This document shows, one piece after another, positions 1 through 64,000 of a stretch of DNA of 64,000 nt (the first letter of the stretch is position 1; every line of letters starts with the position of its first letter). The translations under genes were made by a program, and so were the position numbers. Below the pieces are notes generated by a model. It did not search any database and was not told the origin of the DNA. It was given only the letters and a program-made list of their open reading frames with translations. Origin of the DNA: Patellaria atrata CBS 101060 (taxonomy: Eukaryota); contig MU006089.1 in assembly GCA_010093705.1 (NCBI GenBank), positions 2,157,561-2,221,560 of the forward strand. The letters are read 5' to 3'.

Positions 1-1384
1 TAGCGACAAGGCGATCATACCTACACAATATGAGGTTAGAAATATAGCTGGAAACAGAAATTTTGCAGATATACCTCTCAAAATCTTTTGTAGATGCACC
101 TCGAAAAATATCCTCATGTTGCATCTCCTTCCCACATTCGGGACATGTCAAACGTTCCCAGCCTTTACTTTCTAGATCTGACGCTATCCACTGTTCTAAA
201 CAACCAGAGCAAGTATTTACACCATGTTCACAATAGGACGTCGGAGGTTTTACTGGAAAATCAAGCGGTTCCAGATCGTCAGCGCAGACCATACATGTTC
301 GTTTCTTTGGAGCATTCAGCTGCTGTTGTCGAATCTCTTCCTCTTCTTGTAACTGTTTCGCGAGTTTCAAATCATCCTCAAGTTGACGTTTCTCTTCTTC
401 AAGGGAGTTTATGAGGAACGCTATGTAATTACCCTCCGGTTCATCTTGGGCTAAATGCTGCCCACTTCGTCTTATCGGATGAACGAATGCTTGTGAGGAA
501 TCGCTCAAAGTTGGCACCACTCCAGGATCTGAGAGTCTGTACCGCTTAATATCTCTATGTTTCTGGTTGAGCTTTTCAGCTCTTGGGACTGGTCCAAGCA
601 TTTGGCTTTGTGGAATGTTACTACAGTTGTTATTCATGGGCTGACCCGTACCAACACCTTGAAAGCTTTTGAGTTGAATGCTTGTAGCCGTCCTTGAATT
701 ATTCAATGTGGATGTTGACGCTTGCGTTGAAAGCAAGGATTTGGAGGATGATTCGTGCCAAATACCATGATGAGGTAAATATCCATTTTGATTTTGAGAG
801 CTTCGCTTTGAAAGCCGTTCGACAGCTGTATTAGGACATTTGAAAGAGCTTGCTGCGTCGCTACGTCTAGATCTTTTAGCATTCGGACGATTTCCTCGAG
901 ATATACCTGACGTAGCTTTAGGTATGTGAGCAGAGTTCGATACTCCTAATGGATCCAAGAATTCTATAATTGACTGCTCATTGGTACCTCGGATAGAACT
1001 AGAAGTGGACCTGCCAGACTGGTATCCCTGGTCAAGTTGGTCCTTTGGAAATGACTTGGTTCCAAGTTCACTATTCATCGGAACAGGGAGTTCGTTCCTC
1101 CTCAGACCCATATCGGAGGAGGCCGAGGATCGTGGTGAATAGAATGTCTTTACATCTGATTCGGGCAGGCTTGCATTTTGGGATATATCAATCATAGGAT
1201 TCCTAGGTATAGACTTTACAAGCTCGTCCTTCATGACGTTTGCTAACTCCATCGGGGAGTCCCTTTCTCTAAAATGATTAGGGAGACGCTGATATTGTCC
1301 TGACGAATTCTTTTCGCTGTTAGGTAGAAGCGACTTGGAATTTGACCCTTTACCTTTCGTAAGTCTCTCCACAAGTTGAAGCAT
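1..1384 (-). CDS. RBR (RING-IBR-RING)-type E3 ubiquitin ligase, 5' part; runs off the left edge of the window
   Basis: Not in the ORF track. Manual translation from ATG 1384 is open to 75 and gives a long disordered region, then a coiled segment (EEEKRQLEDDLKLAKQLQEEEE), then a RING1-like CMVC...CEHGVNTCSGC...W...LTCPEC. A GT-AG intron at 74..21 (CTAAC branch) joins to ...FERYDRLVA. The true start may lie further upstream. Confidence 0.75.
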   Translation of the reverse strand, partial: MLQLVERLTKGKGSNSKSLLPNSEKNSSGQYQRLPNHFRERDSPMELANVMKDELVKSIPRNPMIDISQNASLPESDVKTFYSPRSSASSDMGLRRNELPVPMNSELGTKSFPKDQLDQGYQSGRSTSSSIRGTNEQSIIEFLDPLGVSNSAHIPKATSGISRGNRPNAKRSRRSDAASSFKCPNTAVERLSKRSSQNQNGYLPHHGIWHESSSKSLLSTQASTSTLNNSRTATSIQLKSFQGVGTGQPMNNNCSNIPQSQMLGPVPRAEKLNQKHRDIKRYRLSDPGVVPTLSDSSQAFVHPIRRSGQHLAQDEPEGNYIAFLINSLEEEKRQLEDDLKLAKQLQEEEEIRQQQLNAPKKRTCMVCADDLEPLDFPVKPPTSYCEHGVNTCSGCLEQWIASDLESKGWERLTCPECGKEMQHEDIFRGASTKDFERYICKISVSSYISNLILCRYDRLVA

Positions 1385-2319
1385 CTTTCGAGTACTCAGA
1401 TGGCTAGTTCCTGGCGAGGATAATTGCTTTTGATCAATTTAGAACCCGTGCGATGAGCTGTATAATCAAGAGGATGGTATAGGCCTGAGGTTGCGAGATC
1501 ATGCTCCAAGGTAGGAGGTGCATATGCGGCAGCTTGTATTCGTCCATTAGCGAGCATAGAGGCTGTATAACAGTCGATAAGCTAACGAGTGGTATTTATC
1601 GATAAGGGCAAGTGGCTGTGATAGTGAGAAGGCTTATATCTAGGCTGCTAACACGTTGAGAGAGGTGGTTAGGTGGAGCCTGATTAGAGTCGGGAACAAT
1701 CATAAGTTGGACCCGAAAATAGCCAAACACCATCTTCCACGGTACTCTAATCCATGGATCACTTTCTAAGAGGGTAACAAAGCTACTTGTTGATAGACGA
1801 CCCATGTTCTTTGGCCTCACCGGACGTTGTAAACTCAACAGGGAACAGTAGATGTTGAACAAGGTCTTTACCAGAGCCCAGCAGGAAATACACACACATG
1901 AGAACGCCTGACCCTATCTGATACCGGACAGCCTGACACAGGAACATTAATATTGTGCCTTTGTTATTGATCAAATTCGGCTTGTTTGCTCAGCCTTACA
2001 GACAGTGGAGAGGTCGTTGACCACACTAGCATGCAGCTATACCTAATTCGGCGATCGAACATGTAACTGCGGTCACAACTACACCACCTAGACATTCTTT
2101 GACCTCATGAAAAAGTGATACAAACCTGAAATGAAGGTGATAGGAAGCACTCTTTCTTCTGATTAACAATAGTCCACCAAAAGAGTGAGACTTGTAAAGA
2201 AACATAGAAGACTTGGCCTGCGCAACCCAGTCCATGAACTTTTGACGCAACTCCGCCCAATGCAGCCTGAATGATTCGCTAATACCACAATGACCTATCC
2301 GAGATGCTCGAAATCATAC

Positions 2320-5300
2320 TTAACGCCTGCCTGTTCTAAAGTAATCGTAGCCCAACTCGTCTTCCGACAGTGGCGTCCCAGCCGTGCCCGTGCCAGCATA
2401 GCCGTAAGGACTAGCTTGGTTCCGGCCAGGCATATTTTCTGAGCCCATTGGAGCTGCCCCACCCAAGAGATTTGTTTCCGAGCCGTTCATATAAGAATTT
2501 CCTCGTGTCATGCCACCATAGCCGCTGTTGTAATTGTGTCTTGATGGACTATGATGGCGATATGCGGCAGATGTTTGATGATAGCCTGCAGGATAATTCG
2601 TTCCGTCGACGTATGTTTCTTGGTCAAAACGTGTCCTATCAGAGTCTTGAGACGAACTCCGCCCTCGATCCAAGGTGGTAAATGAGCCTGGAGTTCCTGG
2701 ACGGATCATATCCAGAGGCCGGCCATACATCTCACCTTCCCCACCGAACTCCTCCCGAAACTCGGGTCGATCTTTGTGGTGCTCGAAGTCCATTTGACCT
2801 TCAGACACGAGTTCGAAGGGTGAAGATGAGGGTGCCTTTTTGCCGGGGTGGTTGGGGGACATGTTGTCCAAACTGAAGGTATCGCTATATGCCGTCATAG
2901 CCGCAACATCGGATTGATCTTCGAGCCGACCCCGATACACCTGGTGTAAAACGTGTTTCGCTTTCTCATGAACCATGGGTACCATCAACTTCCTGTAAAG
3001 AACCGGGTTGCCGAATCGGACTCCAACCCGATCACCCCGACGTTCTTTGTGTTCTGGAAGGGTGCGACTTTCAGGATCTTTCAACGGACCCTTCGTATAA
3101 AAGTGAATAGCGTCATCGAACGTCGTGGCGCAATACCACTTGAACCCGAGCATTAATATAGGCAGGGGCACAAGGCAGCCCAACATTTTCCAACTATTGC
3201 CCTTTGCTTTAACAAGCAAAGCAACAATTACATTGGCTAGTATAGCTGCGAATATAAACCTGTTGTACAATACCCTCCAAAATTGACCGCCCGACTCTGT
3301 CTTAGTTATAAAAACATAACTGGCCGAAATTAGTGAGGGCCGTGAAATGGGCAAAGTGAGTTTCTTACAGTAAGAGGTATTTCTTTAACCAGGTATCGAG
3401 TGCAAAATAAAACGCTGTTACTGGAAGCACGAGGGGTTGTAGCGTGGCAAAGCAGAGAGCCACTGTGGAATAGAATAAGAAGTAATTGTAGTAACTTGCG
3501 TAGTCGAATGGCGGCGGTGCAGTCCATTCAATCATTTCTCGAGGGGTTGGGTGTGTAAACTTCCTTGCGAATGAACCCCAGGCAAGATTGAAAATCTGTG
3601 ATAAATCTACTGCAGCTCCTAAGTTGCGTTGTAGCAGCCAAGTGATCCAAAACGGTGAGACGTTGCACAGAGCGATCATGACCTTATTGTAAATATCACC
3701 TTCCTTCATGGCTTGCCAAACATCTATATGACCTTCATCATGCAAATCGATGACTGTTGAAATAAAGGCCCATAGAGCAGCGAAGAGAGAGAAGACGATC
3801 AAATTATTGAAGACGAAAAAGGCATATAGTTTATGGACAACATGCCGTTCGCGCGAGGTTTTAGTAAAGTCACCGGCTCTCATTGATAACCGGCGGAAGA
3901 TGATGGGTAGAAAATAGTAGACTAAAGACGTAATTGCTGGCGACAGAATACCTTGAACAACGGCCCAAGATTTGGGATTGGCCTGAAGCTCAACATTGAA
4001 GCCGTGCCAAACACGGCCCAGATTTGTCAAGTTGGTTAAGAATACTGCGATGAGGGCATTAGGAGCAATCCAAAAGAAGGTTAGGAGCGCAACCCATAGA
4101 TTGTTGCTGATCTTCTTCCACTTTCTCCTTTTCTTTGAAAGGGGTAAGTTGTCCCAGATGATATCGTTTGGTTTTGGTGCCAAGCGTATCGTTGAACCAT
4201 GAGGATGTACCTTTCGAGCTGAATATGCAACGGTGTGTGCATCCGAGATATTCTCGAAGCTAGCAAAACCGTACGGCATAGCGTTCCTTTTGTCAATTGA
4301 TTCCCTAACATCTTTAATCTGGATCTCAAGCTCCCTTATCCTATCGGTGAGGTAGTCAATGGCGTCCACCTCTTGATCTCCTCGATGAGTTCTGTCTTTA
4401 TTTGATGGTTTACAGGTCGGTCTCTTGATGGGTAGCTTATCGGGGTTCCGAAGATATTTAGCTAAATATTTTTCCAATTGTTTAACGGCATCTTCGTGTT
4501 CCTTAACGAGCTCAGGAAGTTCTTTGGCGTTCCTACCAATGGCTGCTCGTGGTATGCTCTCTGTTGATCTCACTTCCTCGGTAAGTTTGACAATCCCCTC
4601 ATCAGTTCTGAAATCCCTAGGAATATCCGTGACCTATTGTGTTATTAGTTACCATCTGGCTTACGGTGTCTTGAAAGCTTACTATGAGTGTCCTTGAATG
4701 TAGACTAGACTGGTAGTCTTGACTATCGAAATAGATCCTTCGTAACCTTGTAATTGCTCTATAATTTGACCAGAGGAAGTAGCATAAAATAATATCAAAT
4801 AGATAAGCGCAAATCACTAAAGCCCAATATATCTCGCCCCACATGAACTGTGGTGTCATCCTCATAAATGTGGATATATCATTATGTCCAGAGGTAAATT
4901 GCTTCCCACCAACTACGTTGACTGGAATCAATATACCACAGCCTACAATACTAAGCACTAGGAACAGGTTTCGGCACATTTTCGTAAATCGCAGGAATAT
5001 GGTAGCGTCCAGGCCGATCTTTTCCACTAAGATATCCTCTTTCGTCTGAACGACAGGTTTTACCCAGGCAAATACTCCTTTGCCCAGCGGAGGTGGTGCA
5101 TGTTTCTCATCCGCATGCTTGAGTCTAGGCGCATACACCACGGTATTGTAGGGTCGAAGAAGGCAGAATACGATGGCGACGAAGAATGTGATACCCAAAG
5201 AGGTCCCTAGCGATGCAAGGAAAGCATCTGATTGTATCTATTACAACGTTAGACGCCATCCTGTCTTCTATCTTTTAGGGAGTAGTACGGACCGCTGACG

Positions 5301-5391
5301 AGAATGGGTTTGATATTAGCTCTAAGAACTCGTCAGTGGAACTACCTTCCCGTGCAAATATAGCACGAGCTTCAGATTTGAACATGGTCAT
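2320..5391 (-). CDS. CSC1/OSCA/TMEM63-family (DUF221) calcium-permeable stress-gated channel, multi-exon
   Basis: Joins ORFs 4617-5198, 3365-4573 and 2320-3354. Motifs: VYAPRLK, GLDATIFLRF, YGFASF, LAPKPNDIIWDNL, KKYLLL..YVFITKTESGG. First exon MTMFKSEAR...NPFSSA starts at 5391 (or 5385). Introns at about 5291-5238, 4683-4634 and 3366-3321. Confidence 0.9.
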
Positions 5392-6270
5392 AAGTTCCTA
5401 TTCTCTGCGAGGAATACGACAGTTAAATGTCGGAGTGGGCAACGAGTGGGCAGCCACAAGATGACTATGTGGCTTGCATCATCGGGAAAGGGGAAAAAAT
5501 TACGGAAAGATATTGTACGAGCTGATAGGAGGGTATAAACAAGTCGACATAAACTCAAGAATAGGAAGGGAAATTAACGAAAGAATAACAGGAAAGAAAG
5601 AGAAACGAAGATGGAGGAATGGTTGGGAATGTTAAAGAGGGATGTCTTAAGCCGTTGCGTGACTTTCAGTATTGGAAGATTGACAATGAAAAACGGGTGT
5701 TGATTGGTGTTGAGGCCTAGGCGTTCCCGCAAAGCCGGTGCGTCCAAAGACAAGGGTCGATAAAGGTTTGCAGAGACTAACAAAGGGCTTGAAATATTGG
5801 GAAAGAAGTTCCAGCTAATATCTAAGAGGGCGCAACGTTGCAGGACATAAGTCATTCTTAATTATTGACGTTGTGGCACATGTCACTCACTGCAACACTT
5901 ATCTCGTGTCATGCTGCATGTTTCTTAGGTTAGAGCGAGCTAGAAATAATACGGTCGTTGTACCGATGCATGTGAGAGGACGGGAGCATTCCCGATCCCG
6001 GCCGCATCAGGTTTGTACAGTACAGTACGCTTAGTAAGATACCGTACTGTACAGTGAGGTGGCGGCATTGCCCGGACGTTACCTTCACTTATGAGTCTTT
6101 GGAGCCCTCAGTCCAGTCATCTCCTAGATGGTACAATAGCCTTTCTCTATATAGTCTGATCGGAGTACTTGTTTTATGTCTTTAGTTTACCATTCCACCT
6201 CAACCCAGCCGGCCTGGTTTCCCTCGGTGGCGCGAGTTTTCCACTTCCTGATATAGACTCACTCACATTC

Positions 6271-8058
6271 ATGCCCAAGAAGCACCATCAAGCCTTTACA
6301 AAATCAGGTAGCAGCTATGTCCACCCTTCACACCTTGCCCCGCGACCTTCCAGTGCGGCTTCCTCAAGTGAATCCGTTAATGAGCGGATTGAACGACTCC
6401 GGCGGGAGCAGGCACCAAAAGCTAGCGTACAAAGGCAGAGTGAATTGATCGCGGACCTGACTACCAGAACGGTTCCCCCACAGCTTAGATCTATTCTTAA
6501 TATTCCGGAGACAGCACCTCCGAGACCAAGACCTGGTATTCGTCCGCCTAGACGCCGCGTTCCCGGACCATCTGCACCTCCAAGTTGGTCGATGTCTGGA
6601 CTGGAAAGCTCGAAACATGCGGTGCGAAGCGCCCCCTCCCCAGATACCGAGGACAAACGATGGAGACCCCGTACATTTGATGATCTACGTCTATCACAAC
6701 ATTTTAGAGGGAAAGAAGATGTTCCAAGAAGCCTTGTACACCAAGTGTTGAGAACATTTGCAATGAATTGGAATTGGCTGGTGGGATATGAACGGAACAA
6801 CCTTGCAACGGTGCCTACGTCTATGAAAGCTTTGTTGCTTGAATACATTTCAATGTACGGCCCGGAAGAGGGAATTACTTTGAACGAACTCAAGATTCTA
6901 TTCCTCAACGAAATGGAGCTTCATGAGGCTACAGGAAGCGAAGAGCTCACCATGCTTGATTTATCTGGGTTGATTGGTGTCAATATATCTCTTAATGAGC
7001 TGAAGAAGTACTTCGTCATTCGTTCCGTGGTTCCAAAGCAAGACTCTCAAGGGAATGTCGCCACAGAGTCACAATTAAAGCATAACAGAAGGGTTTTCGG
7101 GGAGAAGCCAATATTGGATTCCTGGGAGGACGAAGTCCATTCCTTAATACCATTAGCAGCGACATTACACCCACCGCGCTTCCCCAACCTGACGCACTTA
7201 TCACTCGCCCATCCAGGCCCGTCCGTTTCATGGGCTTCTCTACTGGCTCTTTCAACTCATCTAGCAACCGTAACTCATTTATCGTTGGCATACTGGCCAG
7301 CGCCTTGTATGACACCAAACTCGAAGACAACTACTGTGATCAGCCCTCATTCGAGACCGGTTAATTTAGGAGGCACACATTTCTATTCCATTATGGATGA
7401 CGATTGGAACGAGGCTGCTAATGTGCTTCGCCGTTTCAGCAAGAACACCTACTCTCTTCAATGGCTTGATCTTGAAGGTTGTGGCGAATGGCTTCCCGCC
7501 TTGACTTGGGGACAGGACTCCTCAAGTGCAGATAGTTCTTCTACTGCCTCTCGTAGGCCGAATCCGGAGGACTGGGTAGGGCCAGAGGGTCAACCAGGCC
7601 CCAACTGGAATGGCAGTTGGCGTCAAGTTGCTTATATCAATGTTAGCCAAGGCTGGATTCCAAAAGACACGACCTCCATCCGAATGCTTCCAGCCTCACA
7701 AATCGCTTGGCAACTACTGGAGTATCACCGACATCGAGATGAAGCTAACGACAGCCACCTCCTAGATGAAGATGCATCTGATGATCAGGCGTCTGGCCCA
7801 CCTCCAACCACTCCGGAACTACCAGCTTTACGAAGAGTGCAATTACAGGAGGAGCCTCGACCATTTTTTGGCCAAACTCGACAGCTTTCAGAAGTCAGTA
7901 AAGCTACCCATGCGTGGTTTGAGAAGGAGAAGACGGCCAGAAAAGTCGAGCAGACCCTGCGCGAAATTCGAAGTTCAGCAAAAGGTATCTTTTGTAAGTT
8001 TGACTATGGATGGGAACCAGTGACTACTACCGCTGTACCTAGCCCATTCATCGGATAG
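6271..8058 (+). CDS. Conserved fungal hypothetical protein with LRR-like segments (a family often loosely labelled 'tafazzin' in fungal annotations; no acyltransferase motif seen)
   Basis: Long ORF; first ATG at 6271 (MPKKHHQAF...). LRR-like patterns FPNLTHLSLAHP, VTHLSLAYWP and LQWLDLEGC. Confidence 0.65.
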   Translation: MPKKHHQAFTKSGSSYVHPSHLAPRPSSAASSSESVNERIERLRREQAPKASVQRQSELIADLTTRTVPPQLRSILNIPETAPPRPRPGIRPPRRRVPGPSAPPSWSMSGLESSKHAVRSAPSPDTEDKRWRPRTFDDLRLSQHFRGKEDVPRSLVHQVLRTFAMNWNWLVGYERNNLATVPTSMKALLLEYISMYGPEEGITLNELKILFLNEMELHEATGSEELTMLDLSGLIGVNISLNELKKYFVIRSVVPKQDSQGNVATESQLKHNRRVFGEKPILDSWEDEVHSLIPLAATLHPPRFPNLTHLSLAHPGPSVSWASLLALSTHLATVTHLSLAYWPAPCMTPNSKTTTVISPHSRPVNLGGTHFYSIMDDDWNEAANVLRRFSKNTYSLQWLDLEGCGEWLPALTWGQDSSSADSSSTASRRPNPEDWVGPEGQPGPNWNGSWRQVAYINVSQGWIPKDTTSIRMLPASQIAWQLLEYHRHRDEANDSHLLDEDASDDQASGPPPTTPELPALRRVQLQEEPRPFFGQTRQLSEVSKATHAWFEKEKTARKVEQTLREIRSSAKGIFCKFDYGWEPVTTTAVPSPFIG

Positions 8059-10109
8059 GTAAGTGGAGGGCTACGAATACCTTGGATGGTAGAAGTGGGT
8101 AACCACATGTCGATAGCAATATACATTAGTTTCAGCCCAAGATTCACCCTTCTCAGTGTAGAAGGATAGACATTCTTTACGCTTTCCATTATTGAGCTTG
8201 TGCTCTTGGTTCCGGAGGGATTTTCGGCTCGGGTGCCTGATATGGCTTGGGTATCAAATGCGAAGTAGTAGTTCTAGCCAACGGTGTATAGAGAAAGTAG
8301 ATTGATATGTGCGTCATTTGGCAGGTGGGGCACGATCTTCGAATTGTGAAACGACCACGGTAGCGAAGTTAAGACTTGAGGCTTGAGTGCCGAGTGGTTG
8401 CTTGATCTCTCTGTCCTTGTATGTCTCTTATGAGTTCTTCTCAAACGGTGATTCGTTCATGCGTGCAAATGATATATAATACGATGGAGCTGGCTGAGGT
8501 GTTGAGACGAGCGTGTAGGTACTTGTACTGGTGCACTACATTGATCATACGGACAATACTTTTACGCCATTTAAGCTGTTTGATTGGAGAAGAGCGGCAA
8601 GAGTACGAGAGCGATTAAAATAAACAGTCTCCCCACAAGACTAGTGTAGTTTTAAAGTACGATCCAATTACATGAGCCAAATATACTTACAGCCGCATAC
8701 CGTAAACTCGTATGCGCAAATTCAAAGGTCAATACGGTCTTTTAAGATGGTGTTTTCGCAATAACCTTAGGATGACTGATGAGTGCAGTTGATAGATCGC
8801 CGGTACCAAGTGTTCTCTACAGAGCCTAGGTACAAGCGTAGGATGTACATGTACTATACAATATGGATACTTGTATGGTGAGATGGAAGTCTCTGTATTC
8901 CGCCAGTAGGGACATAAATATCATTAAATGGTAAAAAGGGAGGAGGTGGTGGCTAAACCTCTTAAGGAAGATAGAGATAGTGACAGACGAATCATAGATG
9001 AAAGTTGAAGAAAGTTCGTATCCAGGGAAGGAGCCCGGAACGTTGTCGATCATTTTCTTTTCGGTGGCGTCTCCTTCCATATTCTAGCGAACCATACGCG
9101 TGGCTTCCTTCTTCGTTAACTCTCTGACAGCCCCGGAATGGAAAGTACCCAGGGTCTCAGTTCTCGCATGGTTTTTGCAACAAAGTCAAACATTTTTGTT
9201 CAAGGCTACAATGTTGGGGTCAAGTCTACAGTCCATCAATTCCCCTGCCCGAGAGTGTTGGTGAGCGCAAATCGCTTGGGAACATCGTGTATCGTGTGCA
9301 ACCGTTACTGTAGGCGGACAAAGGCAAATCCGGGTTGGCTAGATGCAAGTTGTAGAGAGGAGTGGATACTGGCAAATTAGATGGAAGATAACGAGTTACC
9401 GTACAGTATCCGTAGTATGGTGTTCGCGGAGTAGCGACAAGAAAAGGGCAAGATTATAATCCAACCCCTGTTAATATGCGCAAGCTGCATCTTGAACTAG
9501 TGTCTCAGGAGGGAGATCGCAAATATCCAAAGCCAGGGCGGATGTTGAAACAATGGGAAGGAGGGAAAACTAGTCGTGGTTAACAGCTGTACAGTATTTC
9601 GGCTCATAAAGACCTTGCTCTCCTCCTTTACTTACCTACATTACTACCACGCTCTCTTTCCCTTCCATCCCATCCTGTCCTTCCTCCATTCAATTATTTT
9701 CCGAGCTGGATCTACAGCTCGGGAAGAGTGAAACGCGACTGGCCATCCAACCATCATCATCGGCTGCAGAGAGGACCTCTTTCTTGGCCGCTAAAAAGCC
9801 TCCAGCTTTGCCTTGCGCAACCTTCAGAGATAGCGACCCGTTTCAGCGTCTCACAGTTCCACCGTATTCAGAAATCTTCATTGAATGAGCAAGTCCAATG
9901 TCGAGGTTATTACCGCAAACCGTCCTACCCTAAACCCCATCCTCACTTCCCGCCACGCCGCTTCTCCACTATCCACTCCCTTGCACTGAAACGACCCTCT
10001 CCTTTTCCTCCTCAAAATCCAAGTTTTAACCAAGGGAAGCTCTTCACCTCTAGCCACTCCGAAACCTTACTCCATACACTCGTCTGCGTCTGGAATAGCT
10101 TTTGGCAAA

Positions 10110-11349
10110 ATGCTCACTTTCAGGAGGGCAATCGTCATCGCTGCGGCGCTTCTGACATTCTTTTTTATCCTAAAAACCTCACATCCAGATACTTCAACGC
10201 CAAAGATAAAAAACGCCAGCCAGTTGCCCAGACCCACGCCTTACAAAACGCCCACGCAAGCTAAACAGGCCGAGAAAGAACCTACAAAAGATGTCACACC
10301 ACAATCGTCAGCGCCAGGGCGAAACGGTCTTGAGGGAGCCATTGAACCTCCACTCATGGCTAAGAAGCCAAAGACGCAAATTTCACTCGCAGATCTGCGT
10401 ATGAAGCCATTGAGACAACAGCTCGAATATCAGTTCCCTTATGACCCTCTGTCGAAATTTCCAGCATACATCTGGCAGACCTGGAAAACAACGCCCGCAT
10501 CAGGCGAGTTCGACGAAGCATTCAGAGAACCAGAGGCGAGTTGGACTATACTACACCCTACATTTGTACATGAGGTTATCACCGATTCTATCGCTGTCAG
10601 TTTGATAAGGCATCTTTACGCCTCTGTCCCAGAAATTGTAGAGGCATACAACGCTCTTCCACTGCCGGTTCTGAAGGCAGATTTCTTCCGCTACTTAATC
10701 TTATTAGCCCGTGGAGGAATCTATACGGATATTGATACCGCGGCATTGAAATCAGCGATTGACTGGGTACCAGCGGACGTACCGCGGTCGTCATACGGTA
10801 TGGTGATTGGTATTGAGGCAGACCCCGATCGTGAGGACTGGGCGAAGTGGTACTCCCGCAGAATACAGTTCTGTCAATGGACAATACAATCGAAACCGGG
10901 ACATCCTATATTGCGAGATATCGTTGCAAACATTACTGAAGAGACGCTTTCCAGAAAGAAAAAGGGTGCATTACATGCAAAGGAGTTACGGAAGAACATT
11001 ATCGAATTCACAGGCCCAGCACTCTGGACGGATGTCATATTCAAGTACTTCAACGATCCAAATTACTTCGATATGAGCACTAGCGCTGGCAATATCACCT
11101 GGAAGCAGTTCACGAAAATCACTGCGGCAAAGAAGGTGGGTGATGTTATCGTCTTACCTATTACAAGCTTCAGTCCAGGTGTCAAGCAGATGAACGCAGG
11201 CGAGGACGATGACCCGATGGCTTTTGTGAAACATTTGTTTGAAGGTATGAGAAACAGTTTTCAAGCGTAACATATACCGTCTTAACAGTTTGACAGGGAC
11301 GTGGAAACCAGAGGAAGAGAGGAATATTGGCAAGAAACATGACGGCTGA
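10110..11349 (+). CDS. OCH1: Initiating alpha-1,6-mannosyltransferase (GT32)
   Basis: Type II N-terminal TM; FPAYIWQTWK, KADFFRYLILLARGGIYTDIDT (DxD), GIEADPDREDW, EFTGPALWTD. Intron 11245-11296 gives the C-terminus FEGTWKPEEERNIGKKHDG*. Confidence 0.93.
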
Positions 11350-12901
11350 GTAAATTATTCAGCTCTTCGAGTATTCTATGTGTACTCTATGGAATTAGCC
11401 TAGCGCTATTCCTGCTTGAACTCCGCGGCTCGATGTCTTACCGTGCCTAACGGCTAGAAACTTCACCATCTGTCTAAGATCAGAATCTCTTTCTCGACAT
11501 ACGGATCAGATGAATTCCATATATCTTGATTCTACTGCAGTATACCAGCATCACCACCCACAATGCAAAACCGTACGATAACAACGAACGCACATAGCAA
11601 AAAAATTCTCGGAATCGAAAAATTCAAAACCAAAATAGAAGCACGATATCCAACGGCCGTTATCTCCGTTCCGTCAACAAAGATTTCAAAATTCTAGCTC
11701 TTTTCGTTATACTTCTTCATCTGTGTCCTCCTTTTTGGTTTTGTGGACGCAGTACTGCAACCCGGCCAGGGGCTCCGCTTCAAGTGCTGAATCGGATGCT
11801 ACATGTATTTGATTTTTTTTTTTTCGGGGGATCGTTGATTCCTGTTTATTATCTGTTCATCTCGGCTCAGTCGATATTTCATGAGCATGGCGAAGGCGTT
11901 TTTGGAAATTTTTCGAAAGGGGATATGGTGGTGAGAAGGAGGGAAGGTTAGATAGGTCTTATGCTTGAGCAGGATGGTGGATGTCCTTGTACGTACATAT
12001 ATTGAAATAAGTCCTTAACTTATCGGTTTGTGATCGCGTCTTTTAGCGATGTCGGCAAGTGGGAGTTGGGAACTTGTGTACTCGTCGCCACATCCCATAT
12101 ATTCTTACGCGCACAGATGCAAACGACTTGACCGAACACTTCCTGTACAGATCACCCGGCCGGTCCATCGGTTCCTGCACAACTCTTTCGCCCCGAAAAC
12201 GGAAAAAAGTTCCAGCAGTACTGTACCGTAGAGACACCTCATACAGCCAGGTGGACCCATTTCATCACTCGAACCATACAGTAGACAAGAGTCGTTCAGT
12301 CATTCGTCTCATATGGCTGATTCCGCTCGTGCAAAAGGACTCCGCTCATACAAAAACACTCCCCCTTTACAGAAGAGCTCCTAATACAGAATTTCACACC
12401 CATCGATCTCCTCCAGCTGCTGAGTCGGTTCATCCAATATGACATTTACCCTGGGGGGCTGTAGCGTAGTGTAGTGTGGCGTACAGTCCTCTTACCACTA
12501 TGCTGTTCGAGCTGCGTCTGGTCGTACTCACTACATCCATCTGCCTACCTTAGTCACGCAACACACAGCATCCTACTGCATTCCCTGGATAGCGCTTCTT
12601 CTCGTCATTTATCATCCGATCCCCTCCAAGCAATGAAATTTCCTTTACCGTGTCGGAGGATAGCTGACGTGTGGCTGCGGGAACGATCACGCTGTGCCAC
12701 CCGTATGCGACAGGATGCTATGTACCGTAGCGTGCAGATGCTAAAAGACCGCATACACGAATCAACCCAAATCATATCAACATTTTTACTCTTTTCATAC
12801 CAATGTCTTTTGTTGCGTCACAAGCTTTATTTCATATTCCTGGGGTTTGGAGTGTACTGTGCTATATGCAGGACACTAAATGGTAATAGATCACATTACA
12901 T

Positions 12902-13000
12902 TACGGTACATATCCCGAAACCGTAGATAGAGAAGGTAAAAAGTGTGCACTACGGTGCATATCCAGCGACCGTAGATAGAGAAGGCAAAAAAGCGTGCAG
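12902..13000. repeat. Two-copy tandem duplication, period about 49 bp
   Basis: tacggtacatatcccgaaaccgtagatagagaaggtaaaaagtgtgcac is followed by tacggtgcatatccagcgaccgtagatagagaaggcaaaaaagcgtgcag. Confidence 0.85.
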
Positions 13001-13255
13001 TGACTGTGCGGATGGGGGTTATCATAAAGGGAAGGCGGTGGGGCCGTGAAGTCGTTTTTGGGGCTCGTAGTCTCATGACATCGTACAATGATTGTCATAA
13101 ATGATAGCCGAAACTTGCGCCATCCACATGTCCAGTACATTTCAGATGATCCACGAGAGGTACGCTGATCCCTGATCAAGATCCTCCGATCCGATATCAA
13201 AAAGACAGTCCTGCCGTCTGGACAAGTACTCTGAGCTCCTGCAGACAAACCCAAC

Positions 13256-14095
13256 TCACGTCCTCCTCGTCCACGCGCCGCGAATCGAATCCCAGAGCAA
13301 GACAATAGTATCGCCCCACGAAGGCCGATGAGTCAACTCCTTCATCTTCTCATTGTTATGACCATGTCTACGCCTACTCTCGTCGTCCTCGCTCTCGTCC
13401 CGGTGCGAGTGGGTACTATGCCTCGACCGATGCGAGTGATGGGACTCGTGGCTCGCCCTCCTCACCGGGGGCGGGAGATACGCCGCGGACGAAGGTTGGA
13501 GCTGCGCTTGCGAGGACGTCGGGTAAGGTGCTAGCTGTTGCTGCTGCTGCTGCTGCTGCGGCGTCAGTTGGTAGGGCTGCTGTTGTTGCTGTAGAGATGG
13601 GACGTAGGGTTGTAGAGCTTGGTCTGGCGGTGGGCGTGTGGGGTCGAAGAATGGGCTCCGCTGCGGGGACGAGGCGTAGGGGGACGGCAGCGGGTGTTGA
13701 GGGGTGTGGGGGGAGGTCGAGTACTGGTGGGGCGAGCTCGAGTATGGGTTTGGGTTGCCGTTCATTGCTGTATTGGCTGCTGTCTGGGGTACCAATTGAG
13801 GTGCGCTCCGTGTGGGAGGGTGGTCGTAGCTCATGTTCACTTGTATCGTGTTTCCTTTTGAGTACGAGTTTCGTGGTGAGATGTTTGGTGAGATGTTTGG
13901 TGAGGTGTTTGGCGAATTCCTTGGTGAGTTCTTCAGTATGGAGCGGGGTTGTGAACTCGGTATGTAGCGGTGGAGAGGTATGCCAGAATGGTTTGGGGCC
14001 TCGCCATGGGAGGAATAAAGGTTATATGAAGGATGGGCATAGTAAGAGGCTGCGGATGACATCGGGGCTAGAGTGGTAGCCGTTGCCATTACCAT
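13256..14095 (-). CDS. Pro/Gln/Ser-rich hypothetical protein
   Basis: Open frame of 280 codons from ATG 14095. Contains SPN(T/I) repeats, a poly-Q tract (CAG repeat at about 13538-13560), an SHxSHxS cluster and an amphipathic C-terminus HRPSWGDTIVLLWDSIRGAW. Confidence 0.6.
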   Translation of the reverse strand: MVMATATTLAPMSSAASYYAHPSYNLYSSHGEAPNHSGIPLHRYIPSSQPRSILKNSPRNSPNTSPNISPNISPRNSYSKGNTIQVNMSYDHPPTRSAPQLVPQTAANTAMNGNPNPYSSSPHQYSTSPHTPQHPLPSPYASSPQRSPFFDPTRPPPDQALQPYVPSLQQQQQPYQLTPQQQQQQQQLAPYPTSSQAQLQPSSAAYLPPPVRRASHESHHSHRSRHSTHSHRDESEDDESRRRHGHNNEKMKELTHRPSWGDTIVLLWDSIRGAWTRRT

Positions 14096-15248
14096 TACCA
14101 GACGTCGGCTTGGCTGATGTCGATAGGCTAAAGGAAGGATCGATAGCACGACCCGACTAACCCGCAAGGGCACACAAGAAAACAACCGAAGGTACGGAGT
14201 AATCTCCCTGGCCTTTGCCTTCCTTCAGCACCGGAGAAAAGATGCAGATAAATGTCGACTCGTGATAGAAAAGAGTTTCGAGCAAGCAATTGCTCACTAC
14301 CTTGGATATATATCCGAAATATCTCTCGTTACTCACCGGATATGCCCTCTGATGGTGGGAAGATCACTACTCCGTCTTCCCGCATTGCCAGCAAAACAGG
14401 AGCCACAGGGAACTGGTCCATGGCATTCCCGTGAACGGCAACTCATCACCGGAACAGTATGAGTGTTGTTAAAGGGGGCACAGGGAGGGCGTACGATGTT
14501 GAGTAGGTACGTTCATCTATCCAGTCATAAACCATCATCATGACTGGATTGCGAAAGATCTGCTTTCATGTGCGAACTATGAATGACATGGCATATGCAG
14601 GCAGAGTTGGAAGAATATCGTTGTCTTCGCGCGTGCTGCATCTCATGACGAGTAGGGGGAAATGCCTTAGCGATCTTTGACACACAAGCGGACAATGATC
14701 GGTATGGCGATATTCGTTATTTCGTTACAGCGCTTTGGGGAAGATGAAGCCTCACTTCTTATTGATGGACGGAGCGCTGTCGTTCTGTTGGCTCTGATTC
14801 CGTTGTCAGTTCTGTCTGCCGCTCATCCGAATTCCCCAGTACTCTCCACTACTACTGCCATTATTCTTATCCCCATCCTCTTCTTTCTGTTGCGTTGTCC
14901 CGCAACCCGCAGCTGTGCCACTCGGTACCATCGGTATTTGGACCGCATCTCAGTTTCTGGCTGCAGGATATCCACGTCGCGTTTGATATTTCAGAACTGG
15001 ATGCGTTTCGCAGTTTCAAAGAATCGTTTTCGCAACGAGCTTAGTCAGTGCTTTATGGTTGGTATGCACAGTAGTATAACTCAGTGCTCCTGTGTTGATG
15101 CCTGAGCTGAATTCAGGTATCAGAGAGCTGTACCTGTACTGTCCTTGTTCCTGATTGTATGGGGGATAGATGACTGCATGACTTACCGACGGTATGACCG
15201 TCGAGCTCAAGACTCAACTTCTGGAGACTCAAGTCCTATGGATAGGTA

Positions 15249-15362
15249 ACTCACTTTCCAGTCACTCACTTTCTAGTTACTCACTTTCTAGTCACTCACT
15301 TTCTAGTCACTCACTTTCTAGTCACTCACTTTCTGGTCACTCACTTTCTGGTCACTCACTTT
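15249..15362. repeat. 15-bp minisatellite, about 7.6 copies (actcactttctagtc)
   Basis: Directly visible near-perfect tandem array with variants ccag/ctag/ctgg. Confidence 0.95.
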
Positions 15363-15738
15363 GCCGAGTATCATTATTCGACCTTGGTACTACAAAAGTA
15401 GAGGTTTAAGGAGTCCTTATTGTAATCATACTAAGGTAGTTTGTCTATGTCTGATGATGCAAGACACAGCCCCGCTACCCCTCGAACAATTGCTCAGCCT
15501 TCTCGCTACCCACGCTCTACCAGCCATAAACTTCAATTCTAACCGTGATACCAAGTGGAACAAGCCACTATTTGTCGGTTTCCATGCCAGATAAAATCTT
15601 CATAAACCATTGAACTCTCTGCTTTACATTTCCTCTTTCGCATTCTGCGCATTCATCTCACCTTCCTCCTTCCCTAACCTGCTTACACCAAATCTACTTC
15701 AATCGCGGTCAGTCCGAACTCAGTCGCAGATCAACACC

Positions 15739-17302
15739 ATGTCTGGCTATTACCCGCCTCACGGTCAAGGGGGATATCCTCCATATCAAGGTGAGAAGAA
15801 TCTGCAAACGTTATGAAGGGTTTTCAGCTCGCTGACGCGCGCGCACTTATAAGGCCAACCTCCTCCTCAGGGACACTCACCATACCCACAGCAAGGTTAT
15901 CCTCCTCCACCTATGCAAAATCAACAGTACCCCCCGCCTCAGGGCTATCCCCAACAGCAGCAGCCGTATGGCGCACCTCCACCCGTAAGTTACGTTGTTA
16001 GACTACGCCATAACAAGTCTCAATCTGACATCGAATCGAACAGGGTCAATACGCACCACCTCCTGGCCAGTATCCTCCTCCCCAGCAGGGTTACGGTGGG
16101 CCTCCACCAGGCCAATATCCTCCTCAACAGCAGCAATATGGAGGTTCCCCATATCCTCCTCCTCCACAACAGGGATATGGTCCTCCCCAGGTGAGTCTTT
16201 TCCAAATTTCAGTACTCGGATCAAAAACTGATCGAACATATTAAAGGGCCAATACGGACCACCCCAGGGACAGTATCCACCACCACAACAGCCACCAATG
16301 CAGCAGCAGCAATGGGGTCCAGGCCCTCAGGGCAATCCGACTCCCCCATCTCCCGGATATGGTCCTCTTCCCCAGGTTCAAATCAACGTGATACCCCAAG
16401 TAGAGGGTCTCAGAAAAGCAATGAAAGGAATAGGTACAGATGAAGCAACCTTGATCAAGATACTTTCCCAGCAAGATCCTATCCAAATAGAACATATTAG
16501 AAAAACGTTCACGCAACGATTCGGGCGCGATCTTATCAGAGATATAATGAGCGAGACATCCGGCGATTTTGAGACTGGTCTCGTTGCACTAGCACGTGGT
16601 CCTCTCCTCGCGGATGCATACAACCTTAAGGATGCCATTAAGGGTGTGGGAACCAATGAAGCCCTCCTCAACGACGTTCTCCTGGGCCGCAGCAATGCCG
16701 ATATCCGCGCCATCAAACAAGCTTATCAGCAGGAGTTCCGCAGTTCTCTCGAAGCCGACGTACGTGGTGATCTCAGCATGAAAACCGAACAGCTATTCGC
16801 CATGGTCCTATCCGGCACCCGTCAAGAAGATTCCGTTCCCGTGAATCCAGGCCAGGTCGACGCTGATGTCGCTGAGGTCCACCGCGCGACGGACGGCAAG
16901 ATAGGAACGGACCAGGTCACCGTGTGCCAGATCTTCACGAACAGAAATGACAACCAGCTCCGCGCCATCTCGCACGCTTACGAAGCCAAATACAAGAAAC
17001 CCCTTGCACGTGTCATCAAGAACGAGTTTTCAGGCCACATGGAGGATGCGCTACTCCTGCAACTTGCCCGTGCAGTTGACAGGGCGAAGAGCGACGCAGA
17101 TCAGCTCGAGGATACGATGAAGGGCATGGGGACAAAGGAGAAGTTACTCGTCCAGAGACTCATAAGCATCCACTGGAACAAGCAGCGGATGCAGCAGGCC
17201 CGCGCTGCTTACAAGCATATCTACCACCAGGAGTTGCCCAGCAGGATCAGGGGTGAGACTAGAGGTGACTTCCAGAAGCTGCTGTTGGCTTGTTTGGAGT
17301 AG
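15739..17302 (+). CDS. Annexin with a G/Y/P/Q-rich N-terminal tail (annexin A7/A11-like architecture)
   Basis: Exons 15739-15790, 15854-15984, 16044-16190 and 16247-17302 splice in frame (MSGYYPPHGQGGYPPYQGQPPP...). Four annexin repeats: MKGIGTDE, IKGVGTNE, GKIGTDQ, MKGMGTKE, with ETSGDFE/EFSGHME/ETRGDFQ. Confidence 0.93.
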
Positions 17303-17730
17303 GGTCCTTTGACTCGGTTTATAGAACAAGGTTTTGCGGTTATACATGGTAGGGGCTATCCTTTTGCGTGCTTTTTATATATTAGACGCTTAGATGTTTT
17401 TGATATCCCACGATTAAGTTAGAAATGAATTGCTGGCATCGGTTTTATAGACGAGGAAAATTTGAATCATTTTTCTACTTTGTCCGGACTTGTGATTTTT
17501 TTGATTTTTTTTTTCCCGGCATATTGTTCCCCGTTCTCCCGTACGCTTACATTTCACGCACCTCCGGCCCCAAATGGCAGAGATGAGCTGGAGGGTATAA
17601 GTGACCCAAGATGTATGAATGCGGAACCGTATCGCATAAGAACCACGCACCAGGACATGAACGACGGTTGTGCTTCTAGGCGTACAGTCAATCGATAAAA
17701 GCTCTCCCCACGCGGCAACGCGAAAAAAAA

Positions 17731-17935
17731 NNNNNNNNNNNNNNNNNNNNNNNNNNNNNNNNNNNNNNNNNNNNNNNNNNNNNNNNNNNNNNNNNNNNNN
17801 NNNNNNNNNNNNNNNNNNNNNNNNNNNNNNNNNNNNNNNNNNNNNNNNNNNNNNNNNNNNNNNNNNNNNNNNNNNNNNNNNNNNNNNNNNNNNNNNNNNN
17901 NNNNNNNNNNNNNNNNNNNNNNNNNNNNNNNNNNN
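17731..17935. other. Assembly gap (205 N)
   Basis: Run of n characters, preceded by an A-tract. Confidence 1.
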
Positions 17936-17942
17936 CAACAAC

Positions 17943-19607
17943 CTACCTCAACTTATGCCCCCCCACAACCAGTTTGCTAAAAACCCCACTCGGATCGAAC
18001 TTCCGCTGCGTCTTCACCAACTGCGCCTTGTTCGCGGCACCATAGCTATCAAACGGGTTCTGCGATATATCCGCGTAGTTGTGATACAGAAACTCGTCCC
18101 AGAGACCCCGCTGCTGCGCGAGCTTTTTGCCGAAGTTGATAACTTCGGCGCCGAGGGCGTTGAAGACGTTGTCGGAGGTGGGCGAGGACCAGGTGTAGCC
18201 GAGGTTGATTACTAGTGGGGTGGTTAGTGTGGGTTAAAGTATTGGGATGGGGGATGGGGATGGGTGTTATAGCCCGGGGAAAGCGACGTACTTATAAACG
18301 GGCCCTTCCTACTCCCCAGCCCCAACGAGTTCCCCCCATTCTTCGCCATCAGCGCTAACATGCTCTCGGTGATCGGCTGCATGGCCAGCGTAGCGAGGAA
18401 GCCCGGGTCGGAGCCGTCGAGGAAGGGCTGGCTCTTCTGCGCCCAGAAGTCCCAGATGTCGGTCGGGAGTCTAGCGTCGTTTTTGAAGACGAGGGTGAAG
18501 AAGTTCTGGCGGAGGCCGGAGAAGACGGGGGCGTTGAGCTCGGCGGCGAAATCGCCGTAGGTTCCGACACGCATCGTGTTGCCGATTTGGGTCTCGGCGG
18601 TGAAGTTGTCGAAGATGGGCGGGTTGGGCGTCGGGTCGAGGTATTCGTAGTCGTTTGCGAAGATGATGCCGCCGAGGGAGGGGACGCCGACGGAGGCGAT
18701 GATGACGCCGGCTTTGTTGTCTTTGGGCGCGTTCTTGTTGAACCAGTAGAGCGCTTCGTAGAGTTTGTCTTTGCTCGTGGGCAGGTTTTGGATCATGCCG
18801 CCCCACATGTTGCCCTCGGGGTGGGTTTCCATGTCGAAGCGGGTTACGATGCCGAAGTTGTTGCCGCCTCCGCGGAGGGCTCTGAATAGGTCGGGGTTTG
18901 AGGAGGCGCTCGCCGTGACGATGTCACCGGAGCCGAGCACGATCTCGTAGGACTTGACGTTGTCGCAGGCCCAGCCGTACTTATTGGAGGTGAAGGATAT
19001 GCCTCCGCCGAGGATGAAGCCACCAGCTCCGATGTTGCTGAGACGACCGCCCGTAACGCCTAAGCCTTTGGGATTCAAGTAGGCATACACTTCTCCCCAA
19101 AGAGCTCCAGCACCGATCTGCACGATCTTATTGCCGTTGGTTAGGGAGAGTGAGTCCAAATCCTTGAGATCGATGGTTAGGCCGTCCTGGATGTTAGAAG
19201 CACCCTTAATTGGCATATGACCTCCTGACTTGACCGCGAAGAAGCAATTTGCCTTTCTTGCGGCAATTACGGCTACGGAGACCTCTTTGGCCGATTTTGG
19301 CTTGAATCTACATTTCGGTTGTAATTGAATGTTTTGCTGGGGCCATGCGATTTGATCAGTTGCATAGGCTGCGTCCGTTTGGTACAATGTTTTGGATGGG
19401 TATAAGACCTCGAGAGCAGCACACTTTTCGTATTGAATTAGTGAATGTGCTCTGTACATTTAGATCAGAAATACGTACAACAATGGCACATTGCTGAACA
19501 CCTCTCTTACTCAAATCTCCATACTCGCCGACCTCTACCGACGTCTCAATCGGTGAAGCGCGGGAAAGGATGGAAAAGGAGAGGATGAGAAGATTTCGGA
19601 AATGCAT
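17943..19607 (-). CDS. Secreted FAD-linked oxidoreductase (VAO/BBE-like, FAD-binding PCMH type)
   Basis: Signal peptide MHFRNLLILSFSILSRASP and a KR pro-peptide site. Motifs VKSGGH (His typical of covalent FAD attachment), GAGGFILGGG, YGWACDNV, LRGGGNNFGIVT and C-terminal YHNYAD...KFDPSGVF. Introns 19478-19424 and 18291-18212; stop TAG at 17945-17943. Confidence 0.9.
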
Positions 19608-21454
19608 GATTGAACTGAATACAGATCAAAGCATGTAGAAACAGCAGAATAAGAGGACCGGAACGAGAGACGGATGGATGAAGAAGAGGTTGAGTAAATT
19701 ACACCACAAGAAATTGGTGATCCAATTGCCTTGATGAAACCAAAGAAATTGTGGACGATCGACATGATTATATACGCTTTTGCTCCAAAGGAAAGTGGTG
19801 AAAGAACAATGACAGAGATGGAAAGTGTGGAACCGGGATACTAACAAAGAGCACGCGGCTCACGCAGAACGCCACAAGGCCTTACCGTGTCTGCAACTCC
19901 CACATGGTCAAGCTTACATACATGGAGATGAGCTGGGTTCATTTATCGATCTTGGTAGCACTGTGTGACAGGCAAAACGTGGATGTAAAGCATTCCAAAG
20001 TTGCGTATATCCTGAACCACCAACATCGACCAAGTCTCTGGTAGGTCCTGATCGAGGACAAGCGGCATAAGGAGCCGCACTAAGTCAAAGCATGAATTGT
20101 TTAGGCATGTTACTGCACAACTGAACGCTTGTGCTCTGCTTCGCGAGCTGAGATACACGCGACGAAGGAGGGATAGGGTATTGGGTTTTGCAAGACCATC
20201 CATGGCCGTAGGCCGCATCAGATCCCGATATTTCCATTAGAGGATCTAAGTGCGAGATCTAGACAACGATATCATGCATTTGAGCATGCGATTCCCCTGT
20301 TCTACAGGTGAGTGAGGACGATGGAGGTGTATAGGGTGTCAAGGGGAATCTGGTTTAAACTCTTCCTTTCAACTGTAAGCGGTTAGGACCGGAGATATTC
20401 TGGTACCGACTTTCGTGTTCATTAGCTGCACGTGATGCCAAGAGAAGCTATCCTCAACTTCATTCCATCTCATCTATTGTAACAACCTTCACTCCTTCAG
20501 CCTTAACCTCATGCTTGTATTGATTAACCACACGTCCCCAACTCCATTAGATATTACGTAGGATGTCTAGCATCGGTCAGTCATTATCTGCTAGACCTAG
20601 TGTACATAATAGCGCAACGCCTTCTTCTATGCGCTGCATATAAGAAGGATCAGACAGTATCAGCCGTCCCTTGAGACCATTTTCGGAGCCTTATTCCCCA
20701 CGCTTTTCCTGCGACGAGCTCCTTCGGGAAATCTTCTGGAAGACTTAGACGAGTTCCATGCTTCTGCCTCTTATGGTTTTGGCCCCAATTTCGCTTATTC
20801 AGTTCCACTACATGGACATGGTTGTTGTAGCTTTCTGAACTCGACCTTCTAGATATGGGCTTCGATGAGTGCCACATTCGTACCCATTATGTATTCAAGC
20901 GTGGGTTTAATATAGATCCCTGCCTGTAATATCGATAGGGCATCTTCATTCTTTGGTAAACCACTACAGATTGCCAATGCTACCAAATTTCTATATCATG
21001 CAAGCTGCACTACAGAATTCCGTTCTCTTTTTCTATCTGATAACCAGTTGAAATACTAATTCTATTACTCTACAAATCCCAAAGAACACTAGTTTTGGAC
21101 GAACGCCATATTTCCGTGCTAAACTCGCCGTTCTTCATTCTATTCAGCCTGCTAACTAGCTTCCGCACATAGAGTCCCCAAGTTCCATACTACTGGGTTC
21201 AGATTATAGTCAATTTTATACCTGTTCTATTTAAAGCATAAAATGGAGCTCAGCTCAAAAATCTTATATCTCTGACCTCATTGAAACGATAATGTGAACG
21301 ATAACTGCACATAATTCTGAGTTATTCGACCATGATACTCTAAAAAAAGAGAACTATACCCTAAGCAACCACATACAACCAAATAAATCCTAAAAGAGAA
21401 AAAACTATGTCTTAAAAAAAGGACAACTTAGTCCCGAGTTCGAAAAAGTAAAAT

Positions 21455-21606
21455 AAAAAATTGCAAAAAGCAGTTCCCCCGCCGAAGCGGAGTACATATG
21501 CCCTCCCCTCGAGGGGAGCCGGCCGGTATCGAACCCGGGCCGCCGAGATATATTATATAAAGGATGGGAGATACGCACCGGCCTAATCGGCTAACCCGGA
21601 TTCGAT
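21455..21606 (-). ncRNA. tRNA-like Pol III-type structured RNA candidate or tRNA-derived element (not a canonical tRNA)
   Basis: A-box-like TAGCCGATTAGG (21593-21582), B-box GGTTCGATACC (21535-21525), hairpins CTCCCC-TCGA-GGGGAG and CTCCGC-TTCG-GCGGGG, then T5 and T6 runs. The T-stem and acceptor stem do not pair canonically. Confidence 0.55.
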
Positions 21607-23263
21607 GGAAATATGAGCGGTTGACGTTGCTTATGACCTGCAAACGTCTGAGCACGTGGTTTGCATGTTCAAACATTCTCCCAGCGGTTTTTCTTAAACC
21701 ATCAAATGCATTCTGGTAACTCACCCTTGGAGTTCAATGTTCACGATGGACCTTTCTACTCCCGATTTCTCTCAAGTTTTCAGTGGGGAGATGACAGGTG
21801 TACCATAGTAGTCCCTTTCTGTTTTTTTCGAATTATATCCCCTCTTTTAAACTTTAAGGATGACAATGGTAAGTAATAGCTTTCATTTCAAAATATCCCA
21901 AATAAAGATATATCTAGCAAGCATATTCACCAAAAATGAACTACACACGATAAGAGCAGTCAAATAGATAAGAGCAAGTGAAAGAAGACAAAGGGGAGTT
22001 CATTACGAGAGAGAATCTCCCTTCCCCACCTCTAGTCCATCTCCTCCGTGATTCCCAAGTACTCTATATCCACACCACCATACCACTTCCCCAAAAAAGA
22101 AGCATGCAGCCAAATCGATACACAACCAGAATTCGCTCAGTAGTGCTACAAAGACCTCAAACGGTCCTCACCACGTCGACCAGCAGCACGAGCCCGCCGG
22201 ACAGATCCCCATCTGATCTCGTCCCGCATCTTACGGTATGTCGGCTACGGCCTAGTCTCGTAGCAGTGCGTTGAGCTCGGGTCTCGGGACGGGAGCGCAG
22301 GTGTTGGTGGCTTGGGGTGTTATACACAACCTCAGACTGATAATTCAACGTTCGAGTTTGGGGTTTGCTCTGTCTGTATTAGGTTATGATATTGCTTTGT
22401 CGATTTTGAGGTTGAGACTTTGATGGCATATTGTTTACTTCAGCACCTTCATGCTGCTTATATTACCGATAGCACGAATGAGCTTGACGGGAGTGGGAAT
22501 TCTGTACGCATATCGGGATGTGATACTTTATCCCTCTCACGGTTGAAGAGTACGGTACCACTCAACTTCTACGGCATGATTGATAGTAAATGAAAATGTG
22601 AACCTTATACGAGCTCACATACCAAATCAGCAACCACACTCTCCCGTTAATCTATGCTCATATCTAGTATATATTGATAAATCGTTTCATAGTGTATCAA
22701 CTAATAGTGAATCCATCGCCGCGGACGCTAACAAGCTTCCAACACTTCGCTCCAACAGTCCAAAGCAAAGCCTATGACTCGGCAGGATCCAACACTCGAT
22801 TCCGGTCACCCCGTCCATCAGTGCATTGTTACCTACAGTAATATTTGCGGGAAGGACCGTCTGGTCGGGACCGAAGACCCGGTTTAGAGATTTGGTAATA
22901 TCTCTCTCCCCTTCGTTGTGGGTAATCTAGACATAACTCACCGTTTGAGATACGACACGATCAATTCAATCTTAGACAGAGAACACAGGTAGGATAACAG
23001 TATCAATGGCTATCGCTAAGCTAAAATTCTAAATCCAGCCCAAAAAGTGGAGAGTGGTATAATACTAAAACACGAGCGCCTCCCAGAAGCAATGAAGCCA
23101 TATATATACAGTTACTCCCCGCGATGAATGCTAAAAGCCTCTATCACCATATTACACTGTTCCAAAAAAGAGAAGCTCTCCCCTGTAAATACTATTACAG
23201 TTCATCCAATCGTCACTTCGTTACTAATACAAATCCAGACAAACCTATGAGTGCAGACGGTAA

Positions 23264-24961
23264 TCAAGCCGCATAAGCTGGCGGCGGGCCATCCACATCC
23301 TCACTCGGTAGCCAAAACCCATCCGAGCCAGCTTCTCCCATCTTCTCCTCCCTGACCTTCCGCGCGATCTCGTTCGCCATCTTCATCATCCAGGCCTGCT
23401 CTAAGATGCCACCGGATGACGAAGACGAGGACTCAGCGTACGGAGGAACAGGCTTAGCATGCGAGAGTTTCTCGAGCGAGTAGTTGCGCAGAAGAGGGAG
23501 CGTGCTGGTAGAATGAGCATTGCGAGCATGACGATGGAGCGGCATTTTTGACTCCAGGTCTGACAATAGCGCATTATGGAGGGCATTACTGGCATTGATG
23601 GCAGCATTGGTGCTCTCTGCTCTATCGTGACGTTGCCTTTCCTCTGTCTTAGGCGTATCTAGATCATCAATGCTGACTTGTCTGCTGTGGAAACGAACAG
23701 CTTTATTTGGAGATCGGGGTGGGGTGGTGAGTTCCCCTTCTTTCTCCTCAGGGATAGAGGAAGGTGGTTCAAAAGAACCGGCAACGCTTGGAGCGGGTGT
23801 TGATGCTTCAGTAGAGACGCTTTCTGTTCCGTCTTCCTTATTTTTCCGGAGATCAACTACCCGTTTCTTTCGCTGCCTTGGAGGGTGAGCTCGCGGTCTA
23901 CTTCCACTAAGGCCATGGTAAGAGGAACTACGGCCTATAAAGCTCGGACGAGACGACGATGTGCCGGTATCCGAATTGTCAGACACACTATGTGCCGACG
24001 AGTTCGTTGCAAGGGAAGAATGATGACGGGAGAGTGTGGATGATGTGAGTTGAGGTGTGCCTGCTGCGGATTCTGGGCGATCGATGCCGCCTGCCCAAGC
24101 TCGGAAGACAGTATCGCGGAGAGATGGAGTAAACAAGGAAAGAGTCCGTTGCGACTCTTTGAGAGTAGCTAGACGAAGTAGGTTCTTTTGAGAAAACGAA
24201 GCATGGGTTTCCGTGGGAGAATCTAGACTCAACGAGGATAACTCAGACTCGTCGATTGGATTTCCAAATGCATCAACTGGATCTTGAGCAGGACTCGCTA
24301 GTGGGTCTATAGGGACCGTAGCGTCCTTGTTCGTATTCAATACTCTTTCATCATCCATTTCCGTATATTCTGGCGACCACAGACGTAGGGATAATCGGTG
24401 TAGAATCGCAGGAAGGTCATCCATGAATAGTACTCGTAGCTGCCCCTCTATCTCTTTCTGTAGATAGTCTCTTACGAATGGTATCGAGTCAAACGTCGAT
24501 GACACTTTTAGAGACTCTAATGGATCGTTTCGAAACACCAAAGTTAAGCCTTTTGTCTTGCAGAATACCAGTATAACAAATCCAGAAAGTCTGAAGTCAG
24601 AAAGTGTGATTTGTAAAGGTATCGTAAGCCCGGACGATGCTGCGAGAGGTTGCGGAGACGCGAAGGACGGTTTCGTGGAAAGATAGGTATTAAGAGGGTT
24701 TGCTTGTACTCTTGTCTTCAGCGTTAGAAAAGCATCTCCAGTATATGCCATCTTGAAGATGCCTCGAAACTTGTCTTCGGCCAAATCTCCGATCTCCAAT
24801 ATTTCCAGTTCTGGCGGTACAGAGCCCAAATTGAGCTCAGTGACGATGATGTCGTCAACGATGATGGGAGGCTTTGGAGATTTGTTCAAAGCTGTTGTTA
24901 GCATGTCTCTAGCACGAGACGTATCCGCTATTAGCGGCGACCAGTTGAAGTTGAAAGCCAT
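23264..24961 (-). CDS. MDM34: ERMES subunit, mitochondrial distribution and morphology protein 34
   Basis: Diagnostic N-terminus MAFNFNWSPL; SMP domain with PPELEILEIGDL, VQANPL and VFRNDPLESLKVSSTFDSIP; C-terminal PPPAY motif. Single exon. Confidence 0.95.
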   Translation of the reverse strand: MAFNFNWSPLIADTSRARDMLTTALNKSPKPPIIVDDIIVTELNLGSVPPELEILEIGDLAEDKFRGIFKMAYTGDAFLTLKTRVQANPLNTYLSTKPSFASPQPLAASSGLTIPLQITLSDFRLSGFVILVFCKTKGLTLVFRNDPLESLKVSSTFDSIPFVRDYLQKEIEGQLRVLFMDDLPAILHRLSLRLWSPEYTEMDDERVLNTNKDATVPIDPLASPAQDPVDAFGNPIDESELSSLSLDSPTETHASFSQKNLLRLATLKESQRTLSLFTPSLRDTVFRAWAGGIDRPESAAGTPQLTSSTLSRHHSSLATNSSAHSVSDNSDTGTSSSRPSFIGRSSSYHGLSGSRPRAHPPRQRKKRVVDLRKNKEDGTESVSTEASTPAPSVAGSFEPPSSIPEEKEGELTTPPRSPNKAVRFHSRQVSIDDLDTPKTEERQRHDRAESTNAAINASNALHNALLSDLESKMPLHRHARNAHSTSTLPLLRNYSLEKLSHAKPVPPYAESSSSSSGGILEQAWMMKMANEIARKVREEKMGEAGSDGFWLPSEDVDGPPPAYAA

Positions 24962-26082
24962 GGTTGAGATAGATATTCACCCGAACGGAGGTAGATGGAT
25001 GTTCTTATCGATCAAGGTGAGCTTGCTCTACACCTGTCGCGTGCCAATGGTTGCCGCGTGAACAGGTTTGATGCCATGCGCCGAGTCGGAAGGGTAGATA
25101 TGTGTTGGATAAAACCAATAAATTTTGTAGACTAAATATTTGATTCCTAAATGCGACTCCAAAAGCGATCAAAGGAAATGGAAGGTTGCGGTTTGAAGGA
25201 AAGGGTGATCAGGTTAAGGTAAGGTGACGCAAAAGTACAGAGCAAAACTTCGGGAGAACAAATTCGGATAGGAGGAAATGAGCGACGAAAAGTCTTCATG
25301 GTCTGCCGTACTCTAGCCTTGTTTTAGTCCGAAAACTCCCCTGTGCTCCCTGCAAAACAATTTCCGACGTATCCCGAGGCAGAGATTCCCCTACAAAAAC
25401 AAACACCAAAATCGAGCGCTACCCTGCTTATACAGATTATATGATATCAAAACATAAACAGAATAGAGATTTTTAAAGTTTAACGCGTCTGTCTATATAT
25501 CATCATCGATAATGGAAGATTGAAAACCCGATTATTGCGCTTTTGGAGTAATAGCTGTAGATGGTTAACCGTCTAAGAAATAAATGTCACGAACGGTAGA
25601 TTTGACGTTGCATGAATCTGTGATCAAGTTCGAGGAAACACCGACTGTCATTAGCTATAAACCCAGCCATCTTCCGCCAGAGGATCCAAGATACTTTTCA
25701 AACCGACCCAGCCCAACCATCTACCGTATGATGTACAAATAGCAGAAGATATCCACCAAGTGGACAACGCCATGCAGATGGGAGTAAAGACTAAGATGCA
25801 GCAGGATGGACCAGTGGACGGAAGACGCCACACCAAGGAAAAAGGAAATCCAATATTAAATTGACAAAGCCCAGATATCCAAGTCCCCAGTGCCGATATA
25901 GCAAATGGAGGACACCAAAGATGAAAATATTGACACAATTTGGCTTTATGTTGATGAAGAGGTGTATGACTTTCCGATGTTCGTGACGCATTAAGAGCTA
26001 TGGACAGCTATTTATCCATTAGCTACTGGTTCAGACGGACAATTAAAGGTATGGCAAGGTATATACTTACAATTGTAAACAT

Positions 26083-26808
26083 CTACAGTCTAGAACCGTG
26101 GACGACCTTATAGTCGACAGCGAGTTCCTGGCCGTCATCATTGATGACGAGGACACGCACGCTGCCACGGCCATTGTCGAATGCCTCTGTGAGGCGAGAA
26201 AGGAGACCGCTCTGGTCAATGACGGGCAAGCCCTGCTTGATATCACCGGTCTCGGTCATTGCGACGACACGGCCGTCATCACGGACATCGAGGACACGGT
26301 ATTGCTTGAAGACAGGACCAAGCATGTTCTGGACAACAACGGACGGGGCCGGGGTGGAGATGAAGCTAGACTCTTCATGAAGCTGCTTGGTGAAAAGATC
26401 GACACCGAGATAGCGGTGTTGACCGGTTTGAGAAGAGGTGGTGATGCGGATGACTTGGCAAGGGCGGCCCTGAAGGATCAGGAGGTCGCCAATGCGGATG
26501 TGGTGGCAAGGGATAGTGATAGTGTTAGGGACGGCCATGGTGGGTAATGCGGAGACGGAGCTAGAGGTGTAGCTGGATGAAGAACCGACTTGGGGTGGAA
26601 GAGGACGAGATGAAACTGGGGCAGGACCTTGTGCTTGCGCTGGTGCTGAGATGTTGACTGTTTCCTTGATAACTACGTTCTCACGACCTTCGGGGTGATG
26701 ATGGTGATGATGACGGGGTCCGTGGATGGGATGACGGATACGGTCGGCAGCTCTGTGAAGACCGGCGCGGAAGGAGTGGTAGTTACCGTCGTCGTCGTAA
26801 TATCCCAT
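26083..26808 (-). CDS. hex1: Woronin body major protein HEX-1 (AUG-initiated form)
   Basis: MGYYDDDG start, His-rich segment, eIF5A-like core TIPCHHIRIGDLLILQGRPCQVIRI...GVDLFTKQLHEE, and C-terminal PTS1 SRL. Confidence 0.97.
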   Translation of the reverse strand: MGYYDDDGNYHSFRAGLHRAADRIRHPIHGPRHHHHHHPEGRENVVIKETVNISAPAQAQGPAPVSSRPLPPQVGSSSSYTSSSVSALPTMAVPNTITIPCHHIRIGDLLILQGRPCQVIRITTSSQTGQHRYLGVDLFTKQLHEESSFISTPAPSVVVQNMLGPVFKQYRVLDVRDDGRVVAMTETGDIKQGLPVIDQSGLLSRLTEAFDNGRGSVRVLVINDDGQELAVDYKVVHGSRL

Positions 26809-27777
26809 ATCACGCTTGTGCTTCTTGGGGGCGTCGACTGTTGTTCGAGTAGTTTCTACTCGAACTTCTGCCTGAGGCTGAGAGTAACGCTGAGGATACT
26901 CTTCTGCGCGTTGACCGGAGATCGGTTGATACTCTGCACTAACCTGAGCAGAGTAAAGGTTCTTAGTGGGAAATTCTGGAACGAAACCTGCTTGAGTTCG
27001 TTCACGGTATTGGCTTTCAGTGATGTCTAACTGAGAGCCGGCGTAATGGGTAGCAGGAGTGTGGACGGTATTGAAGTTGCGGTCGTAGACTTTGTCTTGT
27101 ACGCCGTATACCTTGTCCTTGACCTCTAACTGGGCGTCGGTGTAACGTTGATAGGGTTCTTGGTATCTGTAAAAGAAGAAAGTTAGAATGAGATGGAAGG
27201 GAGAAAAAAGTACGACTAGGTTAGGTAAGGATGTTGCTCAGACAACAAAACAATAAGCCACTAATGCCTAATTGGGCGACTAAAACATTAAAAGGGGAAA
27301 TTGTGCAAGTTGTGCACGCTAGAGGGTCACGGTCGTGTTTTGGAAATAGAAATTGCACACCGACTTTACTTACTGCTGACGTGCGGATTGTGGTTGATAC
27401 TGAGCTTGAGTATGAGTTCGAAGTTGAGGCTGGGGCTGATACTGAGGTTGCTGTTCACGTTCACGAGTAATATGGACTTCCTTGCGGAATTCTTTGTGCT
27501 CGCCTTGAACTGGTAGTTGTTGGGCTGCGGCTGGTCGTTGGTAGCGGTCCTGCTCGAAAACGCGTACCTCCTCTTCGAAACGTTGACCTCGTCGAGGATC
27601 GTCGGTTGAGAAGGCAGTGATGTGAGTTTCGTGACCTTCCCGTCCGACGCGCGATTTATCAGGTAGGTTGACTTCACCCTCTACCTTGATGCTAGTTTTC
27701 TCTGCTTTGACAGCGTCGCTCCGATACGAGGACGGGAAGACACTGAAGGGGATCGGGACGCGGGCGTCAAAGTCCAG
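26809..27777 (-). CDS. hex1: In-frame N-terminal extension of HEX-1 (long isoform; putative CUG start)
   Basis: Exon 27777-27374 (LDFDARVPIPFSVFPSSYRSDA...ARQ) is followed by intron 27373-27167 (GTAAGT...CTAAC...TACAG) and exon 27166-26809 (...DAPKKHKRD). The 762 nt are stop-free and in frame with MGYYDDD. Confidence 0.75.
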
Positions 27778-30310
27778 GTTGGCTGGAGTCGCGGCGTCCT
27801 TTCTTGAATGCCTCTCGAACCGTTACGGGTAACAATTCGAAAGGAAGACAAGAAAGAACTTCTTGGCTCCTTACGGTGAGAAAGATCTCAAAAGATGGGT
27901 AAAGGAAGAAGCGACGTGGTAGCCAGCTTCGAAGGTATTTAAAGCTCTGAAGAGCAGTGGGGAAACGATTGAAACGTGATGAGGTGCAATTGGCGGAGTT
28001 TGTGATGATGAAGAGTGAGATGTAGCACGAAGAAGGAGAGTGGAGGAGAGGTAAAAGAAATGGGCGCGAGAGGGGAGCAAGAGGTTGACTGGGAGATGGC
28101 TGGGGGGTGGTCGGAGAAAGCTCTCAGCTTAGAGCGGCTTTTTGTTGTGCAGTGATCCGCGACGTTAGCGCGTAAACAACTCAAGCTTGGCCGGCCAAAT
28201 CGAGCTAAATTACTCCTTTTCATTCCCCCTGGCGCCTCATGAATATCAATCACATGCATTTGCTTCAAATCTCATCACTCGAAGGCCACCAAAATCATCA
28301 ATTGTACCTTCTCAAGAATTGTATCTTCAAAATTCAGACTCCAGCATCGAGGTGATATCCTTCGAGAAGATGGTTTCGCAATTATGCCCGATTCCCAAGC
28401 CTTCAATTGCTGATTGCTCAGTTCATTGCGTTACGCAAACCTCACAGGTTTCGAACCCGCCATTTCCTTGTAGAGTATCCACTGCATAACTCGTGGTGCC
28501 TGGCCATTGGATAGTATGGACCTCGGATAGTATATCACCGCGTCTTTGATGCAAACAATCGATAGTGATGCAGAAGAGTGAGATTTCGTTGGAAGCTTTC
28601 AGCTGAGTTTGTCGTGAGACCCGCAGCTTATCCCCAGCCTCCTTTTTATGGTCGCGACGGTCATTGGATACGGTTTAGGCTGGAGTTGCTGCACCGTAAC
28701 GCCTTTCTGCACGTTCTGCATAATTGGCCGTCCACGGGTAGTATGAATCTGTTAGGCCCGAGCGAACCATATTCGCCAGCTTCACCTCATACGCTACCGT
28801 GGACCGATCGCAATATAATTCTCGGCTCTGCCGAATTACCGTCGAGGATACTATCGAATTATTTAGCTCCAAATATAGACGTAAGAGATCTCGAACAGCG
28901 AAAGGACGTTCAGACTTCAGAGTAACATGATTAGAGAGTTGTCTCACCTGTTCAACTACGCGTTCTCTTTTACTTCCAGTAATCAGTCTATTTTGGAGTA
29001 CATATCTTACTGGATATTCCAATGGCACTCTCTTCTCATATACTTCACGTATACCTCCTTAGGAGGACGACGTGACGTTGATTTAAAGTATCCTTCTCAC
29101 GTCTTAGGAGGCACGCAAGGCTCCTTCCCGTACGGAAGAATTTCTCTACTCATGGAATGCACTGTCTAGATTCGGTCAGCTCCTACCCAAGGTACATACT
29201 GCTATCGAATTCTCTTTAGTCTTTCGGGTACCAGTCATGGCTTCATTAATTTATCAACCCATCTTCCATTATTCAAATCTATAGGAAACCTCTGTTTGCT
29301 TAGCAACCATACACGAAGAAACCACATACGGACATAAGGTAGTACTTCTTTTAAATACATGCATCTTGGGAGCTGTATTCTTTAACCTAAAGTGTTCTAT
29401 TCCTCTTACCACTGATTCCAGCGCATAGCTCGAGTAACGTAATACTTCTCGGTCTCTTTCTAGTGTGTTTCTTTTCTTGTCGGACGTTGACAAGATTCAT
29501 GTCCCAAGCACATATTGACCTTGAGATGCTCATTTACCTCTTACTGGGGATCGGTGTCATGAAGAACGTTAGAAACATCAGTCATTTTTAGGTTGCCAGA
29601 TCTAATTCTATGTAGATATTGGATAAAACGGTTACAATGATCCATCTCACTAACACCTGTGTTTCAAAGCATCCATTGCATACGCAAAATCAATAGTATA
29701 CCTATGTTATAGGGGCAGCCTATGAGTCCGCAACAATAAGAGATGCATATCACTGAGCATTCTAGGATACCTTGGGTTATGGTATCTTTAGAATTGGTCT
29801 AACTGATCAATTCCTATTTTACGGTAGTTTTGTTTGGTACTCTCTTCCAGGTTGTACTACGGTCTGAATACCCTATCACATATGTACTGGTCTCTTCCAG
29901 GTTAGAAACGGGTACTTTCCTCTATGTTAGCAGGTAATGTCAGCCAGTTGTATAGTGCCGTACAATTGGAGAAAGTCACGAGTGATATGCAGCAAGACAA
30001 GGATAGCCTGCATGCATTAGGATGTTATGCTTTGTTACGTGGCGATCCCGTCTACTATGTCACGTCGTTGTAAAGCGCTAGGAGAATTATTTTTTTTTTA
30101 ATTCATGACTCTTAGGTTCGCCGCATCGTGCGGACTTTCCCAAAGCGTTTGTCCGTTTATCTTATTTACAGTACCTGCGGCTCCCCATGACATAAAGCTA
30201 CAGTAGTCATCACTTCAAACCAAATCACAATAGCACACACAGTCTTTTCCTCTCCGACAATTCTTTTCCACACAGGAATCCTTTGAAGTTCTACAGTCAA
30301 TTCATCCGCC

Positions 30311-32014
30311 ATGACGTCCTCAGCTCAAGAAAACTACCCCGCAGCGGGGCTCTCCCCAACCCACACCTACATCCCCAATTGCGGCTACGAACGCAAACCA
30401 GAAGAGGAATACACCCTCTCCAGCACCCAGAATAAGCCAGCAAGCAACTCCGAAGCCCAGGATGTCACGCTCGACGACACCGAAGACTCCGACGCCTACT
30501 ACACCTCCGAAGACGACGTGTCCGAAAACGAGCTTTCGACCGCAAACCCCAACGACTACACCAAATCCTACAACCGGCAACGACGCCTCAATGACGCCTC
30601 AGCCCCCGACTCGGAGCGTCCGAAAACGAACCCGCAGAAGCCGACTGCGAACACGAGAGCGAGCGTGGACGACCAGATCAAGTCGCTGTCCCGGCATGCG
30701 GCGAAGCTCAAGCTGGACGACGCACAAGCGGGCCTCAGCGGCGGCGGGGAAAACACAAAAGACAAGAGCGACCGGGCGACGTCCGAGAGAGTCCTCGACC
30801 CACGGACGCGGATGATACTGCTTAAGATGATAAACAAGGGTGTCGTGAGCGAGATCAACGGCTGCATTTCCACCGGCAAGGAGGCGAATGTGTATCACGC
30901 GCTTCTGATACCGGAGGCGGAGGAGGGAGGCGAAATGGGACCGAGGCATATGGCGATCAAGGTGTACAAGACGGCGGCGCTGAGTTTCAAAGATCGCGAA
31001 CGGTACGTGACGGGCGAGTTTCGGTTCAAGAAGGGCTACAAGAAGGATAGTAGGAGTATGGTGAGGGTGTGGGCGGAGAAGGAGATGAGAAATCTGAATA
31101 GGCTTTTCGCGGCGGGGATACCATGTCCGGAACCTGTTTACCTGAGGGTAAATGTTCTTGCTATGGGGTTCCTAGGCGATAAACGCGGTTGGCCTGCACC
31201 ACGGCTCAGAGACGTATCGTTCGAGAGTGAAGATGCAGATGTAAAGTGGAAGAAACTGTACATACAGTTACTGAGCTACATGCGGGTCCTCTATCAAACA
31301 TGCAAACTCGTACACGGAGACTTGAGCGAGTACAATGTCCTATACCATGAAGAAAAACTCTGGATTATCGACGTCAGTCAGAGCGTCGAACACGAGCATC
31401 CGCGCTCCCTAGAGTTTCTACGAACAGATATCAAGAATGTGAGCGACTTCTTCCGCAACCAAGGCGTCGATACACTGGCCGAGCGCACCGTCTTTGGGTT
31501 CATCACCGAGTCGGAGGGAAGCGTTGAAGAAGAGGGCATGAGAGCTTCCGTTGAAACTCTATACGCGAAGAGAGCGGAAACCGGGAACTATGAACAGGCC
31601 ATCGCGGACGAGCTCGTCGATAACGAGGTCTGGCGTCAGCAATTTATCCCGCAGACTCTGAATCAGGTGTACGATATGGAGCGCGACGGTGACAAGCTCC
31701 AAGAAGAGGCTGGAGGTGTGGATCTAGTTTACAAGGACCTCTTAGCCAATAACGGTAAACCGGCTGCCGCGGACAGCAGTGCCGCTGGTGCCACGGCCAG
31801 CGAGGAAGGAAGCGATGAGGACGAAGATAGTGAGGAGCGGGAATGGAGCGACCGCGACAATAAAAAGCCTAGAGGTAAGAAACATCAGGAGCATGATGAG
31901 AAGAAGGCACATAAGGAGAAAGTCAAGGAAGAGAAGAGGGAAAAGAGGAAGACGAAGATGCCGAAACATGAGAAGAAGCGGTTGATCAAGACGTCTGGAA
32001 ACAAGAAGAAGTGA
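30311..32014 (+). CDS. RIO1: RIO1 atypical Ser/Thr kinase (40S biogenesis)
   Basis: DKSDRATSERVLDPRTR, STGKEANVY, AIKVYKT, VHGDLSEYN, IIDVSQSVEHEHP, and a K/E-rich C-terminus. Confidence 0.95.
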   Translation: MTSSAQENYPAAGLSPTHTYIPNCGYERKPEEEYTLSSTQNKPASNSEAQDVTLDDTEDSDAYYTSEDDVSENELSTANPNDYTKSYNRQRRLNDASAPDSERPKTNPQKPTANTRASVDDQIKSLSRHAAKLKLDDAQAGLSGGGENTKDKSDRATSERVLDPRTRMILLKMINKGVVSEINGCISTGKEANVYHALLIPEAEEGGEMGPRHMAIKVYKTAALSFKDRERYVTGEFRFKKGYKKDSRSMVRVWAEKEMRNLNRLFAAGIPCPEPVYLRVNVLAMGFLGDKRGWPAPRLRDVSFESEDADVKWKKLYIQLLSYMRVLYQTCKLVHGDLSEYNVLYHEEKLWIIDVSQSVEHEHPRSLEFLRTDIKNVSDFFRNQGVDTLAERTVFGFITESEGSVEEEGMRASVETLYAKRAETGNYEQAIADELVDNEVWRQQFIPQTLNQVYDMERDGDKLQEEAGGVDLVYKDLLANNGKPAAADSSAAGATASEEGSDEDEDSEEREWSDRDNKKPRGKKHQEHDEKKAHKEKVKEEKREKRKTKMPKHEKKRLIKTSGNKKK

Positions 32015-32233
32015 TTGCCATTGATCATTCATCCTATAGACTTCGCAATTCTATGCTGAACCCATAGATGCAAATGAAAACTCCATAACATGCAATGTCC
32101 CCGTGTATCCGTGACTCCCATATGTACTGTACAACTCCCGTTCCATGATTTCGTAGAGACATTACAATCCTCCCGTGTCGTCAAGCATAATCACTTCCCA
32201 TCATCAGAATCCGTGGATAATCATACCCTTCCA

Positions 32234-32677
32234 TCACAGCGAAAACCTCGAACTCCTCGCGCTGCCCGCACCGACCCTGGGCTCCTTGCTCTCCCTGACG
32301 AAACTCACAACTCTGGGACTATTAGGCTCAGTGATGCCTCCACTTTCGCTGCCGCTCAATCTGCCCCACGCGCCAGAGTCGCCGCTGCCCTCGCGCCTCA
32401 GAACGCCCTTCTCCCTGCGTCCTTCTTCTTCCAGCGCGAACCGTTTGCGCTTCCGGCCTGCGCAGCAGAGGGCGTCGCCTGGATCGCGGTAGAGCAGCAT
32501 GAAGAGCGTGATGCCGATGAGGAAAATGATGCAGAAGACGCCGGCGCCGATGAGGGTGCCGAGGAAGGCGGCGTCTTCGAGGATGTTGTTGTAGTGGAGG
32601 TCTGTGCCGAGGGAGACGTAGGTGCTTGTTGCTGCGGGCGGGGGAACGGGGATGGTTGGAGCGGCTTGGGGTGCCAT
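32234..32677 (-). CDS. Small single-pass membrane hypothetical protein
   Basis: 147-aa ATG ORF in AAAATGG context; one long hydrophobic stretch followed by CC and a basic RKRKR stop-transfer. Confidence 0.55.
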   Translation of the reverse strand: MAPQAAPTIPVPPPAATSTYVSLGTDLHYNNILEDAAFLGTLIGAGVFCIIFLIGITLFMLLYRDPGDALCCAGRKRKRFALEEEGRREKGVLRREGSGDSGAWGRLSGSESGGITEPNSPRVVSFVRESKEPRVGAGSARSSRFSL

Positions 32678-34077
32678 TTTATGGGGTTTAGAGTTCCCGG
32701 CGAGAAGATTTAGAGAATTGAGGTTGCAGATTGAGTTGTACTTTATGTTGGTGTTAATAAGACATTTGTTTGTCTTGTTGTGGTTTTTGAAAGTTGCGAT
32801 ATTGCAGAAGGTTTCGGGCCGTGGCGGAAGTTGTTGATATTGGAAGCGGAGCGGAGGATGGAGAGAGGGTGCACTCCGTATTATGAATTCTTTTGAAGAA
32901 AGCGACCGAAAATATGAAGGAATTATTCTCTTGTCTTCATCAAAACGACAGACTTATAATCATCGCGATATTCCAGAAACCGGGAAACTTGGAGTTGTCT
33001 GTTGCGCAGAGAGAGCTATCCACTGCTCATATATGATGTAAGTGGAAGAAGCTAGGCAGACTGGCAGTGAGACGGGCCTCCTCCGCTGGATTCCGGGCGT
33101 GTACGTCAAGAGGGCCGGAAGCGCACAGCCGGAGAATTGTAGTCGAGCTATTTCCAAGAAAACTTGTGAAATAGTAAACAATGAAATAAAGAACTTATGA
33201 CTTTCCGCAAGAAGTTTGTGGAGAGAAAGTTGGAGAAAAGGTCAACCAAGTCTTCTTCAGTACTTCCGTACTCAACCTGGTGTACTGTAGAATTACTTGA
33301 AGCCGGACAAGGCGGATCTCGGCCAAATAAGGCCCTTCAACACGTATATCCATCCTGTCAGCAGAGTATAAGCGCGTGAAGGAAGACTGCACATGGGTTC
33401 CGGACTTCATATAGTGCTAATCAGGTATCTAGAAAGTGATTTGGATCCCAAGAGTAGTGGATGATGTCTGCCCTGAGATCCTCCAACAGCTTCATCCGAG
33501 CTTTCCGGTTTCGGTTAAGCTAGCCGGCGTGTAGTTTCTGATCCAACTAGACAAGGTTGTCCTTTATAACTCACGCAACAACCGAAGCATTTTGAGCAGG
33601 ATGGCGGCAGTAAAAATTGAAAATATGATATGAGGAAAAATTAAAGAAAATGTGAATACAATAAAAGTACATAGCTCGATCCACAGATCTGATAGAATCC
33701 TCCTTAGAGTCTACCACAGTCGGCAGCATGCCACTCACCAGCGAACACTCGAATTCGGATTGATTCATAGGTCTTGAAGTTATGTATAACGTATGCCTCG
33801 TACGGCTAGAACCTCCCCAGTAGGCGCCCCACCCCGGCACATACGTTTAACATACAGCAGAATGAACACCGTCGAAGGGGAAGACGTACCGTAAACCAGG
33901 GGTTTAGGCGTTCGCACAGTTCGCATTCGTTTGTACCTAGGCCATATCTACGACCGGATCGGAACTTCTTCCAAGACCAGCAGCGCAGTACCGCAGGAGT
34001 ATATCGACGAGGGATGAGCCAAACTCGGTACAAGGCCAACGAACAAGAATGATTTAAACATATTTCTGAGCGAGCAG

Positions 34078-35418
34078 TTACTGTTTATCCATAAGACCAG
34101 CGGTCCTCTTGCGATTTTGAATATCTACAGTGACCCCGAGCGCTTCCAAAGCTGCTATAGCAGGCCCAGCAGCGTCTATACCTGCGGAATGCTTCGTCTC
34201 CTTAACCGCATTAGTAAGGAATTCTTCCCACGTAGATGTGATCAGCGTTACCGACTCAAAGTCAGGAAATGACTTTGCTTCCGTATTCACATCAACGTTT
34301 GTGGGGTATAGTAGAAGTTGTAAATTAGTAAGTATTCGCAGCTGTTCTTTTGACTCTTGTATCTCTCTTAGCAACTCCGCTGAGCCAGAAAGACTGTCTG
34401 TCGAAATAGTAAGAGAAGAAATCGACCTTGGTAAGTTTGAAATCAAAGCTGTAGAGCTGGGCTCTGTCCAGTCCAGTTCTAGCTCCCTTACGTTCGAGGA
34501 TGAAAGAAATCTTTGTAACACAACACGAGTCTCCCCTGTAGGAGTGTAATCCGTTGTAATCCGAAGTATTCGCAGCGTCTTGGAATGTGCATCTAGTGCA
34601 GATAGAAAACTAGGTGATATAAATATAGGGCCTTTCCTATACTGACTGATGGTTTCGCGTATGCAAAGTTTGCTTAAGGGCCGCACACAGCGAAGGGTAT
34701 GGCCATCGAAAGACTGTCGCCGTCCAATAGAATTACTTGAGCCATGCCCACCAAGCATAAGGGTTGGAGAGGAATCTATTAGCTCAAGTGTAGTTAAACT
34801 GGACAGACTGTTGAGAACTTTGAGAGTCTCGGAGGGGCTTGTTACCGAAAAACCGGTAAATCGAATAGACCGAAGGTTCGACAGGTGTTCCAAAAATGTC
34901 AAGGATTGCTCGTCGCTATAAAAGCTGATGTCTTGGAGTTTCGGGAAATAATGACCTAAAGTGTCCAAACACGCTTGATAAAGGGATCTGTACAGGTACG
35001 ATTGCAAAAGCGGCGGTCGATGAATCGTAAGGCAGCGAAGATTCCGGAATCCTGAAAGTGCACTCAATATTGCTTCGCGTTCTGACTTGTAGAGGGTTGG
35101 CCCTTGAACCTTTGGTGGTAGTTGGGCTACGGATGAAGACAATACGGACCTAAAATTGACGTCCTGGAGTTGGAAAGTCAGAGAGGTAACGTATTGTAGA
35201 TTGACAGTGCCGACAAGCTCAATCCAAGCCTGAAGAGCAGCCTGTGACTCGAAAGACTGAGGCCTTTTGTACAGAAATTTCTGGGACTCCGAGTGTAGTT
35301 GATGACTGACTCTCGGAAGCTGTGGGTTTCCTTTAGATCCAAGCATGACGTACTGATAGATATGCTCGCGGAGTTCGAGAGGAAGTGCAAAGAACAGAGG
35401 CTCGGATAATGAATACAT
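34078..35418 (-). CDS. F-box-like / LRR-type hypothetical protein
   Basis: 446-aa ORF; N-terminal FFALPLELREHIYQYV and repeated LxxLxL motifs (NLRCLTI, KLQDISF, NLRSIRF, SLTTLEL). The 3' end may contain an intron. Confidence 0.7.
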   Translation of the reverse strand: MYSLSEPLFFALPLELREHIYQYVMLGSKGNPQLPRVSHQLHSESQKFLYKRPQSFESQAALQAWIELVGTVNLQYVTSLTFQLQDVNFRSVLSSSVAQLPPKVQGPTLYKSEREAILSALSGFRNLRCLTIHRPPLLQSYLYRSLYQACLDTLGHYFPKLQDISFYSDEQSLTFLEHLSNLRSIRFTGFSVTSPSETLKVLNSLSSLTTLELIDSSPTLMLGGHGSSNSIGRRQSFDGHTLRCVRPLSKLCIRETISQYRKGPIFISPSFLSALDAHSKTLRILRITTDYTPTGETRVVLQRFLSSSNVRELELDWTEPSSTALISNLPRSISSLTISTDSLSGSAELLREIQESKEQLRILTNLQLLLYPTNVDVNTEAKSFPDFESVTLITSTWEEFLTNAVKETKHSAGIDAAGPAIAALEALGVTVDIQNRKRTAGLMDKQ

Positions 35419-38004
35419 CTCAACTAAATAGAGCTAAGTGGATAGTACCAACCATGTACTGTGGACCGATTATAGGAAGACCGAGCAACTCAATAGGTAG
35501 AAAGTAACGGAATGTACCTGATGAAGATTGCACATAAAGCAGGCTGTGACATGGAACTGTCACCGGAAAGGGCGAGCCATTGGGGATTTAGTTAATGATG
35601 AGCTGACCAGTGCAACAGATCTATCAAGAGCAAATATCTTAAACTGACCTATTCTATGGGACGTAAATCGAAACCACCCATGTTTGTCCCCAGCCCTAGA
35701 AAGAACGAGGGATGGAAGAGGAACTGTAACATGAACCATGGAAAGTAATCACGGATAGGCGATTGAATCTTGATTGAAGATCGTGCTTTCGCATCCCAGG
35801 GTGCCACAAGGGATGAAATATTCAAGGGAAAGTTCCGACTGATAGCACACCTGGAGCTGTTTTTATAACAAGCGAACGAGAAATCCTGGGTCGAATGCTT
35901 GTGAACGGTGACTCCTTTTGATTCCACGGTACACTTTGCCTCTCTTAGTAAAATGCGTGGATCTCGCGGCATTTCTGAGGAAGCCAAGGTCCGCATTTAG
36001 ATACAGATCAGATCATGTAAAGTTAATAGATCCAGCTGCAGAATGAGATCAGTCAAGCCGGATGCGAACATGACCACCGATGCATCGTGGCTAAGATTTT
36101 TCTCGCTTGAGATAGCTATAAAGCCACTATATTGTGGTCAAAAGAGTTGATCCCTATGATCAGTAAACAATCCTGCACGATGGTGGAAGCGCAACAGCGT
36201 TACGACTTTCAGAGAATTGAGAATCTAGTATCAGCAGTACTACTACAGAACAAGCGGCTATCGATGAGGAGGCTAATTAAAGAGTTGGATATCCTAAGAT
36301 GTTGTACTTAGAGACATCTGTCGCCGTCCAGGAGACACTCCAGGACCTGTGCCCGCAGCAAGGAGTAAGGGTTCGTGGCCGTAGACTGGTAGAAAACATT
36401 TTAACTCGAAAGATATCGTACGATAGCATCAGACGACCTATAAACGGTGGCTGAAGCCAAACGAACAAGAACGATGAAATAAATTGCCCTACCATTGGTT
36501 AGGGGACAGCAGAGACTAGTGTCTGATATGGTTTGGGAACGGAATGTTGTGACTACTTCCTAAACGATAAGGTTGGATGTTGATCTTTTGAATATTAGTA
36601 TAATTTGCGAGATCGAAAAACCGAACTTCTTCGTGGGTACAGCCAATAATGTTAGACATGACCTAGACCTTGGTGATCAGCGGCGATTTTACCGTCTGTC
36701 AAACACATGGCACCACGAGAGGTCTTCTTCGGGCTGATTGAGTTAGGACATGGGCTTCCTTTTACCTTTGCGAAGACATTGAGCTGAAACAGACGAGGGA
36801 AACGTCTTCGCTCCTGCTCGTCGCTTCTGTGGAACTGAAGGTGCGAAGGTCGGGTTGAGAGAGAGACAACTACAAAATGCAGATAAAGATGGAAAAGCTG
36901 TGAAGCGGGAGTATAATTTTAAAGTGGGCAATAATGAAGTTGGAGGTGGGAATGAAGGAGTTAGGTTAGATGTGTAAGGCAAGACCGAAGTAGTCCGAGA
37001 GGCTTCGGAATGGCTGCATCGAACACGTTCGGAAACGCCCCGACCTTCTATCTTCCAATTCTTCGGTCCAAGGGGACGCCGTGGCTTCAAAGCCGCAAAC
37101 CATAGGGCGGTGCACGTCTCGTTCTAGAAGTAATCGTGGCTGCTGGTAAAGGTTTCCAGATTGTGCTAGTACGACTAATTTCGGTACGACATAAAATTTG
37201 AATCTCTGAGACATTCTGTAGATGATTCAGGATAATAGGGCAACCTGGAGGTTAAGTTATTCCCTTCAATGTGGTCGGGATATATCAATCGAGTCTCTTG
37301 TAGACGTAGAGGGAGACAGGGTGATAAACGGGCCTCGAATTCAAGAGTTGTATAACTATTGATTCTTGGTACCATAAGCGAATACTAAACGCAATCGTCA
37401 ACGACCATGGGTTCCTAGGAAGGATTGAACTGCCTTCAAGTCGAGTCCGGGGTCATGGCAACTATACGGCGAACATACGTTTCGGAGGGTTATTGCAGAT
37501 TGACCTGATAGTAATCAGTATCAAACACATCGTACTCGATTAAAAATGGCGTCTCCCATTGCTTGTTCCTGATTCCATGCGTTTACGGGATCTTGCTTCG
37601 GATGTTGTGCAACATGACTTGTGGCTGCCACGATATCTAGATATTCGATGGAACTACACATCGGTTGCATTACTAGAGCAACACGGCTAGACGAACTGCT
37701 GTGCGAGCCTTCAGGCCATCCACTCTGTGGTACCTCCTGTGGTGGTTGGGAACCAGATGAAAGATCAATTACATTGAAACTCCGAGTAAAATCAACCAAA
37801 AGTAAGCGATATTGATCAACACTCCCGCATGCTGTACTGGAGATCCTGAGAACTCTTGATCGGCTGCTATGCCACACACACCCAAGCACTAAGATGCATC
37901 AGATATAGGAAAAAGGAAGGGGAATAAAAATACAAATAGAGGCGGATATGATGTGACAGTCTAATCGAGTAGATTTTGAAAACCCTCCCTCCAGTCCAAG
38001 ACAT

Positions 38005-39385
38005 CTATAGACGTAATAACTTAGCCGCATAATTTACGATCAAGCCCTCAGTTGGGAATGACATTTCTTCGAGTTTTTGGGCGTACGGGGTCGGAACCTC
38101 AGCGCCAGTGACTCGTACAGGGGGTGCTTCGAGATAATCGAAGGCATACTCGCAAGCGAGTGTTACCAGTTCGGCACCCACACCGAATGCCGGGAAACCG
38201 GATTCCACAGCCATGAAGTGTCCGGTCTTCTTGACCGATTTCACAATCGCTTCCACATCCAGGGGTTTGATGGATCTTAAGTTGATAACCTCCGCCTCAA
38301 CGCCATATTTCTGTTTCAGCTGCTCAGCTGCGACTAAGCACTGGCCGACACACCGTGAAAGAGTGACCATAGTTATATCGTTTCCGGGACGCTCGATCTT
38401 TGCCTTTCCGAACTATTGTCGAGTTAATTAGCGAGGAGACAAAGGTGCGGGGATATATACGTACGGGAATGACAAAGTCGTCCTTCTGTGCCTCCTCGCT
38501 CATAGGAAATTGTAGACCATAAAGTAACCTAATATCAAGTAAGTTGAATTCAGGTGCCTGATGCGTCAGTGACCTACTCATTCTCGAGAACAACGACCGG
38601 ATTGGGGTCCCGGATTGCGGCCTTCAGAAGGCCTTTTGCATCCTCCGAACTGTACGGTGACACCACCTTTAAGCCTGGGATGCTCCCATACCATGCAGTA
38701 TAGTCCTGGGAGTGTTGCGCGGCAACGCCAGCAGCAAAGCCATTGGGCCCTCTGAACGTGATGTTACAAGGTTGAATACCGCCGGACATATAATGCGTCT
38801 TCGCGGCAGAATTGATAATCTGATCAATGGCTTGCATTGCGAAATTGAAGGTCATGAACTCGCACTAAGTAGAATTGTGAGTATAAACTTTTGTGTTACT
38901 GTTAAGAAGCAACCTACAATAGGATGTAGACCAGCGAGCGCAGCACCGACAGTTAGACCGCAGAAACCAGATTCAGTAATAGGGCTGTCAATGACCCTCT
39001 TTTCGCCGAACCGATCAAGTAAGCCTTTGGTCACCTTATAGCTATGCAAAACCAAAGTTAGAAACTATGAACCTCTGCGATTCATTGTCTTGAAATCTCG
39101 ACCTGACATACGACTTAAGCTGGGGTAGACTTACGCTCCGTTATACTGAGCAACTTCCTCACCCAAGACGAAGACCTTGTCATTCTTCTCCATCTCTTCT
39201 GCCATTGCTTCATTCAAAGCCTCTCTCACCGTCATGTCCTTTGACCCGCTAGAGGTAGCATAATTCCTACTCCTCGCAATTGACGATATTGAAGCTATTG
39301 GGCGGATGCTATTTCGGAGTGCTGGGGCCGGTTTGTTCGCACTGAGTAGTCGCGCAACAGGACGGAAAACCCGTAAAGCAGACAT
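38005..39385 (-). CDS. PDB1: Pyruvate dehydrogenase E1 beta subunit, mitochondrial
   Basis: Presequence [68 protein letters not shown]. Introns 39134-39042, 38917-38865, 38577-38529 and 38464-38413. Confidence 0.97.
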
Positions 39386-40048
39386 TGCTGCGGAAGACAG
39401 AACGGAGGTGTGAGAAGAAGTGAGGAAGATGGACAGAAGATTGGAGAAAGGTGATTGAGAAATTGTTGTAAGTCGTGGCCTCGAGCTCAATGATCGGGCT
39501 TCGTAAGGTTGAGCTCGGGAGTTTGCCAAGCCTCCCGCCAAAAATTTATGGATCTTGTTCGGACCCCTACCGTTTTCTCTCCCAGCTCACTGTACGTCGT
39601 ATTGGTACGTTTATGCCGGAAATAATTCTTTGGCGTCACTATAACAGAACAAACAGCATATATAAAAGAGCTTCGGGGGTATTTGATGTTCTAATTTGTG
39701 ATCAATCTGATAAACTGGAAAAAGACTTCTTTCATCATATACAAGTCCATAAAGCAGAAAACCTTTCCTAATGACACCCGAAACACACGTGCCAGATCCC
39801 AAATGCCAAAAACCACATCCCAGGAGAGAGCCAAAATACATCTCCCGAAGCTAGAAGAGCCAAAAAGCATCCCAGCCAAGCACAACTCCATCAGATAATA
39901 GTATGACCTCCTCCGGCACACCTTCATTCCGAGCGACTTCCGTCTGTAGAATCTCTAGCTGTTAGCCAATGTATATGAAATTAAATGATAACATAGAGAA
40001 ACATGCGTATTCTCCTCGAAAACTTACCACTCTTGTCCTGCACCCGTA

Positions 40049-41705
40049 CTACTCCTGCACCGTACCAGACGCTGAACCGTCCCGCTTTTCTTTCTGGCTT
40101 TTCAGCCATTCCTGCGTGCGGTCCCGAAGATTTTCGGCGCTACCCCTATGCATCCTCTCGACCGACTCCTCGAGCCCGGTGAACATTCTCGTTTCGGCAG
40201 GACCGCCGAACATTGGTGGGAGCCGAGAACGTTGCGGCTCAGAGCCCGAGGGGGCGGCCTCGAAGGAGTCCCGCTCCCCTCTATCGGACGAGGAAGAAAT
40301 ACCGTCAAAGAACCTTGACACATTAAATACCACTGCTCGGGCCCGTACCTCGTTGAGTCGGGCTTGCCAGTCCGGATGGCCGTCACCGGTATAGTTCGGT
40401 ATGGGCCGGGCAGTGGTATCGAGGCTCGGGACTCGGATAACGCTATCGATGTGCGGGATTACGACGCTCATATGGTTGTTATTCGTCGGGAGTGATTCAC
40501 TGTGCATCGGTTCATCCGTGGTCTCTGGCGTAGTACGCAAGCCAGAAACACCTGGAGTCACATCATGAGAACGGTTTATATCAGTCAGGACGTTCAAACC
40601 TACTGTGTTCTCTGTGAAAAAATTGGATGGCGCAGTGCCGTACGCTGGAGCTGGGGGAGGGGGAGAGCGCACCCTACCCCCAAACTGGAGTACTTTCCAT
40701 CCTTTTAGTACCATTACACCTCAAACGTATAGTAGATCACTTACATGTATTCGCATGCGGCGAGACCGAGCGTACATACAGCGACGCACGTCTAGGTAAT
40801 CGAGGTGTATTGTCGACGAAAAGCTCTTGAGGGGTGTGACGAGCGTAAAGTGCGGATTGAGGAGTAATTAATGGAGGTGTGACAGTAGGTGGAGGCGGGA
40901 CACTGACGGGCTGCATCTCAATGTCCCAAGTTGCATTTCCAGTGCCTTGTTGTGACCGGTTAAGTCCGTCACGAGTCATCTGGACTATTTGGCTGTGGGG
41001 CTCTTTAAATATTCTTTTCAACCAACGCTCAGGGAGTAGCAAGAAGAATAATGCTAGTAGAAGAAGAGGCCCGGTGATGCCAGTGAATAGAGCGACATTT
41101 AGGCGATACGTTCCGTTCGCATATGAAATTAATAAACCCGTTCCCCCAAGGACAGTCAAGAGGAGCAGCAGACCGCAGACGACTTTGCAGTATTTCTTAA
41201 ACAGCTTTGAAGTGATATTTGCCGAAGACGAGAAACGTCTAAAACGAATGAAGTCGGCATGGTTGAGAGGGTTACGGACCATGACAGCATTAGGAATTGA
41301 GAAGATGGAGTATCGGTGGCGGTTATTGCGGCGACTTTGTGGGACCATGTCACCGACTGCAATGGACAATATGGAAGCTCGAAAGTTGTTCCCGTTGGAA
41401 GGGTCACGGTAGTCGCGTTGTGGGACTGTAAGAGCGCTTGTGATAGAGGTAACGGAACTTCTGATTTGGTCACGGTCGGGAGGGTCTTGATAGTCGCGTT
41501 GTGAGGTCCTGGAATTACTCGTATTGGAGGCAGTGGGAGTGAGTCCGAGGCCGGAACGGTTGAAATTAGCCTCTAACTGACGAAGGGCACGATAAAGATG
41601 AGGCCTGATACCTAATCTACTATGCCAACCGACAGGTAATGGCGTCGCAATGCATTGATGGTCGTCTTCAATATTGAATCCGTCTTCGTGAGCTGCGGTA
41701 ACCAT
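40049..41705 (-). CDS. Hypothetical membrane protein with two TM helices (two ORFs probably joined by a short intron near 40744-40690)
   Basis: Consecutive same-strand ORFs 40737-41705 and 40049-40714, with a GTAAGT donor at 40744. The acceptor is uncertain. Two hydrophobic helices and PPPPAPAYG. Confidence 0.5.
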
Positions 41706-42395
41706 GTTGTTGTACTGAGATGTAACCGGTGCTTAAGAAGTGCTTTGGATGAAGAAGTAAATAAGGTCTCTGAAAGAATAAGCAAAGAAATTTGTGGACA
41801 AAGAAGCGAAGAAGCTTTCTGGATGAAGTAAAGAAGCTTTCAAAATGTTGAAGTAAAGAAGATGGAGTCTGCAGCTTGAAAGGTGTGGATTGTAAGAAGC
41901 AGAAGAAAAGCGAGAAGTGTAGCTAGTAGTCAGCTTTGTAAACAAGAATAAGTACGCGTCCGCGCGTTTGAGTCAATCCAAACGGAGGCGCGGGAGATGT
42001 CGCCCAAGGTGAAGTAAACTTGACGAATTCAAGGTGAAGTGAAGTTCACAGAAGATTCAGCGGTTTGTTGTAGGTTGTAGAGAATCATATGACATAGCTT
42101 GGCTACGCCGTGTCAGTTTCACGACGACAGATCGTGGTTGTAGAGGAGGATGATTATGAAGGAGAAAATGTGTCACAAAGGCACGATATCACGAGAGAAC
42201 TCATTGAAATAGGAGATATGAAATTGAGTTCGGTATTAATCACTGACGTTGAGATAATGAACCCTTGGAACTCCACGCTTGATGCTTTCTTTTACCCCTA
42301 TTAGATAAGCATAGTTCTCACAAACGCCAACACATAAACAAAAGACCAAAAAAAAACTTCGAGTGAAGAAATATGCGTTACTGAGAGACCCATCA

Positions 42396-43821
42396 TTACG
42401 ACTCGGTTTGGGGATCTATCTTCCCTAACCACTCCCCTCTTAACGATGCTTCCGCGGCCTCCGGTTCCATGTCAGTGATGCTGACACTCATGATATCCAC
42501 TCGCTCTTCCTCTGTGTGACCCATTGTCTGAGGTGCTTTATTTTGTCTCCTCGGTTTCATGAACAGTCGTTGAGCAATAGGATAGTAATACGCTGCTTTC
42601 TGCCGTCTCCGTCCACCTTCTTGCTCGTCATTCGCTACGGGATCATAAAGTGCCAGGGCCACGGTTGTACTAAACGGCTCAGTAGTACTGCCTGTAGCTG
42701 CAGTGGTTTCGTAAACCCGCTGACGTAGATATTCGAATGTAGTATTCTCACTGCTGTCAAAATCTTGTATAGAGTTATTATCAATTTCATTAACACTACT
42801 AAACTTCCTCTTAATATCCTGGACCCGTTCAGGATGCGGAAGGAAGAACTCATAATCTAAGAAAGTCGTTTTTATGGCTCGTATATCGTCTTCAGTACCA
42901 TGGTTGGCTTGAGCTTGGACAAGTTTTTCACTGCCAGCTTCTGATATATCAAGTGGACGGAGGATTGCTACATCTAAACGTTCGTCATAAACGTCCGTGG
43001 GAGCTACTGGATTTGTCTGGTACTTAACCACGAAATAAGATCCAGTAGCAGGTATTGATTCCAGGTCTGGAATCAAGGGATAGCTATCCACCAACTTCAG
43101 ATTAGGCTTGGATGGATGACGAGGATTATTCCAAGCATCTCGTTCTTGTTGTAGAATTTCGGCGCCTCGTATGTGTGCATCCGAGTCGGGTCCTTTGTAT
43201 GCTTCTCTAGGATACGCAATGTCGAACCCTTTTATGATCGACTTTAGTATATGAGTTGGGTCGTCTTGTAAGGTTTCTGCTCGTCGTTTCTTGCGAACTG
43301 GTGTCCGGCTACGTAGAAGCTCTTTTGAAGTAGTTGATTCATACCGCATCCCCTGTCCACCCAGCGATGTCATGTACTCAGTTCGCCGTAGAAAACTGAC
43401 GCCCGAGGTGACTGATGAGGGCTTTCCCAAGGTACCAGCGGGTCGCATCAAAAGTTTGTCGGTAGGGTGTAAGGAAGGGGGGTTATCAAGGGCTTGGATA
43501 ACTGTGCTTCAATCAACTCCATGAACTTTATATATTCAATCCTAATTGCGAAGACTTACCGCGCTCATCGCCTTCAAACACCTTTGGGAGACCGACGAGA
43601 TCTATAGGCATTCCAAGTTCCGCATCGGCTTCAATATTGAGGGACTGCTCCCTCGCAAGCCGCGATGCGAAGATAGCTGACGTATATGTTCCACTGGAAA
43701 GCCCAGTGTTTGGAATATCCAACAATTTCGGTGGGTTGGGTGGCGGAGGGAGCACATTAGAGTATCGTATGCGCGCAATGTAATCTTGGTGATAGACTCT
43801 CTCGGGGCGCGCTGAAGCCAT
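42396..43821 (-). CDS. PAF1: RNA polymerase II-associated factor 1
   Basis: HQDYIARIRYSNVLPPPP, DAELGMPIDLV, VSFLRRTEYM, NPRHPSKP..LVDSYPLIPD. One intron at about 43559-43503. Confidence 0.92.
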
Positions 43822-44178
43822 ATTGAAGCTATTGATCGTAATACCTATGAGAGAGCTGAAGGTAGAGTAGAATACTCTTGCGAAAAGCTGTGGAATGAGA
43901 ATAAAGGATATAGAGCTTCAAGTGATAAGTCAATCGCGGACGTCGTGTAAGGTAAGGTAAATGGAAATTATTGGCCTGTTCGGGTTCCCGTAAAACTGAT
44001 TCGTGCATGGGCCACAGTGGTGTATCTGACCTTATTAGGGCACGAAAGGGGTCTTGTACTCCTCAGGTTCAGTAAATTTCTATGGCTGAGTCCAATGAAA
44101 ATGGTTAAGGCCTACTGTATAGTCTTTGCTGGGTATCAATTCATTAGCTATAACGTAGACCGGTACTAAACTACATTT

Positions 44179-46696
44179 CTACCAAGACCATGTCACTTTG
44201 TATGCTAGAAGCCTGGCTCCGTGCATGTCATACTCCTTCTGTCCGATCCAGCTATCATTCCCAGAGCTGGAAAGCTTTCCATATATACTAGCGCCTTTCC
44301 ATACTACAACCTGACCGTCCAGATCTCGCGGTGGCATAGCAGCAAGAACTGCATCCGCTTTGAGATCTGGCTGTGCTTCCCTCAGCTTTATTTCAAGGAA
44401 CGTATTGAATGACGCGGTATTCATGTTTTTGGGATTTGTAACGGTTGGGTTGAGCATTTTTGCTCCACCTCCAATCACCATTATTCCTCCGACAAAATCC
44501 CTGAACTTCTTCTCGTCATTCTTAGATCCATGACTAATTGACCTTAGAATAGCCAGTTCCAGGGGCATAATAGGTAGAATATGATCCCGCTCTTCCGCTA
44601 GTTTTATCTTCTCGGCTACAGGGTCATAGAGAGGAATATCAGATGCCTCCGCGCCGCCTACAGCCGGTGAATCCCTTGCGGGATTAGGTGTGCCTTCAGG
44701 GCCTGGTGAACCGGCGACAGAGGATCGTGGAGTACCTTCGATATCGTTAAGTCGGTTTAGAAGATTATATGGCTGCTGCCTTGCTGGAGTGGCTGTGATG
44801 GTAGTTGTATTGGTAACACCGTTGGTATCGCCGTTCTTCTCTGCATACTTCCGCTGAGCCCATTCAAGTACGTCAATTTGCGCATTCGAAATAGGATCAC
44901 TGGGCGATCCGTCGTATAGGTCGTAGCCTTTGTCGATAAGCTTACGTCGTCCCTCAAGCTTGGAAGAAATATCGAATAAGTCAGGCTCAAAGAAACCCTA
45001 CAGTTTGTCAATGATCTGTTCGACAGGTGTTTGAGAGCAAATACCGACCATAGGTGCAATCATAGGCTCATCATAAGTCTTGTACTGGTATCTCCTCGTA
45101 TCCTGCCCAGCCACCCGCAGATAGAAACTCCACTGCCTCACAATGACATCCGCATCATTCATCGTGAGTGTCTCATGTTTACGTTCTTCCGCTAGGAGGA
45201 AGTCATATCTGCGGTTGAGGTTGATATCAGAGTAGGGGAACTGGTCGATGAGCATCATTTTAAATAAAGCCTCAGTTACGTCTGCGCCACCGTATTTTAG
45301 ATTAATACGGGATGACTCTATACACATACCCTCATCAACGCAACAAATGGATGTCTTTTGAGCGCCGACGTCCACGATACAGGCACTTGCTACGCCTGCG
45401 CCGAAGCTAGCAGCTAGACTTTCCTGGATAAAACAAACTCTTCCAAAGCCGAAATCTCGGATGAGCATATCGAGCATACTTGTAACGTATATCCGATCAT
45501 ATAAATCTGGAATAACGAATACGCATCCAAATTGATTCCAATCTTTTTTGCGAGGTAGATCCAGTTGTGATTTTATAGCATCCTCTAGTATTAATGTGAT
45601 ATCTCTAAATAGCGCGTTTTTGCTACTGTAGTCTTTTTCATTAAGCCAGCCATGTTGAATCGGCCAAAAGAGCTTATATCTTGGGTTAGACTTGTCAGGT
45701 ATTCGAAGTGCAGCGTTGCCAGTGAAATACTCGGGTGCCTTTCTAGAAAATGGAGGTATCTCAGTCCAGTCCACGCGATCAGTATCATTATGTTCCGTGA
45801 TAATGTCCGGAGAAGACTTCCTATTGAAACTACTTGCAGGATGCCTTTGGTTCGGTAGCACTCGGCGCTTGTTTAATCGCATGCGAGTTGTTAATTCCGA
45901 GCCCATACGCCCGAATAGGTCATAGAACTACAGAAAATTAGCCATCGAATCAAGTATTTAACTAATACATACGTCGTCGCCAAACCATTGATCAGGATCC
46001 TCGGGTACCTCTCCATCAATCTTAAGACGCTTTGGTTTTGGTTCCACACTTTCTCCTTCGCTCTCATTCTCGCGGGATTTGTGAGCAACACACATAGGGA
46101 CGGTTTTCGGTAAAGCATCACTTGCGAGTCCTATCCGAAGGTATTGACTACCGGGATGAATCACTACGACCTTCGAGCCTAATACTTCCTGCATCCCCAT
46201 TCCTCCAGTAGCTTCCTCGGGAATGGTGTCATCGTTCATCTCGACGTCTGGGTCTGGTAAAGTGGCCCCGTTATTGCTTGTTTGTGCAAGAGCACGATCT
46301 CTGTCTCGGGCTTCCCGCACCATGCGATTCCGACTCTCTTCATTTTGAGAACGTAGGGCTAGGATCTGGTCGTCGCGTTTTAAGTACTCTCTAGTGTTTG
46401 ATGTGATCAGCTATGTAGAATTAATCCAACGCAAAATTACAAGCTGAACAACTTGTCCGTCATTGAAATAGTAACACAAGGAGGCCAGATTAGGGAAGAA
46501 GGGAACGAACGTATAGTAATTCTTTTGATTGATCATATTCACTACTGGCCAAGTCGTTATGTCCAGATTATTGTCGGTCTTTTCGAGCCCTACATGGAAG
46601 ACGAATGTCAGCTATCTCAAGTCATGGAATATTATCCGCTATTGCATTCGTACCCTCTTCCCGCATCTGGGCTTTGCCGGATCGTTTTCCAACCAT
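44179..46696 (-). CDS. ARP8: Actin-related protein 8 (INO80 complex)
   Basis: Spliced N-terminus MVGKRSGK...LERTDNN...INQKNYYT/EYLKRDDQ; VIHPGSQYLRIG, IQESLAASFGAG, CIVDVGAQKTSICCVDEG, VVWKGAS. Multi-exon. Confidence 0.93.
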
Positions 46697-47715
46697 GATG
46701 AGATACTTGTGGATGAGGAGAACTGTATAAAAACTGCTGCCTAAGTATTCTCAATATCTGAATCTCTCGACCTCCCTCGAGTGTGGATTTAGTATCGCTT
46801 TGAAAGAGTGTCCGTGATCGAGTTTGGTCTGAATGAAGCTCGACGCTCGTTGATCGAAGCTCACCACAATGGCTAGCTGAAGTCTTCAGTAAGGATCCCC
46901 AATTCCTTGGTGATATCAGCACTTCCAAAAGCTAGAGTAGACATTGACTTGAAGACCATGAGTATCCGGTTATTGGAACGGCCTCACCGCCCTCGCGATA
47001 GGCGCAAGGACGCGTTTGAAATTCGGATGCGTGACGGGATGAATTTCATCGTTGTGCACGGTCCAACACTTGTAGTTTAGTTCTAGGGTTCCATTATAGA
47101 AGCCTTATTCTAATCTATAAACCATTATTTAGTCACCATAAGATTATCTACTTGATTCCTAATGCTATATCAATCATTTATCTCTTATTACAAGGCAGTT
47201 CTAGCTCTCACTATGGAGGACCCAATGAAAGCGGAAAAAAGTATGAGACATGTAATTAGATAGATACCGAAGAGACAAATGTCTTGAATCACATGTTAGA
47301 CTAAAGAGACGCAATCTATATGATCGTATATATATTGCGATGCCTTACGTCTAGTGACTTTCGTCCCTTCTCATCAAAGTGCAACCTTCCTTCTCATAGT
47401 GGACTTCTTCAGATTGCGATGTTAGTCACGCTTATAACGTAATACCTTATACTGCTTGGAACGCATGTTGATGCTTATGCTCTTTAGTCTAACTGGGTCT
47501 CTGACTTGCCTGGCTGCTGAGTTATTCGAGGATATTTTCGAACCGTAGTATGCTATGAAACACACGCCCATCGGAGCAATTCAAAATCGCTCTATGTGAG
47601 GAATTGAAAATTATCAGGAACTGAATGCATGTTGCTCTTATCACTAAATTGGGATGAAGTAAGTACTTAAATAGAAGAGGAGAGCTACGTTGGATCGTAG
47701 GATCCTCACCAACGC

Positions 47716-49332
47716 CTAAAGACTTTCCAATAACTGAGCTACTTGAAGGACAAGGCTGTCATCCCCGTACTGCCCGATGATCTGGAAACCAAAAGGAGCA
47801 ATATGATCGACCACCTTAATTGGAACACTGACCGCTGGTAAACCAGCGAGGCTGGCAGGAACTGTGAAGACATCATTCATATACGCATCAAGCGGCGACT
47901 GATCTTCAAGCGACTTGAGTAAAGGTGGTCTAGTGGGAGCAGATGGTGAGAGTAAGACATCAACTCCCGAGTTCTGACACTGAGAGCTCACTTCATTCTC
48001 CTTGAGGGGATTTGGTAAGGAGAACGTGCGGTCGAAATCCTCTTGGACCAAGCGCCGCACCTTTTGAGCCTGAATAAAGTAGTTATCGATCGCTCCTGCG
48101 CTCAACGTATATGCGCCCAACAAAATTCGTCGTTTGACCTCATCTCCAAATCCTTCACCACGTGTCTTAGAGAAGAGCACACCATCCGCTCCGTCAGGAC
48201 CCGAGGCTCGACTACCGTATCGTACTCCATCGTACTTGGCGAGGTTGGATGAAGCTTCTGCTGGAGCGAGAACATAATAAGCGGACAGAGCTTGCTTGGT
48301 CGTCGGGAGTGACACTGGTTGAATAGAATGACCGTTTTCACGAAGACGGCGGAGTAGATGTGACCACGCTCTGCGGATATCCGGTTGCAGTTCATGGATA
48401 TTGTATTCCAGCGGTACACCAATTCGCAGTGCGGATACACGATCACTTCTCTGAACTGAAGTCTCCGATATCCTGGCCCGCGTGCTCTTGGGTAGACTAG
48501 TTGGATCTTTATCATCATATTCGTTTATTTCATCTACACGAAAATAAGCGCTTGGTGAACCATATGAAGGTTTAACAACCAACCGAAAATCTCTTGTGCG
48601 ATTGTAGCATCCTGTGCCAATACTCCTACAGTGTCCAGTGAGTTTGCATATGCAATAACACCCCATCTGGATACTAATCCGTACGATGGTTTAAAGCCAA
48701 CAATGCCTGTATAAGCAGCAGGCAATCTGACGGATCCCCCAGTATCTGTACCCAATGCTCTAAATAAATTCAGTAAGACTCTTAAGTCCTAAGTGTGTTA
48801 GACATACGCCCAGCACTGACCTGTAGCAACAGCTACAGCACTTCCTCCTGAGCTTCCCCCAGCGGACAATTGTTCTTGTGAAGCTTCATTCTTCTGGTCC
48901 CTAGCGAACGCGACTGGACCAAAATAAGAATGTACCGAATGTGAGCCCATACCAAACTCATCCATGTTGGTCTTGCCTGCCACAATGGCGCCGGCATGGC
49001 GTAAGATTTTGACAACGGTCGCATCGTAAGGGCTCGTGAAGTTCTTGAGAATGCCCGACGCACTCGTAGTAGGTAAATCAGACGTGCATATATTGTCCTT
49101 AATACCTATAAGCCGTCCATGAAGAGGACCTTTTCCATTATAAGCTTGCCGCAGAGATAGACTGAATTGAGAAGGTTTGGCTCCTATACTAACGAGCTGC
49201 TATGGTATCTGTATCCGCATGTTCGGCTTGCCGTAAAACTGCATGCTTGTCCGAAAGGTTGATGAACGCATTCAGAGCTTTATAAGACCTTTGCTTGGAG
49301 ATGCAGGATTCCGCAGCACGCAATAAAGACAT
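47716..49332 (-). CDS. HER2: Mitochondrial glutamyl-tRNA(Gln) amidotransferase subunit A (amidase signature)
   Basis: [82 protein letters not shown]. Several introns; start ATG 49332 (MSLLRAAE). Confidence 0.93.
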
Positions 49333-49497
49333 GTGCGCATTGTACCTAATTGGGATGTATTTGGGAGCTTCTTTCTGACGGGAGCTCAGGGGATTGAGCT
49401 CATATCGGAAGTTTTCCGCTGTTCACATTTCTGCCGCCCGTGACCGCCCAAAATTTCGAGCTCAAAGTTAATGGAGATCGGTTAGATTTCAAAAGAT

Positions 49498-52400
49498 ATG
49501 GGGCAAAACGCTATTGAGTCGAAAATGATGCAGACGAAGAGACCTGATCACCCAGTAGTAAAGCGCCAAAAAGTTGATATAGACCATTCGCGACAGAATG
49601 GATCCGCAGGTACTTTTCGCGGTTCTAGAATATTTGCGCCATTCAGAGTATGTGGACATTCCAGGAATTCCGGCCCTTTATCCAAGAATATCTATTCTAA
49701 TCATTTAACAGACAGTTGGACTGATATCCCCCACCGAGGTTCCGTTCACAACCGTTCCTCTAGGCAAGACAACATTTCAGATAACTACATCAGTTGGCCG
49801 CTCCCTTCAGACGTATGATCTCCGACGAGGTCTGAACCTAGTCTTTATAACCAGGCCACAAACACCGGAGATAATTACAGCTACCTCAACATGGAAGGAC
49901 CGCACATTGGCCGCATGGGGAGGTCAAGGTCAGGCTTCGGGACGTGGTATCTGGGTCTACAAGCGTGGAAAGAAAGTGGACGAGCTAGAAATGCCCAAAG
50001 ACATGCAGGAGAATGTCAGACAAGTCATCGTCTCTGGTAGCTGGATTGTGGGATGTTGCTCTACCGTTATTGAGGTCTGGAAGTCTGCAACATTAGAGCA
50101 CTATACAACTTTAGTATCTCCATTCTCCCGGCAAACGAGTAGTGGAAGCTTTCTCGCAGGGGGAATCTGCAATATGCCTACGTATTTGAACAAAATCTTT
50201 GCTGGGAGGGAGAATGGCTGTGTTGAAATATGGAACATCAGCACTGGGAAGCTTTTGTACACAATACTTCCTCCAGCGGCAGACTATGGCGCTGTCACTG
50301 CTTTACAGCCAGCACCAGCTATCTCACACCTCGCTATTGCATATAAATCCGGGTCTATTCTTATCCATAATGTCCGCTATGATCAAGTGCTCATGACCCT
50401 TAACACCGGGGCTTCGAAAAAGAGTCCAATCACATCAATATCCTTTCGCACTGACGGCCTCGGCGCCGGGGACGATGGCCGGAAGTCTGGAGTAATGGCA
50501 ACAGCCTCCGCCACTAATGGTGATGTTACTTTCTGGGATCTTAACATGGGCGGTAGAAAGATGGGCGTGCTTCGCGGCGCTCATAACCCTTCTTCAATGA
50601 TGGGTGACAACGTCTCAGGTGGTACAAGTAAGGTTGAGTTTCTCTCGGGGCAAGCAATTCTAATGACAAGTGGCTTGGACAATTCCTTGAAATCTTGGAT
50701 CTTTGATGAGACCCCGTTTTCCCGAGTTCCCAGGATCCTCCACTCTCGTGCGGGCCACGCTGGGCCTGTTTCTGGTTTACAATTCTTACCCTCCGATGCG
50801 GATGGGGCAGATGCTGGCGGTAAGTGGTTGCTAAGTGCGAGTCGAGATCGAAGTTTCTGGGGATGGAGCTTGCGAAGAGATGGACAGAGCACGGAACTAA
50901 GCCAAGGAAATATCAGGAACAAAGCGAAGAAGATGGGCATATTAAGTAATGGATTGGCATCGCTGGATAGCAGTATGAGTTTGGAAGACTTAAAGGCCCC
51001 GAGGATCACATGCATGGCTTGTTCACTCAATAGAGATGGTGGTATGGGTGCCGCTCCTGGCTCTAATCAAATATGGAAGACACCAGTGAAGACGAAAGGG
51101 ACTTCAGAAACGGCCATGACAGGATGGGAGAGTGTTGTGACTGGACATGAAGGAGATAAGATGGCGAGAACATGGTTCTGGGGGAGAAAAAAAGCTGGGA
51201 GATGGGCGTTCGAAACTGGGGATGGTGGGGAGGTGACAGTAAGATTTCCATTTCCCACTACTATATTGTTGAAAATTCATCTAACGGACAATAGAGTGTC
51301 GCTATATCGCAGTGTGGTACTTTCGCGCTCATTGGCTCAGCAGCAGGCGGGATAGACATGTATAATCTTCAATCGGGAATTCATCGCCAACGGTTTCCAC
51401 CTCGACTAACGCCTACTCAAGCTAAACTGTTAAAATCTAAAGAAATTGATAGGGCAAGAATTGGTATAAAGGATGATGACCAACGGAAATTCGCGAGGGG
51501 GGAGGGAAAGCATACAAAACCTGTAACTGGCATAGCTGTTGATAGTGTGAACAGAACCGTCATTAGTTGTGGCGCAGACGGTAAAATCAAGGTTTGTGGA
51601 TTCAATACAATTGTTGATATTCAATCTAACTTTGTACAGTTCTGGGACTTCACTACTGGAGTACTCTTGCGGGAGATTGACTGGTACCCAATGACAACAG
51701 TAACGGCATTGCGCTATCACAGGCCCAGCGACTTAATAGCTTTCAGTTGCGACGATTCCTCTATCCGGATCATTGATATTGAAACTAAAAAGCTTATTAG
51801 AGAACTCTGGGGTTGCCACGGGACTGTAACTGACTTCTCATTCTCTAATGATGGCCGATGGATCATTGCTGCTTCTCCTGATAGCATCATCCGTGTCTGG
51901 GACCTATTGACTGGACATATGATCGATGCGATCAAACTCAACAGTAAGTGTACCGCGTTAGCATTTTCTAATACAGGCGAGTACTTAGCTACCGCCCACG
52001 ATGACAGCGTTGGTGTACATATCTGGAGTAACCGTACACTCTTTACCCATGTGCCAACTCGCCATATTACTGAGGCCGAAGTCACCAGAATATCAGCCGC
52101 AGACGCTCCCACATCATCTGGAGAAGGGGGACAAGGCATCATTTCCACTGCCAACGATAAAAACGCCTCCCAAGATCTAGAGTCAGACCCCGACTCCGAT
52201 ATCGACCTTGCGATTCCCTCCATTGACGACCTTACCACCGACCTTACTACTCTCAGTCTGGTCCCCAAATCCCGCTGGCAGAACCTCCTCCACCTCGACG
52301 AAATCCGGCAACGCAATAAGCCCATCGAGCCGCCCAAGGCCCCCGAAAAAGCACCGTTCTTCCTCCCTTCCCTTCAATCCGCCGGCGACAATGCCGCTCC

Positions 52401-52863
52401 CGATGCTACCACAGTGCTTACTACTACAGTGGAGAAAGGGCAGGCGAACTCCACATCCCGCGTGTCTCGCATAGAGTCCCTCGCTGCGGCCCGCACGAAT
52501 ACTTTCACTACTCTTCTCGCCGCTGCGAACGCCTCGGCCGGCTACACCGCTCTCCTTGATCACCTCAAAGCGCTTCCACCCGCGCAGGCGGATCTCGCGA
52601 TCCGTGGCCTAGCGGGAGAGAAGGAACTTATAAAATTTGTTCATGCGTTAACTGACTTGTTGCAGAAGAAGCGGGATTATGAACTTGGGCAAGCGTGGAT
52701 GGCGGTGTTCTTGAGGGTGCATGGGGAAGTGGTCTCAGGAGATGAGAGTCTGAGAGAGTCATTGCGGGATTGGAAGGTTGAGCAGGGCAGGGAGGCGGAG
52801 AGATTGGGGAGCCTAGTGGGATTCTGTGCGGGAGTTGTGGGTTGGGTGAGAGGCGCAAGGTAG
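49498..52863 (+). CDS. UTP21: U3 snoRNP / SSU processome WD40 protein
   Basis: SRIFAPFR, PTYLNKI, SGLDNSLKSWIFD, YNLQSGIHR, FSNDGRWII, LSLVPKSRWQNLLHLDEIRQRNKP, KAPFFLP. Introns near 49648-49710, 51239-51294 and 51592-51639. Confidence 0.93.
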
Positions 52864-53564
52864 TTCCATTCAATTTGGTCTTTGATCATGGATGGGTTGT
52901 AAATGTGATAGGTATTTTTGCTTTGCTCAGAACAGGTTTACAGCTCTAATGGATTATCATTATATATTCCTGTATGTTCCTACATTGGAATAGAGAAAGA
53001 CACTAGCATTGAAGTCCGCTATTCAAATTGCCATCACCCTTGGGCTTACGCTAGTTTGCGTAGTTTAGTTTCTTTCCGTGCTTTCGCCCCTTTTGCTGCC
53101 TTTAGAATAACTGATGTCCTTTGGGGTCATTATACGCCCTGTCTGTGGTTCGGATTGACAGTGGGAGTATCTAAATGCAAAACACCCTCAATATATCAGT
53201 ACTATTTCCTGCTTCAACATACGGTTTACCTATACCCAGAAACAGTCTCATGGTTGTATAGACCCTTACTCTGGGGAACTACGAGACCTATCAAATACTT
53301 GAGAAGTGGTAGTATGCTTCCGCATGTGTAGCAAGCTTACAGTGAAAAAAGAGAGCAACGGTATAGAGGAATTAGGGGGTATCTGGACGGAAAAGGTGCC
53401 CTAGAGATTAGTAATGACTGGGAGTAGTAGATATGTCACACAAAGCAGCATATCACGAACACAAAGTTGGATTCTGAATATGATGGATTGGGGACGCCAA
53501 ATTTGGTCTAATCGTACAACCCTAGAAATACATCAAGGAAATTGTGCTAGCTACCAACTCCGCA

Positions 53565-53735
53565 ACTATCCCAGACCATCCCCAGGGCTTTCCAGGATTT
53601 CCTCAATAGAACAGCCATGGACTATCTCACGAGAGTCCCCTAGACTGTCCCAAAGGACTATCCAGGGGTCTCAATCTTAAGACTGTCCAAGGCCGTTCTA
53701 GAGTACCATCCCGGGCTACCCCGAGGTCGACCTGG
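53565..53735. repeat. Degenerate ~10-bp minisatellite-like tract (consensus about GACYRTCCCA)
   Basis: Recurring units actatcccag, accatcccca, gactatctca, gactgtccca, gactatccag, gactgtccaa, accatcccgg, gctaccccga. Confidence 0.5.
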
Positions 53736-54040
53736 GAGGTTTTGGAGGAACAAAACAAGGGAAACCCATCGTCGCCTCTACATGAGAGGCAAGTAGATCG
53801 AAAAACAGAAACTAAGCCACAAAGAGATTCCGTCTGCGGCAAGATGCCGCCAACTCCACATATGCAAACCCAATTAAACAACCCCCCGAAATCCAGAAAG
53901 CGACACTCAGAAGGTTAAAAAAAAAGTTGCAAATTGCAACAGAACAAAAACTTTTCCTTGCTCCGTATCCGAAACCTAAACTCTCTGCTGTCTCCCTGAT
54001 AAGGAGACGAGAGATCGCAAAATGCGATCACCGATTCCGT

Positions 54041-56232
54041 CTATGCGGAATTTGAAGGTCCCGCAATGACCTCGGCGTCGCCATCGGTCATTGGGGTATC
54101 GATGGCGCTGGCGGCTAGGATGGAGTATTGGCCGCCAGCGCCGGCCCAAATGACATGGCGATCTTTGATCGCCGTATTGGCGATTTGCGTCGCCACTTCG
54201 ATATCATCGTCGGTTCCCTGCCCTGTCTGGTAGTTGGCAGAGAACCCCCAAGAATAAACCTTTCCGGTCTTAGTTACACATATGGTATGGTCGGGACCAC
54301 ATGTGACATATTGGGCATCGTTGATGCCTGGGACCTCTGTAGGGACCTTGAGGATTTTTGGACGAGTCTGATTCTCGTCCGCGTACTGCAGGTCGTTGTG
54401 ATGTTGCGCAGTCAGGTCAGCAATACGGATACCCATTTGGTACCCGTCGACACGGCCCCATATGAGGAGCTTTCCATCATTCGTGACTGCTGCGGAGTGG
54501 TGCGCACCACCACAGATCTGCTTGATCCCTTTGCCTGACAGAGCTGGTACTTTCGTTGGGGTCTCAACGATTGCATTGGCTTCACCAACGGTTTGTGACG
54601 TGATGCCAGTTTCGCCCCAAGAATTGTTGCCCCAGGCCCAAACATTGTCCTTGTTGTCGATACCGAATGAATGATAGTCGCCACTTCCGATAGCAAGGAC
54701 ACCCTTCTTTGGGAGATTGACCGGATGCGGGTCGAGACCGGTTTCTTTTGTACGCTCAACCATGCGGCGACCAAGTTGGTTTTGTTGGCCAGATCCCCAA
54801 GCAAAGACCGAGCCGTTCTTGTCAAGTGCAAGTGCATGATTGGCACCGCAGGCGACCTGCTTGATGTTCTTCAGGCCTGGGACTAGCTTGGGTTCGAGCT
54901 GAACAAGTTTGCCCTTGTGGAGGTCCTCCTTGGAGAATCCGAAAATGCCTTCATTTGTCTATTGATTTTGTTAGTTTTAACATGTAAATCATGTGAATTA
55001 AAAAGCAACTTACCCTGAAGGTGCCCCATCCGTACACATTGCCCTCATCGGTGACACCAAATGTTGTACTATCGCCTGCAGCGACTGATGAGAATCTGGG
55101 ATTATCAGGGAAACACTCCGGTGGGATGGGAGTAGGGTTGGCCTCTAAAGGATTCATTCCAGAATCGCTTCCAGAATCCGAGCTAGAGCTATCGTCGTCC
55201 TGGTTCTCGTTTATCTCTTTCAACCCTCCATCCCAAGCAGTATTCCGTCCAAGTGCTCCCTGGTCATTCACTCCCCAAGTCAGAATCTGGTTATCATGGG
55301 TTAAAGCCGCACAGTGCATTCCACCGGCAGCGACTTGGACAACACCTGCTTTTGAAGCCGAAAGACTGGGATTGAAACGTGGACGTTTGACATCCACTGC
55401 ATTCTTGGCCGTTCCAAGACCAAGTTCACCATTGCTACCTTCACCGAATACGAAGTAGTCGAAGCGTCCTTCCGGAAGTTCGTTGATCTTTGGCAAAGCC
55501 TTCTTTGGCTTAACCGGAGCTTTCTTACGGGGCTTAGACTCCTTGGGGGCTTTCGTAGCCTTGGCTGGTTTTGGAGCAACAGATGGTTGCTTGACTGTCT
55601 TAGCACGCTTTGACTTTGGCTGCTCATCATCACTCTCGTCCTCAGATGCAGGGTTTGGACGTTTAGCCGCTTTCTTCGGTTTGACGTCCTTCTTCTTGGG
55701 TGCAACTGGCTCCTTCGAGGTCGGTGCAGTCGCCTTTTCGGTCCCAGTAACCTTAACTTTTGCTGGTGCTTTGGCGGGCTCGGCTGGAGGAGCCGCTTTC
55801 TTGCGTGGCTCTCTCTTCGACGCAGCGGTCTCTGTGGCGGCGACCTTTGTGGCTGCGGCTCTCTTTGGACGAGCAGGTACTTTCTCAGTATCTTTATCAA
55901 TATTAGTATGTTCTTAAGCAAAGCAATGGAGGTTAGAGAACAAACTTACCGGCTTTGGCTTTACCCTTGCCTTTGGGTGCAGACTTTGCTGGTGCTTCTT
56001 CCGTATCACTGGCACCAGTCATCTCTTCGTCATCGCTAATATGCTCTTGGACATCGGTGTTATTAACGTCTTCATTGGAAGCGTCATTGTCAGAAGTATA
56101 GGCCTTTGCTGCGCCTTTAGCTGCACCTTTCCTCGGTGCTGCCTTCTTCTTGGTGACTTTGGCTTGCGTATTTGCGCGTAATGGCGACTTATCTTTAGTA
56201 GCAGCCGCTTTGGTGCGCTTTTCTCTCGCCAT
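54041..56232 (-). CDS. RCC1: Ran guanine nucleotide exchange factor RCC1 (Srm1/Prp20/Pim1 family)
   Basis: K/A/D-rich N-terminal tail; RCC1 repeats VFGEGSNGELGLG, AAGGMHC, TWGVNDQGALGR, VYGWGTFR, ICGGAHHS, YSWGFSANYQTGQG. Introns near 55950-55892 and 55013-54950. Confidence 0.93.
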
Positions 56233-57153
56233 TGTGGTGAGAAGTGAAAGAATGTGTAAAGGGTTTGTGAGTTATCGAAGCTGAGTTCGAATAGATGTTG
56301 TGTTGAAGTTACTTTGATGTTGCTTTGATGTTACGTTGACGGTCGTTATATTGGGGAGAGATTGAGGTTGATGACTGGTGAGAATGAATTTTCTTTGTGT
56401 TGTTGAAGACGGGTTTGGAATGGGTGTCGAGGTCGGACGTGAAATGTTCGAGTTCCGGGTTGTTGTGATGACGCGCGCGTCTGAACGAGCAAGTTGTGCT
56501 TCGAAAGTAACAGATTATGTTCTCACTTGAAGAATCGCGATGCGAATTTCAAATAGAAAAATTTGTTGCGATAGAAGGTTGTTGAGCTGCTAATCGAAGA
56601 ACAATCGAAGAACAAACTGTGAGTGATGTTATTGTGGAAGATTGTTCGTGGCGCCCTCAAAGAAAACAAAAGGAAGCTTTCTCGCTTAATATCCGCTCCA
56701 GGGGATTTGCCGCGGAGCGAGAATGAAGCGAGAACTAGCGTTGATTACGTTATTATTCGCAACCGCTTTAGGCCTTTTTGACAAGTCCATGGTCCCTGTT
56801 ATCCTTGGATCCCGCTTTTCTGGCTGCGCTTGCCCTCAAGGTGCATGTGTGTTGCGGCAATGCGGCTCACCACGGCTGGATCTTTGCATGGCGTACACTT
56901 GAACGCGCTTCTTACCCAATCGTAGCCTATAACTATCCTGTAAACTTCAACAACTACCCGGCAAGCCCAATCATCCCCTTAACCCATCACTGTAACTAAC
57001 TTGAGGCTAGCGTGAGGTGTCCAGCAAGGTACTGTTCTTGGGGGGTGTAGGTAGGCGTCATCTACCTGTACAGGTACCTGACTGTTACCTAAAGGTAGTC
57101 TCGAAACTCCCCCATCCTCATAATACTCTCCTCCACGGAACACAGTTGTCGCT

Positions 57154-59104
57154 ATGATTGAAAGATCAAGGAATATTGTCATATCTCTCGTTTTCTTCGT
57201 CTCCGTATCGCACACAGCCCAACCATCAGCTCCTGCGCCTATTGCCGCACCTCTACGGGAGCTTCCCTGGGGCCAGCTCAATTTTCTCCATACTACGGAC
57301 ACTCACGGCTGGCACGGGGGTCATCTTCAAGAGTAGGTTTCAGGCCTCGTATCTACTCTTTCCCTTTGCTGATTTTCTCAGACCTTCCTTTTCAGCGGAC
57401 TGGGGAGATTACATTTCGTTTGCGAAGCACTTGCGCGACAGAGCCGATTTAGATGGATCGGATATCCTACTTATAGATACTGGTGATCGCGTAGAAGGAA
57501 ATGGCCTTTACGATGCTTCAGAACCGAAGGGAAAATACACGTTCGATATCTTCAAGGAGCAGACGATTGATGTAATATGTTCAGGCAATCATGAACTATA
57601 CAAGCGGAATTCCTCCGAAAATGAGTTCAACAAAACTGTCCCATTTTTTAAAGGCAACTACCTATCTTCAAATATCGACATCTACAGCCCCGTATCAGGA
57701 GTATTAGAACCACTTGCCCCACGTTTCAAAAAGTTTACCACCAAAAACCAAGGGATTCGCATCCTAGCTTTCGGGTTTCTATTCGACTTCAAAGGCAACG
57801 CGAATAATACAGTAGTACACACTGTAGAAGAGACTGTAAATGAAAAATGGTTCAAGGAGGCTATTCTAGATCGTGACGTTGACCTCATCGTTGTGATCGG
57901 CCATGTAGCTATTAGATCAAAAGAGTACGATCTGCTGTACCAAACCATACGGACTGTTCACTGGGATACGCCAATCCAATTCTTCGGCGGTCATACTCAT
58001 ATTCGCGATTATAAGATTTATGACAGCAAATCTGTCGCCATCGAAAGTGGGAGATATATGGAGACCATTGGATTCATGGCCATAAACGGTCTCCATACAC
58101 CTAAAAATGACGCGTCGAACGCTGCAGCTGAACTAAATTTTGCGCGCCGCTACATTGACAATAATCTGTATTCTTTACGGTATCACAGTAGAAAAAATGA
58201 GAGCACATTCACGACTGAGCATGGGCTTCAAGTATCACGAACCATTACGAAAGCTAGGAAGGCGCTTGAACTTGACAGAACGCATGGCTGCGCACCTCAA
58301 GACTTTTGGGTCAACCGTGTACCATATCCAAGCAATAACAGCATATTCACGCTACTAGAAAACGGTATATTACCCTCGCAGCTAAGCACAGCTACTCGCG
58401 CAGCAGAAGGCCACAAGGGTCTCGTCATCACTAATACTGGTGCATTGCGCTTCGATATATTTCGAGGTTCCTTCACTAAAGATAGTACATTCTTGGTATC
58501 ACCATTTACCAGCGGCTTCCGATATATCAAAGATGTACCAGTCCAATCCGCTAAACGTATCCTTGAATTACTGAACAATGAAGGACCGGTCCTAAGTCGA
58601 CTTCCCCATGCTAATGACTTACGGAGCCGACAGCTTGGTCTACCGTCACAAATGGACGGTCTTCCTACCTTTTCTAGGTCAGAAGCTGACAACTTCGAAC
58701 ACATTCGTGGTGATAGCCAGGCAGTTCTCGAAGATGACCAAGATCTTACCCCCGGCTATACAACCAAAGATGACGCTGGTACAGATGGTGATGATACCAT
58801 TCACTCTAGCATTGCCTTCTACGATATACCAAACTGTATTCAAGCAGGAATAGGCTTTGAGCTTACTCCGGACGGCTGGGGCTCTACCTTTTCAGCCTCT
58901 GTATACAACGATGAACCTGATGTCGTAGATGTCATATACAACGAGTTCATAGAACGTTATATTTTACTGGCCCTCGAATACTTAGGTGAGAATTACGAAG
59001 AAAATGATACAGAAGCTTATTTGCATGGTAAAACGTTGACAGATATCATCACCGACTGGGTTAGTGTGAACTGGCCTCCTGATGATAATGGGAGCTGTCC
59101 CTAA
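57154..59104 (+). CDS. Secreted/vacuolar calcineurin-like metallophosphoesterase, 5'-nucleotidase family (yeast YHR202W-like)
   Basis: Signal peptide; [45 protein letters not shown]. Intron at about 57333-57382. Confidence 0.88.
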
Positions 59105-60531
59105 GAGCTTTAATTTGCAATTATTTTGTCGAGAACTGGACCTAGACCGCACATGATAAGTACTGTACGTGCTAGATGTAGAACTATTCTATTACCTCCA
59201 AGCAATGTTTTCCCCAACGCTGTCAAAACAAGGGTGATGGGCACTGCACACAAGCGGGTCTCGGCGCTCTACTGAGTACTATATCCTGCGTCAAGCAAGG
59301 TACGAGATATTTGTAAGGTTACCTTTACCTTTGTGCGAGCTTCTCATCCCCGTACAATTTTTGTTATCCCAACACCTCACAGAGTGAGAGCAGACGCGAA
59401 TAATTATTCATCAGATGCCAGAAAGGGCGATGGAGGATCGCCAAAACCGCTGCTTGAACTGGTTTCACATCCTGAATTTAGAAAGACCCCGCTGTGAGGC
59501 TGAACACCGATGATGCTATTTTTAGGGGGCCATATTGTAGCATGGCCCCAGCAATCACACAACATGGGCATGCCACGAACCCGCAAGCGTGATGTTTTAC
59601 TGCTGGCTTCGATGAGGAACGGAAAGGATATGGCCATGTATTGTTTGTATTTGTCATGTTGTACTTGTACAGTTTGGATGGGAGTATACCCGACGGTGGT
59701 TTCTTCAACGGCAGAAGCCGTAGTGTAATTCCGGTGAAGAATGGCAGCCTCATCAATCAACTGGTCATCCCGGATGCATCTGTCGCTGTGTTCCCCAGTC
59801 AGTTTGTGATGGTTCGCAGAGATGTTCTATTCATCTACTCTCCGGGTATCTAGCTCATGGAGAGCGTAACAGTATTCCGTACCTTTTGTACTTCCAAAAA
59901 GTTACACGGCATCACCAGTCCGTAGCGTTGGTTTGTCCTGGCTTCTGGGAAACGGCCCCCACGAAGCTCTGGCCCATGGTTTTGGGACGGCTGAACTACA
60001 GAGCGGGTGCGGGAGACAGACAAAGTCATTTTCCCTTCTCATGCACTTCCTCACCACGTTTCCAAATATTTTACAAGAAATTCACTGTGTTTCCTTCACT
60101 TTCGTTCAGCATACTTATACTTATCATCTAAGCCCCAGACGCGATTACTGCAACTTGGGGAATCGCCCGACCGCTCGTTCAAGTATCTATCGTTCGCTAT
60201 CCCACTACTCTTCTAATTAGTAGGCTGTGCTCGTTCTTCATTCATGCTAACTATAAACCAACTAATCCTGTTTTCAGTCCTCGAAAACAATTCAATGCTC
60301 ATCATTCTTGAAACTTCTCATTAGTGTACATAATTTCGAGTATCCTCTACGATACTCTAGCACCTACTCTCCTCTACACCTTACTCTACTCCCTAGTTAG
60401 GTTCCACCATACTAGAGGAAATACGCACTGTGAAAGCGATACCTGAAGCGCGAATAGACGTAAATTAGGACCTAAACTAGAGAACACACTCTTTCTATTC
60501 CTTCCCTGAACACCACCTCCTACGCCCCTCG

Positions 60532-63236
60532 ATGGAGCAGTTTCCAGCTGCCCTTCGAGCGGGCACCCCAGTTCTTGACCGGCAGGATAGCGTACCTACA
60601 CCTACGCGAGAACCGTCTACACCTCTATCCGCCGTATCTACTGTATCCACGAATGACCGTCTTTCCCAACTGTTCCCGAGATCAAATGCTCCGCTACGGT
60701 CCCGACCTCTATCAACACACACCAACAATGAACCTTCCCAACGTAACCAGCACCCCGCTCCCCTTACTCCGGCATCTCATGCCTACCAAATCCCAGAAGC
60801 TCCTGCTCCACCTTCATTCTCAAATCAAACGGCATACGACGCAGGAGACTACTTTAACAGGCAGGGTGCGCAACCGTCGTTCAAGAGCTCAAGAAAGGGG
60901 ACTCTGTTGAGTAGGCTTGGATCTCTTCGCCCATCTAGATCTAGACACTCAAAATACGGAGTACTTGGGGACACAGATACGAATGATAGCACATTGAAAA
61001 GCCCTAAAGGCCGATTAGGCGACCTCGAAGAAGATGATGGAGATAATGTAGACTTCGACATTAGTGGCTTCGAAGGACCTATCGCATTGAGGAATATCTC
61101 GGGGAAGTTGCAAAGATCACAGAGGGGGGAGAATACCGATGACGATACGCAAGATATTGTTCATGCGGGTTTAACTGCTGAATATCATGATCTTGAAGCT
61201 CGGGGCAAACCTGGGACACTCTTCGGGGGCATGGATACTGTTGTGACCGCCCCTTTTCTAGGAGGAAATCCGGAAACACAAGCACCGAGTCACCAAAGAG
61301 CTCTGTCGAACACTACCACGCCGTCGAGGATAGAGGCCCAGAGAGAAGCAGAAAAGACGGGAGAGATTCTTGCTGTTCCCGAGATTCCTGCAGTTGATAT
61401 CAGTAACTTTGGGGGCGGCGCTCTCGATAGCCATCAAGCATTGAACCCCACAGAGAGTGGTGCACAAGGAGACGCGAAGAAAAGCTATTATTTTCCTCCA
61501 GGTGAGAAATGTGATTTCCTGACAATTCAAAAACAATTGCTAACTATAATCCAGACCCCGATATGCCTTCATGGCGACCAATGTCTATGAATTGGTGGTA
61601 CATCACCATCCTCATCTGTATTGCTTTCGGTCTCGCCGGATTGCAAGAGTATATCTGTCAAATCTCAATGAGGAAAGCCAATGAAAATCAAGGATTGATT
61701 GAATTTAAAGATCCCAAAGAGATACCAACCATTCAATATTTTACCTGGAAATATGCTCCAACTATGATCCTCGTCAGTTATGGTATCTTATGGCAGATTT
61801 CGGATTTCGAGGTAAAGCGACTGGAACCGTACTATCAACTATCAAAGAAAACCGGTGCCACAGCTGAGGAATCACTGAACATGGACTATCTTACTTTTTT
61901 TTCGTATCTAACTCCCATAAAGGCCATTAGGTATCAACAATGGGCTGTGACCCTTTCGTCTCTGTCCACTTTAATTGCTGGCAGTCTTGTTCCAGTTTTG
62001 CAGTCAGCTTCCGTGGAGATGTATCCGAAAAAGAGTGAACGCGTCGAAGGCAGAATGAAATATGTCCGAATCGATCCCCCATGGTCCCGGACTGTGACAG
62101 CTGCACTCTGCTTTGTCGGTATCTGCGGTATTATTCTCCTGTTCCAACTGCGTCGTAAAAGTGGACTTCTGAGCGATCCCAAAGGCATTGCAGGCATAGC
62201 TGCTATGGCTACCAGGAGTCACATTCTCAGTGACTTCAACGGACTAGATACAGCTAATCACAATAAAATCCATAAGCAGCTAAAAAACCGCCGCTATATT
62301 CTCCATAAAAGCTCTCTCTGGCAGGGAGAGTATATCAAGCACACGGCCGCTGACCACAAATCCGACCAGAAACGGCCTGAGAACCCGCACCCACTCATGT
62401 TACGCCTCAAAGCTGGGGTGCCATATATCATATTCCTACTCGTATTTGCCGGCTTCATCCCCATTTGCATGTTCGTCGAAGGTGCCAACATCATTACAGA
62501 AAAGCTGCCTTGGTTTCTTACCGCGGTTGCTACCATTATCAAGTTGATCTGGAGTACTCTTGATTGCGATGTTAGGATGATAGAACCTTTCTATATCCTC
62601 TCCCGCCGTCACGCTTCACCCCGCACTCTTACCCTCGATTACACAGGCACCGTACCTGGCTGGCTGCCTATCAAAGCAGCTATTAACAGACACTACCTCG
62701 TCGCACTAGTTGGACTTGGCGCCGTGCTGACCGAAGTGCTTACAGTTTGCGTCTCATCGTTTAGCGTGGACGGAAAGAAGTTCATCTCCGGCAAAGGCGA
62801 CGAGCTAGATGACGACGAAAGTCAGGGTGATTCCCGCGACAACAGCGGCGAGACCTTCAAATCGTTTTGGGTGTCTTTCGGTCTCGCCCTCGGTATCCTC
62901 CTCTATCTCTTCCTCATCGCCTGCCTCGTCTATTTAAAACGTCGCCACAAGTTTCTGCCGCGCCAACCAGGAACCATCGCCTCAGTATTAGCGTTCATCC
63001 ACCAGAGCAAGATGTTGGTGGATTTCGTGAATACCGAAACGTTCAATAGTAAGCAAATGACTCAGTACTTGGAGCGTTTGCCGAAGACGTATGCGCTGGG
63101 TTGGTTTAGCGGCAGAGATGGCGAGGACCACTGCGGCGTCGATGAGGAGGAGATCTTGGCAGAGTATCAGCATGGTGTTGATTGGACGAAGAGTAGGTTG
63201 TTGGGTGGCCATATTGGGACGTGGGAGCATTATTAA
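60532..63236 (+). CDS. DUF3433-type multi-pass membrane protein (SPRAY-like)
   Basis: Disordered N-terminal exon, intron 61502-61554, then a duplicated module DFEVKRLEPYYQLS...SLNMDY / DCDVRMIEPFYILS...TLTLDY with multiple TM helices. Confidence 0.8.
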
Positions 63237-64000
63237 GACGGACAGGCGCCTCTTTCTTTTGGTAAATAAATAAATGGGAGTAAGGTGGGATATGTTGGGT
63301 TACAGGTAAGGTGTTTTGAAATGATCAATACTGGTTTATGTTTTTAGGCTGCGGAATATTTTGTGTATGGGATATCTAATGTTACGTTTATGTTGGGCGG
63401 ATATTGTGTCTATATTATACCCTATCTTTTAGCTGTTGATATAGCATTTACGGCAGTACGGTATTTTTATGGAATTCTGGGTGTCTCTTTTTGTATTATG
63501 TCACCAATCGAAATCATCTTTCGTAAAGCGCGATAAGCTTGCGGACATAATTCACACCGTTCTCTCAACCCAAGGATATAGGATCGCAAGAGATGTTGAA
63601 TAAACAACGTGGCCAATGTTTTTCATCTTCAATTGCGTTAGTAGGTAGTCCGTACCAGAAATCTTATTGGAACATCCACCAGATCCAATATGGAAGAGGA
63701 CGTCACTGGTAAATGAAAAGAAAAGTAAGTGACTACCTCACCCAGTTATACCACACGGATAACAAAACGTTGTATTTGTATTTCGACTGTCAAGAAGACG
63801 TATGCTATGATTGATTATGCTTTATATTAGATTCTCTTTATTAAACACTGGTGGCATGGGATGACAAGCATCAGCCGCCATACCCTATGGGGTCAGCCCA
63901 TTAAGCCGTGCAACAGACAAGGTCCCCATGTTCCTCCGGGAGTTGATGCCCAGACTCATCTTCTCTTTATATTTTCTGTTCTTCAAACATGACTGCATCT

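Follow-up and report, generated by a model that had tools for sequence, protein, structure and literature searches.

To our knowledge, the route by which a tRNA gene becomes a promoter cassette is documented in yeasts by RPR1, SNR52 and RUF70 and has hardly been charted elsewhere. In yeast RPR1, a tRNA-like promoter lies within the first 84 nt, and the sequences upstream of snR52, RPR1 and ZOD1 are described as carrying regular A and B elements that are not arrangeable as a tRNA-like structure (PMC2566860). The same report describes 13 tRNA-Trp genes in Yarrowia lipolytica, each followed by a ~70-nt RNA, RUF70, which ends at a T-tract and whose function is given there as unknown (PMC2566860). 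The tRNA-related elements described in Aspergillus fumigatus are 140–493 bp long, present in low or single copy and without a cloverleaf, and five of eight are reported to be transcribed (PMC5063351). In Neurospora crassa, milR-4 is described as being released from a tRNA precursor by RNase Z (PMC3547838).

The element compared here with these systems lies on the minus strand of the window, as we call the whole 64-kb stretch of DNA that was analysed. Since this DNA comes from the nucleus of an ascomycete fungus, it is reasonable to consider the element in terms of Pol III. The GC content of the window is 0.43–0.53, and its long, uninterrupted reading frames include an annexin, eIF5A, a RIO1 kinase, an FAD-binding oxidase and an Mdm34-like protein. 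In the RIO1 search, 8000 candidates were scored, 7082 of them with E ≤ 0.001, and 120 matches were listed; among those listed, the named matches are filamentous ascomycetes and the non-self matches are 54–63% identical. Because the best named RIO1 matches among those listed are no closer than this, the small-RNA repertoire of the organism is probably unexplored.

The element sits in a 3.8-kb gap (19460–23263) between the Mdm34-like and FAD-binding genes, in agreement with an earlier note that had placed it in an intergenic region; the host is a eukaryote, a fungus. There is no start-codon frame of 100 aa in this gap. Of its 43 stop-to-stop frames with a length of 45 aa or more, 14 were scanned, namely the longest ones and the frame 21428–21733 that spans the element, and none of these 14 matched a Pfam family; the closest start codons are ~2 kb from the element. 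The gap is a gene-free stretch amid an otherwise compact region, and may have room for an unannotated non-coding transcript. Telomerase RNA was considered for 19.4–23.3 kb and rejected, as no 8-mer of the CCCTAA repeat occurs there; the four matches in the window lie elsewhere. Every string quoted in the earlier note is found on the minus strand at the positions below, where the parts of the element and the two flanking genes are given in minus-strand order.

23264-24961, minus strand: Mdm34-like gene
21607..21614, minus strand: putative Pol III start zone, placed by spacing ~18–20 bp upstream of the A box
21595..21606, minus strand: M1, ATCGAATCCGGG, 5′ arm of a long stem; inverted repeat I2 (12 nt, 92% complementary)
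21600-21564, minus strand: tRNA-like 5′ half, TCCGGGT-TA-GCCG-ATTAGGC-CGGT-G-CGTAT-CTCCCAT
21582..21593, minus strand: A-box match, TAGCCGATTAGG, tRNA positions 8–19 in register (pattern match)
21582-21576 with 21527-21521, minus strand: GGCCGGT/ACCGGCC pairing
21564..21575, minus strand: anticodon-arm-like CGTAT and loop CTCCCAT, with T at 33, CCC at 34–36 and A at 37
21547..21563, minus strand: AT-rich insert with a TATA string, TATATAATATAT, forming the loop of the long stem
21528..21546, minus strand: 3′ arm of the long stem, TCGGC-G-GCCCGGGTTCGAT
21539-21528, minus strand: M2, CCCGGGTTCGAT, within that arm; an inverted repeat that pairs with M1 as the 12-nt core of the long stem
21525..21535, minus strand: B box, GGTTCGATACC, exact match to GGTTCGANNCC (motif scan)
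21503..21518, minus strand: hairpin 1, CTCCCC-TCGA-GGGGAG, a perfect palindrome
21502-21493, minus strand: linker between the hairpins
21456..21497, minus strand: 42-nt stretch present twice in the nuclear genome, comprising part of the linker, hairpin 2, T5 and five letters of T6
21477..21492, minus strand: hairpin 2, CTCCGC-TTCG-GCGGGG, with a UUCG loop; listed on the minus strand, not on the plus strand
21455..21469, minus strand: first putative terminators, T5 at 21469-21465 and T6 at 21460-21455
21447-21443, minus strand: back-up T5
21443-21433, minus strand: M3, TCGAACTCGGG, behind the terminators; inverted repeat I3 (11 nt, 91% complementary to M2)
21435-21420, minus strand: weak hairpin, a terminator-like site
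21420-21414, minus strand: T7 run
18224-19459, minus strand: FAD-binding gene

We read the element as a low-copy tRNA-derived Pol III type-2 unit of the leader type that no longer encodes a tRNA, with a probability of roughly 45%. The candidate is modest and unproven, and its transcription is predicted. We favor this reading because of the layout, the tRNA register, the terminators, the strand-specific pairing, the second copy, the fold of the 5′ part and the precedents. Against it count the failure to match any tRNA model, the broken stems, an ordinary whole fold, hairpins at chance level, the lack of a TATA element at −30, head 31-mers that are not repeated, the CGG/CCG density and the lack of a relative in the collections searched. 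If transcribed, the element would be one more tRNA gene recycled as a promoter cassette for an unrelated small RNA.

In such a unit, TFIIIC would bind the A box (21593-21582) and the exact B box (21535-21525), TFIIIB would be placed upstream of ~21610, and Pol III would start near 21614-21606 and stop in the T5/T6 runs at 21469-21455, giving a primary RNA of ~140–160 nt. Yeast tRNA genes keep a spacing of ~18–20 bp between start and A box; there is no clear TATA-like element at −30 in the sequence. The 5′ ~80 nt would fold into one long imperfect stem, M1:M2 plus GCCGA/UCGGC, closed by an AU-rich loop, while the last ~50 nt would form either two 6-bp GC hairpins or one ~15-bp hairpin, and the leader would be removed. 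Only hairpin 2 and the terminator are kept letter for letter in a second locus, which suggests that the head would serve as a promoter leader and that the 3′ module may be the part that matters.

The likeness to RPR1, SNR52, ZOD1 and RUF70, as these are described, lies in A and B boxes that stand in a 5′ part outside the functional product, followed by a short, structured, promoterless RNA and then by a T-tract tens of nucleotides downstream (PMC2566860). As in the description of RPR1, snR52 and ZOD1, the boxed 5′ part of the element cannot be drawn as a tRNA (PMC2566860). Unlike these genes and RUF70 in the same description, the element has a predicted downstream RNA of only ~50–60 nt, and unlike the leader-type yeast genes described there, its 3′ module lacks C/D and H/ACA boxes and does not resemble RNase P RNA. 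RUF70 is described behind a functional tRNA-Trp and in 13 copies, whereas the element has a non-tRNA head and two copies of its 3′ module. The comparison with RUF70 covers its published description.

The evidence for a Pol III unit begins with the order of its parts. With the A-box and B-box consensus sequences, the two strands were searched for sites that combine an A-box pattern, a B box with at most one mismatch 25–84 nt later, and a run of at least four Ts within 200 nt. The scan returned exactly one site in the 64 kb, the element, and its B box is exact. The exact layout was found in none of 200 local-composition block shuffles, in which the mean was 0.165 sites with one B-box mismatch allowed. 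On this count the earlier proposal of a Pol III RNA on the minus strand is supported: a type-2 layout (A box, exact B box, T-runs) is present and unmatched in the shuffles. The two boxes lie in the order and at the spacing of a type-2 unit (58 nt start to start), with oligo-T on the same strand, the T5 following 55 nt after the B box. As in a leader-type unit, the boxes fall within 21593-21525, the 3′ module at 21520-21470 contains no box match, and the T-runs begin at 21469. Taken by itself, an exact B box is found at two places in the window, where 0.43 would be expected, and of these two only the copy in the element is accompanied by an A box and T-runs. The T5, T6, T5 and T7 runs at 21469-21414 are the only cluster on the minus strand of the 64 kb with at least three runs of five or more Ts within 60 nt; the plus strand has one such cluster, beside an assembly gap. 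The second exact B box, GGTTCGAAACC at 28447-28457 on the minus strand, has an AGTGG string ~26 nt upstream but lacks both an A-box pattern and the T-run layout; it does not resemble the element and may be another tRNA-like scrap.

The head of the element can be laid out in the register of a tRNA. Counting by eye from T8 at 21593, the consensus letters A14, G18, G19, T33, CCC at 34–36 and A37 are in place, as are G53, T54, T55, C56, G57, A58 and C61 in the 3′ part. For this register to hold, the 37/38 intron position must accommodate 12 nt and the variable loop 8 nt. The canonical A-to-B spacing in tRNA genes is 44 nt, and the observed spacing is the canonical one plus 14, which agrees with the register count. 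The AT-rich insert (21547..21563) is where a tRNA intron would lie, and M1 overlaps the acceptor-like TCCGGGT (21600-21594). By eye, a weak anticodon stem can be drawn between CGTAT and ATATC 12 nt on, with three Watson-Crick pairs, one G.T and one C-C; ARAGORN at default settings missed this anticodon-like arm. A canonical nuclear tRNA-Gly(CCC) gene with an intron is among the closest known systems, and the element resembles it in having positions 8–37 and 52–62 in register, CCC at 34–36 and 12 extra nt at the intron site. It differs from tRNA-Gly(CCC) in its 8-nt variable loop, in matching neither ARAGORN nor Rfam, in a T-stem with three of five positions paired, and in having no 3′ acceptor strand for TCCGGGT after the T-arm. 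The last two features, both judged by eye, agree with the earlier description of a broken T-stem and acceptor stem. We regard the register as good evidence of descent from a tRNA gene. The element is no longer a tRNA gene.

ARAGORN found no tRNA gene in the 64 kb, whether introns were allowed or not, and at an 80% threshold it returned only two overlapping, implausible models. The whole window gave no match to Rfam 15 at gathering score. When 451 nt and 186 nt were searched with permissive filters, there was no match at E ≤ 10 to the tRNA model RF00005 or to 5S, U6, SRP, RNase P/MRP, vault or Y RNA. What did appear in Rfam at E ≤ 10 were models of unrelated prokaryotic sRNAs, matched at the level of a hairpin only; the highest score among them was 19.1 bits, where the threshold is 46. 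These results bear out the earlier note, which had not recognized the element as 5S, U6, SRP, RNase P/MRP or a canonical tRNA, and the check it had suggested, for an ordinary intron-containing tRNA or a known Rfam family, found neither with ARAGORN and Rfam. The label ‘tRNA-headed’ holds for the register and the box motifs; it does not hold for the covariance model, which gave no match at E ≤ 10, or for the folded RNA, in which the D-stem has a probability of 0.

Several other identities were tried and rejected. For a circularly permuted tRNA, taking M1 as T-loop and 3′ strand of the T-stem leaves no complementary 5′ acceptor (by eye). For a tRNA split by an insertion, M2 and M3 would have to be joined, but the T-stem then contains a G-G mismatch and four of seven acceptor pairs form (by eye). 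An H/ACA or C/D snoRNA was rejected on the lack of an ANANNA hinge, an ACA tail and C or D boxes (by eye), and a weak snoR97 match falls outside the element. A U6 identity would depend on an 11-nt plus-strand likeness to a stretch of U6, and there is no Rfam match. Among other sequences, the 22-mer of hairpin 2 had no match in metagenome contigs, none in viral contigs and a single one among prokaryote genomes, which lies in Streptomyces between unrelated flanks. A 19-mer containing the B box was found at 24 metagenome-contig loci, all in GC-rich contigs with unrelated flanks, in which ARAGORN found no tRNAs. Two 15-mers, looked for as text strings, occurred in none of the papers searched.

The fold of the RNA was judged in parts. 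The 152 nt as a whole fold no better than shuffled sequences (z −1.61, with 13 of 200 as good). The 80-nt 5′ domain ranks with the stabler local folds in the window, with a minimum free energy of −31.6 kcal/mol, a GC-corrected z of −3.0 and a raw rank of 85 among 15910 windows. Two competing pairings had been pointed out, a ~19-bp stem of 21606-21587 with 21546-21528 and the pairing GGCCGGT/ACCGGCC; both are present, and folding of the 152 nt gives the long stem as the structure of minimum free energy. If the RNA begins at 21606 or further upstream, M1:M2 together with GCCGA/UCGGC forms the long stem at a probability of 0.98–0.99, and the tRNA D-stem is at 0. With a start at 21600, the long stem falls to 0.21 and GGCCGGU/ACCGGCC climbs to 0.6. 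The pairing M2:M3 has a probability of 0.0, even in a read-through RNA. Hairpin 2 (one G.U) and both pairings of M2 contain G.U pairs and can therefore pair on the minus strand only, which argues weakly for a minus-sense RNA.

The double hairpin fared less well. Both hairpins are present as had been described, but they are statistically ordinary and compete with one longer hairpin: their sequences are similar, and they can pair together as one hairpin of ~15 bp. Depending on the RNA ends assumed, the pairing probability is 0.02–0.51 for hairpin 1 and 0.02–0.50 for hairpin 2. The window contains 23 GC-rich 6-bp tetraloop hairpins against 24.4 expected. Adjacent pairs of them number 2 against 0.13 expected, and at least one pair was seen in 24 of 200 resamples. 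The most stable GC-corrected local folds of the window are elsewhere, within or next to the frame 54041-54763: at 54065-54180 (both strands) and 53690 (minus strand), z reaches as low as −5.1.

Sequencing reads allowed the copy number to be estimated. They come from one study, as two runs (X1 and X2) of one sample, both of which behave as DNA; the sample may be the source of the assembly that contains the window. In both runs the 42-nt stretch forms a contig of its own, with a depth of 658 (X1) and 696 (X2), while the contigs that flank it have depths of 312–322 and 432–451. A contig of 1153 nt at single-copy depth (413) joins at 21456 and then diverges from the sequence of the window. With the flanks at full depth and the second flank at single-copy depth, the stretch has a second nuclear locus. 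An allelic bubble was rejected, as the flanking contigs are at full and not half depth, and so was a mitochondrial insert (NUMT), as the contig of the second copy is at nuclear single-copy depth. One contig runs unbroken from 21468 to beyond 31000, so that no 31-mer of the tRNA-like head recurs: in the assembled reads only the 3′ 42 nt are doubled. The depths of the listed contigs sum to the bin means without any contig for the upstream side of the second copy. No other copy lies within the 64-kb window.

The shared 42 nt stop within the T6 run, at the point where termination by Pol III would be expected. Beyond it, the 30 nt seen of the flank of the second copy are ~60% alike to the flank in the window, with gaps, as aligned by eye in T-rich DNA. 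If this alignment is real, the two loci would be old paralogues at the level of DNA that have preserved 42 letters out of 42; because the DNA there is T-rich, we give the alignment little weight.

A high-copy SINE, one of the possibilities raised earlier, is excluded for this genome, since the head is at single-copy depth and only the 42-nt 3′ piece is at about twofold depth. The only flanking direct repeat is M1/M3, with nine of 11 letters alike by eye, and M1 is itself part of the predicted transcript; at its 3′ end the element is T-rich, not A-rich. A MITE or LTR context was rejected, since neither terminal repeats nor target duplications nor long repeats were seen near the site, and so was a Helitron 3′ end, as no CTRR follows the hairpin (by eye).

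The rival that survives best, though we consider it unlikely, is that the element is a dead relic, either a decayed tRNA pseudogene or an old retroposed or duplicated Pol III element, in which the boxes survive by chance or recency although transcription and use have ceased. The T-stem and acceptor stem are broken and no tRNA match was found; about two copies of the 42-nt piece exist, no relative turned up in the collections searched, and the whole fold is not significant. Low-copy tRNA-related relics of similar size are described in Aspergillus fumigatus, where three of eight are reported as inactive (PMC5063351). These, named AfuSINE2 (140–493 bp), share with the element an ascomycete host, a similar size and a very low or single copy number, and, as described, a tRNA-related A/B-box head without a cloverleaf and a 3′ extension unrelated to tRNA before an oligo-T (PMC5063351). 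AfuSINE2 copies are described with target-site duplications of 4–14 bp and degenerate boxes, whereas the element has an exact B box (PMC5063351). Set against that description, it also has no convincing duplication, its M1/M3 repeat being partly inside the predicted transcript and M1 pairing with M2, and no A-rich or LINE-like tail is seen. What a relic would not lead one to expect is that the B box should still be exact over all 11 nt, with a good A box and an exceptional cluster of terminators likewise intact, nor that 42 of 42 letters should be identical while the next 30 nt are ~60% alike (by eye), a pattern that points to constraint or recent conversion. Were it a relic all the same, the element would be an ordinary tRNA-derived fossil, and a warning that exact A and B boxes together with hairpins do not make a gene.

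Base composition bears on a second rival, in which the element acts at the level of DNA, there is no RNA gene and the resemblance to A and B boxes is coincidental. GC is 0.60 at 21477-21606, and the adjoining 100 nt have 0.28 in the 3′ direction and 0.44 in the 5′ direction, so the earlier picture of a GC-rich island in AT-rich DNA is right for the 3′ side and wrong for the 5′ side, which is at about the average of the window. CGG and CCG together occur 16 times in 130 nt, or 12.3 per 100 nt against 2.5 for the window; this is the maximum of the window, and the count is reached in 1 of 6387 windows. Such a density also fits a DNA-level reading, which we hold to be slightly less likely than the relic. 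It could take one of two forms, CGG/CCG palindromes around a TATA as zinc-cluster factor sites or as a Pol II promoter/UAS, or a small foldback or MITE-like repeat. The perfect TATATAA string in the middle of the element suits the first form, and the three copies of the motif TCGAAYYCGGG, two direct and one inverted, also favor action on DNA, as does hairpin 1, a perfect DNA palindrome. An unannotated transcript may start here, since the 3.8-kb gap is without recognized coding sequence, but no target gene lies at a normal promoter distance, the next start codons being ~2 kb off. Nor would DNA palindromes require the G.U-type mismatches that make the pairing strand-specific; the strand- and order-specific layout was not met in 200 shuffles, and there are no terminal inverted repeats with a target-site duplication (flanks judged by eye).

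Returning to the leader-type Pol III unit, a stronger form of it would be a functional, lineage-specific Pol III RNA family of two members, in which a tRNA-derived leader is removed and the product, a C(UUCG)G hairpin with a U-tail of ~50–60 nt in all, is kept identical in both loci by selection. We regard this form as improbable. If true, it would give Yarrowia RUF70 a counterpart in an ascomycete lineage that has been little sampled, and the second copy may then have a different leader, perhaps a real tRNA.

The weakest rival, a Pol III-driven precursor of milRNA-like small RNAs from which a tRNA-like head is cut off and a hairpin diced, has a fungal precedent in milR-4 and shares with it and with the tRNA-miRNA genes of murine gammaherpesvirus 68, as described, a promoter in a tRNA-like 5′ part followed by hairpins and an oligo-T in the same order (PMC3547838), and the 19-bp 5′ stem and the possible ~15-bp hairpin of the 3′ module also speak for it, yet it is very improbable here, as the heads described in those genes are real or foldable tRNAs cut by RNase Z, with hairpins of Dicer length (PMC3547838), whereas the element has no cloverleaf, a head that does not fold as a tRNA, so that recognition by tRNase Z is doubtful, named hairpins of only 6 bp or an alternative ~15-bp hairpin of the 3′ module, and, where such precursors have a foldable tRNA moiety and a stem of at least ~20 bp, a 5′ stem of 19 bp with bulges.

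Other repeats were seen in the window away from the element. At 15231-15377, ~0.9 kb upstream of the annexin frame, there is a tandem array of a 15-nt unit (GTCACTCACTTTCTA-like), detected as seven overlapping 57-nt copies; the read contigs break here too, at ~2–3× depth. The N run at 17731-17935 is an assembly gap, on either side of which the read contigs end in poly-A or poly-C homopolymers. Short repeats rich in Pro, Gln, Gly and Tyr (family D2) occupy 16069-16367, where they cover the 5′ end of the annexin frame and the sequence shortly before it; low-complexity N-termini are common in annexins. Two direct repeats of 44 nt, 86% alike and 49 nt apart from start to start, lie in the intergenic stretch 12899-12991.

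Follow-up and report, generated by a model that had tools for sequence, protein, structure and literature searches.

A conserved CUG codon followed by AUG-free coding sequence probably starts a long HEX-1 isoform on an mRNA that would also yield the classical short form

The window analyzed here, a 64,000-nucleotide stretch of the genome of Patellaria atrata CBS 101060, carries on its minus strand a gene that its similarities identify as hex-1, encoding the major Woronin-body protein, in a Dothideomycete. The core of the encoded protein (26086-26808, minus strand) matches the Pfam families IF5A-like_N and eIF-5a and passes the cut-offs of both eIF5A-like domains (PF21485, 31.7 bits with a cut-off of 27.1; PF01287, 28.3 bits with a cut-off of 24.2). 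It aligns over residues 1-241 with the solved “Woronin body major protein” chain 8qlw_A (E 1.4e-88) and also with the solved HEX-1 chain 1khi_A (E 1.8e-76). As in classical HEX-1, the translation begins with MGYYDDD at the first AUG, and it ends in ...VVHGSRL, a signal of the PTS1 type (S/A-R/S-L). The solved HEX-1 structures begin at the MGYYD position of this short isoform, and all 36 aligned long forms keep the MGYY methionine. No Pfam family was found in the neighbouring ORFs 28678-29058 (-), 28569-28925 (+) and 25651-26007 (-). The features of the locus are compiled in Table 1.

Table 1. Features of the hex-1 locus, in window coordinates, listed in the direction of transcription.
Feature	Position	Strand	Characteristics and basis
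ATG-free zone 5' of the CUG, upper bound of the leader	27778..28222	-	no ATG; TSS placed somewhere within
Bipartite RNA hairpin	27796..27859	-	folding and pair conservation; 3' base 18 nt before the CUG
In-frame TAA, 16 codons 5' of the CUG	27823..27825	-	shuts the frame to any upstream start
CUG, proposed start codon of the long isoform	27775..27777	-	invariance, context, onset of coding periodicity
Extension exon 1	27374..27777	-	404 nt; starts LDFDARVPIPFSVFPSSYRSDA; without Pfam domain
Intron	27167..27373	-	207 nt; GTAAGT donor, CTAAC branch, ACAG acceptor; homologous intron removed in relatives' mRNA contigs
Extension part of exon 2	26809..27166	-	358 nt; 0 ATG in any frame
AUG of short (classical) HEX-1, MGYYDDD	26806..26808	-	first AUG of the mature mRNA; context GAU AUG G
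HEX-1 core ORF	26083..26808	-	241 aa; ends SRL (PTS1) plus stop; normal ATG density

A preliminary description of this locus, made from its sequence, had proposed that a spliced, stop-free extension of 254 codons lies in frame upstream of the MGYYDDD AUG, and this reading frame is indeed there: 27777-27374 spliced to 27166-26809 gives 762 open nucleotides that join the CTG at 27777 to the ATG at 26808, with predicted products of 495 aa for the long form and 241 aa for the short form. The CTG at 27777-27775 stands in the sequence GCC AAC CTG GAC, that is, in the context G(-6) C(-4) A(-3) A(-2) C(-1) CUG G(+4). The in-frame TAA described before it, with no AUG in between, was also found, at a distance of 16 codons (27825-27823) and not of about 14. 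The absence of AUGs from the exonic leader was confirmed as well. Between 28223 and 26808 on the minus strand the sole ATG, at 27288, falls inside the canonical intron 27373-27167, and the exonic segments 28222-27374 and 27166-26809 together hold 0 ATG in 1207 nt, where base composition predicts 13.9 and a first-order Markov model 4.5. Among the ATG-free gaps on the minus strand of the 64-kb window, those of this region rank first (935 nt) and fourth (480 nt) in size, and the gaps on the plus strand are all of 372 nt or less. Past 28223 the minus strand is rich in ATGs.

The position 28220, which had been taken as the 5' end of a leader of about 1.2 kb, is an upper bound only. Nucleotide-level conservation with relatives is limited to 27873-27778 and ends near 27873-27930, and the relatives suggest that the leader before the CUG measures about 250-430 nt and does not extend all the way to 28220, although the end of an assembled contig is not a mapped TSS. 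A soil metatranscriptome contig of 256 nt, from a relative of about 99% identity, runs unbroken and unspliced over 27880-27624, and its three differences from the window all lie 5' of the CTG. The third sequencing run matched by the window gave three small contigs, and the other two runs are DNA, not RNA, and probably underlie the source assembly; because the runs that hold the window's DNA are of this kind, the TSS and the splicing of its gene are deduced from relatives. An Rfam search of 26700-28400 yielded nothing beyond two archaeal snoRNA matches, both below threshold and on the opposite strand, which we take as chance.

For the comparison we used 80 related metagenome loci (75 plus 5 K-variant loci), located by the N-terminal motif alone, and 42 lineages, which are the representatives of 95%-identity clusters with the window included and which span Dothideo-, Lecanoro-, Leotio- and Eurotiomycete-like sequences. 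The leucine codon at the start position is CTG in 80/80 loci and in 42/42 lineages, and CTG accounts for only 45 of the 422 other leucine codons in the same frames (10.7%); it is the CUG itself that is invariant, as expected of a start codon, and not a leucine written with varied codons. The context is similarly fixed among the 42 lineages, with A(-3), G(-6) and G(+4) in all 42 and A(-2) and C(-4) in 41/42. Codons near the CTG are free to vary at synonymous sites; an arginine, for example, is written as CGC, CGA, AGA, CGT or AGG. The invariant block runs past the CTG, with GAC as codon 2 in 37/42 lineages and TTT as codon 3 in 42/42, other phenylalanine codons being TTC, so that part of the fixation of the CTG could reflect an RNA-level constraint and not start function. 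Among the 60 profile-search matches in which the motif position was located, four start exactly there with M-D-F/Y-D and one more reads M-Q-D-F-D, the M of these five proteins being either an ATG or the gene caller's M for another start codon.

The expectation that orthologous leaders are depleted of AUGs is borne out by the transcript-derived sequences of relatives. In 25 mRNA-like contigs the frame is open from the CTG to MGYY over 648-1089 nt, always a multiple of 3, and it is complete to SRL/SRM in 15 lineages; the leaders of these contigs, 57-426 nt long, hold 0 ATG. Between the 5' end of the contig and the MGYY ATG, 17 mRNA lineages show 0 ATG in 17,510 nt (expected 186 from base composition and 63 under Markov-1), and the remaining ORF of the same lineages contains 144 ATG in 10,428 nt (expected 112 and 138, respectively). 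Introns of genomic loci do hold ATGs; the genomic intron models were chosen to minimise exonic ATGs, which biases any exonic ATG count drawn from them, and their introns are mRNA-verified in two lineages only. At the protein level, the extension in 118 of the 208 database proteins with both motifs includes 3 Met in 26,291 residues, and the part downstream of it 366 in 25,577. The leader is not absolutely AUG-free everywhere, since one mRNA lineage (L065, L071) has a leader with 1-2 ATGs that open uORFs of 3 and 7 codons 211-221 nt before the CTG; three genomic lineages have an ATG only 135-191 nt 5' of the CTG, in what may be leader sequence.

Between the CUG and the downstream AUG, no AUG occurs in any frame in the 762 nt of the window or in the 17 mRNA lineages of relatives, which is the arrangement that leaky scanning calls for, and with no AUG before the normal start, one message probably makes both the long and the short protein. 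It is unlikely that the CUG starts the long form but the short one comes mainly from an internal TSS in or after the intron. The parts of the Verticillium dahliae study that bear on this report alternative TSSs and splice variants of hex-1 in other fungi (PMC7762394), and a locus search based on the N-terminal motif could not show short transcripts; an internal TSS, however, leaves unexplained why 650-1090 coding nucleotides have lost every ATG, whatever its frame, when the introns keep theirs, and why Met is absent from the extension of the 118 proteins.

The analysis of codon positions indicates where protein-type conservation begins. Across the 42 lineages, column entropy at the three codon positions is 0.17, 0.06 and 0.75 on the 3' side of the CTG and 0.76, 0.71 and 0.74 on its 5' side; third positions carry the variation after the CTG and there is no codon periodicity before it, in agreement with the proposal that coding sequence starts at the CUG. 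The nearest in-frame stop lies only 4, 5 or 7 codons 5' of the CTG in 14/42 lineages, the interval from stop to CTG is without any other near-cognate codon in 7 lineages, and neither the window nor any of the 80 loci has an in-frame ATG in this interval. Downstream, blocks of amino acids in the extension are conserved in at least six classes with synonymous change. These comparisons show that hex-1 carries a deeply conserved extension of 254 codons without an AUG, with the properties by which non-AUG-initiated N-terminal extensions are recognized. Neither piece of the extension matched a Pfam family. For one complete long form (the ORF of one relative, L021), an AlphaFold2 model built on a 36-row alignment has a mean pLDDT of 51, with values below 50 almost throughout the extension and the N-terminal motif undocked from the core, and on this model the extension of about 250 aa is predicted to be mostly disordered.

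That the upstream region is an untranslated leader with a function at the RNA level, and that the 241-aa protein alone is made, is very unlikely on this evidence. Such a reading would be consistent with the predicted disorder, with some nucleotide-level constraint near the CTG, with the functional and structural work, which in the portions available all deals with forms starting MGYYD, and with the opinion, expressed in a section of the V. dahliae paper, that long N-terminal extensions are probable annotation errors (PMC7762394). It does not explain, however, why the frame stays open in the 25 mRNA-like contigs at lengths that are always multiples of 3, why third-position variation sets in after the CTG with no such periodicity before it, or why amino-acid blocks are kept despite synonymous change.

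The relatives' short contigs are without the intron and, upstream of the CTG, collinear with genomic loci. Seven Cenococcum-like mRNA contigs, four of which have their 5' ends at -245 to -256, were compared with the genomic locus L005, and the mRNA contig L074 with the genomic locus L069; in these two lineages collinearity extends 225-256 nt 5' of the CTG, no splice occurs there, and no AUG-bearing exon is spliced on upstream in the mRNA contigs that can be compared with genomic DNA. Database models contain the same protein sequence: LDFDARVPIPFSVFPSSYRSDA is present in A. fumigatus, A. ibericus (“partial”), A. tanneri, A. terreus and many Penicillium models, so the likeness to long Aspergillus HexA N-termini that the preliminary description had noted is real. 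Directly before LDFDARVP, database models show unrelated invented N-termini or carry the “partial” flag (18 named ones). A long isoform begun at a conventional AUG, supplied by an upstream exon that is spliced in just before LDFDARVP, with the CUG as an internal leucine, is hardly credible: AG dinucleotides do occur shortly before the CTG in the window (GACTCCAG/CCAAC), ATGs are plentiful farther upstream and many database models were built with such an exon, but the AG is not conserved, the database N-termini all differ from one another, the mRNA contigs are unspliced there and have ATG-free leaders, and an internal leucine would not be fixed as CTG in every lineage when CTG is so minor a leucine codon.

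Immediately upstream of the CUG we newly found what the folding and pairing data show to be a conserved and stable two-stem leader hairpin. A 4x4 internal loop separates its outer stem of 11 bp from an inner stem of 15 bp that is capped by a 4-nt loop, and the in-frame TAA sits in the inner stem's 3' arm, adjoining the apical loop. The 121-nt fold of the window has -42.5 kcal/mol and a z of -3.87, with 0/200 shuffles equally stable. Pairing is found in 97% of cells, compared with 39-67% when the partners are slid, and 2 pairs changed on both sides. The same two-stem fold is present in 39 lineages (median -33.7 kcal/mol; z < -2 in 37/39), and the distance from its 3' end to the CUG is 10-25 nt across lineages. 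Relative to the CTG, the conserved leader block is found in each of the three phases (23, 11 and 7 lineages), which indicates that it is non-coding. We rejected a heat-shock element as the source of the GAAnnTTC-like repeats in the leader: the repeats are not spaced as such an element would be, the stems covary while the loop differs in length, and the repeats lie inside mRNA contigs. Two small RNAalifold hairpins 3' of the CUG (GGAC/GUCC; +40 to +59) are explained by codon constraints, and no convincing start-codon-pausing structure turned up at about +14.

The comparative data support the interpretation of the CUG as a start codon, and we consider it very probable that a CUG-started long HEX-1 and a leaky-scanned short HEX-1 are made from one mRNA with an AUG-free leader. 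A fraction of scanning 43S complexes would initiate at the CUG at 27777, in a near-optimal fungal Kozak context, giving an isoform of about 495 aa whose first residues would be (M/L)DFDARVPIPFSVFPSSYRSDA, followed by the mostly disordered region of about 250 aa. The other complexes would scan through 762 coding nucleotides that offer no AUG until they meet the first one at 26808, in strong context, and produce the classical 241-aa MGYYDDD protein. Selection would keep the stretch AUG-free so that nothing intercepts the ribosomes scanning to this AUG. The two-stem hairpin would be part of the same leader module and probably influences the number of ribosomes that arrive or halt at the CUG. From the sequence comparisons we infer that initiation at the CUG takes place in vivo and that the short form arises by leaky scanning; roles for the hairpin and for the long isoform are likewise deduced.

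A further and more tentative reading, which we regard as possible although rather doubtful, is that the CUG, the hairpin and the AUG-free stretch of about 1 kb form an ancient control module, common to at least Dothideo-, Lecanoro-, Leotio- and Eurotiomycetes, with the hairpin as backstop or gate and a function of its own for the long isoform. The hairpin might refold behind the scanning complex as the P site meets the CUG and thus act as a backstop, or as a helicase-dependent gate, tuning the ratio of long to short HEX-1. The conserved (M/L)DFDARVPIPFSVFPSSY tip, held on a disordered arm, might have its own role in Woronin-body assembly, tethering or septal-pore association, overlooked since all work used the short form.

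Long Hex1 proteins have been catalogued before. The MrHex1 study recognizes length classes of 470-534, 405-469 and 145-209 aa, with about half of 460 catalogued Hex1 proteins at 405-534 aa, in the passages that deal with them (PMC7559983). Its long models contain the same extension; the cause is left open there and misannotation is allowed for, and those passages are without a start codon, a leader analysis or an explanation, unlike the present analysis (PMC7559983). Isoforms of hex-1/hexA are known from alternative splicing of the intron after MGYYDD, as described in sections of the V. dahliae paper and in papers cited there (PMC7762394). Those splice isoforms concern the same gene family and also give two proteins per gene, but there the difference amounts to about 20 residues, located after MGYYDD, and both forms are AUG-started, whereas the isoform proposed here would add 254 residues upstream and need a non-AUG start. 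In the openly accessible main texts covered on Woronin bodies, HexA isoforms and non-AUG or alternative initiation, no CUG-started long form was found, and a paper with both “Woronin body” and “non-AUG” leaves the two terms unconnected.

HEX-1 is the defining Woronin-body protein and a standard object of research on the cell biology and pathogenicity of fungi, and the solved structures matched here and the functional papers, in the parts available, concern forms beginning MGYYD. If the proposed initiation holds for about half of Pezizomycotina hex-1 genes, these would have a conserved CUG-started long isoform of 420-580 aa, the gene models in hundreds of genomes would be wrong alike (with invented N-termini or as “partial”), and deletion and tagging work in Aspergillus, Zymoseptoria-like and other species would have hit two proteins and not one. 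The Hex1 length classes, so far unexplained, would gain a concrete and testable explanation. The gene would also offer an unusually clean natural case in which a CUG start precedes about 0.7-1.1 kb of coding sequence devoid of AUGs and adjoins a conserved hairpin, an arrangement useful for studies of start-codon stringency in filamentous fungi.

Three known systems share features with this locus. In rice tungro bacilliform virus, a non-AUG start follows a leader hairpin and is itself followed by an AUG-poor region that permits leaky scanning, and the virus uses a ribosome shunt for which a short AUG-started ORF has to precede the hairpin. Virus and hex-1 are alike in having a stable hairpin, a nearby non-AUG start and hundreds of nucleotides nearly free of AUG. 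For hex-1 we rejected a caulimovirus-type shunt that depends on an AUG-started short ORF: the hairpin is present, but 25 of the 27 mRNA-like leaders are without an ATG, unlike the viral shunt leader, and the uORFs of L065 and L071 end more than 100 nt before the hairpin and not just before it, as a shunt requires. In addition, hex-1 is a cellular gene with two in-frame isoforms, and the virus has separate ORFs. The Neurospora crassa gene cpc-1 makes N-terminally extended CPC1 isoforms from conserved near-cognate codons, as the parts of the study bearing on them describe (Ivanov et al. 2017, PMC5487733). Judged from these parts, cpc-1 and hex-1 are alike in belonging to Pezizomycotina and in having a conserved in-frame extension, no AUG for it and a proposed non-AUG start. 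cpc-1 has AUG uORFs and several candidate near-cognate codons (PMC5487733), whereas hex-1 offers only one, invariant, CUG, lacks any AUG ahead of the main one and has a conserved hairpin shortly 5' of the CUG; the terms hex-1, Hex1, Woronin and NCU08332 are absent from the main text of that paper. Finally, near-cognate starts in yeast add N-terminal extensions to proteins that are also made from an AUG, and the portions of the report that describe these extensions present them as short signals for mitochondrial targeting (Monteuuis et al. 2019, PMC6582344). The hex-1 extension differs from the yeast ones in its length of about 250 residues and in belonging to a protein that ends in the same PTS1.

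The minus-strand gene whose core ORF opens at the MGYY ATG, the classical short HEX-1 start at 26808, is identified by its translated sequence as hex-1. This ORF carries two eIF5A-like Pfam domains, both above cut-offs, and matches the solved "Woronin body major protein" chains with E-values of 1.4e-88 (8qlw) and 1.8e-76 (1khi); the closest database relatives of the protein are Dothideomycete, at ~62% identity. Downstream of MGYYDDD there is a run of six His (PRHHHHHHPEG; 26698-26715, minus strand), and septal targeting of A. fumigatus HexA is reported to depend on a polyhistidine motif at this place (PMC7762394). Between hex-1 and a plus-strand open frame that looks like its divergently transcribed neighbour, roughly 2 kb (28223-30287) contain no recognisable gene; Pfam searches of three small ORFs surrounding hex-1 found no family.

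Features of the hex-1 region, with the basis on which each was defined
Feature	Position	Strand	Basis
HEX-1 core ORF, 241 aa, MGYYDDD...SRL	26808-26083	minus	translation
Intron, GTAAGT donor / CTAAC branch / ACAG acceptor, contains ATG 27288	27373-27167	minus	canonical signals
Two-stem hairpin, 3' end 18 nt before the CUG	27859-27796	minus	fold prediction
575-codon open frame	30287-32014	plus	ORF

The preliminary description had proposed that a long HEX-1 starts at a CUG within a leader devoid of exonic AUGs. A scripted listing of every ATG on the minus strand from 28223 to 26808 bears out the second part: the sole ATG is the intronic one, and the 1207 exonic nt contain none, where base composition predicts 13.9 and a first-order Markov model 4.5. 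The resulting ATG-free gaps, of 935 and 480 nt, rank first and fourth on the minus strand of the window, and every such gap on the plus strand is 372 nt or less. On either side ATGs are frequent: the 285 nt beyond 28222 contain eleven, and the 726-nt core ORF contains ten. Translation of 27777-27374 joined to 27166-26809 likewise confirms a spliced extension of 254 open codons in frame with MGYYDDD. The in-frame TAA reported before the CTG at 27777 is present, at 16 rather than about 14 codons; the leader is ATG-free to 28220 as described, this position being an upper bound only for the 5' end.

To compare relatives, we used one metagenome scan with alignment of the N-terminal segments, which gave 80 loci; clustering at 95% identity defined 41 lineages, or 42 with the window, of which a few may be split artificially by contig ends. 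By best match their affinities lie with Cenococcum (97%), Hyaloscypha (100%), Cadophora (92%), Acarosporales lichens (about 80%), Pleosporales and Aureobasidium-like fungi, and, more distantly, Eurotiales (about 60% to Rasamsonia). The proposed start codon proves invariant: the Leu codon is CTG at 80/80 loci (75 found by the first motif pattern, plus five D-A-K variants) and in 42/42 representatives, whereas other Leu codons in the same frames are CTG in 45/422 cases, and the codons adjoining it differ synonymously (four for Ala, five for Arg, three for Val). Its context is equally constant (G-6 in 42, C-4 in 41, A-3 in 42, A-2 in 41, a pyrimidine at -1 in 37 and G+4 in 42, n=42) and agrees with the fungal consensus around start codons. 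The third codon, counting the CUG as the first (Phe, 27769-27771), is TTT in 42/42 lineages, while TTC is used in 41/42 at the two further conserved Phe codons close by, and the second codon is GAC in 37/42; this near-fixation of TTT and GAC points to nucleotide-level constraint at +4 to +11 beyond the amino acids. In X2, a DNA run containing window sequence, low-depth contigs (depth 5-7 versus 450 for the main genome) match 27709-27781 and 26443-26514 and come from another organism with a hex-1 gene; one of these contigs ceases to resemble the window 4 nt upstream of the CTG.

Protein conservation begins at this codon, a point that the preliminary description had proposed to check. For the three codon positions, column entropy averages 0.17, 0.06 and 0.75 after the CTG and 0.76, 0.71 and 0.74 before it, with codon periodicity downstream only. 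The amino acids D2, F3, A5, R6, V7 and P8 never vary, with synonymous change seen in most of their codons, and must therefore be translated. The nearest upstream in-frame stop lies 4, 5 or 7 codons away in 14/42 lineages and 16 codons away in 11; an in-frame ATG between that stop and the CTG is absent from every locus, and in seven lineages the interval has no other near-cognate codon. On sequence grounds, the CTG is the sole conserved codon that could start the D2-P8 block.

Exon 2 and exon 1, each used as a database query, recovered hundreds of HEX-1 proteins about 400-600 aa long, and these long forms share the nearly invariant block LDFDARVPIPFSVFPSSYRSDA. Their named sources are Dothideomycetes, Lecanoromycetes, Eurotiomycetes (Aspergillus, Penicillium, Exophiala), Leotiomycetes, Geoglossomycetes and Xylonomycetes, the class assignment having been checked for six source lineages; judged by genus name, no Sordariomycete is among the 120 of 251 exon-1 and exon-2 matches listed. 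The models have nothing in common directly before the L, each N-terminus being different; look-alike residues there (FERHSRKDA, REAFKKG, KGIRE) are the same nucleotides in three different frames, and 18 named entries starting a few residues before the L are flagged "partial". These pre-L N-termini are evidently invented. Among 118 database proteins with both motifs, the extensions hold 3 Met in 26,291 residues, confined to two odd-looking models, versus 366 in 25,577 residues downstream, and the Met of MGYYD is invariant in 36/36 aligned long forms. The extension matches no Pfam family and is predicted to be disordered except for one short helix (AlphaFold2 model of a relative's long form). 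Of five M-starting predicted proteins from the profile search, four begin M-D-F/Y-D at the exact CUG position and one begins M-Q-D-F-D (P0211, P0293, P0303, P0310, P0260); they reflect either another start codon in some lineages or a gene caller's M for CUG.

Many metagenome contigs of 1.1-2.5 kb are spliced transcripts. Seven Cenococcum-like contigs lack a 178-nt intron present in the genomic locus L005, and a second intron farther downstream is missing too from those long enough to show it; upstream of the CTG the contigs stay collinear with genomic L005, and four begin 245-256 nt before it. The same relation holds between L074, which begins 225 nt before the CTG, and genomic L069. An upstream AUG-bearing exon spliced in frame would provide a conventional start; with leaders reaching 426 nt and this collinearity with the genome, no such exon is spliced onto these mRNAs. 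The CTG-to-MGYY frame is open in 25 mRNA-like contigs, the CTG-to-ATG distance (648-1089 nt) is divisible by three without exception, and 15 lineages are complete to SRL/SRM, with predicted lengths of 423-581 aa. For the window itself, RNA-library evidence consists of a single contig of 256 nt from a soil metatranscriptome, belonging to a ~99% relative; the two runs that contain the full window are DNA. This contig spans 27880-27624 unbroken, with two substitutions and one 1-nt deletion, all upstream of the CTG. Within one Cenococcum-like cluster (L002, L004, L007, L008, L011), the extension varies between 882 and 1077 nt in multiples of three and shows internal repeats by BLAST; these differences are repeat-number variation in the disordered arm.

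The depletion of AUG extends to the relatives. Seventeen mRNA lineages (one contig each, with the genomic L029 row subtracted) together have 0 ATG in the 17,510 nt that precede the MGYY ATG in their contigs, where 186 are expected by composition and 63 by the Markov-1 model; the rest of the ORF has 144 in 10,428 nt (expected 112 and 138). All 25 tabulated mRNA-like contigs have none before the MGYY ATG. The exception is one lineage (L065:27-38 and L071:36-67), with one or two leader ATGs, the only ones seen in any mRNA-like leader, which open very short uORFs (3 and 7 codons) located 211-221 nt upstream of the CTG. At genomic loci, the CTG-to-MGYY interval contains ATGs in several lineages; at each locus for which a single-intron model preserving the frame was found, every such ATG can be intronic, the choice of model having favoured this placement and only two introns being verified by mRNA. 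For L039, L040 and L076, which also contain such ATGs, no frame-preserving single-intron model was found. The nearest ATG upstream of the CTG in genomic loci is 135-586 nt away, and ATGs are dense beyond. As for the context of the MGYY ATG, G at +4 is universal across lineages and a purine occupies -3 in almost every one. Purging of AUG from all three coding frames, with retention in introns, is the pattern that leaky scanning to a downstream AUG calls for: ribosomes passing the CUG would scan the AUG-free stretch to the MGYY AUG. We consider it likely that a CUG start is combined with an AUG-free stretch maintained for leaky scanning; the original observation is confirmed and its interpretation supported.

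Our analysis also revealed a conserved leader hairpin. The stretch of about 96 nt preceding the CTG shows nucleotide-level conservation, and this block is non-coding, since its phase with respect to the CTG takes all three values (23, 11 and 7 lineages). RNAalifold gives two stacked stems, CUUCUUG/CRAGAAG and CCUUUCG/CGARAGG, with 97.0% of alignment cells paired versus 39.5-67.1% when partners are slid; both-side changes number 19 cells against 4.7 +/- 2.9 in shuffles (0/500 reach 19), with double changes at two pairs, although the pair counts rest mostly on conserved sequence and related sequences inflate the figures. Folded singly, 39 lineages give the same two-stem hairpin (median -33.7 kcal/mol for 93 nt; z < -2 in 37/39) with an apical loop of about 4 to 6 nt. 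In some lineages the insert separating the core stem arms is longer, and most of it pairs, lengthening the inner stem; these stem extensions are lineage-specific in sequence with complementarity kept. In the window, the 121-nt fold reaches -42.5 kcal/mol (z -3.87, equalled by 0/200 shuffles), and the in-frame TAA sits in the 3' arm of the inner stem, adjoining the apical loop; across lineages this arm ends 30-40 nt before the CUG. No Rfam family matches the hairpin. It may be a helicase-dependent gate on scanning, a structure refolding behind the initiation complex arriving at the CUG, or an element for protein binding or localisation. A shunt of the caulimovirus type is unlikely, since hex-1 leaders are without an AUG-started short ORF. 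Farther upstream than the main hairpin, at about 95-130 nt from the CUG, L039, L043, L048, L049, L051 and other Leotiomycete-like loci alone share another small conserved inverted repeat, AAGAAGCG...CGCUCUCUU.

In the full-text literature searched, with subscription Aspergillus HexA papers outside its scope, no paper was found that links hex-1 or HexA to a non-AUG start or leaky scanning. The available text of PMC7762394 describes hex-1 isoforms by alternative splicing downstream of MGYYDD and views long N-terminal extensions as probable annotation errors, and that of PMC7559983 leaves unexplained a Hex1 length distribution with classes at 405-534 aa. The proposed mechanism is of a known kind, in which initiation at a near-cognate codon adds an N-terminal extension and leaky scanning carries other ribosomes on to the AUG. 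Among fungi, N. crassa cpc-1 (PMC5487733) offers the nearest parallel for a near-cognate-started extension, and hex-1 is absent from the main text of that paper; new here are the instance in a much-studied gene and the additional conserved hairpin.
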